Below are positions 1-64,000 of a stretch of DNA of 64,000 nucleotides, in pieces; within the stretch, counting starts at the first letter, position 1, and each line of letters opens with the position of its first letter. Below the pieces are notes generated by a model, which was not told the origin of the DNA, did no database searches, and saw only the letters and a program-made list of their open reading frames with translations. Made by a program: the position numbers and the translations under genes. Source of the DNA: a virus (taxonomy: Duplodnaviria; Caudoviricetes); IMG/VR virus record IMGVR_UViG_3300026549_000030, positions 64,001-128,000 of that record; one strand, written 5' to 3'.

Positions 1-159
1 AACAGCCGTCTTTGCATTGTCAAACGCATTACGTACTGCGTTTCCTGCACGCTTGAACCAACTGACTTCATCGATTCCCTCGGCTAAAAGGGCGCTCTTT
101 ATGGTTTTGTTTATAACGTTCCTAAGTTGTTCTTCTGTTAATGGTACTCTTTTTTCCAT
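1..159 (-). CDS. Partial ORF (runs off window) with L-T-E-x-Q-L leader; probable head-associated protein
   Basis: Manual translation from ATG at 159 gives MEKRVPLTEEQLRNVIKQTIKSALLAEGIDEVSWFK..., open to the window edge. A TATTTAT motif lies upstream (179-185). Confidence 0.65.
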   Translation of the reverse strand, partial: MEKRVPLTEEQLRNVINKTIKSALLAEGIDEVSWFKRAGNAVRNAFDNAKTAV

Positions 160-242
160 AATATATTATTTTTTTTTAATAAATATCTGTTTAATGGCAA
201 AACGTAGGCACACATAAAAGAAAATCGCAGATTGCTCTGCGA

Positions 243-866
243 TTAAAATGTTGCACAATCTATTTCGTTTTTCATTCTTATCAATTCTCGGGAATCTGAG
301 GCTGAAAGCCCTGAGTAAAATACATCTAAAAATGTTTTAACTGTTTTCTTTGTTATGTTCGTCCTATACATAAGAAGCATACTGTATTCGTAATTTCCGT
401 CTTTTGATAATGGCGGCTGAGCGTATTTTATAGGAACTTGTTTAAATCCCCACTTTTCATACATTTCTTTTCTCTTAACAGGATCCATTCCAGAATTTTC
501 TACAGAAACTGTTTCTGGATTGTCTATCTCGATAAAAACATTTCCATAATTTCTTACGGAGCTTTCAAATAAATCCCTTCCAACGCCTTTACGCCTATAC
601 TCTTCTTTCACAACGAGATAGATTGGCTGAGCAATATCTTCTGTAAGATAATCTGTAACGATTCCTCCAATAACGCACCCGTTATCTTTGGCAAGAATAA
701 TCCTTGTCTCGGGAGTACCCCCGTTTTTAATTCTGTTTATTATATTTTCAAATGGCTCCCTCTCGTCCTCATTAGGAAAAAGCGGAATATAGAGTGAATC
801 TCTAAACTCCGCTAAATCTTCCTTAAATATTTCACAATCGGATGCGTTCTTAATGTATATTCTCAT
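243..866 (-). CDS. GNAT-family acetyltransferase
   Basis: Acetyl-CoA motif A 'YLVVKEEYRRKGVGRDL' and 'MYEKWGF'. Confidence 0.8.
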   Translation of the reverse strand: MRIYIKNASDCEIFKEDLAEFRDSLYIPLFPNEDEREPFENIINRIKNGGTPETRIILAKDNGCVIGGIVTDYLTEDIAQPIYLVVKEEYRRKGVGRDLFESSVRNYGNVFIEIDNPETVSVENSGMDPVKRKEMYEKWGFKQVPIKYAQPPLSKDGNYEYSMLLMYRTNITKKTVKTFLDVFYSGLSASDSRELIRMKNEIDCATF

Positions 867-1368
867 ATCGTTCCCAAATCTTGTGGGTTATGTCCACCCA
901 ACCGACTCTTACGATTCCGCAAATACGGCACGCAGTTTGTGTTTTCTGATTTTCGTAAAGTCTTTGATTTGTGGTTCTTATATTGAGTGGCCCACATGAT
1001 TCAATATACGGTCCGATTTTGATATAATCAAGAGTATCAAAGAAAAAATCGTCATGAACAACCTCTCTACCTGAATACAATCCAACTTTTAATTTCGGAT
1101 ATTTTTCTTTCACATAAAGAATCAATTTTTCAAGCGATTCCGCGTCGTTTCCCTCACCCATAAAGCAGAAACAAGTGATACCCTCATTTTTCCTTATAAG
1201 CCCGTCTACGGCGTTTTCTGTGAGTTCCTCGCCAATGTTCTGACAAAGGTACGCACTATGACAGCCGGGGCACCTGTTCTGACAATTACTTATGTTTACA
1301 GCAAGCGTGATTTCGTCAGGAATTTCTTCAAAAACAACTTGTGTATCTTGTGGTATGTATTTAATCAT
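850..1368 (-). CDS. nrdG: Anaerobic ribonucleotide reductase activating protein (radical SAM)
   Basis: CxxxCxxC 'CQNRCPGCHS', 'VVFEEIPDEITLAVNIS', 'DYIKIGPY', 'TTNQRLY'. Lies downstream of nrdD; start taken at MIKYIP (1368). Confidence 0.9.
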   Translation of the reverse strand: MIKYIPQDTQVVFEEIPDEITLAVNISNCQNRCPGCHSAYLCQNIGEELTENAVDGLIRKNEGITCFCFMGEGNDAESLEKLILYVKEKYPKLKVGLYSGREVVHDDFFFDTLDYIKIGPYIESCGPLNIRTTNQRLYENQKTQTACRICGIVRVGWVDITHKIWERYENIH

Positions 1369-2431
1369 TTTCTTCATGTTTTTTATACCCATGAACCTTG
1401 AATAAATGACACTCTTTACAATATGTTATTAAGTTGCCCATATCATTCATTCTCGGATCATTAGTCATTATCTTAAAAAGTTTCTCCTCATCTTTCTGTA
1501 CATCAAATGTACTATTTTCTGCTAAAATTTCATTAAATATCTCTTTAAATGGCTTAATATGATGAACATGTAATTGTTTTCTTGAACCGCACATTTGGCA
1601 CCTTTTTCCATCCCGTTCAATCACGTCTTTTACTTGGTAGCATCTGAAATACTCTCTTAGCCTCATATATAATCCACTCCTTCCTCCTTTCCAATTAGGA
1701 TGCTTTTCACCTGAAAATAAGCCGATTTTTGCTTCTGATGAAGTTCTTTTTTGTATTCCTAACTCCCTCAATACTCTATCAACAAAATTCGCAGAAACAT
1801 TAAATTGAACGGCAATATCCTTTTTTGATAAATGTCTTTCTATATATAAATCATATACTACCTGAAAGTCTTTTAGTTCTTCTGGGAATTGTTTATTGTT
1901 CTTAACAAAATGTGATTCTGATAATTTCCTTCTGTCAATGCCACAATGCGACAAGTGCTTTATAACCGTTCTATGTGTTACGCCAATTATCTTCGCTATA
2001 TCAGTTGTTGATTTCCCATTCTTGTATAAATAAACTATCTTCTCATCATTGGAATCGTCATAAAAATCTCGTGACATCATTGATACTGTTCTCTTAAGCC
2101 CAAGTTCTTTAACTTCCCTATCTACCGCCTTCGGAGAAACGTTCAGTATCTTTGCAATCTCATTTATTGGGGAGCCATCGTTAAAAAGAGATTTCATTTT
2201 TTCTACGTCCCCAACTTTTTGCTTGAACGGAGATGTTATATTGTACTCTTTCCCTTTAATGCTACCTTTTTCTCTTAATTGAACGCCCTCACGCCTAAGT
2301 ATTCTATTTATCGTTGAGAGCGAACAACCAACTATTTCGCCAATCTCTTTGGTTGTTTTTAGTTCATTAAGATATAAATGCTTAATTGTTTCAATATCTA
2401 AGTTTTTCATATTAATGCGTTCATACATCAA
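1361..2431 (-). CDS. Free-standing HNH homing endonuclease with tandem HTH repeats
   Basis: About four HTH-like repeats (e.g. 'TTKEIGEIVGCSLSTINRIL'), 'GEKHPNWKGG', and HNH core 'CQMCG...HVHHIKPF...NLITYCKECH'. Inserted between nrdD and nrdG. Confidence 0.85.
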   Translation of the reverse strand: MMYERINMKNLDIETIKHLYLNELKTTKEIGEIVGCSLSTINRILRREGVQLREKGSIKGKEYNITSPFKQKVGDVEKMKSLFNDGSPINEIAKILNVSPKAVDREVKELGLKRTVSMMSRDFYDDSNDEKIVYLYKNGKSTTDIAKIIGVTHRTVIKHLSHCGIDRRKLSESHFVKNNKQFPEELKDFQVVYDLYIERHLSKKDIAVQFNVSANFVDRVLRELGIQKRTSSEAKIGLFSGEKHPNWKGGRSGLYMRLREYFRCYQVKDVIERDGKRCQMCGSRKQLHVHHIKPFKEIFNEILAENSTFDVQKDEEKLFKIMTNDPRMNDMGNLITYCKECHLFKVHGYKKHEEND

Positions 2432-2468
2432 TAAATATATGAACTACCAAAAAAGAATAAACAAAAAG

Positions 2469-2500
2469 AAAAAAGATAGTATCAAATACTATCTTTTTTT
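2469..2500 (-). terminator. Inverted repeat overlapping the nrdD stop codon
   Basis: aaaaaagatagtat-caa-atactatctttttt, followed by a U-rich tract on the minus strand. Confidence 0.5.
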
Positions 2501-4638
2501 GTATATACTCTTGTTTTTTGCTCTATTCTTCTACCTTCACTCCAATTTTTAATTTTTGTAAGATACCCAATTACTCTGTCATAATAATCAATATGTTCGC
2601 TTCCGCATTTTGGGCATACTGTGAACGGCTGTTTTGCAATATACCCACAATCCCTACATTCTGCGTTTGGAACATTGTATGTATGATAACTACACCCAAC
2701 TTCTGCAGCATATTGAAGCAATTTCCAATACTGTTCTTTGCTTAAATGGGAATCTAAGTTTATATGAGCCGCTGCGCCTCCATCAAGATTATCAGTGGCG
2801 AAATTTGTTCCCATCATATATAGCTTATCGAGTACTGACGTATTCTCATTTGGCTTATATATGTAACTAGCATATAGGTTGGTATCATCCGGCACCCAGT
2901 ATCCGTCTTCTTTATCCCAGTTATAAAATTTCACTGCCACAGATTCGGCTGGTACCTGTTCTGTATTGAACGTTGTCTTCTTTGTCTTATGCTTTTCGTT
3001 TTCTTCTTTGACCGTTCCAAAAATAAACCGGCAGAACTCACTATATGCTTTATTTTTGCTGCACTTTAGACCAAGAAATTCTGCTGCCTGATTGAGTCCA
3101 TTCAATCCAATTGTCAGATATTGCTTGTTTAAATCAATAAATCCTGCACTGTAAACAGGAAGAAGCCCCGCGTCATACATATCCCACAAATATTCGTTGT
3201 ATGCCGTATGATACTTGTAAACACGATTCAATATCTTAACAATATGCGAACGATAGTTTGTCTTATTTTCTTCTGTGAAGTTTTTAAAACATGGGCGCTC
3301 CCCAAATTCTTTTTTACAGAAATCTTGGGTTATTCTGTTAAGATTAAGCGTAATAACAGACTTTGAGCCTGTCTCTACACCAATATTTCCATTCGTGAAA
3401 CTAAACTCTTTTGTCTGAACTTTATTTCTCAACCTGCAACAAGAACTAAGTGAATCTGCCGTTTCAGAAATATAAATAAAGAAAGAATGCCCTCTTTCTA
3501 ACTCCTCTGCAACAAATCGCGCATTTTCCTCATCAACAAATTTTCCATCCTTATATATCAAGGCAAATGACTCAACTGGGAACGTGAGAACTTTTCTCAG
3601 CCTCTCCGCATTAAACCACTTCATAAATTCTTTCTGAAGCCAATTGAGACTTTCCCATTTTGGCTGTGTTCCGTCAGGGAAATAAAATTCACCAAACATT
3701 GCGTCAAAGAATGGTTTGTCAAAATACGAAAAGTTAAGAAATGGAGACTGCGAATTACGACTCGAAGCCGGACTGTTGACTGAATATATCACACCCTGAA
3801 AATGCTGTTCTATTTCACTACGAATAGTCTTCTTCTTTTTGCTTCTTCCGCAAGAAATTACATCTTCCGGATAAAGATAATAGTCGTCGCCCCATTCTTT
3901 TCTCGCAAACCAGTCGAAAAATAATAAAAATTCTGGCGTGGCAACCGCACCTGCATACTGAGATGCTATGGCAAAAAGTAAATTATTAAAAGAACCGCAA
4001 TATCCCGCCAGATTTTGAGGCGCTTCTGAAGTTCCACCAATAACCTTTGTTCCATTTAAGATAAATGGATACATAGATATGGAAACGCAGTATGGCGCAA
4101 TTGGGCCAGCAAAAGAAGATTCATCATGTTTATATAAGATATGCCCATTAAGATCCTTGGTGTAATTTCTGCTGTTAAAAGTAGGATACAATTTTTGAAG
4201 CTTATGCTCTATCATTGCGCGGCTAATCATTATATTTGTATCTTTGTGGATTTCAGCATTCAATAAACTTACATTCTTTCCGGTTGCATTTGAATTATCG
4301 TCGATTGTTGCATCTGCATTGTTTTGAGAAGCTTTATATCTCTCAATGAACTCTTCCTTGCTTAGCACAAATTGGCATATAGCTTCACGTTTTGCCCAAT
4401 TAAGAATGTATGCTTTCGCCGCATTGAAATTTCTCTTTGCTAGCTCTTCTTCTACAAACCTTCTTATTTCTTGACTACTTGTTCCTTCTACAACATGCTC
4501 TTCAACTGCATTTACCGTTTCTGCAATTAGCGGATTGTCTCTCTTTTCACCAGACATTACATATGCCTCACATATTCCTTTCTTTACCTTATCCCTGCTG
4601 AACTCCTCATAAGTCCCGTCACTTTTTCTTACTTCCAT
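2482..4638 (-). CDS. nrdD: Class III anaerobic ribonucleoside-triphosphate reductase with N-terminal ATP cone
   Basis: ATP cone 'MEVRKSDG..EEFSRDKVKKGI', 'SSCCRL', zinc site 'CRDCG...CPKCGS', glycyl-radical motif 'RVIGYL'. Confidence 0.95.
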   Translation of the reverse strand: MEVRKSDGTYEEFSRDKVKKGICEAYVMSGEKRDNPLIAETVNAVEEHVVEGTSSQEIRRFVEEELAKRNFNAAKAYILNWAKREAICQFVLSKEEFIERYKASQNNADATIDDNSNATGKNVSLLNAEIHKDTNIMISRAMIEHKLQKLYPTFNSRNYTKDLNGHILYKHDESSFAGPIAPYCVSISMYPFILNGTKVIGGTSEAPQNLAGYCGSFNNLLFAIASQYAGAVATPEFLLFFDWFARKEWGDDYYLYPEDVISCGRSKKKKTIRSEIEQHFQGVIYSVNSPASSRNSQSPFLNFSYFDKPFFDAMFGEFYFPDGTQPKWESLNWLQKEFMKWFNAERLRKVLTFPVESFALIYKDGKFVDEENARFVAEELERGHSFFIYISETADSLSSCCRLRNKVQTKEFSFTNGNIGVETGSKSVITLNLNRITQDFCKKEFGERPCFKNFTEENKTNYRSHIVKILNRVYKYHTAYNEYLWDMYDAGLLPVYSAGFIDLNKQYLTIGLNGLNQAAEFLGLKCSKNKAYSEFCRFIFGTVKEENEKHKTKKTTFNTEQVPAESVAVKFYNWDKEDGYWVPDDTNLYASYIYKPNENTSVLDKLYMMGTNFATDNLDGGAAAHINLDSHLSKEQYWKLLQYAAEVGCSYHTYNVPNAECRDCGYIAKQPFTVCPKCGSEHIDYYDRVIGYLTKIKNWSEGRRIEQKTRVYTKKDSI

Positions 4639-4775
4639 TCTTAATTTTTAAACTAATTTTTGTTATTATTCGAGGGTAATCATAAATAGAATTTTTCCTC
4701 CTATTAAGCCCGAAAAATTAACCAAAAAAGTCGGAAAAATTTCACTTTTTTCCGACGTTATTGTTAGTCAAATAG

Positions 4776-6227
4776 TTACTCATTGTGGAGATTGAAACTT
4801 CGTCGAGCGTCACGAATCATCTCCTGCTGAATCTGTTTTTCCTTCTCCGTTGCGAACTCATTATATTCCAGAATGTCGTCAAATTCAACTACATCGCTGC
4901 AATCAATCGTACATGTTCCGTTGTTGAAATAAACACCTTCAAGGTTGATAGTGTCTCGCCCACCTCGGTTCTTCAAGAGTGAAATTGTTGCACGATATTC
5001 CTTCTTCTGCTCAGGCGTACGGCTGATAGAAATGATAACGTGGGAAATCTGTCCCTTCTTGATTGAACCTCCCATTTTATCGGTGGTTACAATCTCGCTC
5101 ATAATACTATCCCTGTTACCCTGACAAGGAATCCAAATTGCGATGTCAAGTTCCGCTGCCAGGTTCTCGAGTTTTCTCATAGTGCGTCCCTCTCTCTCGG
5201 TAACGTCAAGTTTGCCCGTTCCCGGCTCGGGTGCAATACACTCAAAGTAGTCGATTACAACAAAATCAGGCTTGAACCCTTCATTCGTAACTTTGAGAAT
5301 GTAATTCTTGATATCGGCAACCGTCTTTTCTCCTGAAAGGAATCTGACAATCCTGATATTGGAGTTGATAAGTTCCTTGTCCTTAGAATTTGCAAGGATT
5401 TGTCGTACCTTATTGGTGGTTTCTTCATCCTTATTCAAGTCCGCAGTTTCAACCTGACTGATTTTCGAGAAATATTTCCTATGAATATCCCTATGGGTGT
5501 CCTCGAAAATAATCTGCAATCCCTTGAATCCTTCATAATTGTTAGCTTCACAGAGATATGTAGCGGCATTCGCCGCATAGCAGGTAGTCATTGAAGTCTT
5601 ACCAAACCCCGTAGGACCAATAATGAGCCCAAGTTTACCCTTTTCAAGCCCTCCGCCAAGAACAGTGTCAAGTTTGCTTACGCCAGTAGGTATATGAACC
5701 GTGTGTTCTTCTGACAAGTCTTCCTCAACTGACTCGAAAGGCGTTGTCATACTGTCCTCGTGACGACGTACGGAAAAAATGTCTGACATTTCCTGTGAAT
5801 ACTTCGAAACCTCTTCCATTGTAGCGCCTGCTACTACGGACTGAACCATTTCGTTAGCACAACGGATTATCTCCTGCTGCTTGAAGAATTCCAAGCCGAG
5901 TTCCTCAATCTGCCCGCGCCCTTCGCAGGTAGTTTTCCTGAGTTTCTCGATTGTCTCGTTATAATACTGTAAGTCGTCATCATTGTGCACAAGTTTCTCC
6001 CTTACCTTGATGTTAATCATCTCATAGGAAGGGACAGAACCTGTGGCGTCATAGTAATCCTTCATAACACCCACGATTCCCCTCAGACAGGGCTCTGTGA
6101 AAGCGTTCTGCTCTACGACGGAATATATATCCTTAAAGAATTTTCCGTCCTCTACGAAGGAACTTACAAGCCTGTACTGATAATCGGCACCGAGAAATCC
6201 TAATGTTCTTTTCTCAATCTTTGCCAT
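4776..6227 (-). CDS. Replicative DnaB/gp41-like SF4 helicase
   Basis: Walker A 'GPTGFGKT', 'IIFED', 'VVIDYFECI', 'QGNR', 'KNRGG'. Confidence 0.9.
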   Translation of the reverse strand: MAKIEKRTLGFLGADYQYRLVSSFVEDGKFFKDIYSVVEQNAFTEPCLRGIVGVMKDYYDATGSVPSYEMINIKVREKLVHNDDDLQYYNETIEKLRKTTCEGRGQIEELGLEFFKQQEIIRCANEMVQSVVAGATMEEVSKYSQEMSDIFSVRRHEDSMTTPFESVEEDLSEEHTVHIPTGVSKLDTVLGGGLEKGKLGLIIGPTGFGKTSMTTCYAANAATYLCEANNYEGFKGLQIIFEDTHRDIHRKYFSKISQVETADLNKDEETTNKVRQILANSKDKELINSNIRIVRFLSGEKTVADIKNYILKVTNEGFKPDFVVIDYFECIAPEPGTGKLDVTEREGRTMRKLENLAAELDIAIWIPCQGNRDSIMSEIVTTDKMGGSIKKGQISHVIISISRTPEQKKEYRATISLLKNRGGRDTINLEGVYFNNGTCTIDCSDVVEFDDILEYNEFATEKEKQIQQEMIRDARRSFNLHNE

Positions 6228-6239
6228 GATTACAGTATA

Positions 6240-7049
6240 TTATTGGTTACGGAAATAAGCGTTTGTTTTAGCCCGATACTCGGCTTCTACTTTCTTGATG
6301 TACTTTTCCTCAGTATTCGCAATGTCAAGGTCATACTTGCGTCCGCCATAATCAAGGTACGTGGTGTACTCAGAAACGTCGTCGTAGCTGCACGCGGTGC
6401 TGAGGGCATTGAGTATCTTTGGAATAATACTCGTCATAGACTTCATGTACTTCTTAATGAGGAAAGACTCAATAGGTGCCTTAGTTACACCGTCAACCTC
6501 ATACTTGTTCTTAGAATTGGACAAGTCGATATTGCTTCTTACGAAGCGGGGACATATATTGGAAATGTCCCAAGAGACGGAACGAACCTCGTTCTTATTC
6601 TCCAAGAAGGAGAACTTAAGGATACACGGCTGCTCGGGAGCGGAACCGTCGAAATCGCTCGTATCGAACTTGTTGGCCCAAGGGAGCATTTCATTTCCGT
6701 TCCAATTGAAGATTTCCTTCGTTTCGCGGAGCACTGCAAAGCACGGAACCTCGAGTTTGAACCTATCTTCCTTGTGGTTCGCCACCCACGTGTCCATTTC
6801 TTCGCGGTTTTGGAACACCTGAGGAGCCATATACCAATTGAATATATTGGACTTCTCAATGAGATCCTTATTAATAATATCTACACACTTCTCAACAGCC
6901 TCTGTAAGCTGAAGAGAGACAAGTGAACGCTCCCTGAATCCGCCGATTCTGAAATAACGCTGGCAAACGATGTTCTCATTCACCGTAAGAACGAACTCAA
7001 AACGTTCAACCCTGATTTGATTGTCTTCTAAACTTTTGTTCTCTACCAT
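6240..7049 (-). CDS. Hypothetical protein in replication operon
   Basis: 269-aa ORF co-oriented with and abutting the helicase; TAnnTTTG element upstream (7086-7093). Confidence 0.7.
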   Translation of the reverse strand: MVENKSLEDNQIRVERFEFVLTVNENIVCQRYFRIGGFRERSLVSLQLTEAVEKCVDIINKDLIEKSNIFNWYMAPQVFQNREEMDTWVANHKEDRFKLEVPCFAVLRETKEIFNWNGNEMLPWANKFDTSDFDGSAPEQPCILKFSFLENKNEVRSVSWDISNICPRFVRSNIDLSNSKNKYEVDGVTKAPIESFLIKKYMKSMTSIIPKILNALSTACSYDDVSEYTTYLDYGGRKYDLDIANTEEKYIKKVEAEYRAKTNAYFRNQ

Positions 7050-7095
7050 TGATGGTTACTTTAAATGTTAAACAATAAACTATATCAAATATACA

Positions 7096-8301
7096 CTAAT
7101 TTTCTTTAACAGATTCTTCGTATCTCTTAATCTCTCTCTCCGCAAAACTTTTAAACGGAGCGAAAAATGATGCAAATTTTGTGTTGTTATTGAATTCTAC
7201 GATTCCGTCCTCAACAATATACTGATAAAGGTTCTTAAAGGAGCGCCCTTCCGGGTCCTGAGGAGCATACATCATAGATTCCATAGCCTCCTCTGCCTCT
7301 TTCGACAGTAGTGGGTGCTTCAAATCTATTATTTTTGTGTTGATCTCATAGAAGTCTCCCGCATATTCCTTATTCGAAACCCCATTAACAACGTTCTCGT
7401 GAACTTTTAATGGTTTTTTCTTGTTGTCAATGCGTTCCTGTATCAATTTCTTACACCTATCTATCACCTCGTCCGCAGTAATAGCTCGGTCAAGTGCCTC
7501 TGGCATAAGTTTAAAGAACCCTTCCTCCGAAAGCCCCTTAATATTACCTATATTATCGCTCGCATCGCCTGTAAAAATCTTCTTTACAAGTACGTTGCGG
7601 TAATCATACCCGAAATTTTCCTTGAAATTCTTGTTCGTTATAAATTTCTTGATTCCTTCACGCTGATTATATATGCAAACGTCGTCTGCAAGAAGCTGTG
7701 CTAGGTCCATATCTGTAGACATAATAACAATCTTCTCATTCGGCTTCTTATGCATACAATAATATGCTATTTGATCATCTCCCTCCGTGATTTCATCAAT
7801 ATTCCACCTAATATAGAGCTCATTGAAGTACCTGCAAAGGATATCTCGCTCCCTATCGAAATTTGCATCGATAAATTTCTCCCAATCCGACTTTTCCTTG
7901 CTGTTGTACTTTTCTGCGGTTCCGTTTTTCTTGTTGAAATACTGCATCATACTGCGGACCTTTTCATTCACCTGCTTCATATAGTCAGAAATACCATAAT
8001 CAGCATAATGCTTATCTCTATTCGCCTTATATTGTGGATATTCGTAAAATCTGAGGACTCCGCTGTACTCATTATCGAAAAAGACGTAGATATATTGGAA
8101 TTCACCCTTGGTAATCATCATTCTAAGCTGAAGTAGGAACTGAAAAACGCCGCCATAGTGCAATCCGTCGGAATTTACCTTAGTATCAGCCATACAACTG
8201 AATAAAAGGCTATTTCCGTCAACTAAAAGCGTCCTAAATGGGGGTTCCTGTATTAAATCAGGGTGAACTTCCTGTATTTTTTTTCTTATTGGTTGTGGCA
8301 T
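7096..8301 (-). CDS. 5'-3' exonuclease / flap endonuclease (T4 RNase H or PolA N-terminal-like)
   Basis: 'LLVDGNSL', 'YPQYKANR', 'EGDD', 'STDMDLAQL', H3TH 'GDASDNIGNIKG'. Confidence 0.9.
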   Translation of the reverse strand: MPQPIRKKIQEVHPDLIQEPPFRTLLVDGNSLLFSCMADTKVNSDGLHYGGVFQFLLQLRMMITKGEFQYIYVFFDNEYSGVLRFYEYPQYKANRDKHYADYGISDYMKQVNEKVRSMMQYFNKKNGTAEKYNSKEKSDWEKFIDANFDRERDILCRYFNELYIRWNIDEITEGDDQIAYYCMHKKPNEKIVIMSTDMDLAQLLADDVCIYNQREGIKKFITNKNFKENFGYDYRNVLVKKIFTGDASDNIGNIKGLSEEGFFKLMPEALDRAITADEVIDRCKKLIQERIDNKKKPLKVHENVVNGVSNKEYAGDFYEINTKIIDLKHPLLSKEAEEAMESMMYAPQDPEGRSFKNLYQYIVEDGIVEFNNNTKFASFFAPFKSFAEREIKRYEESVKEN

Positions 8302-8456
8302 ACTAGTCTAATTTTGGAAACTATATATGTTGTCCCGGTTTAAATATATAGAAAAAAAAAATAAATCCCGAAGGTGCGAATGAACCTGCTGTATTTATTT
8401 TTGTAAAAAAAGGTATTTTTTATGCGCTCCAAAGTCTCATCCATATTTCAAATATA

Positions 8457-10121
8457 TTAAATTTTCATTTTATAAACTTTGGTTCCGCAGTCATATATTC
8501 TATATAGTCCATTCCGAAAACAAAACTCATGTTCTGTCTCCTCCTTATTACAGCCATATTTTGAAACAAGAATGTCTTTCCTGTAACAGAAACGGTTTTT
8601 CCTAATTCTTCCTTCTACATAGAAATAATTTGGTGGAGATACATGGTCAAGGGTAAATCCAAGCCTTTCGTATAAATTTCCATTTGACCATCTTCTGTCA
8701 GCGTATGTGATTATTTCTTTCGGGTTTACCTGTTCAATAAAGTGTCTTAAAAGTTTTGACGCCCCGCCTATTACCATATAATTTTCTTCGTTACAAAATC
8801 TTAGTAATTCATAAGCGCCTTCTTTACTTTTATATCCAAGATTTCTCCTAAGCGTGGAAAATGTCATTACACTTATTAACTTTCCTTTATACATAAGTCC
8901 GTAATTGAATTTTCCACCAACATATCCTTGAATGTGATTTCTTTCAATGAATTCTTTTGCCTCTTTTTTCGAAAGTTCTGCAATTTGGCATTTTCTTGCA
9001 TAAACCTTATTTTCAGTTATCCCTAGTATGTTTCTTATTCTTGACTTGCAGATTTCTTTCTTAAACATCCACTCATCCTCGAAAATGTGGATAAGATGTA
9101 TACCGCGTTTCTCACACTCTTCCGTTTTCCATAGGTGATAGTTCTTATCTCTTTTTCTCTCGTCATGCCAATGCAATCCGTCAAATTCTATTGCAACTCT
9201 TTTAGATGGAATATAAACATCGAGTTCATGCGTCAATAAAACATCCCTATCTTTCTTGATAATTTTATAGTTCGGCAGAAGTTCGGATATAAAAGCATAA
9301 ATTTCCTCTTCTCCATTGGAGATAATGTATCCGCACTTCTGACAACCATTTCCACTTAAATGATAAGTCGGTAATTGTTCAAAATCCCCATGCTTCCTGC
9401 AGGTTATCGTAATGGGCGTAAAACAATCTTTATAAACAACCTTTTCGTATGAATATAAATCTCCGTGTATTGCCCTCGCATCTTTAATGAACCGCTCGGT
9501 GCTCTTCGTTCTCGAGTTCGCTCTCTTAATTTTTCCGCATTCCGGGCATCCTTGCCCTCTTAGATGCTGATGCGGCGTCTGATAAAATTCACCATGTTTC
9601 GGGCAAATAATCTTTACTTTATCCCTTACCGTCTCATAAACTACACCTGAATAGTCATATTTATCTCCGTGAATTTCTCTTGCCTTCTTTATGAATTCTT
9701 CCTTGGGAAGCCTCTGTATCTTTCCGATGTACTCTTCTGCACAAAGTGAACATCCCTTTCCTGCTAAATGTGCATACGGAGCCTGCCAAAATTCTCCGTG
9801 CTTTGGACAAATAATACACACCTTTGTATATGAATCAACATATTCAACTTTTGAATAATCATATCTTTCCTCATGAATCTTTCTTGCTTTTTCAATGAAT
9901 GTCTCTGTGGTGTATTTTTTCTTCTCAGAACGAGATTCTATTCCACATTTAGGGCATCCCTGTCCCTTAAGGTGCTGATGCGGCGATTGAAAAAAAGAAC
10001 CGTGCTTTGGGCAAATTATTTCCATTGGCTCTATGAGTTTCGTATAAACAGACTTTGAATAATCATATTTATTTCCATGCACCTTTCGGGCTCTTTCTAT
10101 TATTTGTTCTAAATTATACAT
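8457..10121 (-). CDS. Hef-like putative homing endonuclease: four zinc-ribbon repeats plus a Vsr/PD-(D/E)xK-like nuclease and a C-terminal domain
   Basis: Four repeats of 'FI.KAR.IHG.KYDYS..VY....IICPKHG.F.Q.P..HL.G.GCPKCG', then 'ELDVYIPSKRVAIEFDGLHWH'. Confidence 0.75.
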   Translation of the reverse strand: MYNLEQIIERARKVHGNKYDYSKSVYTKLIEPMEIICPKHGSFFQSPHQHLKGQGCPKCGIESRSEKKKYTTETFIEKARKIHEERYDYSKVEYVDSYTKVCIICPKHGEFWQAPYAHLAGKGCSLCAEEYIGKIQRLPKEEFIKKAREIHGDKYDYSGVVYETVRDKVKIICPKHGEFYQTPHQHLRGQGCPECGKIKRANSRTKSTERFIKDARAIHGDLYSYEKVVYKDCFTPITITCRKHGDFEQLPTYHLSGNGCQKCGYIISNGEEEIYAFISELLPNYKIIKKDRDVLLTHELDVYIPSKRVAIEFDGLHWHDERKRDKNYHLWKTEECEKRGIHLIHIFEDEWMFKKEICKSRIRNILGITENKVYARKCQIAELSKKEAKEFIERNHIQGYVGGKFNYGLMYKGKLISVMTFSTLRRNLGYKSKEGAYELLRFCNEENYMVIGGASKLLRHFIEQVNPKEIITYADRRWSNGNLYERLGFTLDHVSPPNYFYVEGRIRKNRFCYRKDILVSKYGCNKEETEHEFCFRNGLYRIYDCGTKVYKMKI

Positions 10122-10157
10122 AAAAATGGACTTTTAATTTCACTACAATAAATATAC

Positions 10158-10185
10158 AAAAACCCGCGAAAAAATCGCGGGTTTA
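10158..10185 (-). terminator. Intrinsic terminator after tail tube gene
   Basis: aaacccgcga-aaaaa-tcgcgggttt hairpin with T-tract on the minus strand. Confidence 0.7.
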
Positions 10186-10206
10186 AATAAAATATTTTGT
10201 TAAATT

Positions 10207-10695
10207 TTAGAAACAAAGAATAGCGTAATCTATTACGATTGTGGCTGTTATATCAGCAAGCGCGTCATCAGAATACTGAAGTGTACCGAAGTTTACCGTG
10301 CTAGGCCACGAATTTTTCAATACCCACTTCTGAGCACAAACTCCCGTAGGGTCGAGCATTTCAAGTTCAAGATCCCTCTTGTAGCCTGCCGCATAGCCCT
10401 GACGTCCTGTTACAGACTCTGAGACGAGACGAATCCACTCCATAATTGCCTGAGAAGCGCTCGGGGCGATAGGATCGCGGAATGTCATCTGTATTGTGTC
10501 CCAAGTGTAACGTCCTGCCACCCATGTTGAGGTGTTGAGGAAGTGAATCTCGGTACTGCCCTGTGTAATAGAAGGTCTATTTGCTGACTGAAGCATCCAC
10601 TCTGAAATACCTAAATCGCTAGGGAACCTAACAACCCATCTATTTTTACGCAATGGCTCGAATTGGAGCGGCATTTTGATTAGTAAATCATTCAT
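10207..10695 (-). CDS. Tail tube protein (T4 gp19-like)
   Basis: 'FEPLRKNRW', 'AGRYTWDTIQMTFRDPI', 'YKRDLELEMLDPTG...KWVLKNSWPSTVNFGTLQYS'. 162 aa, with TATTTATA upstream. Confidence 0.88.
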   Translation of the reverse strand: MNDLLIKMPLQFEPLRKNRWVVRFPSDLGISEWMLQSANRPSITQGSTEIHFLNTSTWVAGRYTWDTIQMTFRDPIAPSASQAIMEWIRLVSESVTGRQGYAAGYKRDLELEMLDPTGVCAQKWVLKNSWPSTVNFGTLQYSDDALADITATIVIDYAILCF

Positions 10696-10793
10696 ATCCC
10701 GTATATCTTTATCTTATTCTTATTTCATTTTTATTATAAATACTTTAATAATGAAAAAATAGAAAAAAATAGCAAATAAGTATAACATTATAC

Positions 10794-10826
10794 AAAAAAC
10801 TCACCCTTCTTTCGGAAGAGTGAGCT
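10794..10826 (-). terminator. Intrinsic terminator after the TonB-dependent receptor gene
   Basis: Minus strand reads ctcactcttcc-gaa-agaagggtgag followed by tttttt. Confidence 0.7.
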
Positions 10827-10851
10827 AATTGTTTGATATTTTGCAACTAAA

Positions 10852-13800
10852 TTAGTTGAAAAGATATCTTAATCCGAACTGAACCTGCCAGCACTGTGAG
10901 TTATTCACAACATAGTCATAAGACTGTGAAATGTACTCGCCCGCAGAGTTCTTAGCAATTGAGAACGTAGGCTCTCCTGCTGCGTTAACACCCTCATACT
11001 TCATGAAACGAGTGTTGTTTGAGATATCGCTGTTCTTGTAAACACCCCAATTGGAATTGAAGATATTACCGACATTAAGAACGTCGATTGAGAATTGGAA
11101 GTTATGTTGCTGTTTTCCTGTCTTGAACTTAAAGTTGTGCGCCCAACGGAAGTCGAAGCGATTAACCCAAGGTGAACGAGCGGCATAAGCCTCTGCATAT
11201 TCTCCCTTATGCTTGCTGAGGTAGCTATCCTGAGCAACATAAGCGTCGTATGCTGCTGCATATTCTGTTGCATTGTCCTTCCACTTGATATCTGAACCGT
11301 GAGGATAGATATACATAAGATCGTTGTTGATTCCGTCACCATTCATATCATTGGTATAGCAATATGAGTTTCCATAAGGACTCAAGCCAGTGTAGAAGAG
11401 GCTGAATTCCATAAGGTCAGTCAAACCGCCATATTGGAAAGGAATTGAATAGTTCACAGAAGCGATAAGCTTGTGAGGAATGACGTAACGAGAACGCTGA
11501 ACGTCTGCAAAATTAGGACTGTCAACGGTGATTAAGCCCTGCCAAGTCGAAAGAGGGTCAGAACCGGGAAGTCCGGAAACCTCCTTAGACTCGGTGAAGG
11601 TATAAGCTGCCATAAGTCTCAAATCCTTAACGGGTTCGGCATTGAGGGTAATGTTTCCAATATATCCGTAGCCCTTATTGGTATTAGTGAGATATGGAGC
11701 GTTCTTACCTGCGTTGATATAACCCTTGTCTGCAGGATAGATAAGACGGTTGTCGGCACCAACAAAGCGATTCCATTCACCTGTGTTGTCCTTAATATTG
11801 ATATTGTCAACAACTACTCCGTAAACAGTCTTGTTGAAAATTCCCTCGACAGTAACATTGAACGGGAAACTGACAGGAACTGCCCAATCAAAAGCAAGAG
11901 AAGTCTTCCAAATCTGTGGCATATGGAAATTCTCGTCAACTCCTGACATTGTTGAACCTGCGCTGTGCTTATCATCGGAAATTTCGGTAGGAAGTCCGAG
12001 CTTGCTAACAATATCGCTAACGTTCGTAATCATACCGCCGTCAAAAGCGTGGAGCTTATCGTTCTTAGAAACAAGCTGTCCATTAGCCCACGTTGACTTA
12101 TACTGAACGGAATTCTGAACAAGTCCTGCGTTAGTGGGCATATTGGTAAAGTAAACGAGAGGAAGTCTGCCTTGGAACAAACCAGTGCCACCGCGTACCT
12201 TCAAAGTCTTGTCGCCGTAAACGTCCCATACGAAGCCAACGCGAGGGGAAACCTGAACGCGGTTGTTGGGCCACTTACCTGTATCAATTTTCTTTCCGTC
12301 ACGGAAGTCGTATGCATAAATAGCATTATTTCTTGCGATATCAGCGTTGCTGAAAATCAAGTCGTCAAGACGAATACCATAGGTGAGTTTGAAGAATTCG
12401 CCAAGGTTCCACTCGTCCTGTGCATAAAGTCCAATCTGATTGAAAGTAACCTGAGCATTAGGATTGAGATTACCGTTCCAACCATATGTAACGGCGAAAG
12501 ACTCAGGTGTTCCATTCAGAACGTCCGTAATCGTAGCCTCGTCAGTCCAAGCGTAGCGATAGTATCCTGCGCCGTTACGCATATAAGCGTTATTTGCGAA
12601 CTGATGCTCATAATTTGCACCAACAACAAGCTTGTGATTACCAAGAAGAAGGGTAACATCGTCCTTTACGGTCCAAACCTTGTTATGAACACCATTGTTC
12701 CAAGTAAAGAGCTCGTAACCGAGAGACATATAAGGCTGCCAGCTGCCGGAGGCGTCCTGCTTGATAATATCAACGTGAGGGAATGCGCTCGAATTTGAAC
12801 CACGAATGTCCTCAATGTTTGAATATGTCGCAAGGAACTGATTTGAAACATTATTACTGAATCTCGCATTGTAATCAACAGACCATGAAGACACGTTATT
12901 CTCCATAGAAAACATGTTGTTTGCGAATGCCATTGACTGATTACCAACACGATAAGTACCGTTAAGACGATAGCCAGTATCGGAAGAGTTTCCATTAGGA
13001 GTATTCCAAGCTACGTTCTGTGTCTGATTGTAACGAACTGCAAGGTGATGTCCGGGGGCAATATTCCAATCAATTCTTGCAAGAAGTTTCTTATTGGATT
13101 CGTCGCCCGGGAAACTTGTGTAAGAACCCGTATCATAGCCATATTTTTCCTTCATATATGACTGTACAGCAGCCAAATCTGACGCAAGTGTACGGGAAAC
13201 ATTACCCTTTGCATCTTCACCGCCATTGTTAGCACGGTACGTAATTACCTCACCAGGCTGCTTAGTCTGCTCGTAGTTAACGAAGAAGAAAACCTTATTC
13301 TTCACAATAGGACCACCAAGTGTGAAACCGTAAACAGTTCTCGACTCTGCAGCGCGTGCGCCAAGGTCAACGCCGTTAATCTTGTTGCCACGCGTGTCCT
13401 GATTCTTAAAATAGGTGTAAACGCTACCCTTGAACGTGTTTGTACCTGACTTGGTAATAGCATTGACGCCACCACCGATAAAATTAGTCTGTCTTACGTC
13501 AAATGGTGCAATAACAACCTGAACCTCCTCAATGGCGTCCAATGAAATTGGATTACCGCCGCCCGGAAGTGCATCTGAAAGTCCGAAATTGTTGTTGAAG
13601 TTAGCGCCGTCAACAGTGAAGTTGCTTGAACGTCCGTCACCTCCTGCGAAGCTCATTCCATTCGCATAAGGGGAATACTTTGCAACGTCCTCAATTCCTC
13701 TGTTGATCATCGGAAGACTTGTAATGTCTCTTGCCGTAACGTTGGTGGATGCACCTGTTTTTTCTGAATTAAACTTCGACGTTGAGGCAACTACAATAAC

Positions 13801-14157
13801 CTCGTCAAGTGTCTCGGAGGGCCAAAGAACCGCGTCCTGTGTGTAAGCCTCTCCAAGCTTGAGAGAAACGTCCTGAAATTTTACGGTATTGCAGCCGAGG
13901 AACGAAACTGAGATTTCGTATGGATAGCCCGGGCGAGCACCTTCAATTGTATAACGCCCATCTGAGTTAACGACTGCATGATACTGCGAGCCACTCGGTG
14001 TGTGAACCGCAACTACGACGGCTCCTGTGAGCGCGTCACCATTGTTATCAACGACTTTACCGTTGATACTGGATGTCGTAACCTGCGCATAGGCGCTGAT
14101 TGACACCATCATTGTAATCGCAATAAGCGAAAGTGTTTTAAATAGTTTTTTAATCAT
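10852..14157 (-). CDS. TonB-dependent outer-membrane receptor (Oar-like, with N-terminal carboxypeptidase-regulatory-like domain)
   Basis: Sec signal peptide (…SISAYA|QVTTSS), 'GKVVD…LTGAVVVAVHTPSG', TonB-box-like 'LDEVIVVA', plug motifs 'NFTVDGANFNNNFGL' and 'GGGVNAITKSGTN', barrel motif 'YAQDEW', C-terminal 'QFGLRYLFN'. Confidence 0.92.
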   Translation of the reverse strand: MIKKLFKTLSLIAITMMVSISAYAQVTTSSINGKVVDNNGDALTGAVVVAVHTPSGSQYHAVVNSDGRYTIEGARPGYPYEISVSFLGCNTVKFQDVSLKLGEAYTQDAVLWPSETLDEVIVVASTSKFNSEKTGASTNVTARDITSLPMINRGIEDVAKYSPYANGMSFAGGDGRSSNFTVDGANFNNNFGLSDALPGGGNPISLDAIEEVQVVIAPFDVRQTNFIGGGVNAITKSGTNTFKGSVYTYFKNQDTRGNKINGVDLGARAAESRTVYGFTLGGPIVKNKVFFFVNYEQTKQPGEVITYRANNGGEDAKGNVSRTLASDLAAVQSYMKEKYGYDTGSYTSFPGDESNKKLLARIDWNIAPGHHLAVRYNQTQNVAWNTPNGNSSDTGYRLNGTYRVGNQSMAFANNMFSMENNVSSWSVDYNARFSNNVSNQFLATYSNIEDIRGSNSSAFPHVDIIKQDASGSWQPYMSLGYELFTWNNGVHNKVWTVKDDVTLLLGNHKLVVGANYEHQFANNAYMRNGAGYYRYAWTDEATITDVLNGTPESFAVTYGWNGNLNPNAQVTFNQIGLYAQDEWNLGEFFKLTYGIRLDDLIFSNADIARNNAIYAYDFRDGKKIDTGKWPNNRVQVSPRVGFVWDVYGDKTLKVRGGTGLFQGRLPLVYFTNMPTNAGLVQNSVQYKSTWANGQLVSKNDKLHAFDGGMITNVSDIVSKLGLPTEISDDKHSAGSTMSGVDENFHMPQIWKTSLAFDWAVPVSFPFNVTVEGIFNKTVYGVVVDNINIKDNTGEWNRFVGADNRLIYPADKGYINAGKNAPYLTNTNKGYGYIGNITLNAEPVKDLRLMAAYTFTESKEVSGLPGSDPLSTWQGLITVDSPNFADVQRSRYVIPHKLIASVNYSIPFQYGGLTDLMEFSLFYTGLSPYGNSYCYTNDMNGDGINNDLMYIYPHGSDIKWKDNATEYAAAYDAYVAQDSYLSKHKGEYAEAYAARSPWVNRFDFRWAHNFKFKTGKQQHNFQFSIDVLNVGNIFNSNWGVYKNSDISNNTRFMKYEGVNAAGEPTFSIAKNSAGEYISQSYDYVVNNSQCWQVQFGLRYLFN

Positions 14158-14189
14158 ATTTTTAAAATTGGTTTAAAAAAGTATCGTGT

Positions 14190-14221
14190 CAAATATACGT
14201 ATTGTCCTAATAAAAAGCAAA
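14190..14221 (-). promoter_or_regulatory. Bacteroidota sigma70-type promoter for the TonB-dependent receptor
   Basis: Minus strand TTTG (14221-14218), 20-nt spacer, TATATTTG (14197-14190); matches TTTG-N19-21-TAnnTTTG. Confidence 0.7.
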
Positions 14222-14256
14222 AACCCGAACAGTAAACCTACTATTCGGGAATTTTC

Positions 14257-15408
14257 CTATTCGATTGGAACCACTTCCTGCGAAACCTTGCCAACCTCTG
14301 AGAATGTAATATCACTCTCGGTAATATTCTCATCCATTCCGCTCTTCATAGCAAGAATCTTCGGGAGTTCACTCTTCTTATAATCGTTAATATCGTTCTC
14401 GGTAATAATTCCGTTATGAACGCAACACATTGTACCGCTGTACGTTACGTTATAAGGAGTCGGAAGCTGATTCTTGTAAACAGAAATCTTGGTAACGGTG
14501 CCATACTCGGTTTCATTACCTTTTACAGTTGCTTTAAGTTTCTTGGTACCCTGCGTAGCAACACCACCAACATGGATACCAAGACGGCAACCGTACTTGA
14601 AAGCCTCACCACCGCTGTTTGCGATTGCGGTTGCGCCACCCATACTATTCTGACTGTCCTTCCAAATCTTGTTAATAGCAATCATACCATTGGTGTACGG
14701 TGTACCAACTTCCTTAGAAGCCGCAATTCTTGTAAAGATAGGCTTAAAGGTTGCGTTGATTGCACCAGCGTCGAACATATTGTTGCCGCTCTTACTTGTG
14801 TAAGATTTCCAAGACTGAATACTTCCGATTGAATCCCAAATGAAAAGAATTGGCATTGGAATATTGCCGTTATGCTGTTCGTCAAGGAATGTATTGATAA
14901 TATAACCAATATCTTCAATAACAGCCACGTCTCGCTTGTTCTTTGTCTTTTCACCCTTGGAATAATCCATATCGCCACAGAATTCGCACATTTTAGTAGG
15001 GGTAAAGAGAACATAATCTCCTTCCCAGTCAACGATTCCATATTCGCCTGTTTCAGGATCGTTTCCGTAAACGGGTTCGATATCCATTCCACAATCCTTT
15101 GCATATTGGAAATCGAAATTTCCCTCTGTCTCGAAAATAACAGGGAGAATACCCTGCTTCATAGCCGCAGCAATCGCGAGGTTCTTAAGCGTTGACTTAC
15201 CTGTGTTCGTCCAACCTCTTACTACACTCGTTCTTCCGAGAGGAAATCCGGGAAGTTTCGTTGCTTCCTGAAACGCCTTGGGCATAATAACCCATTCGAG
15301 TTCCTTATCGGCAACCTTTCCTACCTTTTCTCCGAGGAAATTTGCCTTAAAATCCTTCACGCTGAATGAAGGGACTTCTTTTTTCTTTAATGGTTGTTTA
15401 GCTGCCAT
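14257..15408 (-). CDS. recA: RecA/UvsX-like recombinase
   Basis: Walker A 'GWTNTGKST', 'IFETEGNFD', Walker B 'FIWDSIGS', 'SGGEAFKY', 'KNQL'. Confidence 0.8.
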   Translation of the reverse strand: MAAKQPLKKKEVPSFSVKDFKANFLGEKVGKVADKELEWVIMPKAFQEATKLPGFPLGRTSVVRGWTNTGKSTLKNLAIAAAMKQGILPVIFETEGNFDFQYAKDCGMDIEPVYGNDPETGEYGIVDWEGDYVLFTPTKMCEFCGDMDYSKGEKTKNKRDVAVIEDIGYIINTFLDEQHNGNIPMPILFIWDSIGSIQSWKSYTSKSGNNMFDAGAINATFKPIFTRIAASKEVGTPYTNGMIAINKIWKDSQNSMGGATAIANSGGEAFKYGCRLGIHVGGVATQGTKKLKATVKGNETEYGTVTKISVYKNQLPTPYNVTYSGTMCCVHNGIITENDINDYKKSELPKILAMKSGMDENITESDITFSEVGKVSQEVVPIE

Positions 15409-15458
15409 ATTTATTTCTTATTAAAATGTTAATTATTCTTCATTAAACCGCATCTGTA

Positions 15459-16058
15459 TTAGTCAATAATCTCATCAATGACACCGAGTTCAAGCGCGGT
15501 TTCAGCGTCCATGAACCAATCCTTTTTGCACTTGACTACTTCGTCGAGCATTTCTCTTGTAATTTTTGTTCTGGAAAGGATTATGTCATCTATTTTATCT
15601 CTCAGCCTCTTCCATTCTTCTGTAGATTCTTTTATGTCTTCCAATTTTCCGATTTTGAACCCCGAAATGTCGTGATAGAGATATGTTGAATTTTTGGAGC
15701 CGTACCGTTTTGTCCCTGCCTGCAGTGCGAATATTCCACAAGACATTGCTTTTCCGACTACTTTAATGTTGACAGTATATTTTCTTGTAAGGGACTTGAT
15801 TAAATCATAAATTGCAAGTCCATCATACACGACGCCGCCATAAGTGGAAAGATAAATGTTTATTTCAGGCAGTTTGAAATCAGACGCATATATTCCCGCG
15901 CTTTCTAAAATAGTCTTGTTATTCCTGATAATTTTTTCGTCTCTCTGTTTTATTTCACAGATATCCTTTTCCAATTTTTCAAGCGTACTTTCTTCAATAT
16001 CACCGGTGAAATAAATGTCATGGCTTTCATCGAAAAGACTTTTAATCGTTGTCTCCAT
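15459..16058 (-). CDS. ClpP-like serine protease
   Basis: 'YLSTYGGVVYDGLAIYD', nucleophile 'AMSCG', His in 'YLYHD', 'DWFMDAETALELGVIDEI'. Confidence 0.88.
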   Translation of the reverse strand: METTIKSLFDESHDIYFTGDIEESTLEKLEKDICEIKQRDEKIIRNNKTILESAGIYASDFKLPEINIYLSTYGGVVYDGLAIYDLIKSLTRKYTVNIKVVGKAMSCGIFALQAGTKRYGSKNSTYLYHDISGFKIGKLEDIKESTEEWKRLRDKIDDIILSRTKITREMLDEVVKCKKDWFMDAETALELGVIDEIID

Positions 16059-16641
16059 TGTTTCCTTTGCTTTTTAAAAATTTCATTCTGCCATACTCCT
16101 TTCGGCTTACAGACTTGTAATTGTCTTCTGCTCCAACCTGTATCTGTTCGCCGCTTGTTACAATATTCCCGTTTTGATCAATCCTCGCATTGAAAATATT
16201 TTTATTTCCGTCCTCGCATTGGGATTTTATTTCTTCAAACGTGTCGGCGATTTCGAAAAGACGCCGGCTACCCGGAAACAGATGTGTCTGGAAATCTGTT
16301 CTAAGCCCATAACATATCACATTGATATCGAATTCATCGACGAGCAATGCTAACTCATCTACTTGTTTTTCCGTTAAAAACTGAGCCTCATCCACAAGAA
16401 GCCACTTAACATCAGTATTCGCCAAATCTATCTTTTCGAAAAAAGATTCTTCCGGAGTTATGGTGCAGCATTCCTTATCACCAAGTGGACGACTATGGAT
16501 AACACCCTTGTCACGCGTATCTACGCTACTCTTAAAAATAACGTATGGTATTCCGCGTTCCTCGAAATTATATGCTTTAGCGAGCAAGAGCATACTCTTG
16601 CCCGCATTCATGCACCCGTAGTTGAATATCAGCTTACACAT
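16042..16641 (-). CDS. tdk: Thymidine kinase
   Basis: 'YGCMNAGKS', 'LVDEAQFL', 'YGLRTDF', 'GAEDNYKSVSR'. Start taken at MCKLIF (16641). Confidence 0.93.
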   Translation of the reverse strand: MCKLIFNYGCMNAGKSMLLLAKAYNFEERGIPYVIFKSSVDTRDKGVIHSRPLGDKECCTITPEESFFEKIDLANTDVKWLLVDEAQFLTEKQVDELALLVDEFDINVICYGLRTDFQTHLFPGSRRLFEIADTFEEIKSQCEDGNKNIFNARIDQNGNIVTSGEQIQVGAEDNYKSVSRKEYGRMKFLKSKGNNGDND

Positions 16642-16642
16642 A

Positions 16643-17728
16643 TTAGAACGGTAACTCCTCTGTTTCATCTGGTTCCGTGTCATCCTCAGCAGCGGAAAGT
16701 GCCTTCTGCTTTGCAGCTTCGATAGCCTTATCAGCCCTCTTCTCAGCTTCTTGCTTCTGCTCTTCCCTCTTCTCTTGATCTTCTGAGTTCTTTATCTTTG
16801 GAATCCATTTCTTATTTTCCTTATCGTAGAACGGAACGCCACCATCAATAATGATTGACAGATAGTCGTAAGGCTTCGCAACGAATACATCGCTCCATAC
16901 CTTATCGTCGTTAATCCACTTGTCGATAAGTTCCGGGTCCGGTGAAAGCGGTTTATTCTTACCGTAGTCAACGATAGAAATGCTAGTCTTGTCGGTAGGA
17001 CGCCCTTCCTTATCGTAAACACGCGAAATCGTAACCTTTAAGTCGCGTCCATTCTCCACGTCAAGAATGTTCTCGGGTTCGAAGCCATCAGGAAGTTCTC
17101 CATTATTGTCAGCCTTGGCCTCATCGATACTTTCCTGCCACCTGTCCTTGAAGAGTTTTTTGATAAGGTTCTTCGGGTCCTTGAAGTCACTGCGGACTGT
17201 TACCTTCCAGAACTTAGGACCGTCGTCCTCCGCACCGCGCTCAATGCAACGCATAACGCAAACCTCTGAGGGCTTGTTTGCAAGTGAAATTTTCTTCCAC
17301 CTGTCAGCCTCGAGCCTACACTTACTTTCCTCTGAAAGCTCCCCTTTCTTCTTTGCTTCCTCTGCCTTGTTCGTCCACTCCTTCATATTTTCATATGCTA
17401 TGTGGTTGAGTTCGCAGAACGGGCACTTCTCGCCGAGAGTCTCGTGATCAATATCCTCAGTTCTGTTAAGACATACGTAAGACTTCCAAGGTGTCTTCGG
17501 AGAAACCTCGGGACTAACCTGCACGGTGTGCATCCATACTGTCTTGAATGGTGAATTTGAATCCTTGTCGATTGGGAGGAGGCGTATTCTTAGCTCTTTA
17601 GAATCCTGCCCTTTTGCAAGTTTAACGTTTAGATAGTTTTTTTCGCTAAAGGCATTTGTCTGCCTTGGCACTCTCGCTTCGTCTTCCAACGCGTCTGGAG
17701 AGATGTTTTGATGCTTGTAATCAGCCAT
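16643..17728 (-). CDS. Single-stranded DNA-binding protein (gp32-like)
   Basis: 'IRLLP', zinc-binding 'H..C…CPFC', 'GRDLKVT', acidic tail ending 'EELPF'. Confidence 0.8.
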   Translation of the reverse strand: MADYKHQNISPDALEDEARVPRQTNAFSEKNYLNVKLAKGQDSKELRIRLLPIDKDSNSPFKTVWMHTVQVSPEVSPKTPWKSYVCLNRTEDIDHETLGEKCPFCELNHIAYENMKEWTNKAEEAKKKGELSEESKCRLEADRWKKISLANKPSEVCVMRCIERGAEDDGPKFWKVTVRSDFKDPKNLIKKLFKDRWQESIDEAKADNNGELPDGFEPENILDVENGRDLKVTISRVYDKEGRPTDKTSISIVDYGKNKPLSPDPELIDKWINDDKVWSDVFVAKPYDYLSIIIDGGVPFYDKENKKWIPKIKNSEDQEKREEQKQEAEKRADKAIEAAKQKALSAAEDDTEPDETEELPF

Positions 17729-17838
17729 AATAGTTATAAAATTTTGATAAGTTATTTTTAAATTTACCTACGTTCCAAATATACAAAATATATGCGAAAT
17801 TTTTATTATCGGTCAAATTTTTCATACTACTATAAATA

Positions 17839-17869
17839 CAAAAAGCAGCCCAATATCGGACTGCTTTTC
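17839..17869 (-). terminator. Intrinsic terminator closing the DGR operon
   Basis: aaaagcagcc-caatatc-ggactgctttt stem, followed by a T-tract on the minus strand. Confidence 0.6.
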
Positions 17870-17910
17870 GCGAAATATTTTCATTTTCTTGGGAGCAATA
17901 TGAGGAATTG

Positions 17911-18459
17911 CTATTCAAATTTATACTTGTTCCAATCTATACTATCCTTCTTGTTCCATCCTTCTTGGAGACAAGTTGTTATATATCCAAGGCATTTATA
18001 GTAGAAATCCGTGAATTCTGCCATATCCGTAAAATCATGGTATTGAGGATTGCTCATTTCGCCGAATTTTAGACGGAACGGCAATGATGCGCCGTTCGTT
18101 TGATATGCCAAATCATATGCCGCTTTATAATTAAACTGGTTTTCTGCTGATAGATATACATTGATGCTTTCCCCACTTGCAGAAGTCCATGCGAACCCTG
18201 TCAAAATTTTGTTGTCTGTTTCGCTATTTAAGTATTCAAGTATCATGGCTTCAATCTCATGCAATTCAGGTTTTATTTTGAATGTTTCCTGCATCCATGA
18301 TGCGAACACTTCATCTTCCTCGTATTGTCCTGTTGGGTTTCCTTCGCTATCAAATATCTCTTTCATGATTGGTTGATAGTCCCATTCTACAACATATAGT
18401 TTGTTGTTGTAGTTCGAGGTTTCTTTATAGTCCTCTTTTTTTCCTACGTTCCTAAACAT
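17911..18459 (-). CDS. Putative tail-fibre-associated protein (DUF4376-like)
   Basis: 'ILTGFAW…VYLSAENQFNYKAAYDLA…GW.KKDSIDW' resembles small proteins found next to Bacteroidota phage fibre genes. Its start overlaps the RT stop. Confidence 0.5.
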   Translation of the reverse strand: MFRNVGKKEDYKETSNYNNKLYVVEWDYQPIMKEIFDSEGNPTGQYEEDEVFASWMQETFKIKPELHEIEAMILEYLNSETDNKILTGFAWTSASGESINVYLSAENQFNYKAAYDLAYQTNGASLPFRLKFGEMSNPQYHDFTDMAEFTDFYYKCLGYITTCLQEGWNKKDSIDWNKYKFE

Positions 18460-19663
18460 TGCTTATACATTTATCCTTTAAAACAACTGCCTTTCTGTAG
18501 TTTGGAAGAAAATGAAAATATTCCCTTATTGTTTCTTTTTCGAACGTTTTGTTCATTATTTTCCAACATTTAAACTTTCCAAGATAGCCACAATATGAAT
18601 TGATGGTATTTCTATATCGTTTAATATCTACTTTTGACACATTTCCTTTATAAATATCCAATTCAATTAATTTTATCTTCTTTTTGAAAGATTTTATTGC
18701 TCTGTTCGACGGATATCTTCTATATGGCTTAATACATGCGCCAAGAAATTTGAAATTCTGTGTCAGTTTGAATACATGTGTCTTCTTCATATTTAATTTT
18801 AAACCGAGTTCTTTGCTAAGGAAATCAGATATAATTTTAATAAGCGAATTCAGATATTCTTTGTCAGTATGAAGAATGAACGCATCGTCCACGTATCTTC
18901 CGTAATGCTTGATTTTCAACACGCGTTTTATGTATTGATCCAGTACATTAAGGTAGATGTTACTAAACATTTGGCTCATTAAATCTCCAATTATTAGGCC
19001 GATTCCGTCAGGTGTATAAAACAATGATTTTTCCTTTGGAAGATTATCCCAACGGTGGCGACTGCCAATTATCTTACAATTCTCAAGCGGCTGTCTTGTG
19101 AGAATGGTTTCGAGAAGATAATATATAAGATTGAAATCAATAACATCATCCAATAAGTTTCCGTTTATTGTTCTGTAACGGAATTTTTCAAGTTCGCTTT
19201 TAACAATGTTCAGAAAACGTGAACGGTTGATACTCATGAAATATCCCGATATATCAATCGTCAATCCGTATGCACTGAGAGTATAATTGTTGGTGACCGA
19301 ACGTATATGATGCTCAGCACGTTCTATTCCGAAAAGTGTTCCTTTATATTTACGGCAAGAATATGAATCGTATATGAACGTCCGTTCAAAAATCTGAGAA
19401 ATTTGGTTAAATATGAAATGGCTAACAACTCTGTCCCTAAACGCAGGGGCGAAAATTTCGCGTTTTACTGGCTCTTCAATTATAAAACAAACAAGGGGAG
19501 AAGGTTTGTAAATTCTTTTCAGAAGTTCCTCTCGTAAATCCCATATATTGCTTTCAAGGTTTAATTCAAATTGAAGTTGAGATGGATTGTTCCGTTCGTT
19601 TTTGCGGGCAGCAAGGTATGCTTTCATAAGTGCGTCATATAACGCATCTCTTTCTATTGTCAT
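18452..19663 (-). CDS. DGR reverse transcriptase
   Basis: 'KREIFAPAFRDRVV', 'DSYSCRKYKGT', 'DISGYFMSI', 'GLIIGDLMSQMFSNIYL', 'YGRYVDD', 'FLG'. Confidence 0.96.
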   Translation of the reverse strand: MTIERDALYDALMKAYLAARKNERNNPSQLQFELNLESNIWDLREELLKRIYKPSPLVCFIIEEPVKREIFAPAFRDRVVSHFIFNQISQIFERTFIYDSYSCRKYKGTLFGIERAEHHIRSVTNNYTLSAYGLTIDISGYFMSINRSRFLNIVKSELEKFRYRTINGNLLDDVIDFNLIYYLLETILTRQPLENCKIIGSRHRWDNLPKEKSLFYTPDGIGLIIGDLMSQMFSNIYLNVLDQYIKRVLKIKHYGRYVDDAFILHTDKEYLNSLIKIISDFLSKELGLKLNMKKTHVFKLTQNFKFLGACIKPYRRYPSNRAIKSFKKKIKLIELDIYKGNVSKVDIKRYRNTINSYCGYLGKFKCWKIMNKTFEKETIREYFHFLPNYRKAVVLKDKCISNV

Positions 19664-19694
19664 AACGGTATTGTGTGCAGGTATTAAGTGCTGA

Positions 19695-19880
19695 GGGCGG
19701 GCAACTGGGCGAACCGAGAAGCCGTTTGCACGGTTGTTGTTGTTCTGCGGGTTAACATCTTCTGAATTGAAGTTGAGGTTATACGCGTTGTTCTGCGAGT
19801 TCGAAGACGCGAGCCAATAGTTGCCGTTACTTCCTATGCCGTTTATGCCACCGCTTCCGTTGTTGCGGTTCCCTGCGGCT
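19695..19880 (-). repeat. DGR template repeat (TR)
   Basis: AAC-rich 186-bp copy of the target 3' end. All 12 mismatches to VR are at A on the coding strand. Confidence 0.97.
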
Positions 19881-20061
19881 GTCGGTTTTATGAACAGTCA
19901 CTCACTGAATGTGGAAATGAACAAATATGAGCAAATCCGCAGACTTCATTTTCAACCTAATGAAAACTTCTTAATAACTTGCCAATGGCAAGCGGACTGT
20001 TTGAACTTAATCGCACGCTCCAATAGACGTGACTATATGGATTCAGGCTATGTCCTGCACA

Positions 20062-20406
20062 CTAACCGCTATGTTTCTTATTCCATCCTTTTAATTGTCT
20101 TAATACTGCCTCGGAGTTATCTGATAAACGCGAAAACCCCTTTTCCGTCAGAAGGTGTAATTCATAAAGATTTCTGAATGTTATTTGTATCCGTTCCATT
20201 TTTTCAATGGCTGGCTTAAGGAAATCGGACTTAATTTCCGCATCGTTGGCAAATGCAATGGATGTCATTATCCCTTCAATTGTTTTCATAATAGGAAGCA
20301 CGTGCACATACCTATCATCACGCGGCATTTTACCCGTGTTCGTTTTCAAACTCTCGTAGAGTTTACGCGAAGCATCATATACATTCAGGCAATAGTACTT
20401 TCCCAT
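20062..20406 (-). CDS. avd: DGR accessory variability determinant (Avd-like four-helix bundle)
   Basis: 114 aa, basic and helical: 'LNVYDASRKL', 'MPRDDRY', 'RQLKGW'. Lies between target and TR. Confidence 0.85.
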   Translation of the reverse strand: MGKYYCLNVYDASRKLYESLKTNTGKMPRDDRYVHVLPIMKTIEGIMTSIAFANDAEIKSDFLKPAIEKMERIQITFRNLYELHLLTEKGFSRLSDNSEAVLRQLKGWNKKHSG

Positions 20407-20540
20407 TCTGATATCCTTATTTTCAAGTCATTTATAAACGTAACACAGTCAGAAGGTGAAGAGTTAAGAACGTCAAAACTCTTTACAAGCGAAATTATGT
20501 AATCTTTTTCATTATCTTTCATAAATCAAATGATGGCTAG

Positions 20541-20568
20541 GCCGCCCTCGCCAAGACGCTCGGGCGGC
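20541..20568 (-). promoter_or_regulatory. DGR target-recognition hairpin downstream of VR/IMH
   Basis: GCCGCCC…GGGCGGC inverted repeat 2 nt past the target stop codon. Confidence 0.7.
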
Positions 20569-20570
20569 GA

Positions 20571-22070
20571 TTAAGTCTGGGGGCGGGCAACTGGGCGAAC
20601 CGAGAAGCCGTAGGCACGGCTGTTGTTGTACTGCGGGCTAACACCTTCTGAATTGAAGTAGAGGTAATACGCGTTGTTCTGCGAGCTCGAAGACGCGAGC
20701 CAATAGTTGCCGTTACTTCCTATGCCGTTCATGCCACCGCTTCCGCTGTAGCGGTTCCCTGCGGCTTGGAAAAAGTTCCCATCCCAAGTCCAACCGTTGT
20801 CCCAAGTACCGCCATTGCTTGTTGAAAAACCAAGGAATGCGTTACCGCAGGGAATATTGAATCCTACAGGGCATGGGTCATAAACTGTTTTAACAATATT
20901 CTTATCAGAATTGCCAGTTGAAATCTGCGAAGCGTCCCAATAATTGTAAAAGTCGACAGGCGTGTCTCCGTTTTGCCACCAATTGTAATGTGTGTCTTCA
21001 TATGTGTTGAACACGTTTGGGTTTTGAATTGTTGCAGCAAGAGAGCTTGCAGTTGAAGTGATATTAAAAGAACCAACCGCCGCAGATGCTGAATTACGGA
21101 GCATAGGGTCTTTACGTCCCCACTGATAGTAAGGCGAAGTACCCTTTTTACTATCGGCGGCGTCCTTCACCCATCCTAGGCTAACGTCAAGGAAGTTATA
21201 TGTCTTGCTGTTTGTGTTAGTATGGGCAAACGTTGACAGCTCGAACGGATACGACCATATATGCCAACTCCACATAATCTGCCCGTTACCGTCTTTGATT
21301 GCTATCGTTGCATTTCCGCCAAGAGAAGGAATGGATGACACATGGAATCGTAAATACTTACAAAGTTCCCTATTTGTCAAATAAATGTCGTCTATGATGA
21401 AGTCAGATGTGTCTATGAGGACGGATTGCCCCGATACGGCATCGATACCCGTATCTTCTTCTATAAATGGGATTGTGATTTGTTCATTTAGATAATTGTA
21501 GAATGGGCTTGTATATGTGCCTGTTGCTTGAGTATATGCTGATGCGTTTGTTTCCCCGTTCATAATGGCGCAACCATATACGAGAGGAAATTCGTAATAT
21601 CCTTCATGTGATATAACGTAACAGTTTGCGGTTTCTCGTAACGAAACCGTGCCACCCGTTATATCCAACATGGATAAATCGGTATACGTCGCTGAATCGT
21701 ATGATACAGTAAGACGACGTGTACTGTTTTTCTTTGATATATATGAAACGGTATCTGGCGTATAATATCCACCAACTGTACTAAACGATACTGTATATTG
21801 CTCAAACATGGGTACAATAAACAATAGCGTCGTTCCGTTCCATTCCTTTGATTCTATATTACCATTCACGGTAACGGAAACTATTGCGCCGATAATATCC
21901 TGCGAAACAGGACATGTTAATGTAACATAGAGATTTTCATCGGCCATGCCGATGTTTGTTAGAACCGTTTGCTTCTCTTCCTTTGTAAGCGTTTGCTCGG
22001 ATGCATACGATACAAATTTCGCTTCATTTAACTCGGTTTGAGTAATGTATTTATTTTGATTATCAGCCAT
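20571..22070 (-). CDS. DGR target: putative receptor-binding/adhesin protein with C-terminal CLec-like variable domain
   Basis: Fibre-like 'QTLTKEEKQTVLTNIG', Bacteroidales adhesin motifs 'ANCYVI', 'WSWHIW', 'YYQWGRKDP', 'YDPCPVG', and C-terminal 'GNYWLAS…GFSVRPV' holding the VR. Confidence 0.88.
   Translation of the reverse strand: MADNQNKYITQTELNEAKFVSYASEQTLTKEEKQTVLTNIGMADENLYVTLTCPVSQDIIGAIVSVTVNGNIESKEWNGTTLLFIVPMFEQYTVSFSTVGGYYTPDTVSYISKKNSTRRLTVSYDSATYTDLSMLDITGGTVSLRETANCYVISHEGYYEFPLVYGCAIMNGETNASAYTQATGTYTSPFYNYLNEQITIPFIEEDTGIDAVSGQSVLIDTSDFIIDDIYLTNRELCKYLRFHVSSIPSLGGNATIAIKDGNGQIMWSWHIWSYPFELSTFAHTNTNSKTYNFLDVSLGWVKDAADSKKGTSPYYQWGRKDPMLRNSASAAVGSFNITSTASSLAATIQNPNVFNTYEDTHYNWWQNGDTPVDFYNYWDASQISTGNSDKNIVKTVYDPCPVGFNIPCGNAFLGFSTSNGGTWDNGWTWDGNFFQAAGNRYSGSGGMNGIGSNGNYWLASSSSQNNAYYLYFNSEGVSPQYNNSRAYGFSVRPVARPQT
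20581..20766 (-). repeat. DGR variable repeat (VR)
   Basis: Ungapped alignment to TR at an offset of 886 bp. Confidence 0.97.
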
Positions 22071-22092
22071 ATTTTTCTATTTGCAATTTTTC

Positions 22093-22950
22093 TTATAGCC
22101 CCATTACCTTAGCAAGAGTCTGATTATACATAAAGTCGTCATCGTCAAGTGAATCCGATATCGCTTTCCAATCAGTTGCGCCTGCTACGTCATTGGCTGT
22201 AATCTGATACTGTCCCTGTTCCTTACCGTTATCGTCGTCCTCAGTAGAATAGTTGGAAGTTGCTTCCTTTTCTTTCCAGAATTCCTCAGGAGTAACGTTG
22301 AAAGGATAGGACTTTGCTGTCTGCATGCTGAGCTTTTCTACCTGTGTAGGGTTGCGTCTTTCATACTCAGCCTTCAAGTCTTCAATCTTTTGGTCGTTTG
22401 CACGAAGGAGTTCCTCGAAAGCGCCAAGTGCCTTCATAACCTTGTCAAACTTTCCTCCGATTTCTCCAACTTCCTTCTCGATATCCTCTTGCTTGTCGGT
22501 AAGCTCAGTTACGTCGAGAACCTCGTCGCCAGGCTGCTGCATATCAGCGCCAGCTGCGTCGAAATCAGCGTTAGAAATATCGCCACCCGGTGCGGGATCC
22601 TGTGGGTTGAATCCCTGAGGAGGCGCTGCAGGGGCTTCCTCTCCGCCTGCTGCCGCGTTAGGATCTGCGGGCATTCCGCCACCCATATCACCTCCTGCCA
22701 TTGCATTCGGGTCCATTGGCGCTCCGCCTGCTGCTGCATTAGGATCAGCTGGCATTCCGCCACCCATATCAGCGCCACCCATGTCTCCTCCCGGAGCCGG
22801 TGCTGCATTAGGATCCGCATTTGTGTCGTTCTCATCTTCCTCCACACTATTTGATAATAGAGTAGTTTCGTTGAGTCCTACACGTGCGTCATAATTAAAC
22901 AGACGCTGGAATTTATCCATTCCTTCCTTGAGTATCTTTTCCTTGTCCAT
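22093..22950 (-). CDS. Acidic low-complexity coiled-coil protein (possible head scaffold or internal protein)
   Basis: Duplicated 'DMGGGMPADPNAAAGG' (21-bp DNA repeat at 22670 and 22751) and a coiled coil. Start taken at MDKEKIL. Confidence 0.6.
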   Translation of the reverse strand: MDKEKILKEGMDKFQRLFNYDARVGLNETTLLSNSVEEDENDTNADPNAAPAPGGDMGGADMGGGMPADPNAAAGGAPMDPNAMAGGDMGGGMPADPNAAAGGEEAPAAPPQGFNPQDPAPGGDISNADFDAAGADMQQPGDEVLDVTELTDKQEDIEKEVGEIGGKFDKVMKALGAFEELLRANDQKIEDLKAEYERRNPTQVEKLSMQTAKSYPFNVTPEEFWKEKEATSNYSTEDDDNGKEQGQYQITANDVAGATDWKAISDSLDDDDFMYNQTLAKVMGL

Positions 22951-22951
22951 T

Positions 22952-23122
22952 TTAACCAAATAAGATTTGCCTATTGTCTTCTGTAAGAATAATCTTGTCG
23001 TCGTTCATCTTTTCGCGCTCGAGAAGTCCTGCATCTTTCTTGACACGCTTCACGTTCGCCGTTCCGAGACTGTCAATCAATGACTGAGCATTCTCGATTG
23101 AATTTGAATTAAGTGTGTTCAT
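22952..23122 (-). CDS. Small hypothetical protein (56 aa, below the ORF-track cutoff)
   Basis: MNTLNSNSIENAQSLIDSLGTANVKRVKKDAGLLEREKMNDDKIILTEDNRQILFG*; exactly fills the gap between its neighbours. Confidence 0.65.
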   Translation of the reverse strand: MNTLNSNSIENAQSLIDSLGTANVKRVKKDAGLLEREKMNDDKIILTEDNRQILFG

Positions 23123-23133
23123 ATCTTTAATTT

Positions 23134-23358
23134 TTATTCTTCGTTATTTTTTACCTCTTCCTTTTCGGCGACTGTCTCCTCAACAGGAAGTGACGCCTTC
23201 TTAGCCTTGCCTTTCTTCGGAGCAGGCTCTTCTATCTTGGCCTCTTTCTTAACTTCCTTTTTCTCCTCTTTTACTACAGGCTCAGATACTTCAACCTTGA
23301 CGGCTGATTTAATTATCGGACGTCTTGATAAATTTGAACATTTCTTCGTAATAAACAT
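23134..23358 (-). CDS. Small Lys/Glu-rich hypothetical protein
   Basis: 74-aa ORF with TATTTATA motif upstream (23407-23414). Confidence 0.6.
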   Translation of the reverse strand: MFITKKCSNLSRRPIIKSAVKVEVSEPVVKEEKKEVKKEAKIEEPAPKKGKAKKASLPVEETVAEKEEVKNNEE

Positions 23359-23434
23359 AATAATATAAAAGTTTAAATAAAGCGCACAGTTTACTATACA
23401 CCTTTATATAAATACCTTTATATTGTGAAAAAGA

Positions 23435-24043
23435 CTATTCTCCCTTCAGAAAATAGAGATAGGGAATGAGATACTGACAGTTTAGAATAGACAATCTAAG
23501 ACGCTGACTGATAAAATTATCGTCATAGATGATGATATTGTTCTTATTGTCTTTTATCTTATCGAGTACGGCGTTACCGTCCTTACCTGTATATTCAATA
23601 TCTTCGAGTGAAATTCCGAAAACAGTATCAGTTCTCGGAGCATACATATACAGGTGTCTTCCAATTATGTAGATAATCTTCCGCTTTCCTGTGTAAAGCC
23701 AATCTATGAATTTCTTTGTTCGATCAGCATCCTCTGTGAATATATTGTAATAGGAATATTTGACGGCACCCTTAAGTTTACCAATAATAATATCGTTAAA
23801 CGCGTCTATGTCAGCCTCGAAATCAATTCTTCGTTCGTTCTTTGCGAAAGTCCAATATACATTATCCTCTATCTTCTTATCAAGGACTTTTATCTTGTCC
23901 TTTCCAAAGATAGATTCAGCTTTCGTCTTACCAATAATGAGTGTCGGTTTTGAAGTATCTGCAGCATCGTACTCGGCTACGATTTGAACATAGTCGATAA
24001 CGGGAAGAGACTTACTCTTGGTTACTACTTTTCCTATATACAT
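23435..24043 (-). CDS. Hypothetical protein
   Basis: Long ORF; start taken at MYIGKVV; TATATTTG element at 24068-24075. Confidence 0.6.
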   Translation of the reverse strand: MYIGKVVTKSKSLPVIDYVQIVAEYDAADTSKPTLIIGKTKAESIFGKDKIKVLDKKIEDNVYWTFAKNERRIDFEADIDAFNDIIIGKLKGAVKYSYYNIFTEDADRTKKFIDWLYTGKRKIIYIIGRHLYMYAPRTDTVFGISLEDIEYTGKDGNAVLDKIKDNKNNIIIYDDNFISQRLRLSILNCQYLIPYLYFLKGE

Positions 24044-24100
24044 AAATGCTCGAGATATTATCCCGAGCAAATATACTGAAAAAATAATAGAGTTACAATT

Positions 24101-27100
24101 TTAACTAATGCTAAATGAAATAACCGCCTTCATACCAAGTTTATCCTTCACATTACAAAGGGAAACCATAACATTTGTTTTCTTATCCTCTTTATTCGAA
24201 GGTTTAACTATTGCATCGCTTAAACTCTTTTTTGATTTATCTTCTTTATCATAGTATGTAACTACCTCAGCCTTTATTTCGTCTTTATTTCCTGGGTTTT
24301 TAATTTTAGCCTTATAATATAATTTGCAATTATTATCAGATTTGTTCGGATTTTTCACAACTATATTTTGCCCATTTTCAACTATATCTCCATCTGTAGC
24401 CCACCCTTCTGTTGATATTCTGACTTCAATGTTTTCTGATATGTTAAACGATATAATAAGGTAATCACTTGGATAAATAATAGGCCCTTTGTATCTATAT
24501 AATAGATAGTGGCTTGTCTTAGAACCGCTTGAACCATTTGCGCATACTCCTGATACCTGCACTGAGTCTGATACAAAGTGTGTTCCGTCAAATATTGCTA
24601 TATGTCCATACTTTGCACCTGGCCTTGTTGAACAGCACACGTCACCTGGCTCAAATGGGCCCTTGAATTTCACTATTGACGCGTTGCTTGCAATTTCAAG
24701 TACCTTTTGGAAATCCCATCCATCCATCTTTGTTGCACACTCGTATCCGTTACATGTACCGATTTTGCTCGCCTGTTCTCCATTTGAAAATCCTGCCCTC
24801 ATTGCCTCTTTTGTGCACTGCGCACACGCTTTATTGTTCTGCGCGAAGTTAACATTTGTGTACGGGTATACAGTCTTACTAAGCCAAGGAACATAAATTC
24901 CGCTGTTGAATTTCTCGATAACCTTAGGAATGCTGAATTCCGGCAAATTCGGGTTTTTGGTAAGCGGGAACGTGGCAGAATCAGGCAATGAATTTCCATT
25001 TTCATCTCTTGCAGATGTCTTTGATTCTCCGATACCAACGGAGCCTCCCGATTCTGTATTTCTATTTGCTGCATCATTATTGATGCTTGATTCACCTCTT
25101 CTTATATTAGTTAACAGAGCTTCCACATCTATTACATTTGCGTTCATAGGTATCGCATTTTGTGACACGCGTATTCCGGTGAATGAAGTAGACATTGAAC
25201 CGTTTTCTATATGATGCTTAACTCCATATATTATATAAGCGCCATTGAACAATGGTATGTTGTTCAATTGGAAATACATAAGCGGCATTATATTAGCACA
25301 GCCCATCATGTCTACGCTGCACTCGTAACTTCTGTTAGAATATATTGAATACAAATCCTGTCCAACGGTTGTTGGGGCTAATACTGAATCGCCCTTTCTC
25401 TCATTATCCGCTAATATAAATGCGTTTGCGATTGACACATCCGTTTCTCTTGGATTTGCCATATTAACATTTATATTCTTAAAATACAGCTGGTTTTGCT
25501 TACCGAATGTTACGCCAAATGCAGGGATGTTATAATTCTCACCCGGCTTCTTTGCCTCATTCAGTGTAACTAGCTGCGGTTCTATGAATGAAAGCTGGTC
25601 CTTTTTATATTCAGTTGTATTCTCATTTCTCTTGCTCTCAGAGAAATGCGAAGGCTGGTGTGTATACATAAGTACATATGTATTTCCTATACCCCTCGCG
25701 TTATCCCATCCCATCTCATAACCGTTATTTCCATAAGGAGTTTGTGGCGTAAATATACTTGCAATGCTCTTAGCGTCATACATGTTACTGAACACGGGAA
25801 GCGCTACGAATAGGAGTTTGCTCTTTTCTGCAATATCTGAGATAAACTGTATTACACTCCTACTCCCCATATCAGCAATCATATTTGATACAATATATGG
25901 GCTAACCAGTAATTTACTTCCAATGTCATTATAGAAAGTGTCTACATACATAAAGCATTGTACTTCACTTACTTTAGTTCCACTAATTGACTGCCCATCG
26001 TTCTTTTTATATGCTATTTCTGAGTCTGCCTCAGGTGTATTAAGCTTAAACCTATCTCTATTATAGCATGATAGCCACTTATCGTAAAGGTTCTTTAGGG
26101 TATAATAAAGTTGCTCTTTCGCTTCTACCTTTGCATGCCCACTTTCTTTCGCATTTGCTGTTGCATCTGTATTTCCCTCGCTTGCAGTATCCTCTACGTT
26201 ATTGGAATTTTTCGCCCCATTTATTCTTTCTAATAACAGTTTAAAGAATGCCGTAATGTTTTTGAAAGGCGGTTTAATACTATCGTTTGCGTCATTAACA
26301 TTGAGAATCGTTACCATACTCGACGCTAAATCAACTATCTTCTTTGTATACTCATTATACTCAGTCTGATTTGCCGCGAGCCTGTTTGTTGCACATTGAG
26401 GTATCTTTAACTCACCTTCCGTGTCTTTTCCTTTCTTTTTCTTTGAGAAATCTTTATATCTCGTATTGAAAGTAAATTCTGTCTTATACGATTCGTTTGA
26501 TAATTTCCTATAATAATGCACGCCTTCTTCAGAAACCCACTTTCTATAAAAAGACGCAAGTCCGCCATTCTTATCACGTTCTTTAAGTTCGGCAACTGTA
26601 AACCCGTTCGAATCTTTTTTTATCCACTTACTGCTGTCTATCTCAAAGTATCCTTCATTATTTACAATAAACGTAGCATCATCGCCGCCGTTTGATACTC
26701 TTTCTCCAATATGAAGTGCAAATACCTTTGGGATTCTTCTGATTGAGCTATTATTCTTTGCAAATCTGTATATGTTATTTGTTCCTAAGAACGAGGCCAG
26801 GAACGTTGAATTATTTATTAAACTATTAAACGGAGTATCTTTTTCTTTTTCTGAAAAATAATCGTGTGGAAAATATGAACTATCGTAAAATTGAAGGATA
26901 GGGAACATATATTGCCCGTGCTCACTATTCTCAATAGCAGCGTTCTCTGTCCATTCTTTTCTTACGTCGTTTATATTTTTTTGCTTGCATATATTATCTT
27001 TATCGAAAGAATCCTCTCGATAGATATTACTTAAGAAGTATTTATCAACTTTATAGTCCCACTTACTAGAATAATCATATGTAAGTGGTCTTGTCGCCAT

Positions 27101-29395
27101 CTTTTTAAGTAAGTATTCATTTTCTTCTGGAACAATATAATGCCCTATCTTCGGGCCCAGTGTGAAGATAGTATCTTTCGTGAACTTACTATTATTAAGC
27201 GTGTTTATTATTTTGAGAATTGTTTCCTCAGAATTATTTCCGATAATTTCTCCTATATCTTGTTTAAGCTCATTAATAAAATCATTTGACGCGTTTACTA
27301 ATCCTTTTCCTTGTACATTCCAAAAATTCTCAACTTCTGATTCAACTGGAAAATTTACAATACCGTCTTTAAGATATGCCTTAGTAGCCACACAAGCATC
27401 AATAAAACGAACCCATATGAATTTTAAAAGTTCATTTGAGTATTTCTTACCGGCTGGGACTGAGAATTTCTTATATGGATTTTCCTCCTCTAATGCATCA
27501 AGAACAGAAAGGGGCATCCATTCTTCTTTTGTTTCTGTTGTTGGTGTTTCTTCTGACGCTGGCTCCCCATTATTCTGCTGCATTTCTACAATATCACTGT
27601 TTGCCGCATCTATCGCAATGTAAATTCTTTCTATGAAATTAACTTCATCTAATTTACTAAGTTGTGGAATTGAGCCTGGATATCTTCTTACTCTTTCACC
27701 GTTGCTTTCACTATCCTCATAGAATCCCGGGAATGGCGGATACGTATAATTTCCGCCATTTGAATCAATGTCGTCATATATTTTATCAATTCCCTTAAAA
27801 TTACTTCTTTTTCTTTCTGCAGACTTTTTCTTGATATTATCGAGAACTTTATAATACTCGTACATAAAAGCATCGATATGCGCGAACGTCATTCTGATAA
27901 TATTTTCAATACTAGGGGTGAAGCCTAAAAGCTTTTTAGTTAAATCATTCAACTCCTCTGACGATTTTCCGAGCATCCTGCTTATTTCGTTTTCAATTTC
28001 TGAACAGCGCATTAATATGCTATTTCTGAACTCATTATCAAGTTCGACATAATAAACGCGTTTATCAGCATAATCGCTATGCTTTATCGCCTCTTCAATG
28101 TTTGATATTCTTGAATAAAGTTGATGATTTGTATCGACGATATATGTAGTTGTCCCGTCCTCTGCTTTAACACTTGTAACAATTGGATCAAACGTTTCAA
28201 TAGCAGAGCTACCCCATGCCAGTTTATCCGGCTCTTCAAAACCCTTAGGTTTAGATATCGGTGTCTCTGTTGTTTTAACATCTAAATAAGATGTGAAAGA
28301 TTTCTCAAGCTCTTCTATATTTGGTAAAATAAAAGTTTTTGAATTTACAAAATAAATCTTGAAATCAGGTGCAGAAAATATTTTACTATCATTTGAAGAA
28401 TTCTTAGTCTCAATATCTTTTATTATCTCATCATAATCAGATAATATCTTCTTAAGTGCTGAAGCTTCATTTCTAAGGCTTTCAACTTGATTAAGAGAAG
28501 GAAAGCTTTCTCCTTCTTCCCCATATATTTCTTTAAATTTATCAGGCAATTTCTGACAAATCTCAAAAAATTTCTTAAACGTTGGTATTTGACTTCCATC
28601 CTTAAAAAAGAAAGCGCCGCCTTGTGAAGTTTGTGTTCTCCAATATGGACTTACAGTGTCTCCGCCCGCATCAATATACGGAGCAACAAGAAGACAAGAC
28701 ATAGGTATATCGGTATATAAACCGTACATATGCCCAATGAATGAAACTTCTACCTCGAAATTTCCTGTCTGTGAATTAAAACTTGACTGAAAATCATTTA
28801 CCGCAAGCATAAACGTTACCCTGCTTCCGTAAAAACCTTTTACAGATAACGCAAACCTTGGATATGGGAAATGGAATAATGCACTAAAGAACTGTTGGCA
28901 CGCAGCGATTCTCTTAGAAATATCTTTATTGTTAATTGCTTCCTCATTTTCACGATTGAACTCAGCTGGCATCATAAGTGAGGCACCCCTTACGTCAATC
29001 ATTCTCATTTTAACAACCGGATAAAAATGTGAGTCGAATTGTATGTCTATACTCTTTATACCAAGAGCTTCTCTACTTCCGGCGTGGTTTTGCGTTATTT
29101 CTTGATATGAAATGTCAGTATACGAATCAGTGAGATAAGGTTTACCTTTATCTAATTCCGTACCCCTAAAAAATGAAGTCCAATTTGAGTTTTTGTTTAC
29201 AGTAACGTCGATAGAATCGAAAATATTTTCATTATTTCCGTTTCTATCTGGCACAATGACTTGTAAATCAACTGATATATTTAAATCTTCTGGCTTCCAA
29301 TAGACATTATCCCCACTGCCGAATGATGGTCCTATTTGATTTACGAAGTCATTCGGCTCTAAATATACAATGCGCCCCTTGAGAGTTCCTTCCAT
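24101..29395 (-). CDS. Large baseplate hub/tail protein with C-terminal CHAP/NlpC-P60-like amidase domain
   Basis: 1764 aa in the tail module. Hub-like 'CSVDMMGCANIMPLMYFQL…GAYIIYGVKHHI'; amidase-like 'CAQCTKEAM…GDVCC…YGHIAIFDG..FVSD'. Confidence 0.7.
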   Translation of the reverse strand: MEGTLKGRIVYLEPNDFVNQIGPSFGSGDNVYWKPEDLNISVDLQVIVPDRNGNNENIFDSIDVTVNKNSNWTSFFRGTELDKGKPYLTDSYTDISYQEITQNHAGSREALGIKSIDIQFDSHFYPVVKMRMIDVRGASLMMPAEFNRENEEAINNKDISKRIAACQQFFSALFHFPYPRFALSVKGFYGSRVTFMLAVNDFQSSFNSQTGNFEVEVSFIGHMYGLYTDIPMSCLLVAPYIDAGGDTVSPYWRTQTSQGGAFFFKDGSQIPTFKKFFEICQKLPDKFKEIYGEEGESFPSLNQVESLRNEASALKKILSDYDEIIKDIETKNSSNDSKIFSAPDFKIYFVNSKTFILPNIEELEKSFTSYLDVKTTETPISKPKGFEEPDKLAWGSSAIETFDPIVTSVKAEDGTTTYIVDTNHQLYSRISNIEEAIKHSDYADKRVYYVELDNEFRNSILMRCSEIENEISRMLGKSSEELNDLTKKLLGFTPSIENIIRMTFAHIDAFMYEYYKVLDNIKKKSAERKRSNFKGIDKIYDDIDSNGGNYTYPPFPGFYEDSESNGERVRRYPGSIPQLSKLDEVNFIERIYIAIDAANSDIVEMQQNNGEPASEETPTTETKEEWMPLSVLDALEEENPYKKFSVPAGKKYSNELLKFIWVRFIDACVATKAYLKDGIVNFPVESEVENFWNVQGKGLVNASNDFINELKQDIGEIIGNNSEETILKIINTLNNSKFTKDTIFTLGPKIGHYIVPEENEYLLKKMATRPLTYDYSSKWDYKVDKYFLSNIYREDSFDKDNICKQKNINDVRKEWTENAAIENSEHGQYMFPILQFYDSSYFPHDYFSEKEKDTPFNSLINNSTFLASFLGTNNIYRFAKNNSSIRRIPKVFALHIGERVSNGGDDATFIVNNEGYFEIDSSKWIKKDSNGFTVAELKERDKNGGLASFYRKWVSEEGVHYYRKLSNESYKTEFTFNTRYKDFSKKKKGKDTEGELKIPQCATNRLAANQTEYNEYTKKIVDLASSMVTILNVNDANDSIKPPFKNITAFFKLLLERINGAKNSNNVEDTASEGNTDATANAKESGHAKVEAKEQLYYTLKNLYDKWLSCYNRDRFKLNTPEADSEIAYKKNDGQSISGTKVSEVQCFMYVDTFYNDIGSKLLVSPYIVSNMIADMGSRSVIQFISDIAEKSKLLFVALPVFSNMYDAKSIASIFTPQTPYGNNGYEMGWDNARGIGNTYVLMYTHQPSHFSESKRNENTTEYKKDQLSFIEPQLVTLNEAKKPGENYNIPAFGVTFGKQNQLYFKNINVNMANPRETDVSIANAFILADNERKGDSVLAPTTVGQDLYSIYSNRSYECSVDMMGCANIMPLMYFQLNNIPLFNGAYIIYGVKHHIENGSMSTSFTGIRVSQNAIPMNANVIDVEALLTNIRRGESSINNDAANRNTESGGSVGIGESKTSARDENGNSLPDSATFPLTKNPNLPEFSIPKVIEKFNSGIYVPWLSKTVYPYTNVNFAQNNKACAQCTKEAMRAGFSNGEQASKIGTCNGYECATKMDGWDFQKVLEIASNASIVKFKGPFEPGDVCCSTRPGAKYGHIAIFDGTHFVSDSVQVSGVCANGSSGSKTSHYLLYRYKGPIIYPSDYLIISFNISENIEVRISTEGWATDGDIVENGQNIVVKNPNKSDNNCKLYYKAKIKNPGNKDEIKAEVVTYYDKEDKSKKSLSDAIVKPSNKEDKKTNVMVSLCNVKDKLGMKAVISFSIS

Positions 29396-29397
29396 TT

Positions 29398-29724
29398 TTA
29401 CCTATCTTTGTTAATTCCGTAAAGAGATTCCTGTCTGTCTATTTCCTGATTTAAATTTTCTAATGTCTTATCCAATGGATACGGAATTCTAAGAACAGTT
29501 CCGTTTGGTATTTGATATTCTAAGTCGGGCAGTTCTGGGTTAGCCATAAGAATTAACCAATCATATCCAGGATCTCCATAGTAATCATTAGAGAATAAAT
29601 CAAGACGACTACTTCCTCGATTATATATCTCAAAATAGTCTGTTGATTTCGGCCTTATATTAGCCTGAAACGGAACGCATATCTTTCCGTTTACTCTAAA
29701 TCTCGTATATCTATCGTAACTCAT
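29398..29724 (-). CDS. Baseplate wedge/tail protein (gp53/LysM-like)
   Basis: 'RLDLFSNDYYGDPGYDWLILMANP…IPNGTVLRIP'. Confidence 0.75.
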   Translation of the reverse strand: MSYDRYTRFRVNGKICVPFQANIRPKSTDYFEIYNRGSSRLDLFSNDYYGDPGYDWLILMANPELPDLEYQIPNGTVLRIPYPLDKTLENLNQEIDRQESLYGINKDR

Positions 29725-32700
29725 TATTTACCTTCTTCTTCATTAACATTAGTATTTTCAAGCTTAGGTGTCCATAGATGTGTATATGATTCTTTTCCAT
29801 TTTCATCTATGGTAACTCTATCAGCCCTATTATCATAAACACCTGTGTTTGCATAATAGTTAAAGGATACTGCATTCTGTAGCCTACTTATAGGCCCACT
29901 GAGTGATTGTCCTCCAAGGATAACAATTCCCAATGATACAGTAGCGTACATTGGCTGAACTCCTGCACCCTCAGGATTTAAATCCCATTGCATTCCTTCC
30001 TTCTGATAATTTATTGTAAGGTTATTAATTAAAATCCTCGTATTAATAAAATCTCCAAGTCTTAATACACAAACCGGCATTCTTCCGAAGGCAAGGTTTC
30101 CAGCCGGCGTATCATAGTCTTTAATTTTTGATGAGTGTTCAATAGTATGCCCCTGTCTCGTACACTGCTGTAAGAACGTAAGACGTGCATTAAAGCCCTC
30201 GGGTGATATTGAATGAAACGCCGGCGTAAAATATTTAAACCTCTTCTTTAAATTTTCAAACGTGAATGGATCAGTAGTAGACAATTTATCGAAATAATCT
30301 GCCTCTGTTTCGTACCTAAGTTTCTGGTAATCAACATTTTTAATAAGCGCAACCTCTTCCTTTGTTGGTTTCTTGGGTGCTTCTTGTTCTTCTACTTTTC
30401 TATCTCTCTTTACGCTAACCATTCCCGTTTCCGTAATTATACCTTGCGGGTCTTCTGCATACATACTATCTACAATTGCTTCCTTATTTTCAGAAATCGT
30501 CGAAGATAGTCCATTCGTCTCGTCGTTATTAGCCTCAGATAGTTTTGTGATTTCAGCGGCATTATATTCAATTTCAACAACCGCATATCTTTGCGACTTT
30601 GCGTCTATTGTATTGACATCTGTCATGTCTTTCAGTTTTGGGATTTCAATTATCTCCCTATCTGAAATTTTTACACCTTCTTCATTTTCTGTGTTATCTA
30701 TAAGTGCGTTCTGTAATAATGTGCTTATAGAACTTGCACGACGGCGGGCAAGCATAACATCATTTGATACCGTACAACCACTTCTAACTTTTGAATCTTG
30801 TTTGGTTGCAGCACCCTTAACTGTCATGCTGTATATTTTTGAGTTAAAAACTTTCCTTAGTTCTTCAACGCGTTCCATATCCAAGTTACAGTGTGCCGCA
30901 ATTCCGTTGGCATTCTTTTCTTCATCGCTAAGTTGATTGTTTAACATTAACGCAACAATTACTTCTGCAAATGAGTTCGTTGCTCCAACTGATACAGCCT
31001 CATTAACTTGGCTATTTAGTTTGAAAGATGCATTGTCAATATAGTTTTTCTGATAAACAAGCGGTTGCCTTAAATCAAAGTCAACACGATAGTTATACGG
31101 TCCACCTGAAACCGTTTCTGTTCTTAATTGCCATTGACTACAATCTTTAGAATATGGATTTGGATTTATTGTTGTTCCTTCCTTGGCTTCTCCTAATGGA
31201 TGTTGGCTCGTTTCGTATCCATTCCATACTCCATACATATCAACGCCCGTTCCGTTGCCCATGAGAAGATAGTAATACCAATCTTCATCAGAATTTCCTA
31301 GTACTGTCCATTCGTTTTCAGAGATTTTTTTACTATTTCCTGAATAGTTGTTAGGATAATAAACATAAAATTTCAAAAGTTTTGTCGTCTCTTCTGAAGG
31401 TACTTGTTTTCCCTCATCACTATTATTATCTTTTTCCTCTCCCTTCTCAATACTAACATCTTCCGTCATCCAATCCTCGAGCGTTCCGCAACCGGCAAAA
31501 TACCTAAGTATTGCCTGATAATCTTCTTTTTCGCTATTATATTTTGTCTTATTTTTTATTGCGTCAATCACACCCGGATGGTCAATAAGAAGCGTGAACG
31601 AAAGTGTTCCTGTTCTTGTTGTATTCTTGTAAGTATACACCTTTTCACCTCTTCCAATGAAGTCATTTGGATCCCAATCAACTGTAACATTCTCTTGAAA
31701 ATCTAAGTCATATGGAGGAAACCACATAATTCTTCCGCCATTAGGACCGCGCTGCTCAGGTGCTAGATTTGAATCATTCTTTAAAACGTCCTTCCATGCA
31801 AGATTTTCGATTGAGAACATACATTTCTTAATAGCGACTGTATTATTCACATCATTTGAAGGAACTATGTTTACAAATCCGCTATTTGCAAGCACTGTGT
31901 TCTCAGCTAGATACTTACCACCGTCCAATGTGTCGTTTTTTGAAGTTAATGAAGAGTGTGCTCGAATATCTTTGTTCATAAATTGAACATTCTCAATACT
32001 CGTGGCACCTTTTTCATTAACAAATGGCCGAATCAGTTTATTTACTTTGTCATATTGATGGTGATATGTCCACACACGGCAATACGGATTATCATATCCG
32101 TTTGGCTTATCCGGTTTTAACTTTAGAAGGTTTCTACCATGTGAATTGCCATACATTGAAGACTTTGCCGTATCCGTTATTTCTTTCGCATCTGTAATTC
32201 CATTTTCACCTACAGAAGTATGGAATCTACCCATAAGCGTTGATATCCTATGGGCTCTAAATAAATCATTTGTTTTAGAAAGTAAATTATTGCCGGTAAA
32301 ATTAGTTTCAAATCCTTCTATCCTTGTCTCTTCGCCAATATTTTCTCTATCATATTCATGATATTCGTGTGGCTCGTTGGCAGAATTACTATTTCCTTCT
32401 TCGTATTTTCTACCGTAATATTCCTCTAATTCTCCGACAGGTTGACTCATTTCCAAGTCGGCATAGCGCATTCTTCCACCTATCTTATCAGGCTTATACC
32501 CAATTGATTTCGAAAGTTGCTCTTCGAGATAATAGTTTCCGCCATTATGTTCTAAATCAGGTTCTCCTGTAACGTAATCGTGGACAATTTCAACCTGTGC
32601 CTCAGGAATGTCGGGTATTCTTCCGCTTGCTCTCTTATACTCACCAGAAAGGTTATTGTATGCGTCAATAAGCCCGCCCTTGGCAAAAATACTGAATCTT

Positions 32701-33194
32701 CTTATGTCTCTTTCCGCGATAGGACTCGTTCCATAAAATGCAGTCAAATCGGGCGTAAGATACTTTTCCTTAACGTGTCTGTCAGAGTTGGCGTAATTCA
32801 TAAACGTCATTCCCTGAGCATACATTAAGTCTCCTACCTCACTGAGTTTGTTCCTCTCCGTGAAATTTATGAGGTAGTCGCCCTCCCACATTTGTAAATC
32901 TTCTCCGAGAGGTTCAACTTCGTAAGCTTCATCCTCATAAAGTTTATATTTCCTATCTATACTTTTAGAATAGTCAGATTTTCCATCATGAGTAAAATCA
33001 ACAAGAGATTTTCCTCCCGTTATAGGCGAAACGCTCCTGTCCTTTATCGTTACATATTCAGCAAGCCCCGAGCCGTACTGCAAGTACTGCCTGTCTTTCC
33101 AATATATGCGCCTCATCATTTCCTCGCGGGTATCTTCATTGACCTTTAATACCCCCGGAACCTTAGCAACAGAGTTTATTTTTTCAGAAGCCAT
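29724..33194 (-). CDS. Baseplate/tail-tube initiator-like structural protein
   Basis: Two tube-initiator-like segments ('WFPPYDLDFQENVTVDW…IGRGEKVYTYKNTTRTGTLSF' and 'PVCVLRLGDFINTRILINNLTINY'); follows the tape measure gene. Confidence 0.6.
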   Translation of the reverse strand: MASEKINSVAKVPGVLKVNEDTREEMMRRIYWKDRQYLQYGSGLAEYVTIKDRSVSPITGGKSLVDFTHDGKSDYSKSIDRKYKLYEDEAYEVEPLGEDLQMWEGDYLINFTERNKLSEVGDLMYAQGMTFMNYANSDRHVKEKYLTPDLTAFYGTSPIAERDIRRFSIFAKGGLIDAYNNLSGEYKRASGRIPDIPEAQVEIVHDYVTGEPDLEHNGGNYYLEEQLSKSIGYKPDKIGGRMRYADLEMSQPVGELEEYYGRKYEEGNSNSANEPHEYHEYDRENIGEETRIEGFETNFTGNNLLSKTNDLFRAHRISTLMGRFHTSVGENGITDAKEITDTAKSSMYGNSHGRNLLKLKPDKPNGYDNPYCRVWTYHHQYDKVNKLIRPFVNEKGATSIENVQFMNKDIRAHSSLTSKNDTLDGGKYLAENTVLANSGFVNIVPSNDVNNTVAIKKCMFSIENLAWKDVLKNDSNLAPEQRGPNGGRIMWFPPYDLDFQENVTVDWDPNDFIGRGEKVYTYKNTTRTGTLSFTLLIDHPGVIDAIKNKTKYNSEKEDYQAILRYFAGCGTLEDWMTEDVSIEKGEEKDNNSDEGKQVPSEETTKLLKFYVYYPNNYSGNSKKISENEWTVLGNSDEDWYYYLLMGNGTGVDMYGVWNGYETSQHPLGEAKEGTTINPNPYSKDCSQWQLRTETVSGGPYNYRVDFDLRQPLVYQKNYIDNASFKLNSQVNEAVSVGATNSFAEVIVALMLNNQLSDEEKNANGIAAHCNLDMERVEELRKVFNSKIYSMTVKGAATKQDSKVRSGCTVSNDVMLARRRASSISTLLQNALIDNTENEEGVKISDREIIEIPKLKDMTDVNTIDAKSQRYAVVEIEYNAAEITKLSEANNDETNGLSSTISENKEAIVDSMYAEDPQGIITETGMVSVKRDRKVEEQEAPKKPTKEEVALIKNVDYQKLRYETEADYFDKLSTTDPFTFENLKKRFKYFTPAFHSISPEGFNARLTFLQQCTRQGHTIEHSSKIKDYDTPAGNLAFGRMPVCVLRLGDFINTRILINNLTINYQKEGMQWDLNPEGAGVQPMYATVSLGIVILGGQSLSGPISRLQNAVSFNYYANTGVYDNRADRVTIDENGKESYTHLWTPKLENTNVNEEEGK

Positions 33195-33312
33195 TTTTCG
33201 CTATTTATTAATTTCTAATTATTAATTTTTAATAATAAAGAAATATTTCTTTTCTTAAATTTTTCTTATTATATTATACTGGTCCTATAGTACTCTTATA
33301 CTAATGGGCCTA

Positions 33313-36102
33313 TTAGACATAAGATCCTTGTATCGCGCCGCGGAACTTGTCGTGTTCCATATCGTATCCCCTGTCGTTAAGAATATTCGCCTTTCTCATA
33401 ATCGTCGGAATATTTTCCGTTACTGTGTCGAGAATTGCTTTCTTAAGAGCTCTCGTGTCGATATCGTCGATAGGGATATTCCTGAATTGATTTCCTGAAT
33501 TTACATTAAACTGTCCGTTAATCGTTAACGTAATTGGCTCAAAAGCAATTTTCTGTTGTCCTTGCTGACTTTGGTTAAACCTCTGAGCAATCGAAGGAGA
33601 AACGGATAGTGTATTAAGGTAATCGGCTGTCGCTCTATTTCTAAGTCTATCAAATGCCGTTGTATATGGATTCTGCCCACTATTAAGAATACGAACATTA
33701 CTACGCCCAAGCAAATCAGTCCCTCTCCTATTAAGGACAGATTCACCACGCAAAATTTTAGCAAAGTGCTCGTTGAAATTACTATTTGACAAGCCAACAT
33801 GATGTGTACTAATATCGTCGTTATCTTCTGTCCTCTTAAAGTATTCTTCGCGCTCTTTATCGTATTTTTTATTCTTTACATCTTCCGCGAATCTACGTTT
33901 TTCCTTCTTACCACCCGAGCCTATATGTCTTTTATAATCCTTGTTAATGAATTCTGCGTTACTTTCTCCGCCAACATACTCGTTAACTTCTTTTGAAAGT
34001 TCACCACGTGATAACGCGCCTTTAATAGCAGATCTACTTCCATATCTTCGCATCAATTCTGCCCATTTTTCCGGATCGTTATCTCTGACATTTGCGAAAT
34101 ATGCCTTTTCGGAAGCGGTCATTCCGCCGCTTCCTACTATCTTAGAGACGAGAGCACCAAGTTTTCCAGATACACCCTTAAGGTTATTGTCCAAGAAATC
34201 ATAAATTGTTTGTGTCTGCACAAATACGTCTCCAAGTCCCGCATTTTCTTTATTATCCTTTCTCTTCGACTCTTCTTCAAGACTTGGTAGAAGCTTAGCA
34301 AATCTTGGATCAGAAAGGAGGATTTCTTCTCCCTTTTTACCAACAAGACCCTGTGTATCGGCTATATACGCTTGTCCATTTTTGTTAATTTGTGCAAGAT
34401 TCTTAATATAATCAAGTGTGTTTCCGCTATATTTTCCTCCAGCCGCCTTCTCAACGATGTTTTCACGTGCCTTATTCATGGCAATGTTCATCATCTCATT
34501 AGGATTAACACCCATCGCTTCTGCAGCGGAACGCATTCGCCGCCTATCAAACGAGCTTATTTCAATCTGTCCCTTACCCTTATCGAAATAAGCCTTGTCG
34601 CTAAACATTTTAACCATGCGGTCATTCAGCCCTTCCATATCATTTAGGCCTTCATAAAGAAGTCCCATAGGATTACTGAATTGTGCAAAATCGCCACCGA
34701 GAACCGATAAATTCGCTGCTGTTTTAATAGCGCCCTCAACAGTATTAACTTTTTCAGCAAATCTAGCAACCTCCGACATATTATACTTCAAACGAGTTGA
34801 AGTTTCAGCCATTTTTTGAAGTCCGTCAACGCCCTTAGAGAATGTGTATGTCTGAGCCATCTTAAGATTACTCTTAATAGCATCAGTCATCTTTTTAAAT
34901 GAAAGTCCCTTAGAGCCGGCTTTTCCGTATAATTTGCTGAAATATTCATCAGTGCTTTGAAGGCTACGTCCAAACGTATCGAACATTCCAAGAGTATCAC
35001 CCTCAATGCCCATACGCTTCATGTCAATAGCTGACTTTATATTTGCATTTGTCTGACGATATACTTCACGCCCCGTCCCTTCTGAGAAATTTACAGCGCC
35101 ATTGTAATAATCTTCTGCAGTGTATCCATACTTAATTGGCTGGCTATTTCTAAATGCAGCCGATTGACGCATAAATTGCTGCTTTCCATATTTACCGCCA
35201 CCGTAGGTCCTTGCATAGTCCCTACCAAAAGATTCTTCTTTATTGAAGATATCTGCGCCCATTTTAAGCCCCTTAAGTAACATACCCCAAGGACCGCCAA
35301 CAAGCCCAATTATACTGTCAATTGCCGCAGATGAGTTAATATTTCCTGTTGCAAGGGAGTTAAGTCCACCCATTGCTAAGTTCATAGCCTGGCCTTTCCA
35401 CTTACCCTTATTTTGGAATTTTTCCCAGTTCTTTTCCTCTTTTTTCTGTCGTTTGAGATAATCCGCAAGTCCTGGATTATCTTTTAATGCCTGATTTAAC
35501 CCCTTTTGCTTAATCTCTTTTTCAAATTTCCTTTTTTCAAGAGATTCCTTTCTATCTTCAATACGAGATTGTCTTATCTTTTCATCAAGTCCCTTATCAC
35601 CAGTTTTTCCTTCGCTTTCAGCATAAGTTTGATGAAAACTTTCAATCGCATCTTTAATCTCGTTAAGAACAGTTTTAATATCTCCAAATGCAGAAGTATC
35701 AGTTGCTACATTTTTTGGGGCATTAGATACGGACGACGGTAAACGAATACCACCTTGAATATTTTGACTAAATCTTTGAAGCTCCTTTATAACATTTGAC
35801 ATTGTTTTGTCAAGCTTTGTTATAGAGCTATTAGCCGATAATAGATTATCAATTATCGGTTTCGAAGATGCAGAAGTTTTGGACATTTGCTGTCCAGAGG
35901 CGGTACTTTTTTTCTTAGCTGCGGTAGATTTACCGCTTGTGTTCTTTGCTATATTTGCATTAGTATCACCTAAAATATCCTTTATTGCGTCAAGCACATT
36001 AGTCGATGCATCCATCTTATCGCTGAGTGAGCGAAAAGTGGAAGTAACTTGCCCTAAGGCAGTTTCAAGTGCTTTTATATCTACGCTGTTTCCTCCCGCC
36101 AT
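33313..36102 (-). CDS. Tape measure protein
   Basis: 929-aa helical Ala/Gly/Lys-rich protein between the chaperone and baseplate genes. Confidence 0.7.
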   Translation of the reverse strand: MAGGNSVDIKALETALGQVTSTFRSLSDKMDASTNVLDAIKDILGDTNANIAKNTSGKSTAAKKKSTASGQQMSKTSASSKPIIDNLLSANSSITKLDKTMSNVIKELQRFSQNIQGGIRLPSSVSNAPKNVATDTSAFGDIKTVLNEIKDAIESFHQTYAESEGKTGDKGLDEKIRQSRIEDRKESLEKRKFEKEIKQKGLNQALKDNPGLADYLKRQKKEEKNWEKFQNKGKWKGQAMNLAMGGLNSLATGNINSSAAIDSIIGLVGGPWGMLLKGLKMGADIFNKEESFGRDYARTYGGGKYGKQQFMRQSAAFRNSQPIKYGYTAEDYYNGAVNFSEGTGREVYRQTNANIKSAIDMKRMGIEGDTLGMFDTFGRSLQSTDEYFSKLYGKAGSKGLSFKKMTDAIKSNLKMAQTYTFSKGVDGLQKMAETSTRLKYNMSEVARFAEKVNTVEGAIKTAANLSVLGGDFAQFSNPMGLLYEGLNDMEGLNDRMVKMFSDKAYFDKGKGQIEISSFDRRRMRSAAEAMGVNPNEMMNIAMNKARENIVEKAAGGKYSGNTLDYIKNLAQINKNGQAYIADTQGLVGKKGEEILLSDPRFAKLLPSLEEESKRKDNKENAGLGDVFVQTQTIYDFLDNNLKGVSGKLGALVSKIVGSGGMTASEKAYFANVRDNDPEKWAELMRRYGSRSAIKGALSRGELSKEVNEYVGGESNAEFINKDYKRHIGSGGKKEKRRFAEDVKNKKYDKEREEYFKRTEDNDDISTHHVGLSNSNFNEHFAKILRGESVLNRRGTDLLGRSNVRILNSGQNPYTTAFDRLRNRATADYLNTLSVSPSIAQRFNQSQQGQQKIAFEPITLTINGQFNVNSGNQFRNIPIDDIDTRALKKAILDTVTENIPTIMRKANILNDRGYDMEHDKFRGAIQGSYV

Positions 36103-36142
36103 AAAAATAACGAATTAACCTAACAATAAATAGTTATGATTA

Positions 36143-36167
36143 AAAAAATTGGGGCTTCTGCCCCAAT
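36143..36167 (-). terminator. Intrinsic terminator
   Basis: aattggggc-ttct-gccccaatt hairpin with T-tract on the minus strand. Confidence 0.65.
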
Positions 36168-36403
36168 TAATTAGCATTTCCCTGTTCGATTGCTGCATAT
36201 GCATTAACCGCCTCACCGTCAACGACTGTACCCTTCTGTGGGCCGCGTATTCCTTCATCCATTTCCTGAGCTACCCTATTATGTTTCTGAATCCAGAATT
36301 TCCTGATATATGTCGGCATTGACATTACCGTTTCATACGGAAGATTCAGATAGCTTACACAGCCGTAAATCTCATTCCAGAATGAAAGTTCGTATTCCCT
36401 ATC
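36167..36403 (-). CDS. Small tail/baseplate assembly chaperone segment (possible frameshift extension of the upstream gene)
   Basis: 'EIYGCVSYLNLPYETVMSMPTYIRKFWI' in the +1 frame straight after the upstream stop; no ATG before this block. Confidence 0.55.
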   Translation of the reverse strand, partial: DREYELSFWNEIYGCVSYLNLPYETVMSMPTYIRKFWIQKHNRVAQEMDEGIRGPQKGTVVDGEAVNAYAAIEQGNAN

Positions 36404-38024
36404 AAACTTTAGAGACGAAAATAAACTGATCAAGTCGCAGAAAGGTGTCCATTTGACCACCTCCGAGGTCCTCGGGACGTTCTACCTTGATATTGTAATC
36501 AACACCCGGCTCGTTGTTAATAATGTAGTCCCTGTATGCCTTTGCGTCACGGACATTAAGATTAAGAATATAATCCACAATGTACTTTCTATCAGTATTT
36601 CCGTTCACGCTTACCGTTGAAAGGATAAGACGGTTCGTCAAATCATGCGAGAATTCATTTTCAGGGATTGTTCCGAAATATGCTTCTCCTTCGTCCTCCA
36701 ATGTATTGATTGCAGAAACCATTTTCTGATATGCTTCCTCCTCAATCAAATCATTATCAACAATTGCGTTGCGAAGTTTTGTAAGACTTTCCTTATATGT
36801 TGCTACGCGGTATTGCTTATCCTCTTCGTTCTGCATTTCCTGCAGTTTCTTTGTATCCTTGTTGGTGAGGAATTTAAATTTCATTTCATCCTTTGTGACA
36901 GGAAGCTTGAATGAGAAATATCCGTCCTCATCACCCGTAAGTGTGAACTTACGATACTTCAAATTCGACAAATCAACAACAGTGTCAAATTCCTCGCCTG
37001 TCTTATCGTCTGTAACGGTTACAGGGTATTCGTTTCCGTATCCGCTTGCGCGAAGCCAGATAATGATAGCATCCCTATCTCCCTGCACCAAGTCGTCAGG
37101 GTCAATACCCTTCACCTTATTCTTAAGCATATGGTCAAGGAACGTTCCGTTTCGATAAAGATTAGGTGAAAGGATAAGGTTCTCGTCGTATGCCGTCAAG
37201 TAACTCACACTTACTTCCTTAATCTTACTTGGATAGCATTCACCCTTTGAAGGAAGATTAACGGTATCGTATGGTGTACGTCCGTCGTTTTCCCTTACGT
37301 TAAGCCCGTCCTGAGAAGGCTGCTCCTGTGCATTTTTCTTCGTTGTCTTTTTCTGTTCAGTTTCAACAACTATCGGCTCCGTCACCGTAATTTTTTTCTC
37401 GTTATCCATTTTTTCTTCCGTTTGTTTCTTTCTATTGTCAGTTTTTGGCGTAACTTCTTCGTACAGAAGCGAAGAAGCCTTATAGGTGTCAAGCGATTCA
37501 GGTTCGTAAACCTCTCGAGACTTGAAGTCAGTATATGAACCCTTCGCAGTAGGGAACGGTTTCACTTCCTCTTCTTTCCTTTCCGTCTTATTGCCCTTCT
37601 CAACAATAGCCCTAATTCCGTCCCGCTTATTTGCCTTTTCAATGGCTTTAATAATACCGCTTCTGTCGATACGCTTCTTATTTTGAACTATCTCGATAAG
37701 ATCCTGTTCATCGCCGCCAAGCTGCAGATACTTAGCCTTGATGTCTTCCTGTGCGGTTTCCATTAGGGCGAGCGTCTTCTTAATGCTCATATCGCTGTAA
37801 ACGCGATTTCCGTACTTATCCTTCTTAGTACTTCTCACACGAACCATTTCGTCCTTACTCTGCTCATACATTTGGTATGAATTTCTGAGAAGTTTAAGGT
37901 CGTTCTGTCTCTGTTCTTCCGCGTCCTGCTCAGGGGTTGCACCGAGAACCCTGTTAAGTATCTCTTTTACACTCTCGTCAAAATGCGGCTCCGTTGGCTT
38001 TGTGCTTTTTCTTGTGTTTGCCAT
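36402..38024 (-). CDS. Baseplate hub/tail assembly chaperone (T4 gp26-like C-terminal part) with long N-terminal extension
   Basis: 'VNLPSKGECY', 'YLTAYDENLILS', 'GDRDAIIIWLRASGYGNEY', 'FKLPVTK…KFKFLT'. Confidence 0.7.
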   Translation of the reverse strand: MANTRKSTKPTEPHFDESVKEILNRVLGATPEQDAEEQRQNDLKLLRNSYQMYEQSKDEMVRVRSTKKDKYGNRVYSDMSIKKTLALMETAQEDIKAKYLQLGGDEQDLIEIVQNKKRIDRSGIIKAIEKANKRDGIRAIVEKGNKTERKEEEVKPFPTAKGSYTDFKSREVYEPESLDTYKASSLLYEEVTPKTDNRKKQTEEKMDNEKKITVTEPIVVETEQKKTTKKNAQEQPSQDGLNVRENDGRTPYDTVNLPSKGECYPSKIKEVSVSYLTAYDENLILSPNLYRNGTFLDHMLKNKVKGIDPDDLVQGDRDAIIIWLRASGYGNEYPVTVTDDKTGEEFDTVVDLSNLKYRKFTLTGDEDGYFSFKLPVTKDEMKFKFLTNKDTKKLQEMQNEEDKQYRVATYKESLTKLRNAIVDNDLIEEEAYQKMVSAINTLEDEGEAYFGTIPENEFSHDLTNRLILSTVSVNGNTDRKYIVDYILNLNVRDAKAYRDYIINNEPGVDYNIKVERPEDLGGGQMDTFLRLDQFIFVSKV

Positions 38025-38617
38025 TATTTTATATCAATTTTTTCTACAATTATTGCAAAGTGGAATGGATATTTGCTGTCAGCATAATCCTGTAAAATTT
38101 TACATCCATTAAGAAGCGCTTCCTTACCGTTTTCAAGTTCTATGATAAATCCCCTCTTCGGCAAAATTTTCAATTTCATTTTATCATCAAGCGCGTCGTC
38201 GGCGTGAACCTTCTTACTATCGTCAAGCCAGAAACGTATTTCGCTTTCAGCGTCTCCATCCATTGAATTTGGATTTATATTGAGGATAAGCAAGAACATT
38301 TTGCCGGCTTCAAATTTTTCTTGAAAGAATTCATCAGTTACTTCAACTTTCTTCGAATTGTAAATAACAACCTCAGCTTCGTAGTAATCATATATTATAT
38401 CAGGAGAATCGTCAACCTGACGTTCCCTATAATCAGTCATTCTTCCACGTCTGTCAACACCGTTTCTCAAGTCATTGACATAACGGTTCATTTGGCTATT
38501 AGTCTTCCAAAACTTATCGAGAACCATTTCACTGAATTCTTCTCTGGTGAGTTTTCCTGCATATTCGTATTGTCCATGCTCCGTGTCAATCACGGGAATC
38601 TTCATTTTCGTAAGCAT
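38024..38617 (-). CDS. Hypothetical protein
   Basis: 197-aa ORF coupled to its neighbours. Confidence 0.6.
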   Translation of the reverse strand: MLTKMKIPVIDTEHGQYEYAGKLTREEFSEMVLDKFWKTNSQMNRYVNDLRNGVDRRGRMTDYRERQVDDSPDIIYDYYEAEVVIYNSKKVEVTDEFFQEKFEAGKMFLLILNINPNSMDGDAESEIRFWLDDSKKVHADDALDDKMKLKILPKRGFIIELENGKEALLNGCKILQDYADSKYPFHFAIIVEKIDIK

Positions 38618-39137
38618 GCCTTATTGTCTTATCAACTATATATTTCTTTAATCTTTTACGCAAATAATTCAAAACACCCTCAGGGTCTGAATTTATATCT
38701 TTCTCCCAAATATAAATGATTGGGATTCCGTTCATTTCGCACCATTTGCGCTTCTTCTCGTCTACCCTTATATTCTTTTTCTGAACAGCATTCAAGTCTT
38801 TCTCCTCGAAAACTCTCCTGTCACCGTGCCAATAGGAACCCTGTATCTCAATAATTGGTCCATATGGCTTAACTCTGAAATCAAAAAACCTTCCAATAGA
38901 CTTCGCCTCGTATTGATACACGTACGGGATTCCGAGCTTGTCCAAAAAGTCACGTGCAAATCTCTCTTCAAGCTTAGAGGTACCAAATTTCGGGTGAAAG
39001 TGCCGTTCTTTTTTCACTTTCGGTTTTGCAGGAAGTCTCCTGTCCTTTCTTCCCGATGAAGAGCCGCTCGTTTTCTTAACTGCCTTGGATCTTGGTTTTT
39101 GAAATGTTCCTGTTTTCTTTCTTATCGGCTGCGCCAT
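38586..39137 (-). CDS. Vsr/DUF559-like endonuclease with basic N-terminus
   Basis: 'TSKLEERF', 'FFDF…IIEIQGSYWHGD', 'DEKKRKWCEMNGIPIIYIWE'. Confidence 0.75.
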   Translation of the reverse strand: MAQPIRKKTGTFQKPRSKAVKKTSGSSSGRKDRRLPAKPKVKKERHFHPKFGTSKLEERFARDFLDKLGIPYVYQYEAKSIGRFFDFRVKPYGPIIEIQGSYWHGDRRVFEEKDLNAVQKKNIRVDEKKRKWCEMNGIPIIYIWEKDINSDPEGVLNYLRKRLKKYIVDKTIRHAYENEDSRD

Positions 39138-39141
39138 TTAC

Positions 39142-39474
39142 TTAATTTTTAGTATATTCAAACACAAACGTCGTAACTCCGTCCTCATTATGGGAAATTA
39201 TTGAAGGAACGAACCAACGTTTAATCTGCACATAATCCTCGTCAGTATCATAACTTATCTTCACGAGAGGTGCGTCCACCGTTCCAATTGAATTTGCTAA
39301 ATTAATCAACATTTCGTCGTCTATGTAATCGTCCGTGTACATAGAGAACGCAAAGCGTTCAACGAATATACTAAGCAATAGAACAGTATAAGTTCTCTTC
39401 TGATATTTCTTGTACCAATCAGAGGTTGTTAAAAAAGTTATCGTAACATTTTTTAAGCTATGTGTTTCTTCCAT
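39142..39474 (-). CDS. Hypothetical protein
   Basis: 110-aa ORF within the operon. Confidence 0.55.
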   Translation of the reverse strand: MEETHSLKNVTITFLTTSDWYKKYQKRTYTVLLLSIFVERFAFSMYTDDYIDDEMLINLANSIGTVDAPLVKISYDTDEDYVQIKRWFVPSIISHNEDGVTTFVFEYTKN

Positions 39475-39494
39475 ATTTTTAATAATAACTACTC

Positions 39495-39836
39495 CTATTT
39501 TAAGTTTTTCGGGAAAAAAGGATTATCTTTTAAAGCATTTGCCATATCCTCTATTTCCTTACAAATTTTTTCAAAATTTACAATGTCTTCAAAAGTCAGC
39601 GAAAACCATTCATTCAACACCTTTTTCGCTAAGAATCTTGAATGCAGTGTTTTTTCTAGAAAGAACGGGTGTTTTGTTTTATAATATCTGCACAAGTAAA
39701 TCTCACCAGGATTTCCGGTTTGAAGCTTTTTTATTCTTCGTTCCAAGGAACCCTTAGTGACGCCTATCTTATACATTCCTTCTTTTTCCCAATCTCCAAG
39801 TAGGTAAACACACCCCTCTTCCCCGTTTTTTTCCAT
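39495..39836 (-). CDS. GIY-YIG superfamily (T5orf172-like) protein
   Basis: 'VYLLG…YKIGVT…RRIKKLQTGNP…LEKTLHSRF…EWF'. Start taken at MEKNGE. Confidence 0.85.
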   Translation of the reverse strand: MEKNGEEGCVYLLGDWEKEGMYKIGVTKGSLERRIKKLQTGNPGEIYLCRYYKTKHPFFLEKTLHSRFLAKKVLNEWFSLTFEDIVNFEKICKEIEDMANALKDNPFFPKNLK

Positions 39837-39936
39837 GAAAAAGTATTTATTATAAAAATAAACCCTACAATAACATTGTAAACACTTTATTTTTGTAGTG
39901 TTAAATGTATTTATATAATAGCAAAATAAACGAATT

Positions 39937-40329
39937 ATGGATAATAAGAAGAAACACATAGACGATTTGCACGCTATACAGGAAATGGTGGGAAAAATCC
40001 GTACTCTTAATGAGACTATTCAGTTCAACGAGGAAGGTTATGATGATTTTGGTGCAGAAGAGGAAATGCCAGCCGTTGGCCCTGAACAGGAAGAACCATG
40101 CGCAAACGGTGAGTGCAAAATAGAGAAGGCTAACCCAGAGGAAGTTGGTTTACAGGAACTTGAAAAGGGTGGAGAGCTTGATAAAATTCGTGAAATCACA
40201 CTTCACGGAATGATTGCCCTCAACAAGACGCCTGAGGATCCTAAATTCCAAGCACTCCTTAAGATTTTCAACATCTGCAACAAGGCAGTTAATGAGAATG
40301 GAGAGCAAGAAGTTCAGAAGCAAGCGTAA
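39937..40329 (+). CDS. Acidic hypothetical protein (probable late/head protein)
   Basis: 130-aa ORF with TATTTATA at 39908-39915 and a terminator downstream. Confidence 0.7.
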   Translation: MDNKKKHIDDLHAIQEMVGKIRTLNETIQFNEEGYDDFGAEEEMPAVGPEQEEPCANGECKIEKANPEEVGLQELEKGGELDKIREITLHGMIALNKTPEDPKFQALLKIFNICNKAVNENGEQEVQKQA

Positions 40330-40343
40330 TACACGTTCGTAAT

Positions 40344-40379
40344 AAAAAAATAATCCCCGCAAAATTGCGGGGATTTTTG
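40344..40379. terminator. Bidirectional intrinsic terminator
   Basis: aatccccgca-aaat-tgcggggatt flanked by A and T tracts, between convergent genes. Confidence 0.75.
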
Positions 40380-40402
40380 TTTAATCAGATATATTTACTT
40401 GT

Positions 40403-40783
40403 CTAGGCGATTCTTTCTATATTTAATACGCTATCAGGATCAACAAGCACGCAATTCCTTCCCGGACTTACACCTTCAGTGGAAGCAGTTATCTTAAGAA
40501 TACATGGTCCATAACTTTTAATAAGTCGTTGCGCCTCCTCTGGAGTTGACACGGCAATAATCTTTCCAGGATATATTGAACTAAGTTTATTGCCGGCAAG
40601 AACACTATAATCGCCGTATTTGTTTGCCTTTAAATAATAATCAACATAAGTGTCAGGAACCCATTTATATACATCTGTGCTTCCCTGTTCGCCTTCAACG
40701 TATTCTTTTATTACCTTCTTTACGCTTTCAGCAATAATCTGTCTGAGGGCGTTTTCATTTAGTTTAATTGTATTATTTTTCAT
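40403..40783 (-). CDS. Hypothetical protein with L-N-E-x-x-L leader
   Basis: 'MKNNTIKLNENALRQIIAESVKKVIKE'. Confidence 0.7.
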   Translation of the reverse strand: MKNNTIKLNENALRQIIAESVKKVIKEYVEGEQGSTDVYKWVPDTYVDYYLKANKYGDYSVLAGNKLSSIYPGKIIAVSTPEEAQRLIKSYGPCILKITASTEGVSPGRNCVLVDPDSVLNIERIA

Positions 40784-40831
40784 ATTCTTATTTGTTTAAT
40801 TTGTTTGTTATAAGGATGTGAAGATGGCGGT

Positions 40832-41218
40832 TTAACTCAAGTCGTCAAATGTTAAATCGCCGTCCGAAAGTCCTCGTGGGCTGTTAATTCTCATAACAGT
40901 TTCTTCCAATGAAATTATTGATTCCCATAAATAGTTCCACTCTTTTCCTGCTAATTTCATGAACTCATCGAGTTGTTCTTTCGGGATGCTATAATAAAAA
41001 TCCTCTAATATCCCTACTACTTTATCAAGAGTATTTTGAAGTTCTTTGAATGACGGAGCAGAAGCCCAAGCATACTCGTTCAACACTTTCTTCACGCTCT
41101 CAGCGACAATTTGCCTGAGGGTGCTTTCGTTCAGTTTAATTGTATTATTTTTCATATTCTTGTTCGTTATTGCATTAGAAAGTTGACTTTCATTTATCGT
41201 CAATACATTTTTATTCAT
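40832..41218 (-). CDS. Hypothetical protein with doubled leader
   Basis: 'MNKNVLTINESQLSNAI…MKNNTIKLNESTLRQIVAESVKKVLNE'; TATTTATA at 41241-41248. Confidence 0.7.
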   Translation of the reverse strand: MNKNVLTINESQLSNAITNKNMKNNTIKLNESTLRQIVAESVKKVLNEYAWASAPSFKELQNTLDKVVGILEDFYYSIPKEQLDEFMKLAGKEWNYLWESIISLEETVMRINSPRGLSDGDLTFDDLS

Positions 41219-41260
41219 TGTAATTCAGAAATTGTACTATTATAAATAGTTTGCAATATA

Positions 41261-41290
41261 AAAAAAACGAGGGAAAAATCCCTCGTTTCT
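41261..41290 (-). terminator. Intrinsic terminator after tail sheath
   Basis: aaacgaggga-aaaa-tccctcgttt with T-tract on the minus strand. Confidence 0.7.
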
Positions 41291-41306
41291 TCGTTTATGA
41301 GTTTCT

Positions 41307-44300
41307 TTATGAAAGCTCTTCGAATTCAACACCCTGAGGTGTAACAATGAACTCAAGTTCGATAGCTTCAAGAACAGGTGTAGGTTTCACCCAAATCTTT
41401 CCACTCATCTCGTGAGCGTCCATTTGCTCCTTAGTCTGAGAAATGTCAACCCTGTAATCAGTAATGCCCCTATCGGACTTAATCTGAGAAAGGATATCCC
41501 TCAAAATACCGTCGAAGTCCTCAGCAGTTGAAGGGTCGTTGTCGTCGAATACAAGCCCGAGACTTGCCTTAACAACAATCTTACGTAGATAGAGAACAAG
41601 GCGAATCGTATTGAGCCTGCTGAGAGGATTAGTCTCGTCGCAGATGTAGAGCGTCTTGTTGCCCCAAATTCTAACACCCTCAGGGAAGGACATAAGAGGA
41701 TTGATTCTGTTGTCATAAACATTATCCCTATCCTCGAGCTTGCAGGAAACGTGAAGCTTACTGCATTCAACCTTACCCCTTTCAAGACCTGCGGAAGCAG
41801 TCCAAGGATACTTCTTGTTGTCAACGTTAGCCATATCTCTAAGGGCGTCCTTCGTTGCAGGGAGGTTAATATACATATTGTGCTCCTTGTCGAAGTACTT
41901 AACCCAAGGATAGAACGTAGTTCCATAGTAGCTGTTCACGTTGGTATCTTCGAGGTTAGCTGCAGCCTCTGAAGAAGTGTAAGCGTCGCTAAGATTCTCG
42001 TCCTTTGCACCCCAAGGCTTATCAGGAGTCGTAACAACATACACTGAATCGCCACGGCCTTCAACTACGCTGAACGCGTCCTCAGAAAGAAGCGCGTTGT
42101 TGAGGTAGTCAATACCAGGAGTTGCGAAGAGGTTGATAGCGTTCTTCTCAGGGTCTGCAAATTGATTAATACCAGCAAGGAATGCATAGTAGTCAGAAGT
42201 AATGCAGTTTCCGCTGAGTGAGAGAGCGTCACCGTTGTAAATCTTTGAGAACGTATTTCCGTGTCCGTTTACGATAGTTCCCTTGTACTTGTTAGCCTTA
42301 AACTCGTCAGTAGCGGTACGAGCCCTACGATAGATATCCCAACCGTCGAAGCCACCATAAGGATAAACAGTGAATTTGCGGAGGTTAACATTCTCGTAGA
42401 TAGTTCCTTCCATTTCCTGCTCGCTTCCGATAACAGGAGCCTTGTCGCCGCCCGTAACAACGTTGTTAGGAGAAACTGCGTCCCAAGTAACACCCGTTGT
42501 TGAAGGATCACCGTCAACAGTTACCTTGATTCCAATTTCCTTCAAGATATCAGGATGAAGCGTTGAGTCAAGGTGGAATCCGTTGGTGTAACCAACATTG
42601 TACTGCTCCGTGTAAGCGCACTTACCCTTGTACCTAAGGATATCAATGTCAACACCTTTAATGTCAGAAAGTCCGAAATACTGACGCTTGTCCTTAATAT
42701 CTTCGTCATAGTAAAGGTTGTACTCGAAGTGAGGAGATTCTAAGCCCTCGGTGCTGTAATCACGTACAGGATATCCGAGGAAACCGCAAGGAACACATTC
42801 CTTCGTCATCTCATTCTCGATAATCTCAACCATTACATAGTTTGATTTGAGCTCATACTTTCCGTCAAGCGTACCAATCTTAAGTCCGATATAGTTGCTT
42901 GTTCCGGGAACCATTGAAAGTTTCCTGTATGATTCAAGAATTGTAGGATTGCCGTCGCTGTCGTTGTAGTCACGGATAAGAACGTCGAATGTTCCGTCCT
43001 CAGGGCGAACGTTTGCAATAGAAACCTTCACTTCCTCATTTGCGGTGTTACCGTCAGAAATTGTGTGGAAGCGGAAGAGCTTCTTAACCTCGGCGTTGCT
43101 TGCGTCACCCTTAAGTTCTGAAACAATCCAAGGAGTAGAAGCGCAACGGAACTCTTCACGGTAGTCGCACATATCATTGATAAATGCAACCTTACCCTCG
43201 TCGTCAAGAGCTACGAACGCATCGTATGCGAGGTTGTAAACTGCGTCAGCCTTGTTATCCTCGATTGCGCTAACCTTTGCTTCCTTTCCGTCCTTTGTAA
43301 GAACAGGAACATACACATACTTCTTGATTCCTTCCTTATTCACATAAGAAGAAACCTTATAGATAGCGCCCTCTTCCATAGCAACCGTTGTCTCGGTAAC
43401 TGTATTTCCGCTGAGTTCGTTGTAAACGAAATCGTTGGATTCGTCGCCACAGTAATCAGCGCCGTATACGAATGTCTGAGCAAGGTTCCTTCTCTTAAGG
43501 TTACTTGCAGGAATTGTCACGAAGCCAAGAACAGGAGTTGCGACAGCAGTGATTTCAATAGGATTTACAGTTGTTACTTCTGAAGAGATAGCGTTAACAC
43601 TTCCGTTAAGGATAAGCTCTTCAAGCATAACGTCGTAAAGCTCCTCTACGAACACAGCCTTCTCACCGTCAGTTGGAGTTGCTCCAAGAACATTGTAGAT
43701 ATAGTCCTTTGCACCAGGATTGAGAGAAACGGCATACTTACCAACCTCTTCTCCATCTTTCTTGCAAACGATTGTGAATTTTCCGTAGTTCAATGCGTCT
43801 ACAGGGAAATCACCGTCGCTGTCGGTGTCAGTAGTAATTCCTGAGCAGTTAATCTGAATGCTGAGATTCGTATAAGGCGCTAACTCAACCTCATCGCAAT
43901 CATAGATAAGTGTATCATACGCTGAAATTGGATTGCACTCGTCACCAATGTTCGCATACTTACGATATTTTCCGCGGGAACGGAGAACAGCAACCACGTA
44001 CTTAGTGTCGCCACTTCCCTCTGCCGTAATAATGAATGCTGGGCCTGCGTTATAACCGCTAAGTCCGAGTACACGGCAGACGTAAAGCTTATCTGAAGCC
44101 TCAAGATAAGATTTAGCTACATACGGAAGTTCATACCTAGGGTATTGGCTGTCCTTGAACAATTCAGGATCCGTTCCGCCGAAGCGAGTATAATACTCGT
44201 CCCACTTGTGAAGTTCGATAGCCTCAAAAGCAGGTCCTTTCTTAGTTTCGCCGACTAAGCCGAGAGATGTAATACCCAAAGTCTTCGCTGCATATGACAA

Positions 44301-44357
44301 TGAAGAAATCTGTGTGTAGACACCTGGGCTTGAATGTGTACCTCTAATTTTTCCCAT
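41307..44357 (-). CDS. Contractile tail sheath protein
   Basis: 'SPGVY', 'GLVGETKKGPAFE', 'INLFATPGID', 'FYPWV', 'INPL…GVRIWGNKTL', 'IWVKPTPVLEAIELEFIVTPQG'. Confidence 0.92.
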   Translation of the reverse strand: MGKIRGTHSSPGVYTQISSLSYAAKTLGITSLGLVGETKKGPAFEAIELHKWDEYYTRFGGTDPELFKDSQYPRYELPYVAKSYLEASDKLYVCRVLGLSGYNAGPAFIITAEGSGDTKYVVAVLRSRGKYRKYANIGDECNPISAYDTLIYDCDEVELAPYTNLSIQINCSGITTDTDSDGDFPVDALNYGKFTIVCKKDGEEVGKYAVSLNPGAKDYIYNVLGATPTDGEKAVFVEELYDVMLEELILNGSVNAISSEVTTVNPIEITAVATPVLGFVTIPASNLKRRNLAQTFVYGADYCGDESNDFVYNELSGNTVTETTVAMEEGAIYKVSSYVNKEGIKKYVYVPVLTKDGKEAKVSAIEDNKADAVYNLAYDAFVALDDEGKVAFINDMCDYREEFRCASTPWIVSELKGDASNAEVKKLFRFHTISDGNTANEEVKVSIANVRPEDGTFDVLIRDYNDSDGNPTILESYRKLSMVPGTSNYIGLKIGTLDGKYELKSNYVMVEIIENEMTKECVPCGFLGYPVRDYSTEGLESPHFEYNLYYDEDIKDKRQYFGLSDIKGVDIDILRYKGKCAYTEQYNVGYTNGFHLDSTLHPDILKEIGIKVTVDGDPSTTGVTWDAVSPNNVVTGGDKAPVIGSEQEMEGTIYENVNLRKFTVYPYGGFDGWDIYRRARTATDEFKANKYKGTIVNGHGNTFSKIYNGDALSLSGNCITSDYYAFLAGINQFADPEKNAINLFATPGIDYLNNALLSEDAFSVVEGRGDSVYVVTTPDKPWGAKDENLSDAYTSSEAAANLEDTNVNSYYGTTFYPWVKYFDKEHNMYINLPATKDALRDMANVDNKKYPWTASAGLERGKVECSKLHVSCKLEDRDNVYDNRINPLMSFPEGVRIWGNKTLYICDETNPLSRLNTIRLVLYLRKIVVKASLGLVFDDNDPSTAEDFDGILRDILSQIKSDRGITDYRVDISQTKEQMDAHEMSGKIWVKPTPVLEAIELEFIVTPQGVEFEELS

Positions 44358-44425
44358 ATCGAATTTTATTTAATCCTTTTTGTCATTTATTTTTATATAA
44401 ATACTTTCTTTTTTGTGAAAATAAG

Positions 44426-45709
44426 TTATTCTTCGTCATTTACCTCATATTCATCTTCTGTTTGCTCTTCGTCGAGTATAGATTCCAAATCATCAAGGCT
44501 TTCTGCGTAGACAATATCCGGCGAATATCCGCCGAGTTTTATTTTCAAAACCTCGTTCTTATGCATTCCCTTATTTGCGGTAATTTTTACCTCATCGTCC
44601 GACCGTAATACGAGTGGAGTATCAACCGTAATGGCACTTTGCGTTATTTCGTCATTTACATAAATTTGTAAATTGCTTATTCCGTGCTCGTACGTAACAC
44701 CTGTAACCACAAGGTTAACGTCGGAAGGAATCGAGAATTTTGCCTTATCTATACACTTCGGCAACGTAACAGAAACGCTTATCGGCTTATAGTAATACTT
44801 ACTCTTTTCCTCCTCGTTACATTCTAAGTCAGAAACGTCAATAACCGTATGGCTTCTACCAGTCTTCATTGGGAGATAAATCGTAGTAACTTCGCCGCAG
44901 GAACCTTCAATGAACAGTGGTTTGTACTCCAACTCATCCATTTCAATTTCGGGCTTCTTCTTAGTAAGACGAGGTAATCCCATTCCGACGCCAATTTTAA
45001 GCGGAACTTCGTCAACACGGTAGTCGTTCTCGGTTATGATATACGCCATAACTTTAATCTGATACGTTTGAGAGTAGAACTGCCTGTCGTTGATATTATA
45101 CTGAGACTCGTCGTTAATGCTCTCAAGCGTCATTGGAATGAAGTGCCCATTCGGTTGAATATAGCACTGACAAGCTGAGAAACATTTATTTACAATCGTA
45201 TTGAATTCATTCAGAGCAGAGTACCTTGTTGTGAATATAGAAACCTTGTAATTCAAGTCGATAGCCATTGGCTGTTTCATCTTCAATACAAGATAAGATT
45301 CTGAGCCGTTCTCGTCAAGAACTTTCTTCTTTTTCATTGGATAGAATCTTTCTCCCGGAATATTCCAAAGTCCGCTTTGAATTTCTCCGTATTTCGGGTT
45401 ATTCTCTCTCGTCACCGTCTTAAAATTAAGCAACAGATTCTTATTCTCGTCAACATATTTCCAAGACTGAGAATACTCAGAGAATCGCTGATTACTGAAC
45501 AACGACATAGTAGGGTACTCCTTGCCATCGTCTGAGACAATGGTAAGTCCCTTCACCCAATCCCTGAATGCTTCGTCTATATCCTTATATTCCAAAGTCT
45601 TCGGTAAGAACGTTCCGTCTTTGACAATATCGTTTAACATTTCAAGACGACGTGCGTTTCCTATCGAACTTGGATTAAGATTTATATGATTAAGATATTC
45701 CTTTGGCAT
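44426..45709 (-). CDS. Putative neck/tail-completion protein
   Basis: Lies between the sheath and the neck-like gene; 'DIDEAFRDWV', 'PMAIDLNYKVSIFT'. Confidence 0.5.
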   Translation of the reverse strand: MPKEYLNHINLNPSSIGNARRLEMLNDIVKDGTFLPKTLEYKDIDEAFRDWVKGLTIVSDDGKEYPTMSLFSNQRFSEYSQSWKYVDENKNLLLNFKTVTRENNPKYGEIQSGLWNIPGERFYPMKKKKVLDENGSESYLVLKMKQPMAIDLNYKVSIFTTRYSALNEFNTIVNKCFSACQCYIQPNGHFIPMTLESINDESQYNINDRQFYSQTYQIKVMAYIITENDYRVDEVPLKIGVGMGLPRLTKKKPEIEMDELEYKPLFIEGSCGEVTTIYLPMKTGRSHTVIDVSDLECNEEEKSKYYYKPISVSVTLPKCIDKAKFSIPSDVNLVVTGVTYEHGISNLQIYVNDEITQSAITVDTPLVLRSDDEVKITANKGMHKNEVLKIKLGGYSPDIVYAESLDDLESILDEEQTEDEYEVNDEE

Positions 45710-45711
45710 AA

Positions 45712-46251
45712 TTAGATATTCGCTGTTTCACTCTTATCACTTACCACCGTGCAGGTAATGCTCCTATAATAAGGAATAGTACCCCATAGCGTGTGCGCGT
45801 TATCGTAGTTCACCCTTCCGTCGTCAGCAACGATAAAATACTCCATATGTTCAGGAGTAACCTGCAGTCCAATGTAGTCTCCACGCTTAATGTCGCAGTC
45901 ATTCTCCTCAAGCTCCTTCTCATATATCGAGAAAGTAAGTTGCCCAACCTTCACATAATAGCCCTTAACTGTTTGAGTATCATATGTTTTCAACTCACCC
46001 TTGTCAAGTCTATATAGAACATTCAGTTCAACGGGAGTCTTGAATGTCAAATCATTGAAATTTGCCTCATTGTAGATATCGTCTACTTTAGTCGCGTCTC
46101 TATCAACCTCATAGAGTACAATAGTCTGGTTCAACGTCCTTAAATATTCCATTCCCATACGGATTTGTAAATCCACCTGGTCCTTGGACGTGAACATGTT
46201 ATTCCTATTGATAGGGTTCTTTCTTTTTATTCCCTCAGTGGAGAGTTTCAT
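45712..46251 (-). CDS. Putative neck/head-closure protein
   Basis: 'IVLYEVDRDATKVDDIYNEA…GQLTFSIY..ELEE…DIKRGDYI'. Start taken at MKLSTEG, downstream of the motif at 46272-46279. Confidence 0.55.
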   Translation of the reverse strand: MKLSTEGIKRKNPINRNNMFTSKDQVDLQIRMGMEYLRTLNQTIVLYEVDRDATKVDDIYNEANFNDLTFKTPVELNVLYRLDKGELKTYDTQTVKGYYVKVGQLTFSIYEKELEENDCDIKRGDYIGLQVTPEHMEYFIVADDGRVNYDNAHTLWGTIPYYRSITCTVVSDKSETANI

Positions 46252-46299
46252 AAACATTTGCATATTTATCATATAAATACAGTTTAAAACCCAAGAACT

Positions 46300-47220
46300 A
46301 TGCAAAAAGAGACTAAATACGAGCTCAACAAGATGTTTTCGCTCATGGAGAGGATGGACAAACACTACACTTCCTCAGAAGCACAAAGAATTGATGAACA
46401 AATTACTGAAATCGGTGCGGAATTCAGAAACGTTGTAGGCCCGGAAGAATTCTACGATTTACTCGAGGGAACACCAAAGGGACGCAGAATTACATTCGGA
46501 TATGTTACTGCAGCAAAAATCGCAGTCCCAAAGGGAAAGAAGCTCAACCCAGTTACAAATAGAATGAATCAGTTCGACGATTACGAGACATTAGGTAAGA
46601 ACCTTGGCGTAAGCGGAAAACTTATTAGCGTAATTAAGGTTGCTACTTACAACTTCCCTTGGCAGACTACAAATTCTATGAAGGATGAATATTCCAAGTA
46701 TAAACAGACAAGAGACGACCTTTCACAGAAATACGGTGTAGAGGTTGGAAAGGCAAGATACGGTACGGAAACAAACAATTTCGGTGCTAATGGCGGTATT
46801 ATCTCCTACAATGGAAACAACAATGAGCTTTCAGGGCACACATACACTAACATCAACATGTTTGATATTAAGCCCATTTCAACGAAGTACTATTTGGTAA
46901 AGGAAGATGGAAGTCTTGAAGAAATCAGCAAGGATAAGCTCGAGTTCCTTCCATATAAACAGAGTAACTCTATTATTGATAAGCTCCTTGCGGCAGGTGC
47001 TACTCAGGCTGAGGTTGAGCCACTTCTTAAAATGAACTACACTCGCTTCGAGCATTCACACATCCTTTTCTTCTCAGCCACGCCCGATTCAGGAATCCCT
47101 ACGGTGTTTATTAACTACAAGCTTTCAGATAAGATTGGTGGTATAACGAATGTAAATCCCGACGAAATTATCGGACTTGCAAAGCAGAGGTACGCAAGAT
47201 TCATGGAACCTCAATTCTAA
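46300..47220 (+). CDS. Hypothetical protein (probable late/virion protein)
   Basis: 306-aa ORF with TATTTAT at 46263-46269 and a terminator at about 47243-47281. Confidence 0.7.
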   Translation: MQKETKYELNKMFSLMERMDKHYTSSEAQRIDEQITEIGAEFRNVVGPEEFYDLLEGTPKGRRITFGYVTAAKIAVPKGKKLNPVTNRMNQFDDYETLGKNLGVSGKLISVIKVATYNFPWQTTNSMKDEYSKYKQTRDDLSQKYGVEVGKARYGTETNNFGANGGIISYNGNNNELSGHTYTNINMFDIKPISTKYYLVKEDGSLEEISKDKLEFLPYKQSNSIIDKLLAAGATQAEVEPLLKMNYTRFEHSHILFFSATPDSGIPTVFINYKLSDKIGGITNVNPDEIIGLAKQRYARFMEPQF

Positions 47221-47309
47221 GAAAAAAACTTCAAATGTATATAAAATCTGTCAGTTTCGCAAAAAATTGACAGATTTTTTTGTATTTTTATTTCGTAATA
47301 TATTGTTTA

Positions 47310-49316
47310 ATGATTGTAAGCGCGAAAAAGAGAAATGAGGCGTTTGAAATATTAAGAGATTACGAAGGAGAAAACCCATATATATTAACGCTCAAGAAAT
47401 CCGTCTACGTTGAAGGAAACGCGGACGCGATTGGCAATTTCCAAGCGGAGTATATTCTAAGGAATTACAATATACAGCCAAAGAAGATAAACAGAATCGT
47501 AAAGTTGGCTGATTGGTACGCAGAGGATAAGATGAAAGAGTGGGAAATAGATTTCCTACCAAGCAAGATAAAAATTATCACCCTTCTCGGTGAAACGGAC
47601 AGCACGTATAACTGCTACATACAATACAGGCAGTCGGTGCCTCCACAGCCTTGTTTCTTGAAAAAGAACGGACTTCTCACAAATTTTCTCGTTGAAGATT
47701 ATAATAAGGTTAAAGTAGATTTCGACAGGTATAGTCGCTTGTCGGATTTCAAGCGTATTTTGTTTGATCACCAAAAAGACGCTGTTAAATTCTTACTGTC
47801 AAGAAAGAAGTGTATCCTCGCAGACGATATGGGGCTTGGCAAGTCAACAACCGTATCAGTCGCAGCAATAGAGGGAAATTTCGATTCGGTTCTTATTATT
47901 TGTCCGGCGTCTATTAAAGAAATTTGGAAAAGGGAATTATCATTCTACATTCCTGAGAAAGATATAACGATAATCGAAGGATTTTCAGATAAGAAGAAAG
48001 GTGAACTTGAAGAGTTTCTCGGATATGCCGTCGGAAAATCAAATATGACGAGAGAACAACTGTTGGAAGAGGCTAAGGAACGAGGGCAATGGAAATTCAA
48101 CAGGTTCATTATCGTGAATTACGATATTGTAGATAATTTCTTCAAGTCAAAGAGGACATATACCAAGCAGCAATTCGACGAGTTAATCTCGAACAATCCA
48201 ATGCTGAAGTATATCAATAATAGAAAATCTCTTATTATTCTCGACGAGGCACATAATTTATCTAATTCAAAATCAATACGTTATAAGACAATTAAGGGAC
48301 TTATAAGTAAGGGTAATCCCGATTCTATATATGCTGTAACGGGTACGCCGATTACCAATGACCCGGCTAATCTGTTCTGCGTTCTCAATTTACTCGGAGA
48401 TAACATTACCTCCGATTGGGATTACTATATGCGACGCTACTGTTCAGCCGAGGAATTCTGTAAGGATAAGGAAGAAAGGAACAGGTGGACTAGCGAATTC
48501 CTTAGAAAAAAGAAAAAGGGAACTTGGTACGATTTAACCAAGGAAGAAAAGAAAGAACTTAACGAGTATCTTCACGAACACTGCAAATTTATATTGGTTC
48601 CGAAGGGTCCGTCAAATTTGGAAGAGTTACGTGATAGAATTTCTCACATATATCTTCGTAGGACAAAAGACAGCCTAACACTTCCAGAAAAGACAATCCA
48701 CGAAATTTATTATGATTTGACACCCGAGCAGGAGAGTGAGTATAATAAATTATGGGAAGAGTACGAGGAGGAAAAGAGGACATTGGATCCTGAGAAAGAA
48801 CTTAACAAGGACTTACTCGAGGGAGCAATCTATCGCCAATATCTATCAAATGAAATGATACCAAATACAGTATCATTGACGGATAGGGCGGTTGCCAAGG
48901 GAGAAAAGGTTGTTATTGCCTGTTGTTACGACGAGGAACTTTACAAATTACAGGAACATTATGGAGACAAGTGTGTTATCTACAATGGAAAAATGTCACT
49001 TCGTCAGAAGGAAGACGCAATTTCTCAATTTATGGGAAATCCCGATGTGATGATTTTCATTGGGAATATTAAGGCGGCAGGAGTTGGAATTACTCTTACG
49101 GCTTCAAGGACGCTTATCTTCAATGACTTCGACTATGTTCCCGGCAACAACCAACAAATGTCAGACAGGGTGCATAGAATCAGCCAAACGCGCCCCGTCC
49201 ACATTATATACCAAATTTTCCGCAATACTCAATATCAGAAAATGTGGGAAATCAATGTCAGGAAGCAAGTTACAATAGATACAGTTATTAAAAAAGAGGA
49301 CGAAAAAAATGGCTAA
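47310..49316 (+). CDS. SNF2-family helicase
   Basis: 'ILADDMGLGKS', 'IICPAS', 'ILDEAH', 'TGTPITN', 'GVGITLT', 'DRVHRISQ'. Confidence 0.92.
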   Translation: MIVSAKKRNEAFEILRDYEGENPYILTLKKSVYVEGNADAIGNFQAEYILRNYNIQPKKINRIVKLADWYAEDKMKEWEIDFLPSKIKIITLLGETDSTYNCYIQYRQSVPPQPCFLKKNGLLTNFLVEDYNKVKVDFDRYSRLSDFKRILFDHQKDAVKFLLSRKKCILADDMGLGKSTTVSVAAIEGNFDSVLIICPASIKEIWKRELSFYIPEKDITIIEGFSDKKKGELEEFLGYAVGKSNMTREQLLEEAKERGQWKFNRFIIVNYDIVDNFFKSKRTYTKQQFDELISNNPMLKYINNRKSLIILDEAHNLSNSKSIRYKTIKGLISKGNPDSIYAVTGTPITNDPANLFCVLNLLGDNITSDWDYYMRRYCSAEEFCKDKEERNRWTSEFLRKKKKGTWYDLTKEEKKELNEYLHEHCKFILVPKGPSNLEELRDRISHIYLRRTKDSLTLPEKTIHEIYYDLTPEQESEYNKLWEEYEEEKRTLDPEKELNKDLLEGAIYRQYLSNEMIPNTVSLTDRAVAKGEKVVIACCYDEELYKLQEHYGDKCVIYNGKMSLRQKEDAISQFMGNPDVMIFIGNIKAAGVGITLTASRTLIFNDFDYVPGNNQQMSDRVHRISQTRPVHIIYQIFRNTQYQKMWEINVRKQVTIDTVIKKEDEKNG

Positions 49317-49497
49317 AAGACTTTTACCGATGGTAATAAGCGGAATAAATTGGAACGGGCTATGGTTCCGAGATACTATTTATGGATACTCATACGTATT
49401 CCATTGGAATCCATTTAAGACAATCAGAAATTTGATAAATGGAAACCTCTATCTCGGATTCTTCCCATTTCTTTCTAAACACATACGATTCAAATGA
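49309..49497 (+). CDS. Small hypothetical protein
   Basis: 62 aa, overlap-coupled to both neighbours. Confidence 0.5.
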   Translation: MAKRLLPMVISGINWNGLWFRDTIYGYSYVFHWNPFKTIRNLINGNLYLGFFPFLSKHIRFK

Positions 49498-49943
49498 TTA
49501 CAGACGAAGAAAAAGCAAAATTATATTTGGTGTTCGCTGAAAGGTTAACCGAACAGCCAAATGTGAAGGGTATGTATGAATATGAATTCTATTTTTCAGA
49601 AATGCCCGAAACTGTATGGGCACCTGATTGGAATCAGCAGTGCCCGTCAGCCTGCAGCATAGAGAACCTACGCCCTGAGTTGACTTCATATAATAAAATC
49701 GAAAGGCTCTACACCGTCATACCAATCGTATGCATATGCAACAACTCTTGCCTTTCCTGTCAAGATATGGTTGACGGTATAATAGCGTGTGCATGGGAAG
49801 ATATTTCAGACTATGAAGAATATCCAGACCCGTTCAGACTTGTGTTCAATTATGGGGAAAAGTATGAATCAGTAGAATCTAAGTTGGCTCAGCGCCATCA
49901 GTTTTTTAGTATAACAGAAAATAAAGCGGAAGATAATGAATAA
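49494..49943 (+). CDS. Hypothetical protein
   Basis: 149-aa acidic ORF with ATGA overlap. Confidence 0.65.
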   Translation: MITDEEKAKLYLVFAERLTEQPNVKGMYEYEFYFSEMPETVWAPDWNQQCPSACSIENLRPELTSYNKIERLYTVIPIVCICNNSCLSCQDMVDGIIACAWEDISDYEEYPDPFRLVFNYGEKYESVESKLAQRHQFFSITENKAEDNE

Positions 49944-49948
49944 TAGAA

Positions 49949-50209
49949 ATGGATGAAAAATTAATAAGGTGCATGTGCCATAGTCCCGAGCACCAATTGA
50001 TTATTGATTACGATGAGGAAGATAATATTGCTTATATAGAATACCACTTATGCCCGTTACCGTTCTTCCAACGTATAAAGCACGCGGCGAAGTACATTTT
50101 CGGACACCGTTCAATTTACGGAGATTTTGACGAAGTACTCGTCGATAAGGAATATGCAGATTATTTTATAGAATTAGGAACAAAACTAAAAGAAAACGCA
50201 CCTCAGTAA
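49949..50209 (+). CDS. Hypothetical protein
   Basis: 86-aa ORF with 'CMCHSPEH'; hairpin at the stop. Confidence 0.6.
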   Translation: MDEKLIRCMCHSPEHQLIIDYDEEDNIAYIEYHLCPLPFFQRIKHAAKYIFGHRSIYGDFDEVLVDKEYADYFIELGTKLKENAPQ

Positions 50210-50224
50210 GGTGCGTTCATTTGT

Positions 50225-51232
50225 TTAATATCCCTTAGTATCTACATTAGAGTAAAGAATTAATTTACCATCCATATTGAGGTGAACAAGCTGCTTCATA
50301 CCTGCAGGTAAATCGTCGTCGAACACCATAAGGGCTTTCTCCAATCCTCTTACATTCTGAATCTTACTAACGTCTGCAATAACAACGTGAAGTCCACCTG
50401 AAGGTGTTTCGTATTCAGTCTCAATTGGAACTCCATACTGTTTAAGAATGTTTTTTGTCTCATTCCATACATTCACTGCGCCGAGAGCGATAAGTTCTTG
50501 TTCCTGATTTGGATACTTCGGGAGGAATATCTGAGAACCTCTTGATTCAATTGTAACAATGCAATTATTTAATTTTGGATAATTTACATCGTCAACATAA
50601 TAAACTTCCTTGCCGTTCTTATCAGTAACTTTCTTTAAGTGCAGTTTAGAAGTTTTTGTCAATGGAAGATAATATGCATTCTTCTTTGTATCAATATCAA
50701 GGAAGAAACGAAGTCTGTCAGGCCATTTCTGTGCATCGTATGCCTTTGCCTGTCCTGCCATATGTTCGAATCCGTATTTCTGATCCCAAGGATTTAATTT
50801 ACTTCCATACTTCTGGCTAAGATTTGCGAGGTGGCTATTGATTGCGCTTTCAGAACGTGGATTGCAAGTTATATACGCCCTCGCATTGTTGGCGTCGCAA
50901 TAAGAAACGATTTGCTGCTTCAGAGAAACAAGTTCCTGTTTACTATGAACCTTGAAGGCTGTTCCATTTGCAAAGTTTCCGAACTGCCCTCCGTGATGAT
51001 ATTCAAATGAATTTCTTGACTGTTGCCTCCAATTCTGGGCGCCAGATTTATCCTTGTTATCCTTCCAACGTTTAACTATCTGAACGAAGAAGAATTGGTC
51101 CGGGTCAGTAAGGTTGATTAAATCGCCAACAAGGTCAAAGTTATCAACGACGGCTTTCGCTTCCGTAAGTACCGCTCCCTCGCTTAACAGCCTCTTATAT
51201 TGTGACTCAGTTATGATAATGCTTTTTGCCAT
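50225..51232 (-). CDS. Primase-polymerase (AEP)-like domain protein with I-T-E-S-Q leader
   Basis: 'FFLDIDTK' (DxD) and 'ETPSGGLHVV' motifs; leader 'MAKSIIITESQYKRLLSE'; TATTTATA at 51250-51257. Confidence 0.55.
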   Translation of the reverse strand: MAKSIIITESQYKRLLSEGAVLTEAKAVVDNFDLVGDLINLTDPDQFFFVQIVKRWKDNKDKSGAQNWRQQSRNSFEYHHGGQFGNFANGTAFKVHSKQELVSLKQQIVSYCDANNARAYITCNPRSESAINSHLANLSQKYGSKLNPWDQKYGFEHMAGQAKAYDAQKWPDRLRFFLDIDTKKNAYYLPLTKTSKLHLKKVTDKNGKEVYYVDDVNYPKLNNCIVTIESRGSQIFLPKYPNQEQELIALGAVNVWNETKNILKQYGVPIETEYETPSGGLHVVIADVSKIQNVRGLEKALMVFDDDLPAGMKQLVHLNMDGKLILYSNVDTKGY

Positions 51233-51347
51233 AAAAAATTTTTACTCATTATAAATACATTTCAATTCATAAAATTTACGTATGTTTGTTATGCAAAATG
51301 CCGATGACTATTGTTTTAGTCTACAAGCGAAAGGAAAAAAGTTAAAC

Positions 51348-53849
51348 ATGGAAAAAACTAAGATTAAGAAAATATCCCAAGAGGATATTGAAAAATTTAT
51401 CGACGGGCGTGACCCGCAAAAGCGAATTGTAAATCTCGAATACAATTACCGCGATGACTTCGTTACAGTAATCTATCGTAACGAGAACGATCAAAAATGC
51501 AAAACAAAGGAAAGTTTCTACCCTTTCTGTTGGGCGACATTGAAAGCGTGCCAACGTCTGTGTCACGGGGATAAGAATGAATTGGTTCGTATAATGAAAT
51601 TATACGGAATCGGCGTAAAGAAGCTTTCGCAAACAAATATCAAGGGAGAAGTTCGGCACGAATTCGATGACGGATACCTGTTTATGTTCTTCGCAAAGAA
51701 GCCAATGTCATACTCCCGCTTCCTTAATTTCTTTAAGGAATGCGACAATCCCGTTTATTCAAGGAATAAGGAAGACGAAGTTAATCGTCCAAAGTCAGAA
51801 TCGAAACAATATCTGTGCGTAACGCCTCAGGAACAGTTCCTCATTTCAACAGGAAAACGTTTCTTTAAGGGGTACGACGATTATGACCAGGTTCTTAAAA
51901 TGACGTTCGACTTGGAGACAACAGGACTTGATACTGAAAAAGATAAGATTAATCAGATTGGTATCAAGTTCAACCGTCCTTTCTTGAATCACCCCGAAGG
52001 ATTTGAGAAAATTTTTACTGTAACAGGAAACACAAAGGAAGAGAGGGAAGACAGCGAAAGGTTCGCCATTGACCAAATGTTCAGAATAATTTACACATTC
52101 AAGCCTGACATTATTACTGCGCATAATGGAGAGAATTTCGACTGGAATATGATTATCGGTGCTTGCAAGCGCCTCGGAATGCCAATTGAGCAATCTTCTG
52201 CAAGGTATTTTGGCGGAGATTATATCCATAAGGAGGAAAAGGAATCAATCTTGAAAATGGGCGGCGAGATGGAAAACTATCACGCCACAATCGTTCCTGG
52301 TGTTATCGTTACAGACTCCCTGCACGCTGTACGCCGTGCGCAGGCGCTTGATTCCAATATGTTAAAGGCAGACTTGAAGTACGTTACAGAGTACTCCAAG
52401 ATGAAAAAGCCTAACCGTGTATATGTTCCCGGAGATAAGATTGCAACCACATGGGCTGATATCATTAACGAATACGCATTCAATAATGAAAACGGAGATT
52501 GGTACCGTTATAATCCAGAACTTAATGATGAGGATAATGGAGAAATTTACGGCGGTAAAAAATCGTTCATTCCAGAACATGGATTCATTAGAGATGGCTA
52601 TGAACTCACAACAGGAAAATATATTGTGGAAAGATACCTCTTGGACGACTTGTGGGAATGCGACAGGGTTGAGTACAGGTACAACACTCCGAATTTCCTT
52701 GTGTGTAAAATGCTTCCCGTTCCGTATCGTCGCTGTACTACTATGGGTACTGCAGTACAGTGGAAGGCGCTTATGCTTGCTTGGAGTTATGAGCAAGGGC
52801 TCGCAATTCCTATGTTCGGTGAGCAAAAGACGTTCACGGGAGGTTTGTCTCGATTATTGAGGACAGGATTTGTTAAAAAAGTTGTTAAGCTTGACTATAA
52901 CTCACTTTATCCTTCCATTATTCTGACATGGGGAATTACCGATCCGACAGACCTTATGCTGTCAATGCTGCATTTCCTTGAACACGTTCTTACACAGCGC
53001 GAAAAATATAAGGGCTTAAAGAAAGCTGCGGGAAAAAAGAAGGAAAAGGCGGAAACCGAAGAAGAAAAACGCAAATACGCTGAGGAAGAATCATTTAACG
53101 ATAAGAAGCAGCTACCTCTTAAAATTTTCGGTAACTCGTTCTTTGGAAGTTACGGAGCGCCTAACGTTTTTCCGTTTGGTAGTCTGAAGTGTGCCGAGCA
53201 GACAACGTGCACAGGGCGCATGGCGTTACGACTTATGATTAGCCATTTCAAGAAGCTTGGATACGAGCCTATTGTGGGTGACTCCTTTACGGAAGACACA
53301 CCAGTGTTTATTAGATATATTAAAACTGGAATGATTGATATTGTTCCTATTTGTGAGCTTATTAGCGAAGAACATATTGAAACAGATGCGCTTGGTCGTG
53401 AATATGATTATTCTAAAAAGCCGTATCAAGTTCTTTGCCGTAGTGGATGGGTAAGCCCGTCGTACATTTACAGGCATAAAACCAATAAGGACATCTACGA
53501 AGTGACAGACGATGAAATGCGAGCTGAAGTTACAGAAGACCATTCACTTTTCGACACAGAAATGAATAAGATTAATCCTTCCGAAATTAACAGTAGTACA
53601 GAATTAGAGTATTACAGCGGAAACATTAGCAATCTAAAAGATAAAGAAGTACGTGATGAGTGGATTGGAGGCGCGGCAAAAAGGCTTGCTGATAACGATA
53701 TTGATAGGGTTCCCCTTTATGTACTGAATGGCACAAAATACAACGCGCAAATGTTCTATGAAGCTTTTATGGAATTTCAGAGGGATGATATTCAATATAG
53801 CAAGACTTGTCTCGCCGGGCTTCAATATCTCAAAAAAAGTATTTCATAA
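51348..53849 (+). CDS. polB: Family B DNA polymerase, N-terminal half, fused to N-terminal split intein
   Basis: Exo motifs 'FDLETTG' and 'HNGENFD', region II 'DYNSLYPS', region III 'KIFGNSFFGSYG', then 'IVGD|SFTEDTPV'. TATGTTTG at 51281-51288 supports the start at MEKTKI. Confidence 0.93.
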   Translation: MEKTKIKKISQEDIEKFIDGRDPQKRIVNLEYNYRDDFVTVIYRNENDQKCKTKESFYPFCWATLKACQRLCHGDKNELVRIMKLYGIGVKKLSQTNIKGEVRHEFDDGYLFMFFAKKPMSYSRFLNFFKECDNPVYSRNKEDEVNRPKSESKQYLCVTPQEQFLISTGKRFFKGYDDYDQVLKMTFDLETTGLDTEKDKINQIGIKFNRPFLNHPEGFEKIFTVTGNTKEEREDSERFAIDQMFRIIYTFKPDIITAHNGENFDWNMIIGACKRLGMPIEQSSARYFGGDYIHKEEKESILKMGGEMENYHATIVPGVIVTDSLHAVRRAQALDSNMLKADLKYVTEYSKMKKPNRVYVPGDKIATTWADIINEYAFNNENGDWYRYNPELNDEDNGEIYGGKKSFIPEHGFIRDGYELTTGKYIVERYLLDDLWECDRVEYRYNTPNFLVCKMLPVPYRRCTTMGTAVQWKALMLAWSYEQGLAIPMFGEQKTFTGGLSRLLRTGFVKKVVKLDYNSLYPSIILTWGITDPTDLMLSMLHFLEHVLTQREKYKGLKKAAGKKKEKAETEEEKRKYAEEESFNDKKQLPLKIFGNSFFGSYGAPNVFPFGSLKCAEQTTCTGRMALRLMISHFKKLGYEPIVGDSFTEDTPVFIRYIKTGMIDIVPICELISEEHIETDALGREYDYSKKPYQVLCRSGWVSPSYIYRHKTNKDIYEVTDDEMRAEVTEDHSLFDTEMNKINPSEINSSTELEYYSGNISNLKDKEVRDEWIGGAAKRLADNDIDRVPLYVLNGTKYNAQMFYEAFMEFQRDDIQYSKTCLAGLQYLKKSIS
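53283..53846 (+). mobile_element. Split intein, N-part (188 aa)
   Basis: Block A 'SFTEDTPV', block B 'VTEDHSLF', degenerate LAGLIDADG-region remnants, then stop. Confidence 0.88.
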
Positions 53850-53903
53850 TTCTTTCTTTTTAGATTTGTTTGTATATTTATTATTAGAAAGAATTATGAA
53901 ATA
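53840..53903 (+). promoter_or_regulatory. 18-bp hairpin occluding the endonuclease start, with a late-type motif in the loop
   Basis: tatttcataattctttct (53840-53857) pairs perfectly with agaaagaattatgaaata (53886-53903); TATTTAT at 53875-53881. Confidence 0.75.
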
Positions 53904-54838
53904 TGAGAAAACTAACAAAAGAAGAGGTAATTGAAAACATAAAAAAATTGTGCGGAGATAATTTTACGTTTTCATTAAAAGAATATGAAAACACCGGAAG
54001 TAAGGTTATTTTGACTTGCAATAAATGTGGCAAAACCTTCAAAAGAAAATACAATACATTGATGTATAATCAAACGTGCCCATATTGCAATGGTACGGCA
54101 AGGGTACAAGATACTGAATGGTTTATTAAAAAAGCCACAGAACTTCATAATGGTAAGTACGACTATTCAAAGTCAGAATATCGCGGAACAGATAAAAAAG
54201 TAATTGTTATCTGCCATGAAAAAGATGAATTCGGAGAAGAACATGGTGAATTTTTTGTCACCCCACACTCGCATATCGGTTCAATGAAAAGCGGCTGTCC
54301 GAAATGTTCCGGAAAATATAGGACAACAACAGAGGAATTTATTAAGAAAGCGAAGAAAATTCATGGAGATAAGTACGATTACTCAAAAACCGTTTACGTA
54401 AGGGCGCTATCTCCGGTCATAATAACCTGCCCGGAACACGGAGACTTCCTTCAGAAGCCAAACGGCCATTTATCAGGACAGGGCTGCCCTTATTGTAAGC
54501 AAAGTCATATTGAGCGAGAAATAAGGGAACTGCTAATCGAGAATAAAATTGAATTTAAACAAGAATATACGCCAGAATGGCTCAAACCGCTGCATATAGA
54601 TTTTTTCATACCGTCAAAAAATATCGCAATTGAATGTCAAGGGCTACAGCATTTTATTCCCGCAGCATATTACGGTGGAGAAGAAGGGCTTTCTATTAGG
54701 AGAGAAAGGGATGAAAGAAAAAGAAAGTTATGTAGAGAAAACGATATAACGTTATTATATTATGCAAATTACGATTATGATTTCCCTTATTATGTGATCA
54801 AAAATAAAAATGAACTTTTGAACTTTATAAAAAACTAA
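53903..54838 (+). CDS. Free-standing homing endonuclease (zinc-ribbon repeats plus Vsr-like domain) between the intein halves
   Basis: Same repeat as the 8457-10121 protein; 'IDFFIPSKNIAIECQGLQHF…RDERKRKLC'. Confidence 0.82.
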   Translation: MRKLTKEEVIENIKKLCGDNFTFSLKEYENTGSKVILTCNKCGKTFKRKYNTLMYNQTCPYCNGTARVQDTEWFIKKATELHNGKYDYSKSEYRGTDKKVIVICHEKDEFGEEHGEFFVTPHSHIGSMKSGCPKCSGKYRTTTEEFIKKAKKIHGDKYDYSKTVYVRALSPVIITCPEHGDFLQKPNGHLSGQGCPYCKQSHIEREIRELLIENKIEFKQEYTPEWLKPLHIDFFIPSKNIAIECQGLQHFIPAAYYGGEEGLSIRRERDERKRKLCRENDITLLYYANYDYDFPYYVIKNKNELLNFIKN

Positions 54839-54847
54839 TTATCTTTG
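54817..54847 (+). promoter_or_regulatory. Bacteroidota sigma70-type promoter for the second polymerase half
   Basis: TTTG (54817-54820), 19-nt spacer, TATCTTTG (54840-54847). Confidence 0.7.
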
Positions 54848-54869
54848 AAATATATTAAATTTTAAGAAC

Positions 54870-54971
54870 ATGATTAATGTAAAAAACAAAGGAAAAACGT
54901 CCGCGTATGTTTATGACATCTCTCTTGATGGAACGGTAGTCAACGCACTGGGTATGAACGTCATGAGTAAT
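54870..54971 (+). mobile_element. Split intein, C-part (34 aa)
   Basis: 'MINVKNKGKTSAYVYDISLDGTVVNALGMNVMSN|T': block F 'VYDI', terminal Asn, +1 Thr. Confidence 0.88.
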
Positions 54972-55201
54972 ACAGATGGCTTCAATTTTGCATTACCAGA
55001 CGATTCTGTTTACAGATATACTAAGGAGCATCCTTACGTGAGTACGGGACTATCACGAGAAACAAAAGAAGGCACTGAATATACCGGTTTTAAAGCAGAT
55101 GTAGCAGAATTTAATGATATCTATATGTGCGACAAGCACTACTCCACAGATGCAGTAAATAAAATGGGGCTTGGTATCGATGAAATTGTCGACGCAACCA
55201 T
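54870..55201 (+). CDS. polB: Family B DNA polymerase, C-terminal half, exon 1 (IntC + TDG…)
   Basis: Completes the GD|TDG catalytic motif; ends at the group I 5' splice site. Confidence 0.88.
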
Positions 55202-55529
55202 TAACAAATTGGTGGCATAACACGAAAACGTGTTAATGAAAATTCGGTGAATTGCGGGAAATCCTATAAAACAATAAAGATACTACTCACAATTGAGAAG
55301 AATGGGTAACGCCATTTTAATAGTAACAACTCTTTATTGGGGACAATCAACTAAACGCAGCCAAGCTTGGGCTTAACAACCCTTGAAGGTTCAGAGACTA
55401 ACGGTTGAAACTCTTTATTGAGAATATAATACCGACACGAGTGCCGAACATCTTAATAAGATGATGATATAGTCCGACACTTTGGGTAACCAAAGAATTA
55501 ATCTTAAATGATTGATTATTAACAGTTTG
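55202..55529 (+). ncRNA. Group I self-splicing intron (IA-like, ORF-less, 328 nt)
   Basis: P element AATTGCGGGAAA, R element GTTCAGAGACTA, S element GATATAGTCC. P1 CCAU^UAA/UUGGUGG with U-G pair; P10 CAAUUU/AAAUUG; P2, P3, P8 and P9 helices; terminal G. Splicing restores the reading frame. Confidence 0.93.
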
Positions 55530-56796
55530 CAATTTTAGCCGCAAAAACTACGCAGACTACTTTCCTGAGAATCCTTATCCTGAGGATGTTAAACTTGTGG
55601 GTAACACTATCAAGTCAAAGAAAATGCCTGAATATATTTCCAAATTCCTTGCAATTGGAATTAGGCTGCTCTTGCAGGGTAAGGGACAGGAGTTCCTTGA
55701 GGAATACTACAACTACGTGGAGAAAATCTACAATTATCAGATACCGCTCAGGGATATCGCAACCAAGGGTAAGATTAAGAAAACACTTGCCGAGTATAAG
55801 AAGGACGTTCAAACACTTACAAAGGCGGGGCGCCCGAAATCCCGACAGGCTTGGTACGAACTTGCAATTGCGAACGGGCTCAGCGTAGGTAACGGTGATA
55901 CGATTTATTATATCAATACAGGTAAGTCAAAATCTCACGCTGACGTTAAAAAAACGAAGAAATTCTATTCTACGGATATGTTCGGACAGACAATCGACAT
56001 AACGAAGAAAATTGAAAGCGCTTATAATAAGTGGAAAAAATCTCCCGAAGCAATAAAGAGTGTAGGCGGAACAAATCTCGCTTCCACATACGCCATTGAC
56101 GATTACGCAAGGAAATACTACAATCCTGTCGATATCAAAGACGAGATTATTCTGAACTGCGCCCTCGTTCCGAGAGATATTCTTGATAAGGAAGAGGACA
56201 CGTTCTGCGCGGACGTAAGCGAGGAACTCGAATATAACGTTCCCAAGTACGTTGATATGTTCAACAAGCGCATTACCCCGCTCCTCGTTTGCTTCAGCAA
56301 GGAAATCCGTTCTGACATTCTTATTGACAATCCGAAGAACCGTCCATACTTCACAAACGAGCAATGCGAACTCGTGTCAGGTGAACCGAATAAACCAGGC
56401 GATCAGGACACATACGAGCAGCTTATGACTATGGAAGATAAGGAAATCAAGTTCTGGAAAAAGTATAACCTTGTTCCTCCATTTGTTGAGGAGTGCGGAA
56501 TGGGAACTTGGGAAGAGATTCTCACTGATTATGATAGGAGAATGGAAGAGGAAGAGAAGAGTGGACTCGCAGCGGAGAAGGCACTATACGGACAACTTCT
56601 CGATCAGATGACGGCAGAGGAAATAGACACCGTTATAGAGGAGGGTACGCTTCCTGCGGCATTCTCAAAAATTGTTGAGGTTGACCCTGAGACAATGGAC
56701 TTAATATCAAAGGCTTACAATCGCGGCAAAATCGGAAATCTACGAGATTTCATTGATGCGAGGACAGCAATAAGTCAGGTTGAAAATATGGATTAA
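55530..56796 (+). CDS. polB: Family B DNA polymerase, C-terminal half, exon 2
   Basis: Frame is open upstream of the track's GTG: 'NFSRKNYADY…VKLVGNTIK' (KxY motif region), 'GDTIYYI', 'KYVDMF'. Confidence 0.9.
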
Positions 56797-56797
56797 G

Positions 56798-56832
56798 AAA
56801 AAAAAGTCGTAGGAGAACCCTGCGGCTTTTTC
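56798..56832. terminator. Bidirectional intrinsic terminator
   Basis: aaaaagtcgtagg-agaac-cctgcggcttttt between convergent genes. Confidence 0.65.
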
Positions 56833-56833
56833 A

Positions 56834-57289
56834 TTAAAATATTGTTGTTTGTTCATTTACAATCTTCTTAATATGAAGTTTTCCATTCTTAACTTCTATC
56901 TCGTCACTCTTGAAATTTGCAATTCCTGTCATTTCATTAAGGAATGTTGTTCCATTAAATTGTACGTCCTTGACTTTACCGTCTCCGCCTCCGCCACCTT
57001 CTCCGATAAGGGCAAGCCCCCAAACTTCACTCGATTCTTCTGTGGATGGTGTTTTTACGACAATTTTATATACTTGAACGGAAGTTCCTGATTCAGTATC
57101 CTCAACTACGCTTATTATTTGCCCAAGATATGCTACCGTTGGAACAAGTTCTTCTGTTTCTTCTTCTATATTACCTCCGCGAGCATATTTATCCGCTGCG
57201 TCTAAAGAATAAAAGATACTCGATGTATCTAACGGAAATGCATCGAGCCTCTTAAATGGTTTTCTCAGGTTTTGTGGTTTTATTGCCAT
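56834..57289 (-). CDS. Putative virion fibre/decoration protein
   Basis: 'FPLDTSS…AYLGQIISV' and a Gly-rich hinge. Confidence 0.45.
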   Translation of the reverse strand: MAIKPQNLRKPFKRLDAFPLDTSSIFYSLDAADKYARGGNIEEETEELVPTVAYLGQIISVVEDTESGTSVQVYKIVVKTPSTEESSEVWGLALIGEGGGGGDGKVKDVQFNGTTFLNEMTGIANFKSDEIEVKNGKLHIKKIVNEQTTIF

Positions 57290-58743
57290 TATACTATTCT
57301 TACATAAAATTCTTCATTAGAGCTTGCAGAAGATTCGATAGTTTTATAAGCATATGCGTTATACTTATTATTCAATGAATCAGGTTCTGAAACAAGACAA
57401 ATTCCTTTATTTTCAAATAAATCTTGTATATATGGTTCGCCACCTTCATTAGTTTTCACACTAATTAAATCGCGACCAAATGGGAGCAATATAATACAAT
57501 TCAGACTACCCTCCTCAATATCTATTGTGAAGCCGGAAGATAACGCCAACGCTGTTTCAGTTTCATGAAAATCGCTAATGCGTCTAACCCTTCTGTCATC
57601 ATCAATATAATAGCTCAGTCTTTTATCTGTGCTTATATAATAAACTTTTCTCATATCTTCCGAGCAAAGTGCCTTCACAAAATCGGTGAATGTGGTACCG
57701 TCTTTAATTATGTTATCAGGCCAAATTCCTGAAATAAATGGATAAAGCGGGCTGTTTTCCGAAATTACGACGTCTTCGGTTAATGTAACGTCCGTAACCT
57801 TTTCTTCGAGCTCATTGATACTATCCGTGATAGCACTTATCTCAGAGCTTATTTCGCTTAAAGATTCTGTAAACGCGCTATCAAGCTCGGCAATATCTTC
57901 AGTTAATCCGCTTTCGGCGTCTTTTGCGCGTTCAGTTTCAGCCTCTATTTTGCTTTGAAGCTCGGACTCTTTCTCTTCCGCTCTTGCTTTCTCCGCGTTT
58001 TCAGCAGCTTCTGCACGCTCTTTCTCGCTGTTAATTGCCTCCTGTAATTCTTGTTCCTTACCATTGGCTCTTTCAATTTCAGCGTCCAATGCTTCACCGA
58101 GCGCTTCCCTGCTACCAATTTCTTCGGTTATCCTTTGGCTGAGATTCTCATCCGCTTGCTGCCTTTCTTGCGCCTCTGCATTCAGCGCCTGTCCAAATGC
58201 TTCTGCAAGAGCTCTCTCAGATTCAGTTGCCCTATGGGTTTCTTCTTCAATTTTTTCGTTAAGATTACTGTCTGCCTCCTGTCTTTCTTCCTTCTCTTTA
58301 TCAACTGCCTCTTTGATTTCAGCATCTATCCCCTCAACAAATTCTTTTGCAATCTTTAATGGGTTATTCTCTGAGCCGTCTCCTTCCAATGTGCAATCTG
58401 TGTGAATATCAGCATAAGTGAAAAATCCTGTTATTGCACTTTGCTCCACGCCATTTACAAAGAGATGAAGCGTTCCGTCGGAAGGATCATAATATGATTC
58501 ATCCAAGTTGAAATCAGTTAATCCTGAAAGCAACTCGGCGAGCCCTTCAATTTCTATTTTATCTCCGTTAAGCCTGTAAAGGGTAATAACCCCGTTTTCC
58601 GGATTTAAGTCGCCTGATTTTATATCATATCCTCTAAGGAAATGGAAATTTGCATCAATCTCAGGCCCGGTAAGTCCACAACCCTTGGTTGTATCACCAG
58701 GGTATATATCCTTCGAAAGCTTGTAATATGTTACTCCTGACAT
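57289..58743 (-). CDS. Putative fibre protein with long coiled coil
   Basis: N-terminal 'LTGPEIDANF', 'LEGDGSENNPLKI', repeated 'E..RA..AE..L' heptads. Confidence 0.6.
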   Translation of the reverse strand: MSGVTYYKLSKDIYPGDTTKGCGLTGPEIDANFHFLRGYDIKSGDLNPENGVITLYRLNGDKIEIEGLAELLSGLTDFNLDESYYDPSDGTLHLFVNGVEQSAITGFFTYADIHTDCTLEGDGSENNPLKIAKEFVEGIDAEIKEAVDKEKEERQEADSNLNEKIEEETHRATESERALAEAFGQALNAEAQERQQADENLSQRITEEIGSREALGEALDAEIERANGKEQELQEAINSEKERAEAAENAEKARAEEKESELQSKIEAETERAKDAESGLTEDIAELDSAFTESLSEISSEISAITDSINELEEKVTDVTLTEDVVISENSPLYPFISGIWPDNIIKDGTTFTDFVKALCSEDMRKVYYISTDKRLSYYIDDDRRVRRISDFHETETALALSSGFTIDIEEGSLNCIILLPFGRDLISVKTNEGGEPYIQDLFENKGICLVSEPDSLNNKYNAYAYKTIESSASSNEEFYVRIV

Positions 58744-58755
58744 ATCTAATATTTT

Positions 58756-60576
58756 CTAATAAATAGTTTTAACGAGCCTATTCTTCTCGAAAAGATAGTT
58801 GCTCTTAATCTCGTTATATTCAAGTGGGCACGTATAAAATTTGAATGACTCGATATCGCCAACGAATGTTCCCGCAAAATTCTGTTCGATTGGAAGAATT
58901 TTATCGAAAGCGCGGTTGTAGTCAACCCATACACTATCGCAAAGCCCTTGTGTCCCGCCGCCAACGGAAATATTGAAAGGAACGCCCTCCTGCTTGCTGT
59001 AAACGTCGTCCAGTTCCCTGAAATTAAATTCAGGCATTTCCTTGGAAACATATTTCAGATATCCGTCAATATAGATACTGATTCTCATTTTCCTTTCAGT
59101 GAACGGAATTCCGCAATCATCAACTCCGCCCCTGACAATCCAGAACAGAACGTTTACCGTGTGCCATTCATTACTTGACACAAGCCCTGAGTATGTTGAA
59201 TCTTCCATAACTGAGAATCCCGTTTCAGAATCACAATCCTTTATTAGATACCTGAATCCGATACTTCCGTCCTCGTTCCATTTAAGTGCGAACGCATTAC
59301 CCTTGATAGACTTGATAAAGTCATATTCTTTCTTTGTTGCTGAATAGTAACTGTCAAGTGTATCTACGGTATATCCGCTCTTCGTTCTGTTCATAATAAG
59401 GAAAAGGTTTCCCGTGTGGAAATCCTCAGTCGTTCCCGTCAATATAATTTCAGTATCCTCGTCCCAATTAGCTGTTGTAAATCCGTATTTTGTTCTGTTG
59501 AATGTAAGGAACTTATTGTCTGTCTTTATCTCGTAGTAGCCCGTTTCCTCGACAGGGCGTCCGTCTGAGGTGTAGAACGTCATTCCTGAGAGGGTAATGT
59601 CCGAATCATAGTACCCATCGTCGCCCGTCCAATATGTTGAGCAATCCTGTACTTCCTCTCCCTCGTCAGGTGTATCTCCGCTCGGTTTCTTTCCTCCGCA
59701 GCCGCACTTCCCGTACCAATCCGTTCCTTTGTTCGTAAGGAATCCGTAAAGAAGTAATGCGCGTCCCTTGTTGAAATCCGTATCAATTGTTTCCGTGCAT
59801 TTCTTATTCACTTCCTTTGCCTCCTCAAAACTATCGGCAAAATATTGACAGTCAGTCGGCGTTCCGCTATTGTTTCTCTCGCGTGTCTTATATGAAGTGA
59901 AATCTGCATTGTAAATTTGAGCAAATTTATTCTCAGCACGCGTACCCATATAGAAGAATATTCCCTTGTTCTCAGGGTAAATCATATTCAGTGTATCCTC
60001 TTCCTGTTCATAATCCCTCGGACGAAGAACGAATTCAGCGTTCCACCCAAGTTCAATATATTGAGGAAGTACCTGATAATCATATCCGAACAATTTATAG
60101 AAGCCTTGGAAGAATCCACCTTTCAATTCATAGTATCCTTCCTCGTTGTATGACATAGGATAACTGTAAAGTCCCGTATTTCCTGTTACAGCCGTAAGCC
60201 TTAGAGAAGTATCAATCGGAAGTTCAGGTGCTGACTTTGTTGTGAAAATATCGTAGAATTCCTTATTCGTAATCCTATCCCAACCGCCGTAGTAGATATA
60301 CCCGTTATCAATTCCCGTATATCCAATATTCTTCAATGCGATACCACCGTTAACTGATTTCTCCCAAGTATATTGGGGGAGAGAACGTACACGGTTTATT
60401 GCCTCTATGCAATTTTTATTTGAGAAGTCTATATATGCAGACAAACATCTTTCGGTTAATGTAGCGCTTGCGGAAGCAGAAGGAGTATAGTTCTTTGAAA
60501 GAACAAAATCCAAGTTATGAACCTCCGAAGGCACTATTTTAAGCCCCCAATGTTTGTATTTATTTAAAACTGTCAT
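58756..60576 (-). CDS. Putative structural protein, LamG/concanavalin-like
   Basis: 'EWHTVNV…ISIYIDG…ISVGGG…FVGDIESFKFYTCPLEYNEIKSNY'. Confidence 0.6.
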   Translation of the reverse strand: MTVLNKYKHWGLKIVPSEVHNLDFVLSKNYTPSASASATLTERCLSAYIDFSNKNCIEAINRVRSLPQYTWEKSVNGGIALKNIGYTGIDNGYIYYGGWDRITNKEFYDIFTTKSAPELPIDTSLRLTAVTGNTGLYSYPMSYNEEGYYELKGGFFQGFYKLFGYDYQVLPQYIELGWNAEFVLRPRDYEQEEDTLNMIYPENKGIFFYMGTRAENKFAQIYNADFTSYKTRERNNSGTPTDCQYFADSFEEAKEVNKKCTETIDTDFNKGRALLLYGFLTNKGTDWYGKCGCGGKKPSGDTPDEGEEVQDCSTYWTGDDGYYDSDITLSGMTFYTSDGRPVEETGYYEIKTDNKFLTFNRTKYGFTTANWDEDTEIILTGTTEDFHTGNLFLIMNRTKSGYTVDTLDSYYSATKKEYDFIKSIKGNAFALKWNEDGSIGFRYLIKDCDSETGFSVMEDSTYSGLVSSNEWHTVNVLFWIVRGGVDDCGIPFTERKMRISIYIDGYLKYVSKEMPEFNFRELDDVYSKQEGVPFNISVGGGTQGLCDSVWVDYNRAFDKILPIEQNFAGTFVGDIESFKFYTCPLEYNEIKSNYLFEKNRLVKTIY

Positions 60577-60600
60577 GCCCGAATAATTGAAATAATTTCC

Positions 60601-60620
60601 TCTATAAATATATTTATAGA
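60601..60620. promoter_or_regulatory. Palindromic, bidirectional late-promoter-like site
   Basis: Perfect palindrome tctataaata|tatttataga between divergent genes. Confidence 0.6.
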
Positions 60621-60638
60621 AAACAAATTACGTTCAAA

Positions 60639-61268
60639 ATGAGAAAAGTTACCTTCACGGAAGAACAAATGCGTAGAATACTTGGAGAAGCCGCCGACGA
60701 CTTTATCCTAAATCTTGGCGATTCAGGAGAAATTCCCGGCAATGCTTATGGCACCGAAGTATTCACGAACAATATCGATCCTGATGCAAACGACGACGTT
60801 ACAACTGCTGATAACTTCTCAAGAAAGAGGAGTAGGACTAACAGGCTGTTCGCACGCACAAGGACATATGAAAGTGTTAATGAATCTACTTTCGACGACA
60901 ATAGAGGATTAAATTTCGGAAAAAACGAGAAGGATGCTATCGTTTCACAAAGCGCAAGCGATAACGCAGGTAAAATGCTGAAAAACATATCAAAGGATAT
61001 CAATAATGGCGGAACCAGAAACAACACGAACCAAGTGAGGCTCAGCAGGCTGCAGGCACAGAAGAAATCAGACCCTGTTGCCTATGCAAAGAATGGCGGT
61101 GACAACACAGTCAAGGCGTTGAAGAATGCAACAAGAAAGGTGAGCTCGACAAATACCGCAGTAAAAACGGCTTTCGACAACTCTCCAATCAACCAAACTC
61201 CCGACGCAAATAAGGGAGCAGGAAAGGGCCACCACGAAAATAATGAAGCTTCAATATATTATTATTGA
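60639..61268 (+). CDS. Hypothetical protein with F-T-E-E-Q-M leader
   Basis: 'MRKVTFTEEQMRRILGE'. Confidence 0.7.
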   Translation: MRKVTFTEEQMRRILGEAADDFILNLGDSGEIPGNAYGTEVFTNNIDPDANDDVTTADNFSRKRSRTNRLFARTRTYESVNESTFDDNRGLNFGKNEKDAIVSQSASDNAGKMLKNISKDINNGGTRNNTNQVRLSRLQAQKKSDPVAYAKNGGDNTVKALKNATRKVSSTNTAVKTAFDNSPINQTPDANKGAGKGHHENNEASIYYY

Positions 61269-61308
61269 TTTTTTAAAAAGAATAACTAAAATTAAAAACA
61301 GATAAACT

Positions 61309-61719
61309 ATGGCAAAGCAAAGCAGACTCGACTTAGAGGGACAGGAATATAGGAAAAATGAAATTCCTGGTAAGAATAGATATGATTCTTTAACCAATCC
61401 CTACGACGCGAACCACGAAGATGCTAAGGCACACGACGACAGCCCTTGGGGTAAGGGTACAGGTAAGTCAATGACATATGCAGTCCGCGATTTAACGGCT
61501 CCTAAGTCAAAGATTAACTACAGCACCCTCGACACAAGCGAGCAGGCTGGCGGTATGTACGACAAATACGGCGCAAAGGGCGTTAAGGGTGCATTCCAAG
61601 GCGACGCCGGTAGAGAGTGGGGTAAGACCATAAACATTTACAGCAAGGGTGATAAGGAATACGGCCCTAACTCCGTTGACGTTGACACCTCTGTAAAGGG
61701 ACAGTTCTTTGTAAAGTAA
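61309..61719 (+). CDS. Hypothetical protein
   Basis: 136-aa Gly/Lys/Asp-rich ORF. Confidence 0.7.
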   Translation: MAKQSRLDLEGQEYRKNEIPGKNRYDSLTNPYDANHEDAKAHDDSPWGKGTGKSMTYAVRDLTAPKSKINYSTLDTSEQAGGMYDKYGAKGVKGAFQGDAGREWGKTINIYSKGDKEYGPNSVDVDTSVKGQFFVK

Positions 61720-61720
61720 A

Positions 61721-62587
61721 ATGGACTACGCTCAGAGGGTTATAAGAGAATTACTCGAGGAAGAGGTTCAGCAGAACGTACTTATCAACGCAATTAAAAA
61801 GCGTCACGAGGTTTCATTCGTGTACGATAGCGGAGACGGAGATAAGCGCGGAAAGGCTGAACGTATCACCGTGCAGCCCGTTTGTTATGGATTGACAAGC
61901 GCGGGAAATCCTTGCTTCAGAGCATATCAGGTGCTCGGAAGTTCGGAAAGCGGTGAGAAGGGCGAACGCCCCGTTCCCGGGTGGAGGCTCTTCCTACTGA
62001 GCAAGGTTGTTGATAATTCTTTGAAAGACTCGGGAAAGGTATTCAACAAGCCACCCATGTACAACGAGAACGGAGACAAAACAATGTACGAGGTACTTGT
62101 GAAGGCGGACTTTGCAGGCTCGTCTAAGAGATACGAGCGAGGTGGACTCAAGAGATACAACGATGAACGCCACGCGAAAAACGTTGAAAAGAATCCGTTC
62201 TACGACTTTGAGAAGCAACTTAATAAGAAAAAGATTGCACCTGATTATGTTCTTAGAAATATCGACAGGACACAAGTCAGCAAAGCCGAAAGAGACAGGC
62301 AATGGGATTTGGCTCAAAACGCTGCGAAGGGAAACAACCCCTCAATCGCTGATATGGCGAAACAGAAGGATTTCGGAAACGATCAACAGCAGCAGACGAG
62401 CGGACCTCAAAGAAAGGGGCAAAGGAATGAAGTTCCGAAGCAATCAAACAAGCCCATTGATTATTCAAAGGCACAGCAGAACGGTCCAAGGTACAAAGGC
62501 GAAAATTTAAGAACAGATAACGAAGATAACAGTCAAGAAAATGAATATAGGCAACGCACTGGCGAAGGCACAGAGACTAATGCTTGA
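61721..62587 (+). CDS. WYL-like domain protein with disordered tail
   Basis: 'LINAIKKRHEVSFVY…RITVQPVCYG…FRAYQ…WRLFLLSKV'. Confidence 0.6.
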   Translation: MDYAQRVIRELLEEEVQQNVLINAIKKRHEVSFVYDSGDGDKRGKAERITVQPVCYGLTSAGNPCFRAYQVLGSSESGEKGERPVPGWRLFLLSKVVDNSLKDSGKVFNKPPMYNENGDKTMYEVLVKADFAGSSKRYERGGLKRYNDERHAKNVEKNPFYDFEKQLNKKKIAPDYVLRNIDRTQVSKAERDRQWDLAQNAAKGNNPSIADMAKQKDFGNDQQQQTSGPQRKGQRNEVPKQSNKPIDYSKAQQNGPRYKGENLRTDNEDNSQENEYRQRTGEGTETNA

Positions 62588-63215
62588 CGAGAATTGGAAC
62601 AGGCAGGTAGAAATCGGTGCAGCAGCACATAAAGGAAAATCAATAAACGGCGGCGGCGGTAATGACCTCGCTGCATTAGAAGCGCAGGCATTCGGACACT
62701 CAATGTCGGCACAACAACCAAGCTACTCCCCCGTAACGGAGCACACATTAATGGAAGCGCAGAGAAGGAGCCGCCCAGGAATTAATGACGGTACCCCTAT
62801 CCAAATGCTCCAAGAACAGTATCAGACTCCAAATCCGCAGAACTCAAGGCTCCCACAGAGCGTTCTTAAGTCATTCGCGGAAATGCCGCCACTTTCAGGT
62901 GATGACGGATACTCAGAGGTTCCTCAATCATATTTCGAATCTCTCAGCCTTCAGCAACCAAGGCAGCAATATGCCCCTCAGCCGCAATATCAGCAGCCAA
63001 TGCAGTACGGAAATGTTGGCGGTGTAGATTACGGCTTAATCAAGAGGCTTGTCGCGGAAGCTCTTCAAGAAAGCAGGGGCTTATTGACAGAAGGCGCAGC
63101 CGGACCAAATATTCGCGGAATGAGAATTACAGACGGAAGCGTTATTCAATTTATTGATATGAAGGGTAATCTCTATGAGGGAACATTAAAACTTAAGAAG
63201 AAAGCGCAAAAATAA
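62541..63215 (+). CDS. Hypothetical Gln/Pro-rich protein
   Basis: 224-aa ORF followed by a terminator hairpin at about 63237-63275. Confidence 0.65.
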   Translation: MNIGNALAKAQRLMLDENWNRQVEIGAAAHKGKSINGGGGNDLAALEAQAFGHSMSAQQPSYSPVTEHTLMEAQRRSRPGINDGTPIQMLQEQYQTPNPQNSRLPQSVLKSFAEMPPLSGDDGYSEVPQSYFESLSLQQPRQQYAPQPQYQQPMQYGNVGGVDYGLIKRLVAEALQESRGLLTEGAAGPNIRGMRITDGSVIQFIDMKGNLYEGTLKLKKKAQK

Positions 63216-63321
63216 ACTTTTAATCTACAAACTATTAAAACCCGCAGGTTTACCTGTTGGTTTTTTTTCTTTTTTATCTTTACAAATTGCCAAAAAGATT
63301 TATTTTCAAATAAAAAAGAAG

Positions 63322-64000
63322 ATGAGTAAAATCAAAATTTTAGTTGTACCTTCTGACAATAGGGGCGGCGTCGGATTTTACCGTTCAACACAGCCGCATA
63401 TTGAGTTGGAAAAACAATTTCCTGACGAATTTGAAGTAACGATTGATATGAGCCCGAATTTCTCGGACCCTCAGTCACTTGAAAAGTATGATATAATTCA
63501 TATTCATAAAGGACTGTTTCCTGAGAATTTAATGCCCACATTCCATCAGACATTGGAATACCTCAACAGCAAGGGTGTGGTAACAATTATGGATATTGAC
63601 GACCATTGGAGCCTCAGTATGTACCACCCTATGTTCGCAGGACAGAGATATACGAAGTCTGACGTTGCGGTAAGAGATAACCTTCACCGTTTCTCGTGGG
63701 TTACGACCACCACGCCAATCTTCGCAAAGGAAATTTCAAAGTTCAATAAGAACGTAATGGTTCTTCCTAACGCGATTGATCCTACTGACAGCAGATTCGC
63801 TGTTAACAAGAATCCTTCAAAACTTCTTCGCGTTGGATTGGTTATGGGTTCCGCTCACGAACACGACGTTGCGTTATTGAACAATCTCCCAAGGCGCAAA
63901 GACGTTCAATATGTTCTCTGCGGTTACGACCTTCGCGGAACGATTCGTGAATTTGACAGGGCTACGGGAAAATCAGTAGAGCGTCCTATTAAACCTGAGG
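63322..64000 (+). CDS. Glycosyltransferase (GT-B-like), partial
   Basis: Manual translation MSKIKILVVPSDNRGGVGFYRSTQPH…MDIDDHW…VTTTTP…VLPNAID…VGLVMGSAHEHDV, open to the window end. Confidence 0.75.
   Translation, partial: MSKIKILVVPSDNRGGVGFYRSTQPHIELEKQFPDEFEVTIDMSPNFSDPQSLEKYDIIHIHKGLFPENLMPTFHQTLEYLNSKGVVTIMDIDDHWSLSMYHPMFAGQRYTKSDVAVRDNLHRFSWVTTTTPIFAKEISKFNKNVMVLPNAIDPTDSRFAVNKNPSKLLRVGLVMGSAHEHDVALLNNLPRRKDVQYVLCGYDLRGTIREFDRATGKSVERPIKPE

Follow-up and report, generated by a model that had tools for sequence, protein, structure and literature searches.

Why should a tailed phage carry, between a recombinase gene and a tail gene, what reads as a complete TonB-dependent outer-membrane transporter, and what could such a protein do in an infected cell? 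The window that we analysed (64,000 nucleotides, positions 64,001 to 128,000 of virus record IMGVR_UViG_3300026549_000030) is part of a 241,996-bp record. An earlier note, made from the letters of the window, had described there an intact 1101-residue receptor gene with signal peptide, plug, barrel and terminal aromatic strand. Our analysis agrees with this description, except that the plug is weaker than was implied (Table 1). The gene had been placed at 10852-14221; the open reading frame does lie there, but the end at 14221 covers the promoter and not coding sequence.

Table 1. Positions in the window of the transporter gene, the parts of its protein and its neighbours.
Feature	Position	Strand	Details
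gp19-like tail tube protein, downstream neighbour	10207..10695	-	phrog_4542, E 3.4e-26
Intrinsic terminator of transporter gene	10798..10826	-	12-pair stem and T-run, 26 nt past stop codon
TonB-dependent transporter CDS (P0001)	10852..14157	-	1101 aa; stop codon counted in; 0 internal stops
Beta-barrel, residues 243-1101	10855..13431	-	22 strands, 11 long extracellular loops (DSSP on AlphaFold2 model)
TonB-box-like motif and plug, residues 116-242	13432..13812	-	profile matches, conservation
Carboxypeptidase-regulatory-like domain, residues 30-111	13825..14070	-	PF13620 (CarboxypepD_reg), 58.2 bits, cut-off 32.3
Signal peptide, residues 1-24	14086..14157	-	predicted cleavage between AYA and Q; hydrophobic N-terminal stretch; read by eye from translation
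Bacteroidetes-type promoter	14190..14221	-	-33 TTTG (14221-14218), 20-nt spacer, -7 TATATTTG (14197-14190)
Terminator of recA-like gene	14224..14249	-	hairpin and T-run; insulates transporter gene
UvsX/RecA-like recombinase, upstream neighbour	14257..15408	-	PF00154, phrog_97

The residue after the predicted cleavage site, Q25, is invariant in 59 homologues. Residues 30-111 are modelled by AlphaFold2 as a beta-sandwich (pLDDT 70-84), and shortly after them comes DEVIVVAS (residues 118-125), which is TonB-box-like by position and pattern only and is kept in phage and bacterial copies. Against Pfam Plug the next stretch reaches 18.7 bits, under the cut-off of 23.9, yet the family profile matches the plug of the colicin I receptor Cir with an E value of 1.4e-6; the AlphaFold2 model of this stretch is poor (pLDDT 25-50). 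The barrel is much clearer: residues 234-1053 match PF25183 (OMP_b-brl_4) at 172.4 bits (cut-off 30), the modelled strands are joined by short periplasmic turns, and the top Foldseek matches of the model are TonB-dependent transporters, namely FusA (4zgv, E 1.8e-20) with YddB, Cir and FepA, spanning E values of 1e-20 to 1e-16. The protein ends in ...LRYLFN, its penultimate residue being aromatic, and all 59 homologues keep Y1098 and F1100. With PF13620 and PF25183 both above their Pfam cut-offs, the transporter is of the Oar-like type. Searches of PHROGs and of NCBIfam (E <= 1) returned no match for it. We considered a SusC/RagA identity and rejected it, since there is no NCBIfam match and no adjacent SusD-like gene, the neighbours being the tail tube and RecA-like genes.

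The gene stands as a transcription unit of its own, with a host-type promoter and with terminators on both sides, between core phage genes and with no other host gene adjoining, as the earlier note had proposed. Its ATG lies 33 nt past the -7 element. The 242-kb record has the full pattern TTTG-N19-21-TAnnTTTG at 45 places; in five other phage copies (contigs L002, L005, L092, L171 and L172) the -7 motif is found 40-85 nt 5' of the gene, and a strong hairpin with a T-run follows the gene in all eight of the other phage copies examined. Nearby, on the same strand, are genes for a thymidine kinase, the anaerobic ribonucleotide reductase NrdD and a probable NrdG. The 242-kb record contains no SusD-like gene, no TonB and no ExbB, and likewise none of the OB-fold lipoprotein, nuclease and DUF5689 genes that accompany bacterial copies. 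A phage metK gene lies about 16 kb from the transporter gene; a joint recent capture of the two is not indicated, since the phage MetK shares just 47-52% identity with every Bacteroidales MetK. The diversity-generating retroelement (DGR) noted about 4 kb away is real, with 12 of 13 mismatches between its TR and VR falling at TR adenines; it lies about 4.3 kb from the transporter gene, and we found no link between the two.

The gene is present in at least nine independent phage contigs and in four gene contexts. In the first it sits between RecA and 5'-3' exonuclease genes, as in L002 (373 kb, 89% identity), L003 (387 kb, 79% identity), L171, L172/L173 and L092. On the 331-kb contig L005 it lies amid genes running from DNA polymerase B to SNF2, on L091 between glycosyltransferases and an NrdG-like gene that is followed by a collagen tail fibre gene, and on L174 near genes for IMPDH and a nucleoside deoxyribosyltransferase. 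In all four contexts it lies amid replication or nucleotide genes. Two complete relatives (351 and 356 kb) are without it, so the gene is accessory in this phage group, and any benefit of the transporter would be conditional because these two relatives manage without it. No close homologue came up when 50,697 phage records were searched with tblastn, the top match being a 6-kb faecal contig at 32% identity, and scans of IMG/VR with protein and alignment patterns had as their sole match an odd 6.5-kb contig (L010).

The earlier note had asked for dN/dS, which is 0.047 against the L002 copy and 0.05-0.14 for other phage pairs. The GC3 of the gene, 0.451, ranks at the 56th percentile among the genes of the phage itself (mean 0.437), which suggests long residence in phages as far as composition can indicate; the values are 0.16-0.69 in other phage copies and 0.72-0.76 in bacterial orthologues. 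In a quick PMSF tree the phage copies fall inside a rumen Bacteroidales clade, with 74-76% identity to chromosomal, metK-linked orthologues; across the family, Bacteroidales and Flavobacteriales copies are 52% identical. A phage-only clade had been raised as a possibility, and the tree answers in two ways: the best trees place one group of bacterial copies, chromosomal and metK-linked, within the phage copies, but a single phage clade is not rejected by the AU test (p = 0.08). From these comparisons the gene appears to be host-derived, and its carriers to be jumbo phages of rumen Bacteroidales, with genomes estimated at about 350 kb. It shows the traits of an auxiliary, moron-like gene of host origin: its own promoter and terminator, host homologues, recurrence and purifying selection. 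The nearest named bacterium is the yak-rumen MAG RGIG10132 (contig JAGCUK010000094.1; 74% identity over the full length). Its copy shares the three-part architecture and the conserved plug and loops, but lies beside metK and a cluster of BACON lipoprotein, nuclease and DdbC-DUF5689 genes at a GC3 of 0.72, whereas the phage copy stands alone amid replication genes at 0.45.

A clue to the substrate comes from the bacterial loci. A nuclease-related gene lies within a few genes of the transporter at 41 of the 162 loci surveyed (Exo_endo_phos 23, Endonuclease_NS 15, DdbC-like 12, DUF5689 6, 5'-nucleotidase 3), and a ribonucleotide reductase gene is directly downstream at a further 12. After the closest bacterial orthologue come genes for a BACON lipoprotein and a BACON-nuclease, then an Exo_endo_phos_3 gene and a DdbC/DUF5689 pair. 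The lipoprotein adjoining bacterial family members (about 510 aa) combines a BACON domain with three OB folds, which were separated with VIA-align, a whole-model Foldseek search having been swamped by Ig-repeat noise; the OB folds match those of RPA, of HIN proteins (p202/p205) and of tRNA-synthetase anticodon-binding domains, with Z scores of 10-12 and 84-93 residues superposed at an rmsd of about 2 A. The arrangement recalls the ddbABCDEF locus for DNA utilization in Bacteroides thetaiotaomicron and the related natural-transformation genes of Riemerella (PMC12478041; PMC8459023), where a TonB-dependent transporter is joined by surface DNA-binding proteins and secreted nucleases; experiments in B. 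thetaiotaomicron showed that such loci take up DNA (PMC12478041). Loci of this kind contain or adjoin bacterial members of the present family, but the partner of these members is the lipoprotein with BACON and triple OB folds and not DUF5689 alone. A DdbC-type identity for the transporter itself was rejected: BLASTP gave E 0.09 against the DdbC-like transporter preceding DUF5689 in the closest bacterial genome, which served as a stand-in for the published DdbC. Because secreted nucleases, DUF5689 and this lipoprotein often lie beside bacterial copies, nucleic-acid fragments, that is oligonucleotides or nucleotides from extracellular DNA or RNA, would be the likeliest substrate; this is a tentative assignment, read from gene neighbourhood alone, to which we give somewhat less than even chances.

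Based on these findings, we propose how the transporter may act. The host RNA polymerase would read the gene from its own Bacteroidetes-type promoter; the product would leave the cytoplasm through Sec and be placed in the host outer membrane by BAM, drawing its energy from the host TonB-ExbBD. The phage record encodes neither TonB nor ExbB, and the protein has the parts of a transporter, its plug lying under the Pfam cut-off. As host gene expression declines, the importer would maintain or raise uptake of the substrate of its family, which, if this consists of oligonucleotides or nucleotides, could feed phage nucleotide salvage and replication. Since the phage is without the OB-fold lipoprotein and the locus nuclease, the transporter would act alone or with host partners. 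Of the roles suggested in the earlier note, nutrient import would fit best: selection on the gene is purifying, and the conserved plug, TonB-box-like motif and outer loops favour a working importer over a decoy. None of our results speaks for a receptor decoy, superinfection exclusion or competition for TonB. We consider it probable that the protein is a working importer that benefits the phage. The fuller account, in which a host-derived accessory gene keeps or raises the uptake of a host substrate during infection, is in our view the better bet by a modest measure. Its most specific form is speculative and rather unlikely as a whole: the rumen jumbo phages would supply the outer-membrane gate of a second, non-DdbC nucleic-acid uptake system of Bacteroidota, with which the infected cell scavenges DNA and RNA fragments for genomes of about 350 kb, and the gene would have been swapped repeatedly between phages and host chromosomes.

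TonB-dependent receptors in huge phages are already published as a general phenomenon, to which the present gene adds another example, so that the earlier view of them as rare in lytic-type phages is outdated. Yuan & Chen described 22-strand receptors in huge phages, including a transcribed one in Lak phage cluster HP2985 (bioRxiv 10.64898/2026.10.24.761521). As here, those are full-length 22-strand outer-membrane barrels in huge phages of gut Bacteroidota, with host-lineage homologues as their closest relatives and often with transport or metabolic genes nearby; their survey, structural and global, does not name the Oar-like family or its link to nucleic-acid loci, nor does it cover the patchy distribution in the present phage group or selection on the gene. 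[quoted passage not shown] Mar_Mega_1 resembles our case as a very large phage whose receptor gene was interpreted as auxiliary and as enhancing uptake, but the present transporter is not SusC-like, having no NCBIfam match and no SusD partner. What the locus offers is a well-documented case of a huge phage refitting the host outer membrane with a transporter close in sequence to the host's version, conserved across many rumen phages yet dispensable. If its substrate is nucleic acid, phage replication would be tied to the scavenging of extracellular DNA and RNA in the rumen, and there would be a handle on a highly conserved, uncharacterised Bacteroidota transporter family.

The nuclease neighbourhoods might instead be coincidental or belong to paralogues only, the transporter importing something other than nucleic acid (a metal complex, a vitamin, a peptide or a glycan, for example). 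We give this about one chance in a few: 121 of the 162 bacterial loci lack a nuclease-related neighbour, metK is the most constant neighbour (19 loci), and the top structural matches, FusA, YddB and Cir, import proteins and siderophores. However, the association with nucleases, OB folds or DUF5689 recurs across separate lineages (rumen Bacteroidales, Muribaculaceae, Prevotella, Flavobacteriaceae and a human-gut group), the closest bacterial orthologue being among them, and the nucleotide or replication genes around all four phage placements also speak against it.

Phages commonly use TonB-dependent transporters as receptors, and some are known to carry outer-membrane proteins that change which receptors are displayed, as with the Lc porin of phage PA-2. 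If the host orthologue served this phage or its competitors as receptor, the copy on the phage genome could bring about superinfection exclusion, act as a decoy on debris or vesicles, or be a self-supplied receptor. This precedent, the autonomous promoter and terminator typical of morons and the patchy distribution among relatives are all in keeping with such a role, which we nevertheless hold to be unlikely. The outer loops diverge no more than the strands do among the phage copies (79% against 83% identity), and bacterial copies show the same pattern. The plug is the most conserved region (mean identity 88% among phage copies and 83% among bacterial copies), and this plug and the TonB-box-like motif would be needless in a decoy; an alignment of phage with bacterial copies contains no residue fixed only in phages. 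An extra, near-identical receptor would moreover leave the host's own copy in place, and our literature search found no paper naming the Oar-like family here as a phage receptor.

Transport in the opposite direction is very improbable. Oar of Myxococcus xanthus, which is needed for secretion of the protease PopC (PMC6434023), has the same architecture of a carboxypeptidase-regulatory N-domain, a plug and a large PF25183-type barrel, so that a phage or host protein might by analogy be moved out across the outer membrane. Oar belongs to a distant phylum, however, and nothing indicates a secretion role for the phage transporter: we saw no candidate cargo gene that accompanies it through the four phage contexts, and the bacterial contexts resemble uptake loci.

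That the gene is an assembly chimera or a recent, functionless passenger, as its regional GC (0.44-0.45 against about 0.36-0.40 in the flanks) and near-zero GC skew might suggest, can be dismissed as a negligible prospect and the chimera as ruled out so far as assemblies go, because the same gene stands in the same place, with the same junctions, in independent assemblies from several studies, its GC3 is typical of phage genes, purifying selection on it is strong, and other phage genes, for example in the sheath region, have the same regional GC.

Our analysis confirms the observation in the earlier note that this phage carries an intact gene for a 1101-aa TonB-dependent receptor, and partly supports the interpretation offered there. 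The window covers bases 64001-128000 of its parent IMG/VR virus record, which is linear, with a length of 241,996 bp and a CheckV completeness of 68%; this implies a genome of about 350 kb. The product, P0001, is an Oar-like transporter. The barrel read from the sequence is borne out: the AlphaFold2 model has 22 strands, 10 short turns and 11 long loops, its top Foldseek matches are the TonB-dependent transporters FusA, YddB, Cir and FepA, and Pfam assigns an Oar-type barrel, with a weak PF00593 match. The plug is weaker than implied, scoring 18.7 bits with Pfam Plug, under the cut-off, and being modeled at low confidence; this stretch is the most highly conserved of the protein, and the family profile matches the plug of the colicin I receptor Cir (E 1.4e-6). 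Searches of PHROGs and NCBIfam returned no match, so P0001 is not SusC-like by those two libraries. The host-type promoter and terminator proposed for the gene are both present: its ATG lies 33 nt downstream of the promoter element TATATTTG, the record contains the complete motif 45 times, and a terminator-like hairpin is found 3' of the gene in all other phage copies examined.

Coordinates of the transporter gene, its surroundings and related loci (window positions unless stated)
Feature	Position	Strand	Detail
HNH/homing-endonuclease gene	8457-10121		
gp19-like tail tube gene	10207-10695		
Hairpin and T-run past transporter stop codon	10826-10798	minus	12 pairs
Transporter gene (P0001)	10852..14157	minus	1101 residues
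Carboxypeptidase-regulatory-like domain PF13620	P0001 residues 30-111		Pfam, 58 bits
Oar-type barrel PF25183	P0001 residues 234-1053		Pfam, 172 bits
Promoter	14221-14190	minus	TTTG, 20-nt spacer, TATATTTG; Bacteroidetes -33/-7 consensus
Terminator-like hairpin and T-run past recA-like stop codon	14249-14224	minus	
ClpP-like gene	15459-16058		
Complete DGR	17911-22070		
DGR small accessory gene	17911-18459		
DGR reverse transcriptase	18452-19663	minus	
DGR TR	19691-19880		
DGR VR	20577-20766		3' end of target ORF
DGR target ORF	20571-22070		499 aa
Sheath-like gene	41307-44357		
Phage MetK gene	G000:C1:57712-58878 (whole record)		
L091 transporter locus	L091 735-16906		
L010 small viral contig	L010 1-6574		IMGVR_UViG_3300029880_000326
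L184 operon (Muribaculaceae MAG)	L184 5596-12588		

As the earlier note had it, the transporter gene sits among phage genes, here on the same strand: NrdD, a probable NrdG, a DnaB-like helicase, a 5'-3' exonuclease and thymidine kinase, together with a UvsX/RecA-like recombinase, a gp32-like protein, an HNH homing endonuclease, a ClpP-like protease, a gp19-like tail tube and a DGR. The DGR, also reported earlier, is complete; 12 of its 13 TR/VR mismatches fall at TR adenines, and its target has no Pfam match. A record-wide search found neither TonB nor ExbB. The tail tube gene stands isolated among replication genes, ~30 kb from the sheath-like and baseplate genes. The RecA-exonuclease interval is a gene-insertion hot spot in this jumbo-phage group: contig L002 (373 kb) is collinear except that it lacks the HNH and ClpP-like genes, and in it the tail tube directly adjoins the exonuclease and thymidine kinase directly adjoins RecA.

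A protein search recovered transporter homologues, 74-89% identical, from contigs 331-387 kb long, and the phage assemblies carrying the gene come from several independent studies. The L002 copy is 89% identical to P0001, with the window's gene order and neighbors 80-97% identical. In L003 (387 kb)/L004, L171, L172/L173 and L092, copies 75-80% identical lie between RecA and the exonuclease, among neighbors only 30-58% identical to those of the window. In L005 (331 kb; 74%) the copy has a DNA polymerase B region on one side and an SNF2 helicase on the other; in L174 (35 kb; about 78%) it lies among small ORFs, with IMPDH and nucleoside deoxyribosyltransferase nearby. In L091 (156 kb; 77%) four family-2 glycosyltransferases precede the gene, an NrdG-like gene and a collagen-repeat tail fibre (1174 aa) with an endosialidase-chaperone domain follow it, and UDP-glucose dehydrogenase is a further flanking gene. 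The GC3 of the window gene is 0.451, which falls at the 56th percentile for this phage's genes (mean 0.437); the values are 0.16-0.69 in other phage copies and 0.72-0.76 in bacterial orthologues. By this composition, the gene has long resided in phages. Chimeric assembly, raised in the earlier note, is contradicted by the recurrence of the gene in independently assembled phage contigs, in four contexts and with phage-typical GC3. Two more homologues, 77% and 71% identical, occur in ambiguous contexts on L175 and on the P0051-bearing 310-kb contig: one has YonG_N, a CCA-adding enzyme and a sigma factor nearby, and the other sits in a stretch of many small ORFs with acetyltransferases. Both contigs may be further phage or mobile-element carriers. 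In L010, a DGR accessory-gene homologue (46% to the window's) is followed by a family transporter (59% identity) whose start corresponds to residue 328; an element may have inserted into the bacterial gene, or the copy may be truncated.

The transporter is accessory, not core, in its phage group. None of 13 IMG/VR relatives gathered via the RecA-like protein has it at the RecA-exonuclease site, and it is absent from the entire record in 5 of them, 2 of which are 100% complete (351 and 356 kb). Across Bacteroidota the family is almost ubiquitous and strongly conserved, Flavobacteriales copies still being 52-53% identical. In our trees all phage copies fall in one clade of rumen sequences, closest to the chromosomal, metK-adjacent bacterial copies P0034 (76% identity), P0049 (74%; yak-rumen MAG RGIG10132) and P0055 (66%). 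The nesting of the P0034 group among the phage copies (SH-aLRT 96) speaks against a phage-only clade, but a single-phage-clade constraint costs only 23.9 log-likelihood units and is not rejected (AU p = 0.08). Single capture and spread, several captures, or return from phage to host are all possible histories. The phage encodes its own MetK (S-adenosylmethionine synthetase) ~5 kb ahead of the window start, and metK is the steadiest bacterial neighbor of the transporter gene (19 loci); since the phage enzyme shares only 47-52% identity with every Bacteroidales MetK tested, a joint recent capture is not indicated.

Among the phage copies dN/dS, a measure the earlier note had suggested, is 0.05-0.14, with dS near saturation. 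Mean identity among phage and bacterial copies is 88% and 83% in the plug, 83% and 68% in the strands, and 79% and 69% in the loops; the TonB-box-like DEVVVVAS motif is retained, and comparison of phage with bacterial copies revealed no phage-only fixed residues. This pattern is that of a working transporter; a decoy, a TonB sponge or an arms-race surface would be expected to show a different one. Of the roles proposed earlier, nutrient import is therefore favored, and the receptor-based ones are unsupported.

Phage-borne TonB receptors are already known. A huge-phage survey found mostly 8- and 22-strand barrels, close to host homologues, in Bacteroidota gut phages, and reports transcription of a TonB receptor in one Lak phage (bioRxiv 10.64898/2026.10.24.761521); a putative SusC was described in a marine megaphage in 2021 (PMC9723777). 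What is possibly new here is a testable idea about the substrate. Among 162 bacterial loci of the family, a nuclease-related gene lies no more than a few genes away in 41, and ribonucleotide reductase is encoded immediately downstream in 12. After the closest bacterial orthologue come genes for a BACON lipoprotein, a BACON-Endonuclease_NS protein, an Exo_endo_phos_3 protein and a DdbCD-like transporter and DUF5689 pair. In lineages that include Prevotella, members of the family adjoin a lipoprotein of ~510 aa; its predicted structure (mean pLDDT 85) has one BACON domain and three OB folds, which match RPA, HIN domains (p202/p205), Stn1/Ten1 and tRNA-synthetase anticodon-binding domains (Z 10-12). 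In published experiments, ddb loci with broadly this layout deplete extracellular DNA (PMC12478041), and related Riemerella genes are required for natural transformation (PMC8459023). Unlike these systems, the phage has no ddb-like or other partner genes of the bacterial nucleic-acid loci, and P0001 shows no significant sequence similarity to the DdbC-like transporter next to DUF5689, so it does not count as a DdbC homologue; we therefore infer its substrate from gene neighborhood. A point in favor of a nucleic-acid substrate is that the transporter lies among nucleotide or replication genes in all four phage contexts. A Muribaculaceae genome (L184) has a paralogous Oar-like transporter, 49% identical to the phage protein, in an operon between a BACON-DUF5689-Endonuclease_NS fusion and a BACON lipoprotein; the operon adjoins metK and a second family transporter with a 5'-nucleotidase, and looks like a nucleic-acid uptake locus using a non-DdbC transporter type.

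Follow-up and report, generated by a model that had tools for sequence, protein, structure and literature searches.

In the window (the whole 64,000-nt stretch of viral DNA analyzed here), a family B DNA polymerase (PolB) is encoded as two proteins bearing the halves of a split intein, with an endonuclease gene between them and a group I intron in the second half (Table 1). The open reading frame at 51282–53849 reads ...EPIVGD, then SFTEDTPVF..., and ends at a stop, and that at 54870–55220 opens with a 34-aa segment ending in ...NVMSN that is followed by TDGFNF. A preliminary description of this DNA had given coordinates and lengths, all of which we reproduced.

Table 1. Features of the broken polymerase locus, in window positions.
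Feature	Position	Strand	Remarks
TAnnTTTG motif	51281–51288	+	Bacteroidota-type -7 promoter box; 5' of polB N half
PolB N-extein, 645 aa	51348–53282	+	Exonuclease domain, motifs A and B, first Asp of motif C; ends ...EPIVGD
IntN, 188 aa + stop	53283–53849	+	N-terminal splicing domain (Ser1, block B T-E-D-H) and ~75-aa tail
TAnnTTTG motif	53861–53868	+	5' of endonuclease gene; intergenic sequence conserved in L010
Endonuclease gene, 311 aa	53903–54838	+	Free-standing, homing-endonuclease-like; frame differs from polB
TAnnTTTG motif	54840–54847	+	5' of polB C half; matching TACATTTG at same place in L010
IntC, 34 aa	54870–54971	+	Block F ...YVYDISLDG...; ends ...NVMSN
C-extein exon 1	54972–55201	+	TDGFNF... 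to ...DEIVDAT plus two bases of Ile codon; colinear with L001 and L002
Group I intron, 328 nt, ORF-less	55202–55529	+	RF00028; 76 codons beyond IntC junction
C-extein exon 2	55530–56796	+	Completes Ile, then NFSRKNY..., thumb, C-terminal domain, stop

The polymerase and its split intein

The N-extein matched DNA_pol_B_exo1 and DNA_pol_B (Pfam) as well as phrog_262 (PHROGs, E 1e-52), its start at 51348 agrees with the N-termini of homologs, and it is 83% identical to residues 1–645 of the PolB of L001, a relative with an intact gene. The pieces had been proposed to make up a single polymerase; once joined (645 + 498 = 1143 aa), they proved colinear from end to end with the uninterrupted PolB of L001 (79.5% identity) and of L002 (75.8% identity), and both junctions were free of gaps. 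The family B order of exonuclease domain, motifs A, B and C, and KxY was found using Pfam, PHROG matches and colinearity, and the motifs can be read directly as DYNSLYPS, KIFGNSFFGSYG, VGD/TDG and SRKNY. Purifying selection acts on all segments, those of IntN, IntC and the endonuclease included (dN 0.13–0.45; dN/dS ratios are not computable because synonymous sites are saturated). A search of the GenBank phage collection found only the PolB of Salinibacter phages, which is 22% identical. On the plus strand, TAnnTTTG occurs just three times between 51000 and 57000, and each of the three genes has one of these copies immediately before its start; the whole window holds 36 copies against ~35 expected, so the motif is not enriched overall. 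We infer that the three boxes act as promoters.

The intein is inserted inside catalytic motif C (GD/TDG). Both Asp residues of this PolB motif bind catalytic metals, and catalysis should therefore not be possible with a retained 222-aa intein, a point in favor of real splicing. That a split intein breaks motif C, as the preliminary description had it, is borne out by conserved catalytic residues and by relatives in which a homologous intein is contiguous at that site. The 18 IntN sequences of alignment A1 all keep Ser1 and the Thr and His of block B (T-E-D-H here, T-x-x-H as the criterion). The 30 IntC sequences of alignment A2 all keep the Asp of block F and Thr+1, and nearly all keep the terminal Asn. 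This conservation holds across clusters whose exteins are just 50–57% identical.

Considering the 120 best-matching C halves, 112 start with an IntC-bearing segment of 30–59 aa; IntC proper is ~33–35 aa among them, and the longer segments reflect upstream start calls. The motif was located in 117 of the 120, where the residue pair before TDG is SN (91), HN (8), KQ (8) or another xN (5), the remaining 5 being unsplit GD/TDG. All 117 have Thr at +1, although this is not independent evidence because Thr+1 also belongs to the polymerase motif. At the penultimate position of block G, the window and 91 of the 112 IntC-bearing C halves have Ser in place of His, and the terminal Asn is replaced by Gln (a Lys-Gln end) in 8 of the 120 best-matching C-half clusters. 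Inteins that lack the penultimate His can splice. The intein looks catalytically competent.

Single-sequence searches with IntN and IntC (Pfam including Intein_splicing, PHROGs, and phmmer against PDB) gave no match. With the A1 profile, the solved inteins 9hth (Aes123 PolB1, E 4.7e-6) and 5o9j were matched in PDB, and the block B region of IntN aligns to 9hth. The contiguous intein of one relative (P0327), which is 36% identical to IntN and carries Pfam LAGLIDADG_3, scored 27 bits with Intein_splicing, below the curated cut-off of 35.8. Two relatives (L006 and L009) have a contiguous intein at the same site as the split one, with N- and C-terminal parts homologous to IntN and IntC and a LAGLIDADG-like middle. 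The ~75-aa tail of IntN aligns to the LAGLIDADG region of contiguous relatives (a weak match, E 0.008) and appears, from this alignment, to be derived from that domain. To our knowledge, such an extra tail is unseen in the split inteins characterized so far.

A predicted complex of IntN and IntC supports their association into one fold: it scored 0.91 (best of 3 controls, 0.18), with contact agreement of at least 87% between runs and a partner pLDDT of at least 77. Of 80 solved complexes, 58 reached the mark for such models, as did 2 of 110 mismatched pairs, and a pass here may reflect likeness to known complexes, as split-intein structures have been solved.

The endonuclease and the group I intron

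The N-terminal part of the endonuclease consists of zinc-ribbon repeats (DUF4379/DUF723), while residues 199–311 form a Vsr-like (EDxHD-type) nuclease domain; the protein matched phrog_559 (E 2e-66), phrog_9084 and phrog_7140, along with Pfam families. A Vsr-like enzyme between the two halves had been suggested, and the structure model (pLDDT 88.4) agrees with it, as its best fold matches were Vsr (VIA-align to 1cw0, Z 11.1, rmsd 3.0 Å over 103 residues; 1vsr, Z 10.3) and I-Bth0305I (3r3p, Z 10.0, rmsd 2.9 Å over 90/97 residues, 22% identity), and Foldseek assigned a Vsr-type fold with probability 1.00. By this model, the C-terminal domain has the Vsr/I-Bth0305I (EDxHD) fold, and homing is predicted. 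Sequence searches against PDB, with the single protein and with a profile, found no nuclease match, 3r3p included. Four residues (D233, E244, H250 and D270) are invariant in 30 endonuclease homologs, and their spacing matches that published for D196/H213 of I-Bth0305I and D51/F62 of Vsr. Among other members of the endonuclease family in the same genome, none lies obviously between the halves of a broken gene.

The EDxHD family of homing endonucleases has I-Bth0305I as its prototype (Taylor et al, 2011; PMC3239194; PDB 3r3p). The enzyme studied here shares the nuclease fold of I-Bth0305I and the spacing of 17 residues between the invariant Asp and His, and an invariant Glu 11 residues past the Asp corresponds to the extra acidic residue of the family. 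However, its N-terminal DNA-binding part is built of the zinc-ribbon repeats and not of NUMOD/HTH motifs, and its gene is free-standing between intein halves instead of intron-encoded.

In the preliminary description, the second half was cut by a group I intron of 328 nt that directly precedes the KNY (KxY) motif. Rfam RF00028 matched positions 55192–55496 with 70.6 bits (gathering score 50; full model, positions 1–253), and intron-less relatives lack exactly 328 nt here. Only with boundaries at 55201/55202 and 55529/55530 is the frame preserved together with a U at the 5' site and a G ahead of the 3' site. In P1, CCAU pairs with GUGG, including a U·G wobble between 55201 and 55212; P10 has 6 bp, CAAUUU (55530–35) with AAAUUG (55206–11); and the omega G is 55529. 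Five homologous copies besides that of the window occupy the same site, and across the six copies compensatory changes were found in 36 of 97 predicted intron pairs. In one of the relatives (L022), a U-to-C change in the 3' exon is paired with an A-to-G change in the guide sequence.

Relatives and known systems

The same split PolB was found in more than 100 sequence clusters, and dozens of these have an intron at this place. In public metagenomes, the best 120 short open reading frames comprising IntC and exon 1 include 34 clusters that terminate in read-through sequence of one intron and 12 that terminate in such sequence of the window's intron. The elements are of kinds already known, and their three-element arrangement is real and common in related metagenomic phages; the earlier suggestion that such a stack in one phage polymerase was unfamiliar did not hold, given the intron-tailed C halves in many public metagenome clusters. 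The related sequences derive from metagenomes of rumen and gut, and the phage probably infects a member of the Bacteroidota.

The layout of N half, endonuclease and C half is kept in L010–12, L015–18, L020 and L023, and the alleles fall into four states: intact (L001, L002), fractured without an intron (L010–12), fractured with the intron of the window (intron B; the window, L019/L023 and L020), and fractured with two introns, A and B (L016–18). In some relatives, a mini-exon of 24 nt lies between the tandem introns. L021 and L022 carry intron B on sequences that cover the downstream part of the locus, and P0488 is an unsplit allele bearing intron B. The gap between the polB halves has widened to four genes in L023. 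For L019, uncoupled halves were considered and rejected, as a wider flank puts PolB-N 3.7 kb upstream. One gene family captures stages of the gene-breaking model of Dassa et al: intact, contiguous intein, fractured, with one or two introns added, and with a gap widened by genes. For annotation, four seemingly unrelated open reading frames would be corrected to one essential polymerase gene, and the same correction applies to hundreds of sequences from uncultured jumbo phages of rumen and gut.

Fractured genes, in which a free-standing Vsr-like endonuclease gene lies between split intein halves, were described by Dassa et al (2009; PMC2677866). Like those, the locus has adjacent same-strand halves with IntN and IntC, a separately translated Vsr-like endonuclease between them and a replication enzyme as the host gene, and the contiguous intein predicted by their gene-breaking model is present at the same site in relatives. 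Unlike those, its host site is PolB motif C, which is absent from their 26 loci; IntN is 188 aa with an apparently LAGLIDADG-derived tail, where theirs is ~100 aa; the nucleophiles are Ser1 and Thr+1, with a Ser-Asn C-terminus; and the second half adds a group I intron (two in relatives). The PolB split intein of Nanoarchaeum equitans (cited in PMC2677866) likewise makes one family B polymerase from two genes, but its halves lie far apart in the genome and have neither an endonuclease gene nor an intron.

The cysteine-less PolB inteins of T4-like phages, naturally split or contiguous (CP21 PolB1, LCGC14 PolB2 and Aes123 PolB1; PMC12707363, PMC13014065; PDB 9hth), share the phage PolB host, the Ser1 nucleophile and a split at the endonuclease insertion site. 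Their sequence similarity to the intein studied here is only distant, and they differ in having Ser at +1 instead of Thr, a shorter IntN and another phage lineage. Cysteine-independent split inteins are few and are wanted for protein engineering (PMC13014065, PMC12707363). The clusters found here form a large family of natural, canonically split inteins that combine Ser1 and Thr+1 with a C-terminal Ser-Asn, which is unusual; if active, they would be a ready source of such inteins.

Gene fragmentation by introns, inteins and endonucleases has been reported in general terms for Jug and crAss-like gut phages (PMC12880540, PMC7886860). These phages resemble the present ones in their gut or rumen habitat and probable Bacteroidota hosts, and their introns, like other group I introns of phage polymerase genes (PMC3428280), include small ORF-less ones in a conserved polymerase motif region. 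The available portions of these three papers describe no polymerase split intein, trans-splicing, or stack of three or four elements as found here.

Alternative readings and proposed expression

We consider it probable that the locus is a single functional PolB gene, carried by a jumbo phage, that has been invaded by three independent selfish elements and is restored by splicing. The main competing explanation is that the intein halves are splice-dead and merely dock the polymerase fragments non-covalently, which is how the fragments of Aeh1 NrdA-a/NrdA-b work. The change of the penultimate His to Ser, the Lys-Gln ends of some relatives and the lack of a match to the Pfam Intein_splicing model would fit this. 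Against it, IntN and IntC are full length and not shrunken, and they retain Ser1, the Thr and His of block B, the Asp of block F and the terminal Asn even where exteins have diverged to the identities given above. In addition, the break falls between the two catalytic Asp residues, where PolB structures suggest that an unspliced insert of this size would be hard to tolerate, and naturally split Ser1 inteins from T4-like phage PolB trans-splice in vitro (PMC12707363). We think splice-dead halves unlikely.

It is very improbable that the gene is a decaying pseudogene, or belongs to a defective phage, with replication depending on a polymerase encoded elsewhere. Such a polymerase could lie in the roughly one third of the genome that is absent from the record (68% complete by CheckV), but all pieces are open, colinear with intact homologs and under purifying selection, and the architecture is retained in hundreds of related sequences, contigs of 280–390 kb among them. 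We attach next to no weight to the idea that the stops are artifacts of assembly, of a chimera or of an alternative genetic code. ARAGORN does call a UCA-anticodon tRNA at another place in the window, but Rfam gives this call no support, and the endonuclease is in a different frame from polB. Read-through or an alternative-code reading is excluded because, from the IntN stop to the IntC ATG, the polB frame contains more than 20 stops, and assembly error was ruled out by the recurrence of the same broken layout in independent assemblies from several different studies.

Under the preferred reading of one functional gene, a contiguous intein in motif C would have been broken into IntN and IntC by the arrival of the free-standing Vsr-like endonuclease gene, apparently within or beside the former LAGLIDADG domain, yielding a fractured gene; we infer this origin by endonuclease invasion. 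The N half, endonuclease and C half would then be separate cistrons, each behind its TAnnTTTG box. The C-half transcript would self-splice, joining 55201 to 55530, and IntN and IntC would dock and trans-splice through an N-O acyl shift at Ser1, transesterification to Thr+1 and Asn cyclization, giving the 1143-aa polymerase with an intact GDTDG motif. A need for RNA splicing followed by protein trans-splicing would follow from this anatomy.

A further proposal, which we regard as rather doubtful, is that the elements form a cooperating mobile unit, in which the ORF-less introns A and B are co-converted into new polB alleles through cutting by the neighboring endonuclease ('collaborative homing') and the succession of RNA and protein splicing might gate or delay maturation of the polymerase. 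Introns A and B sit 190–230 nt downstream of the IntC junction. Local exchange fits the mosaic of identities to L010, to which the endonuclease is 79% identical and the N-extein just 52%.

Reconstruction of the polymerase gene

Our analysis confirmed the observation of the preliminary description that the gene for the family B DNA polymerase (PolB) lies in pieces, with a split intein (N part, IntN; C part, IntC), an endonuclease ORF and a group I intron, and it supported the interpretation given there. Uninterrupted PolB genes are present in two related loci (L001 and L002). The joined 645 + 498 residues of the split gene are 79.5% (L001) and 75.8% (L002) identical to these intact proteins, with zero gaps at both the intein junction and the intron junction. 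The DNA of these relatives is shorter by precisely 328 nt where the intron lies, and reads GGTGAT/ACTGAT over the intein site (slash, insertion point). The reconstruction first proposed is therefore correct to the base. Recoding of stops as a route to one continuous polB was ruled out, as more than 20 stop codons in the polB frame separate the IntN stop from the IntC ATG.

Coordinates of the polB locus and other features (window coordinates unless another sequence is named)
Feature	Location	Strand	Remarks
ORF, N-extein and IntN	51282-53849		PolB exonuclease and polymerase motifs up to ...EPIVGD, then SFTEDTPVF..., 188 residues, stop
Endonuclease ORF	53903-54838		311 aa; frame differs from ORF 51282-53849
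ORF, IntC and exon 1	54870-55220		first 34 residues end ...NVMSN; TDGFNF immediately next
Group I intron (intron B)	55202-55529		Rfam RF00028 match at 55192-55496
Exon 2	55530-56796
Endonuclease family copy	8457-10121	-
Endonuclease family copy	genome 62401-63534	-
Endonuclease family copy	genome 138688-140013	+
Endonuclease family copy	genome 150230-151189	+
Endonuclease family copy	genome 1686-1969	-
Group I intron-like match (L014)	genome C1:164426-164608	-	outside window; weak
Introns A and B in tandem	L016:7269-7936		likewise L017, L018
Insertion at intron B site	L010:7270-7330		14 residues
Locus with enlarged gap	L023:59-8191
tmRNA and IF1-like protein	L010:619-1024
tRNA-SeC call	45477-45566	-	90 nt, anticodon UCA

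The element types at this locus are already known kinds, and both splicing steps are predicted from sequence. Fractured genes (PMC2677866) and EDxHD endonucleases (PMC3239194) have been published, and so have T4-like phage PolB inteins with Ser1 that are split in nature and trans-splice in vitro (PMC12707363). Two papers on Jug (a gut phage clade) and crAss-like gut phages describe heavy fragmentation by introns, inteins and endonucleases; DNA polymerase genes are among those split, and introns were validated with metatranscriptomes (PMC12880540, PMC7886860). In the literature covered, neither the present split intein family nor the stack as a whole was found described.

The split intein and its endonuclease

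All 18 IntN sequences keep Ser1 together with the Thr and His of block B. In 30 IntC sequences, Thr+1 and the Asp of block F show no variation and the Asn at the C-terminus shows hardly any; the penultimate intein residue is Ser rather than His, and a few relatives finish Lys-Gln. The intein looks competent. Searched as a profile, IntN matched the Aes123 PolB1 intein of known structure (9hth, E 4.7e-6) as well as a TFIIB intein. Complex prediction for IntN with IntC scored 0.91 (best control 0.18), with contacts agreeing by at least 87% between runs and partner pLDDT of at least 77; the score mark was reached by 58/80 solved complexes and 2/110 mismatched pairs. This modelling supports binding between IntN and IntC but shows likeness rather than proof, as complexes of split inteins have already been solved. 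Because the break separates the two catalytic Asp residues in motif C, we infer that polymerase activity needs real protein splicing and not docking alone. Ligation of the exteins would create the junction peptide ...EPIVGDTDGFNFALPDD... in a product of ~132 kDa.

Two relatives (L006 and L009; PolB 40% identical) carry a contiguous intein at the same GD/TDG site. It starts SVTGETPVYIRY... and finishes ...YVYDISADGTFIAGIGNIVAHN, and is therefore homologous to IntN and IntC; its middle looks LAGLIDADG-like. A further contiguous relative (P0327) matches Pfam LAGLIDADG_3, with an Intein_splicing match below threshold. As IntN is 36% identical to the N part of P0327 and its last 50 residues align within the endonuclease region (a weak match, E 0.008), IntN appears to comprise a splicing domain and the remnant of a former endonuclease domain. 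This make-up fits Dassa's model, in which a free-standing endonuclease gene invades an intein (PMC2677866). Many stand-alone proteins of 106-112 aa (P0156, P0169, P0173 and others) match only the tail of IntN (residues 79-187), and may be gene-calling fragments or further IntN breaks in other phages.

The 311-aa protein has PHROGs matches among endonucleases (phrog_559, E 2e-66, together with families labelled "homing endonuclease" and "intron encoded nuclease"), and its family is very large (>8000 candidates). In its AlphaFold model (pLDDT 88.4), the C-terminal domain (199-311) matches Vsr best (1cw0, Z 11.1, rmsd 3.0 A, 103 residues; 1vsr, Z 10.3), followed by the catalytic domain of I-Bth0305I (3r3p, Z 10.0, rmsd 2.9 A, 90 residues), with a Foldseek probability of 1.00 for the fold match. 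Residues D233, E244, H250 and D270 are invariant, with spacings resembling those of EDxHD endonucleases (PMC3239194). The N-terminal part consists of zinc-ribbon repeats (DUF4379/DUF723) rather than NUMOD motifs. The genome holds at least five further copies of this zinc-ribbon and Vsr-like family; they look free-standing amid unrelated genes, and one is degenerate (two TAA stops).

The group I intron

The Rfam match covers the whole model (70.6 bits). P1 pairs exon CCAU with GUGG (wobble pair U55201.G55212), P10 pairs the guide-sequence AAAUUG with 3' exon CAAUUU, and G55529 directly precedes the 3' splice site. Splicing at 55201/55530 is the sole frame-preserving choice; a stop lies five codons inside the intron, so that ribosomes halt early. 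The core is common to five further same-site copies (L016, L019, L020, L021 and L022), with compensatory changes in 36/97 predicted pairs; in L022, a synonymous 3' exon change is matched in the guide sequence. Elsewhere in the genome, the intron-like match scored 19.6 bits (E 0.001).

Recurrence among relatives and genomic setting

A C-half search gave 3290 matches, and 112 of the best 120 have an IntC-bearing first segment of 30-59 aa (IntC itself is ~33-35 aa; longer segments are upstream start calls). IntN ends at least 10 PolB-N clusters (50% identity level). Among the best 120 short ORFs resembling the window's IntC-plus-exon-1 ORF, 34 finish in the read-through tail of another intron at ...MGLGI/ (intron A) and 12 in that of intron B, one of these (P0488) with its GD-TDG motif unsplit. 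Three relatives (L016-18) carry both introns in the C half (intron A, 35.7 bits, E 2.6e-7, P1 GGCAU/GUGCC; intron B, 70.6 bits); between the two lies a 24-nt mini-exon (a gat gaa gtc gtt tca gca acc at), which encodes DEVVSAT and part of an Ile codon. Three others (L010-12) have a fractured polB without an intron. In L023, 3.7 kb with four genes separates PolB-N from the IntC half: a 566-aa DUF723 endonuclease (second paralogue), a nucleotidyltransferase-like gene, a 70-aa ORF and the usual 312-aa endonuclease. Given these differing combinations, intein, endonuclease and introns are independent and mobile. The preliminary description knew of no such three-element stack in one phage polymerase; the C-half and short-ORF searches revealed it to be common among relatives. 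The insertion in intron-less L010 (...LGGYDENGKQLPGGSLQ...) lies exactly at the intron B site; it may represent a footprint, or an alteration that shields the allele from homing.

Compared with L010, the endonuclease is 79% identical and the N-extein only 52%, which suggests local exchange at the locus. Non-synonymous distances are 0.13-0.45, while all segments have reached saturation at synonymous sites. Three + strand copies of TAnnTTTG in 51000-57000, each shortly upstream of one of three starts, hint at Bacteroidota-type promoters, a reading made after the fact for a motif that is not enriched across the window.

The virus record is a single 241,996 bp sequence (68% complete by CheckV estimate), of which the window covers bases 64001-128000. 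Closely related loci occur in IMG/VR and in rumen and gut metagenome assemblies (contigs up to 280-390 kb); among GenBank phages, the best PolB match is only 22% identical. The tRNA-SeC called by ARAGORN lies within a long ORF, and scanning the window at Rfam gathering thresholds returned no tRNA there; the call is probably false, but a suppressor tRNA is conceivable. The related phage contig L010 has genes for a tmRNA (101 bits) and for an IF1-like protein close to its polB.
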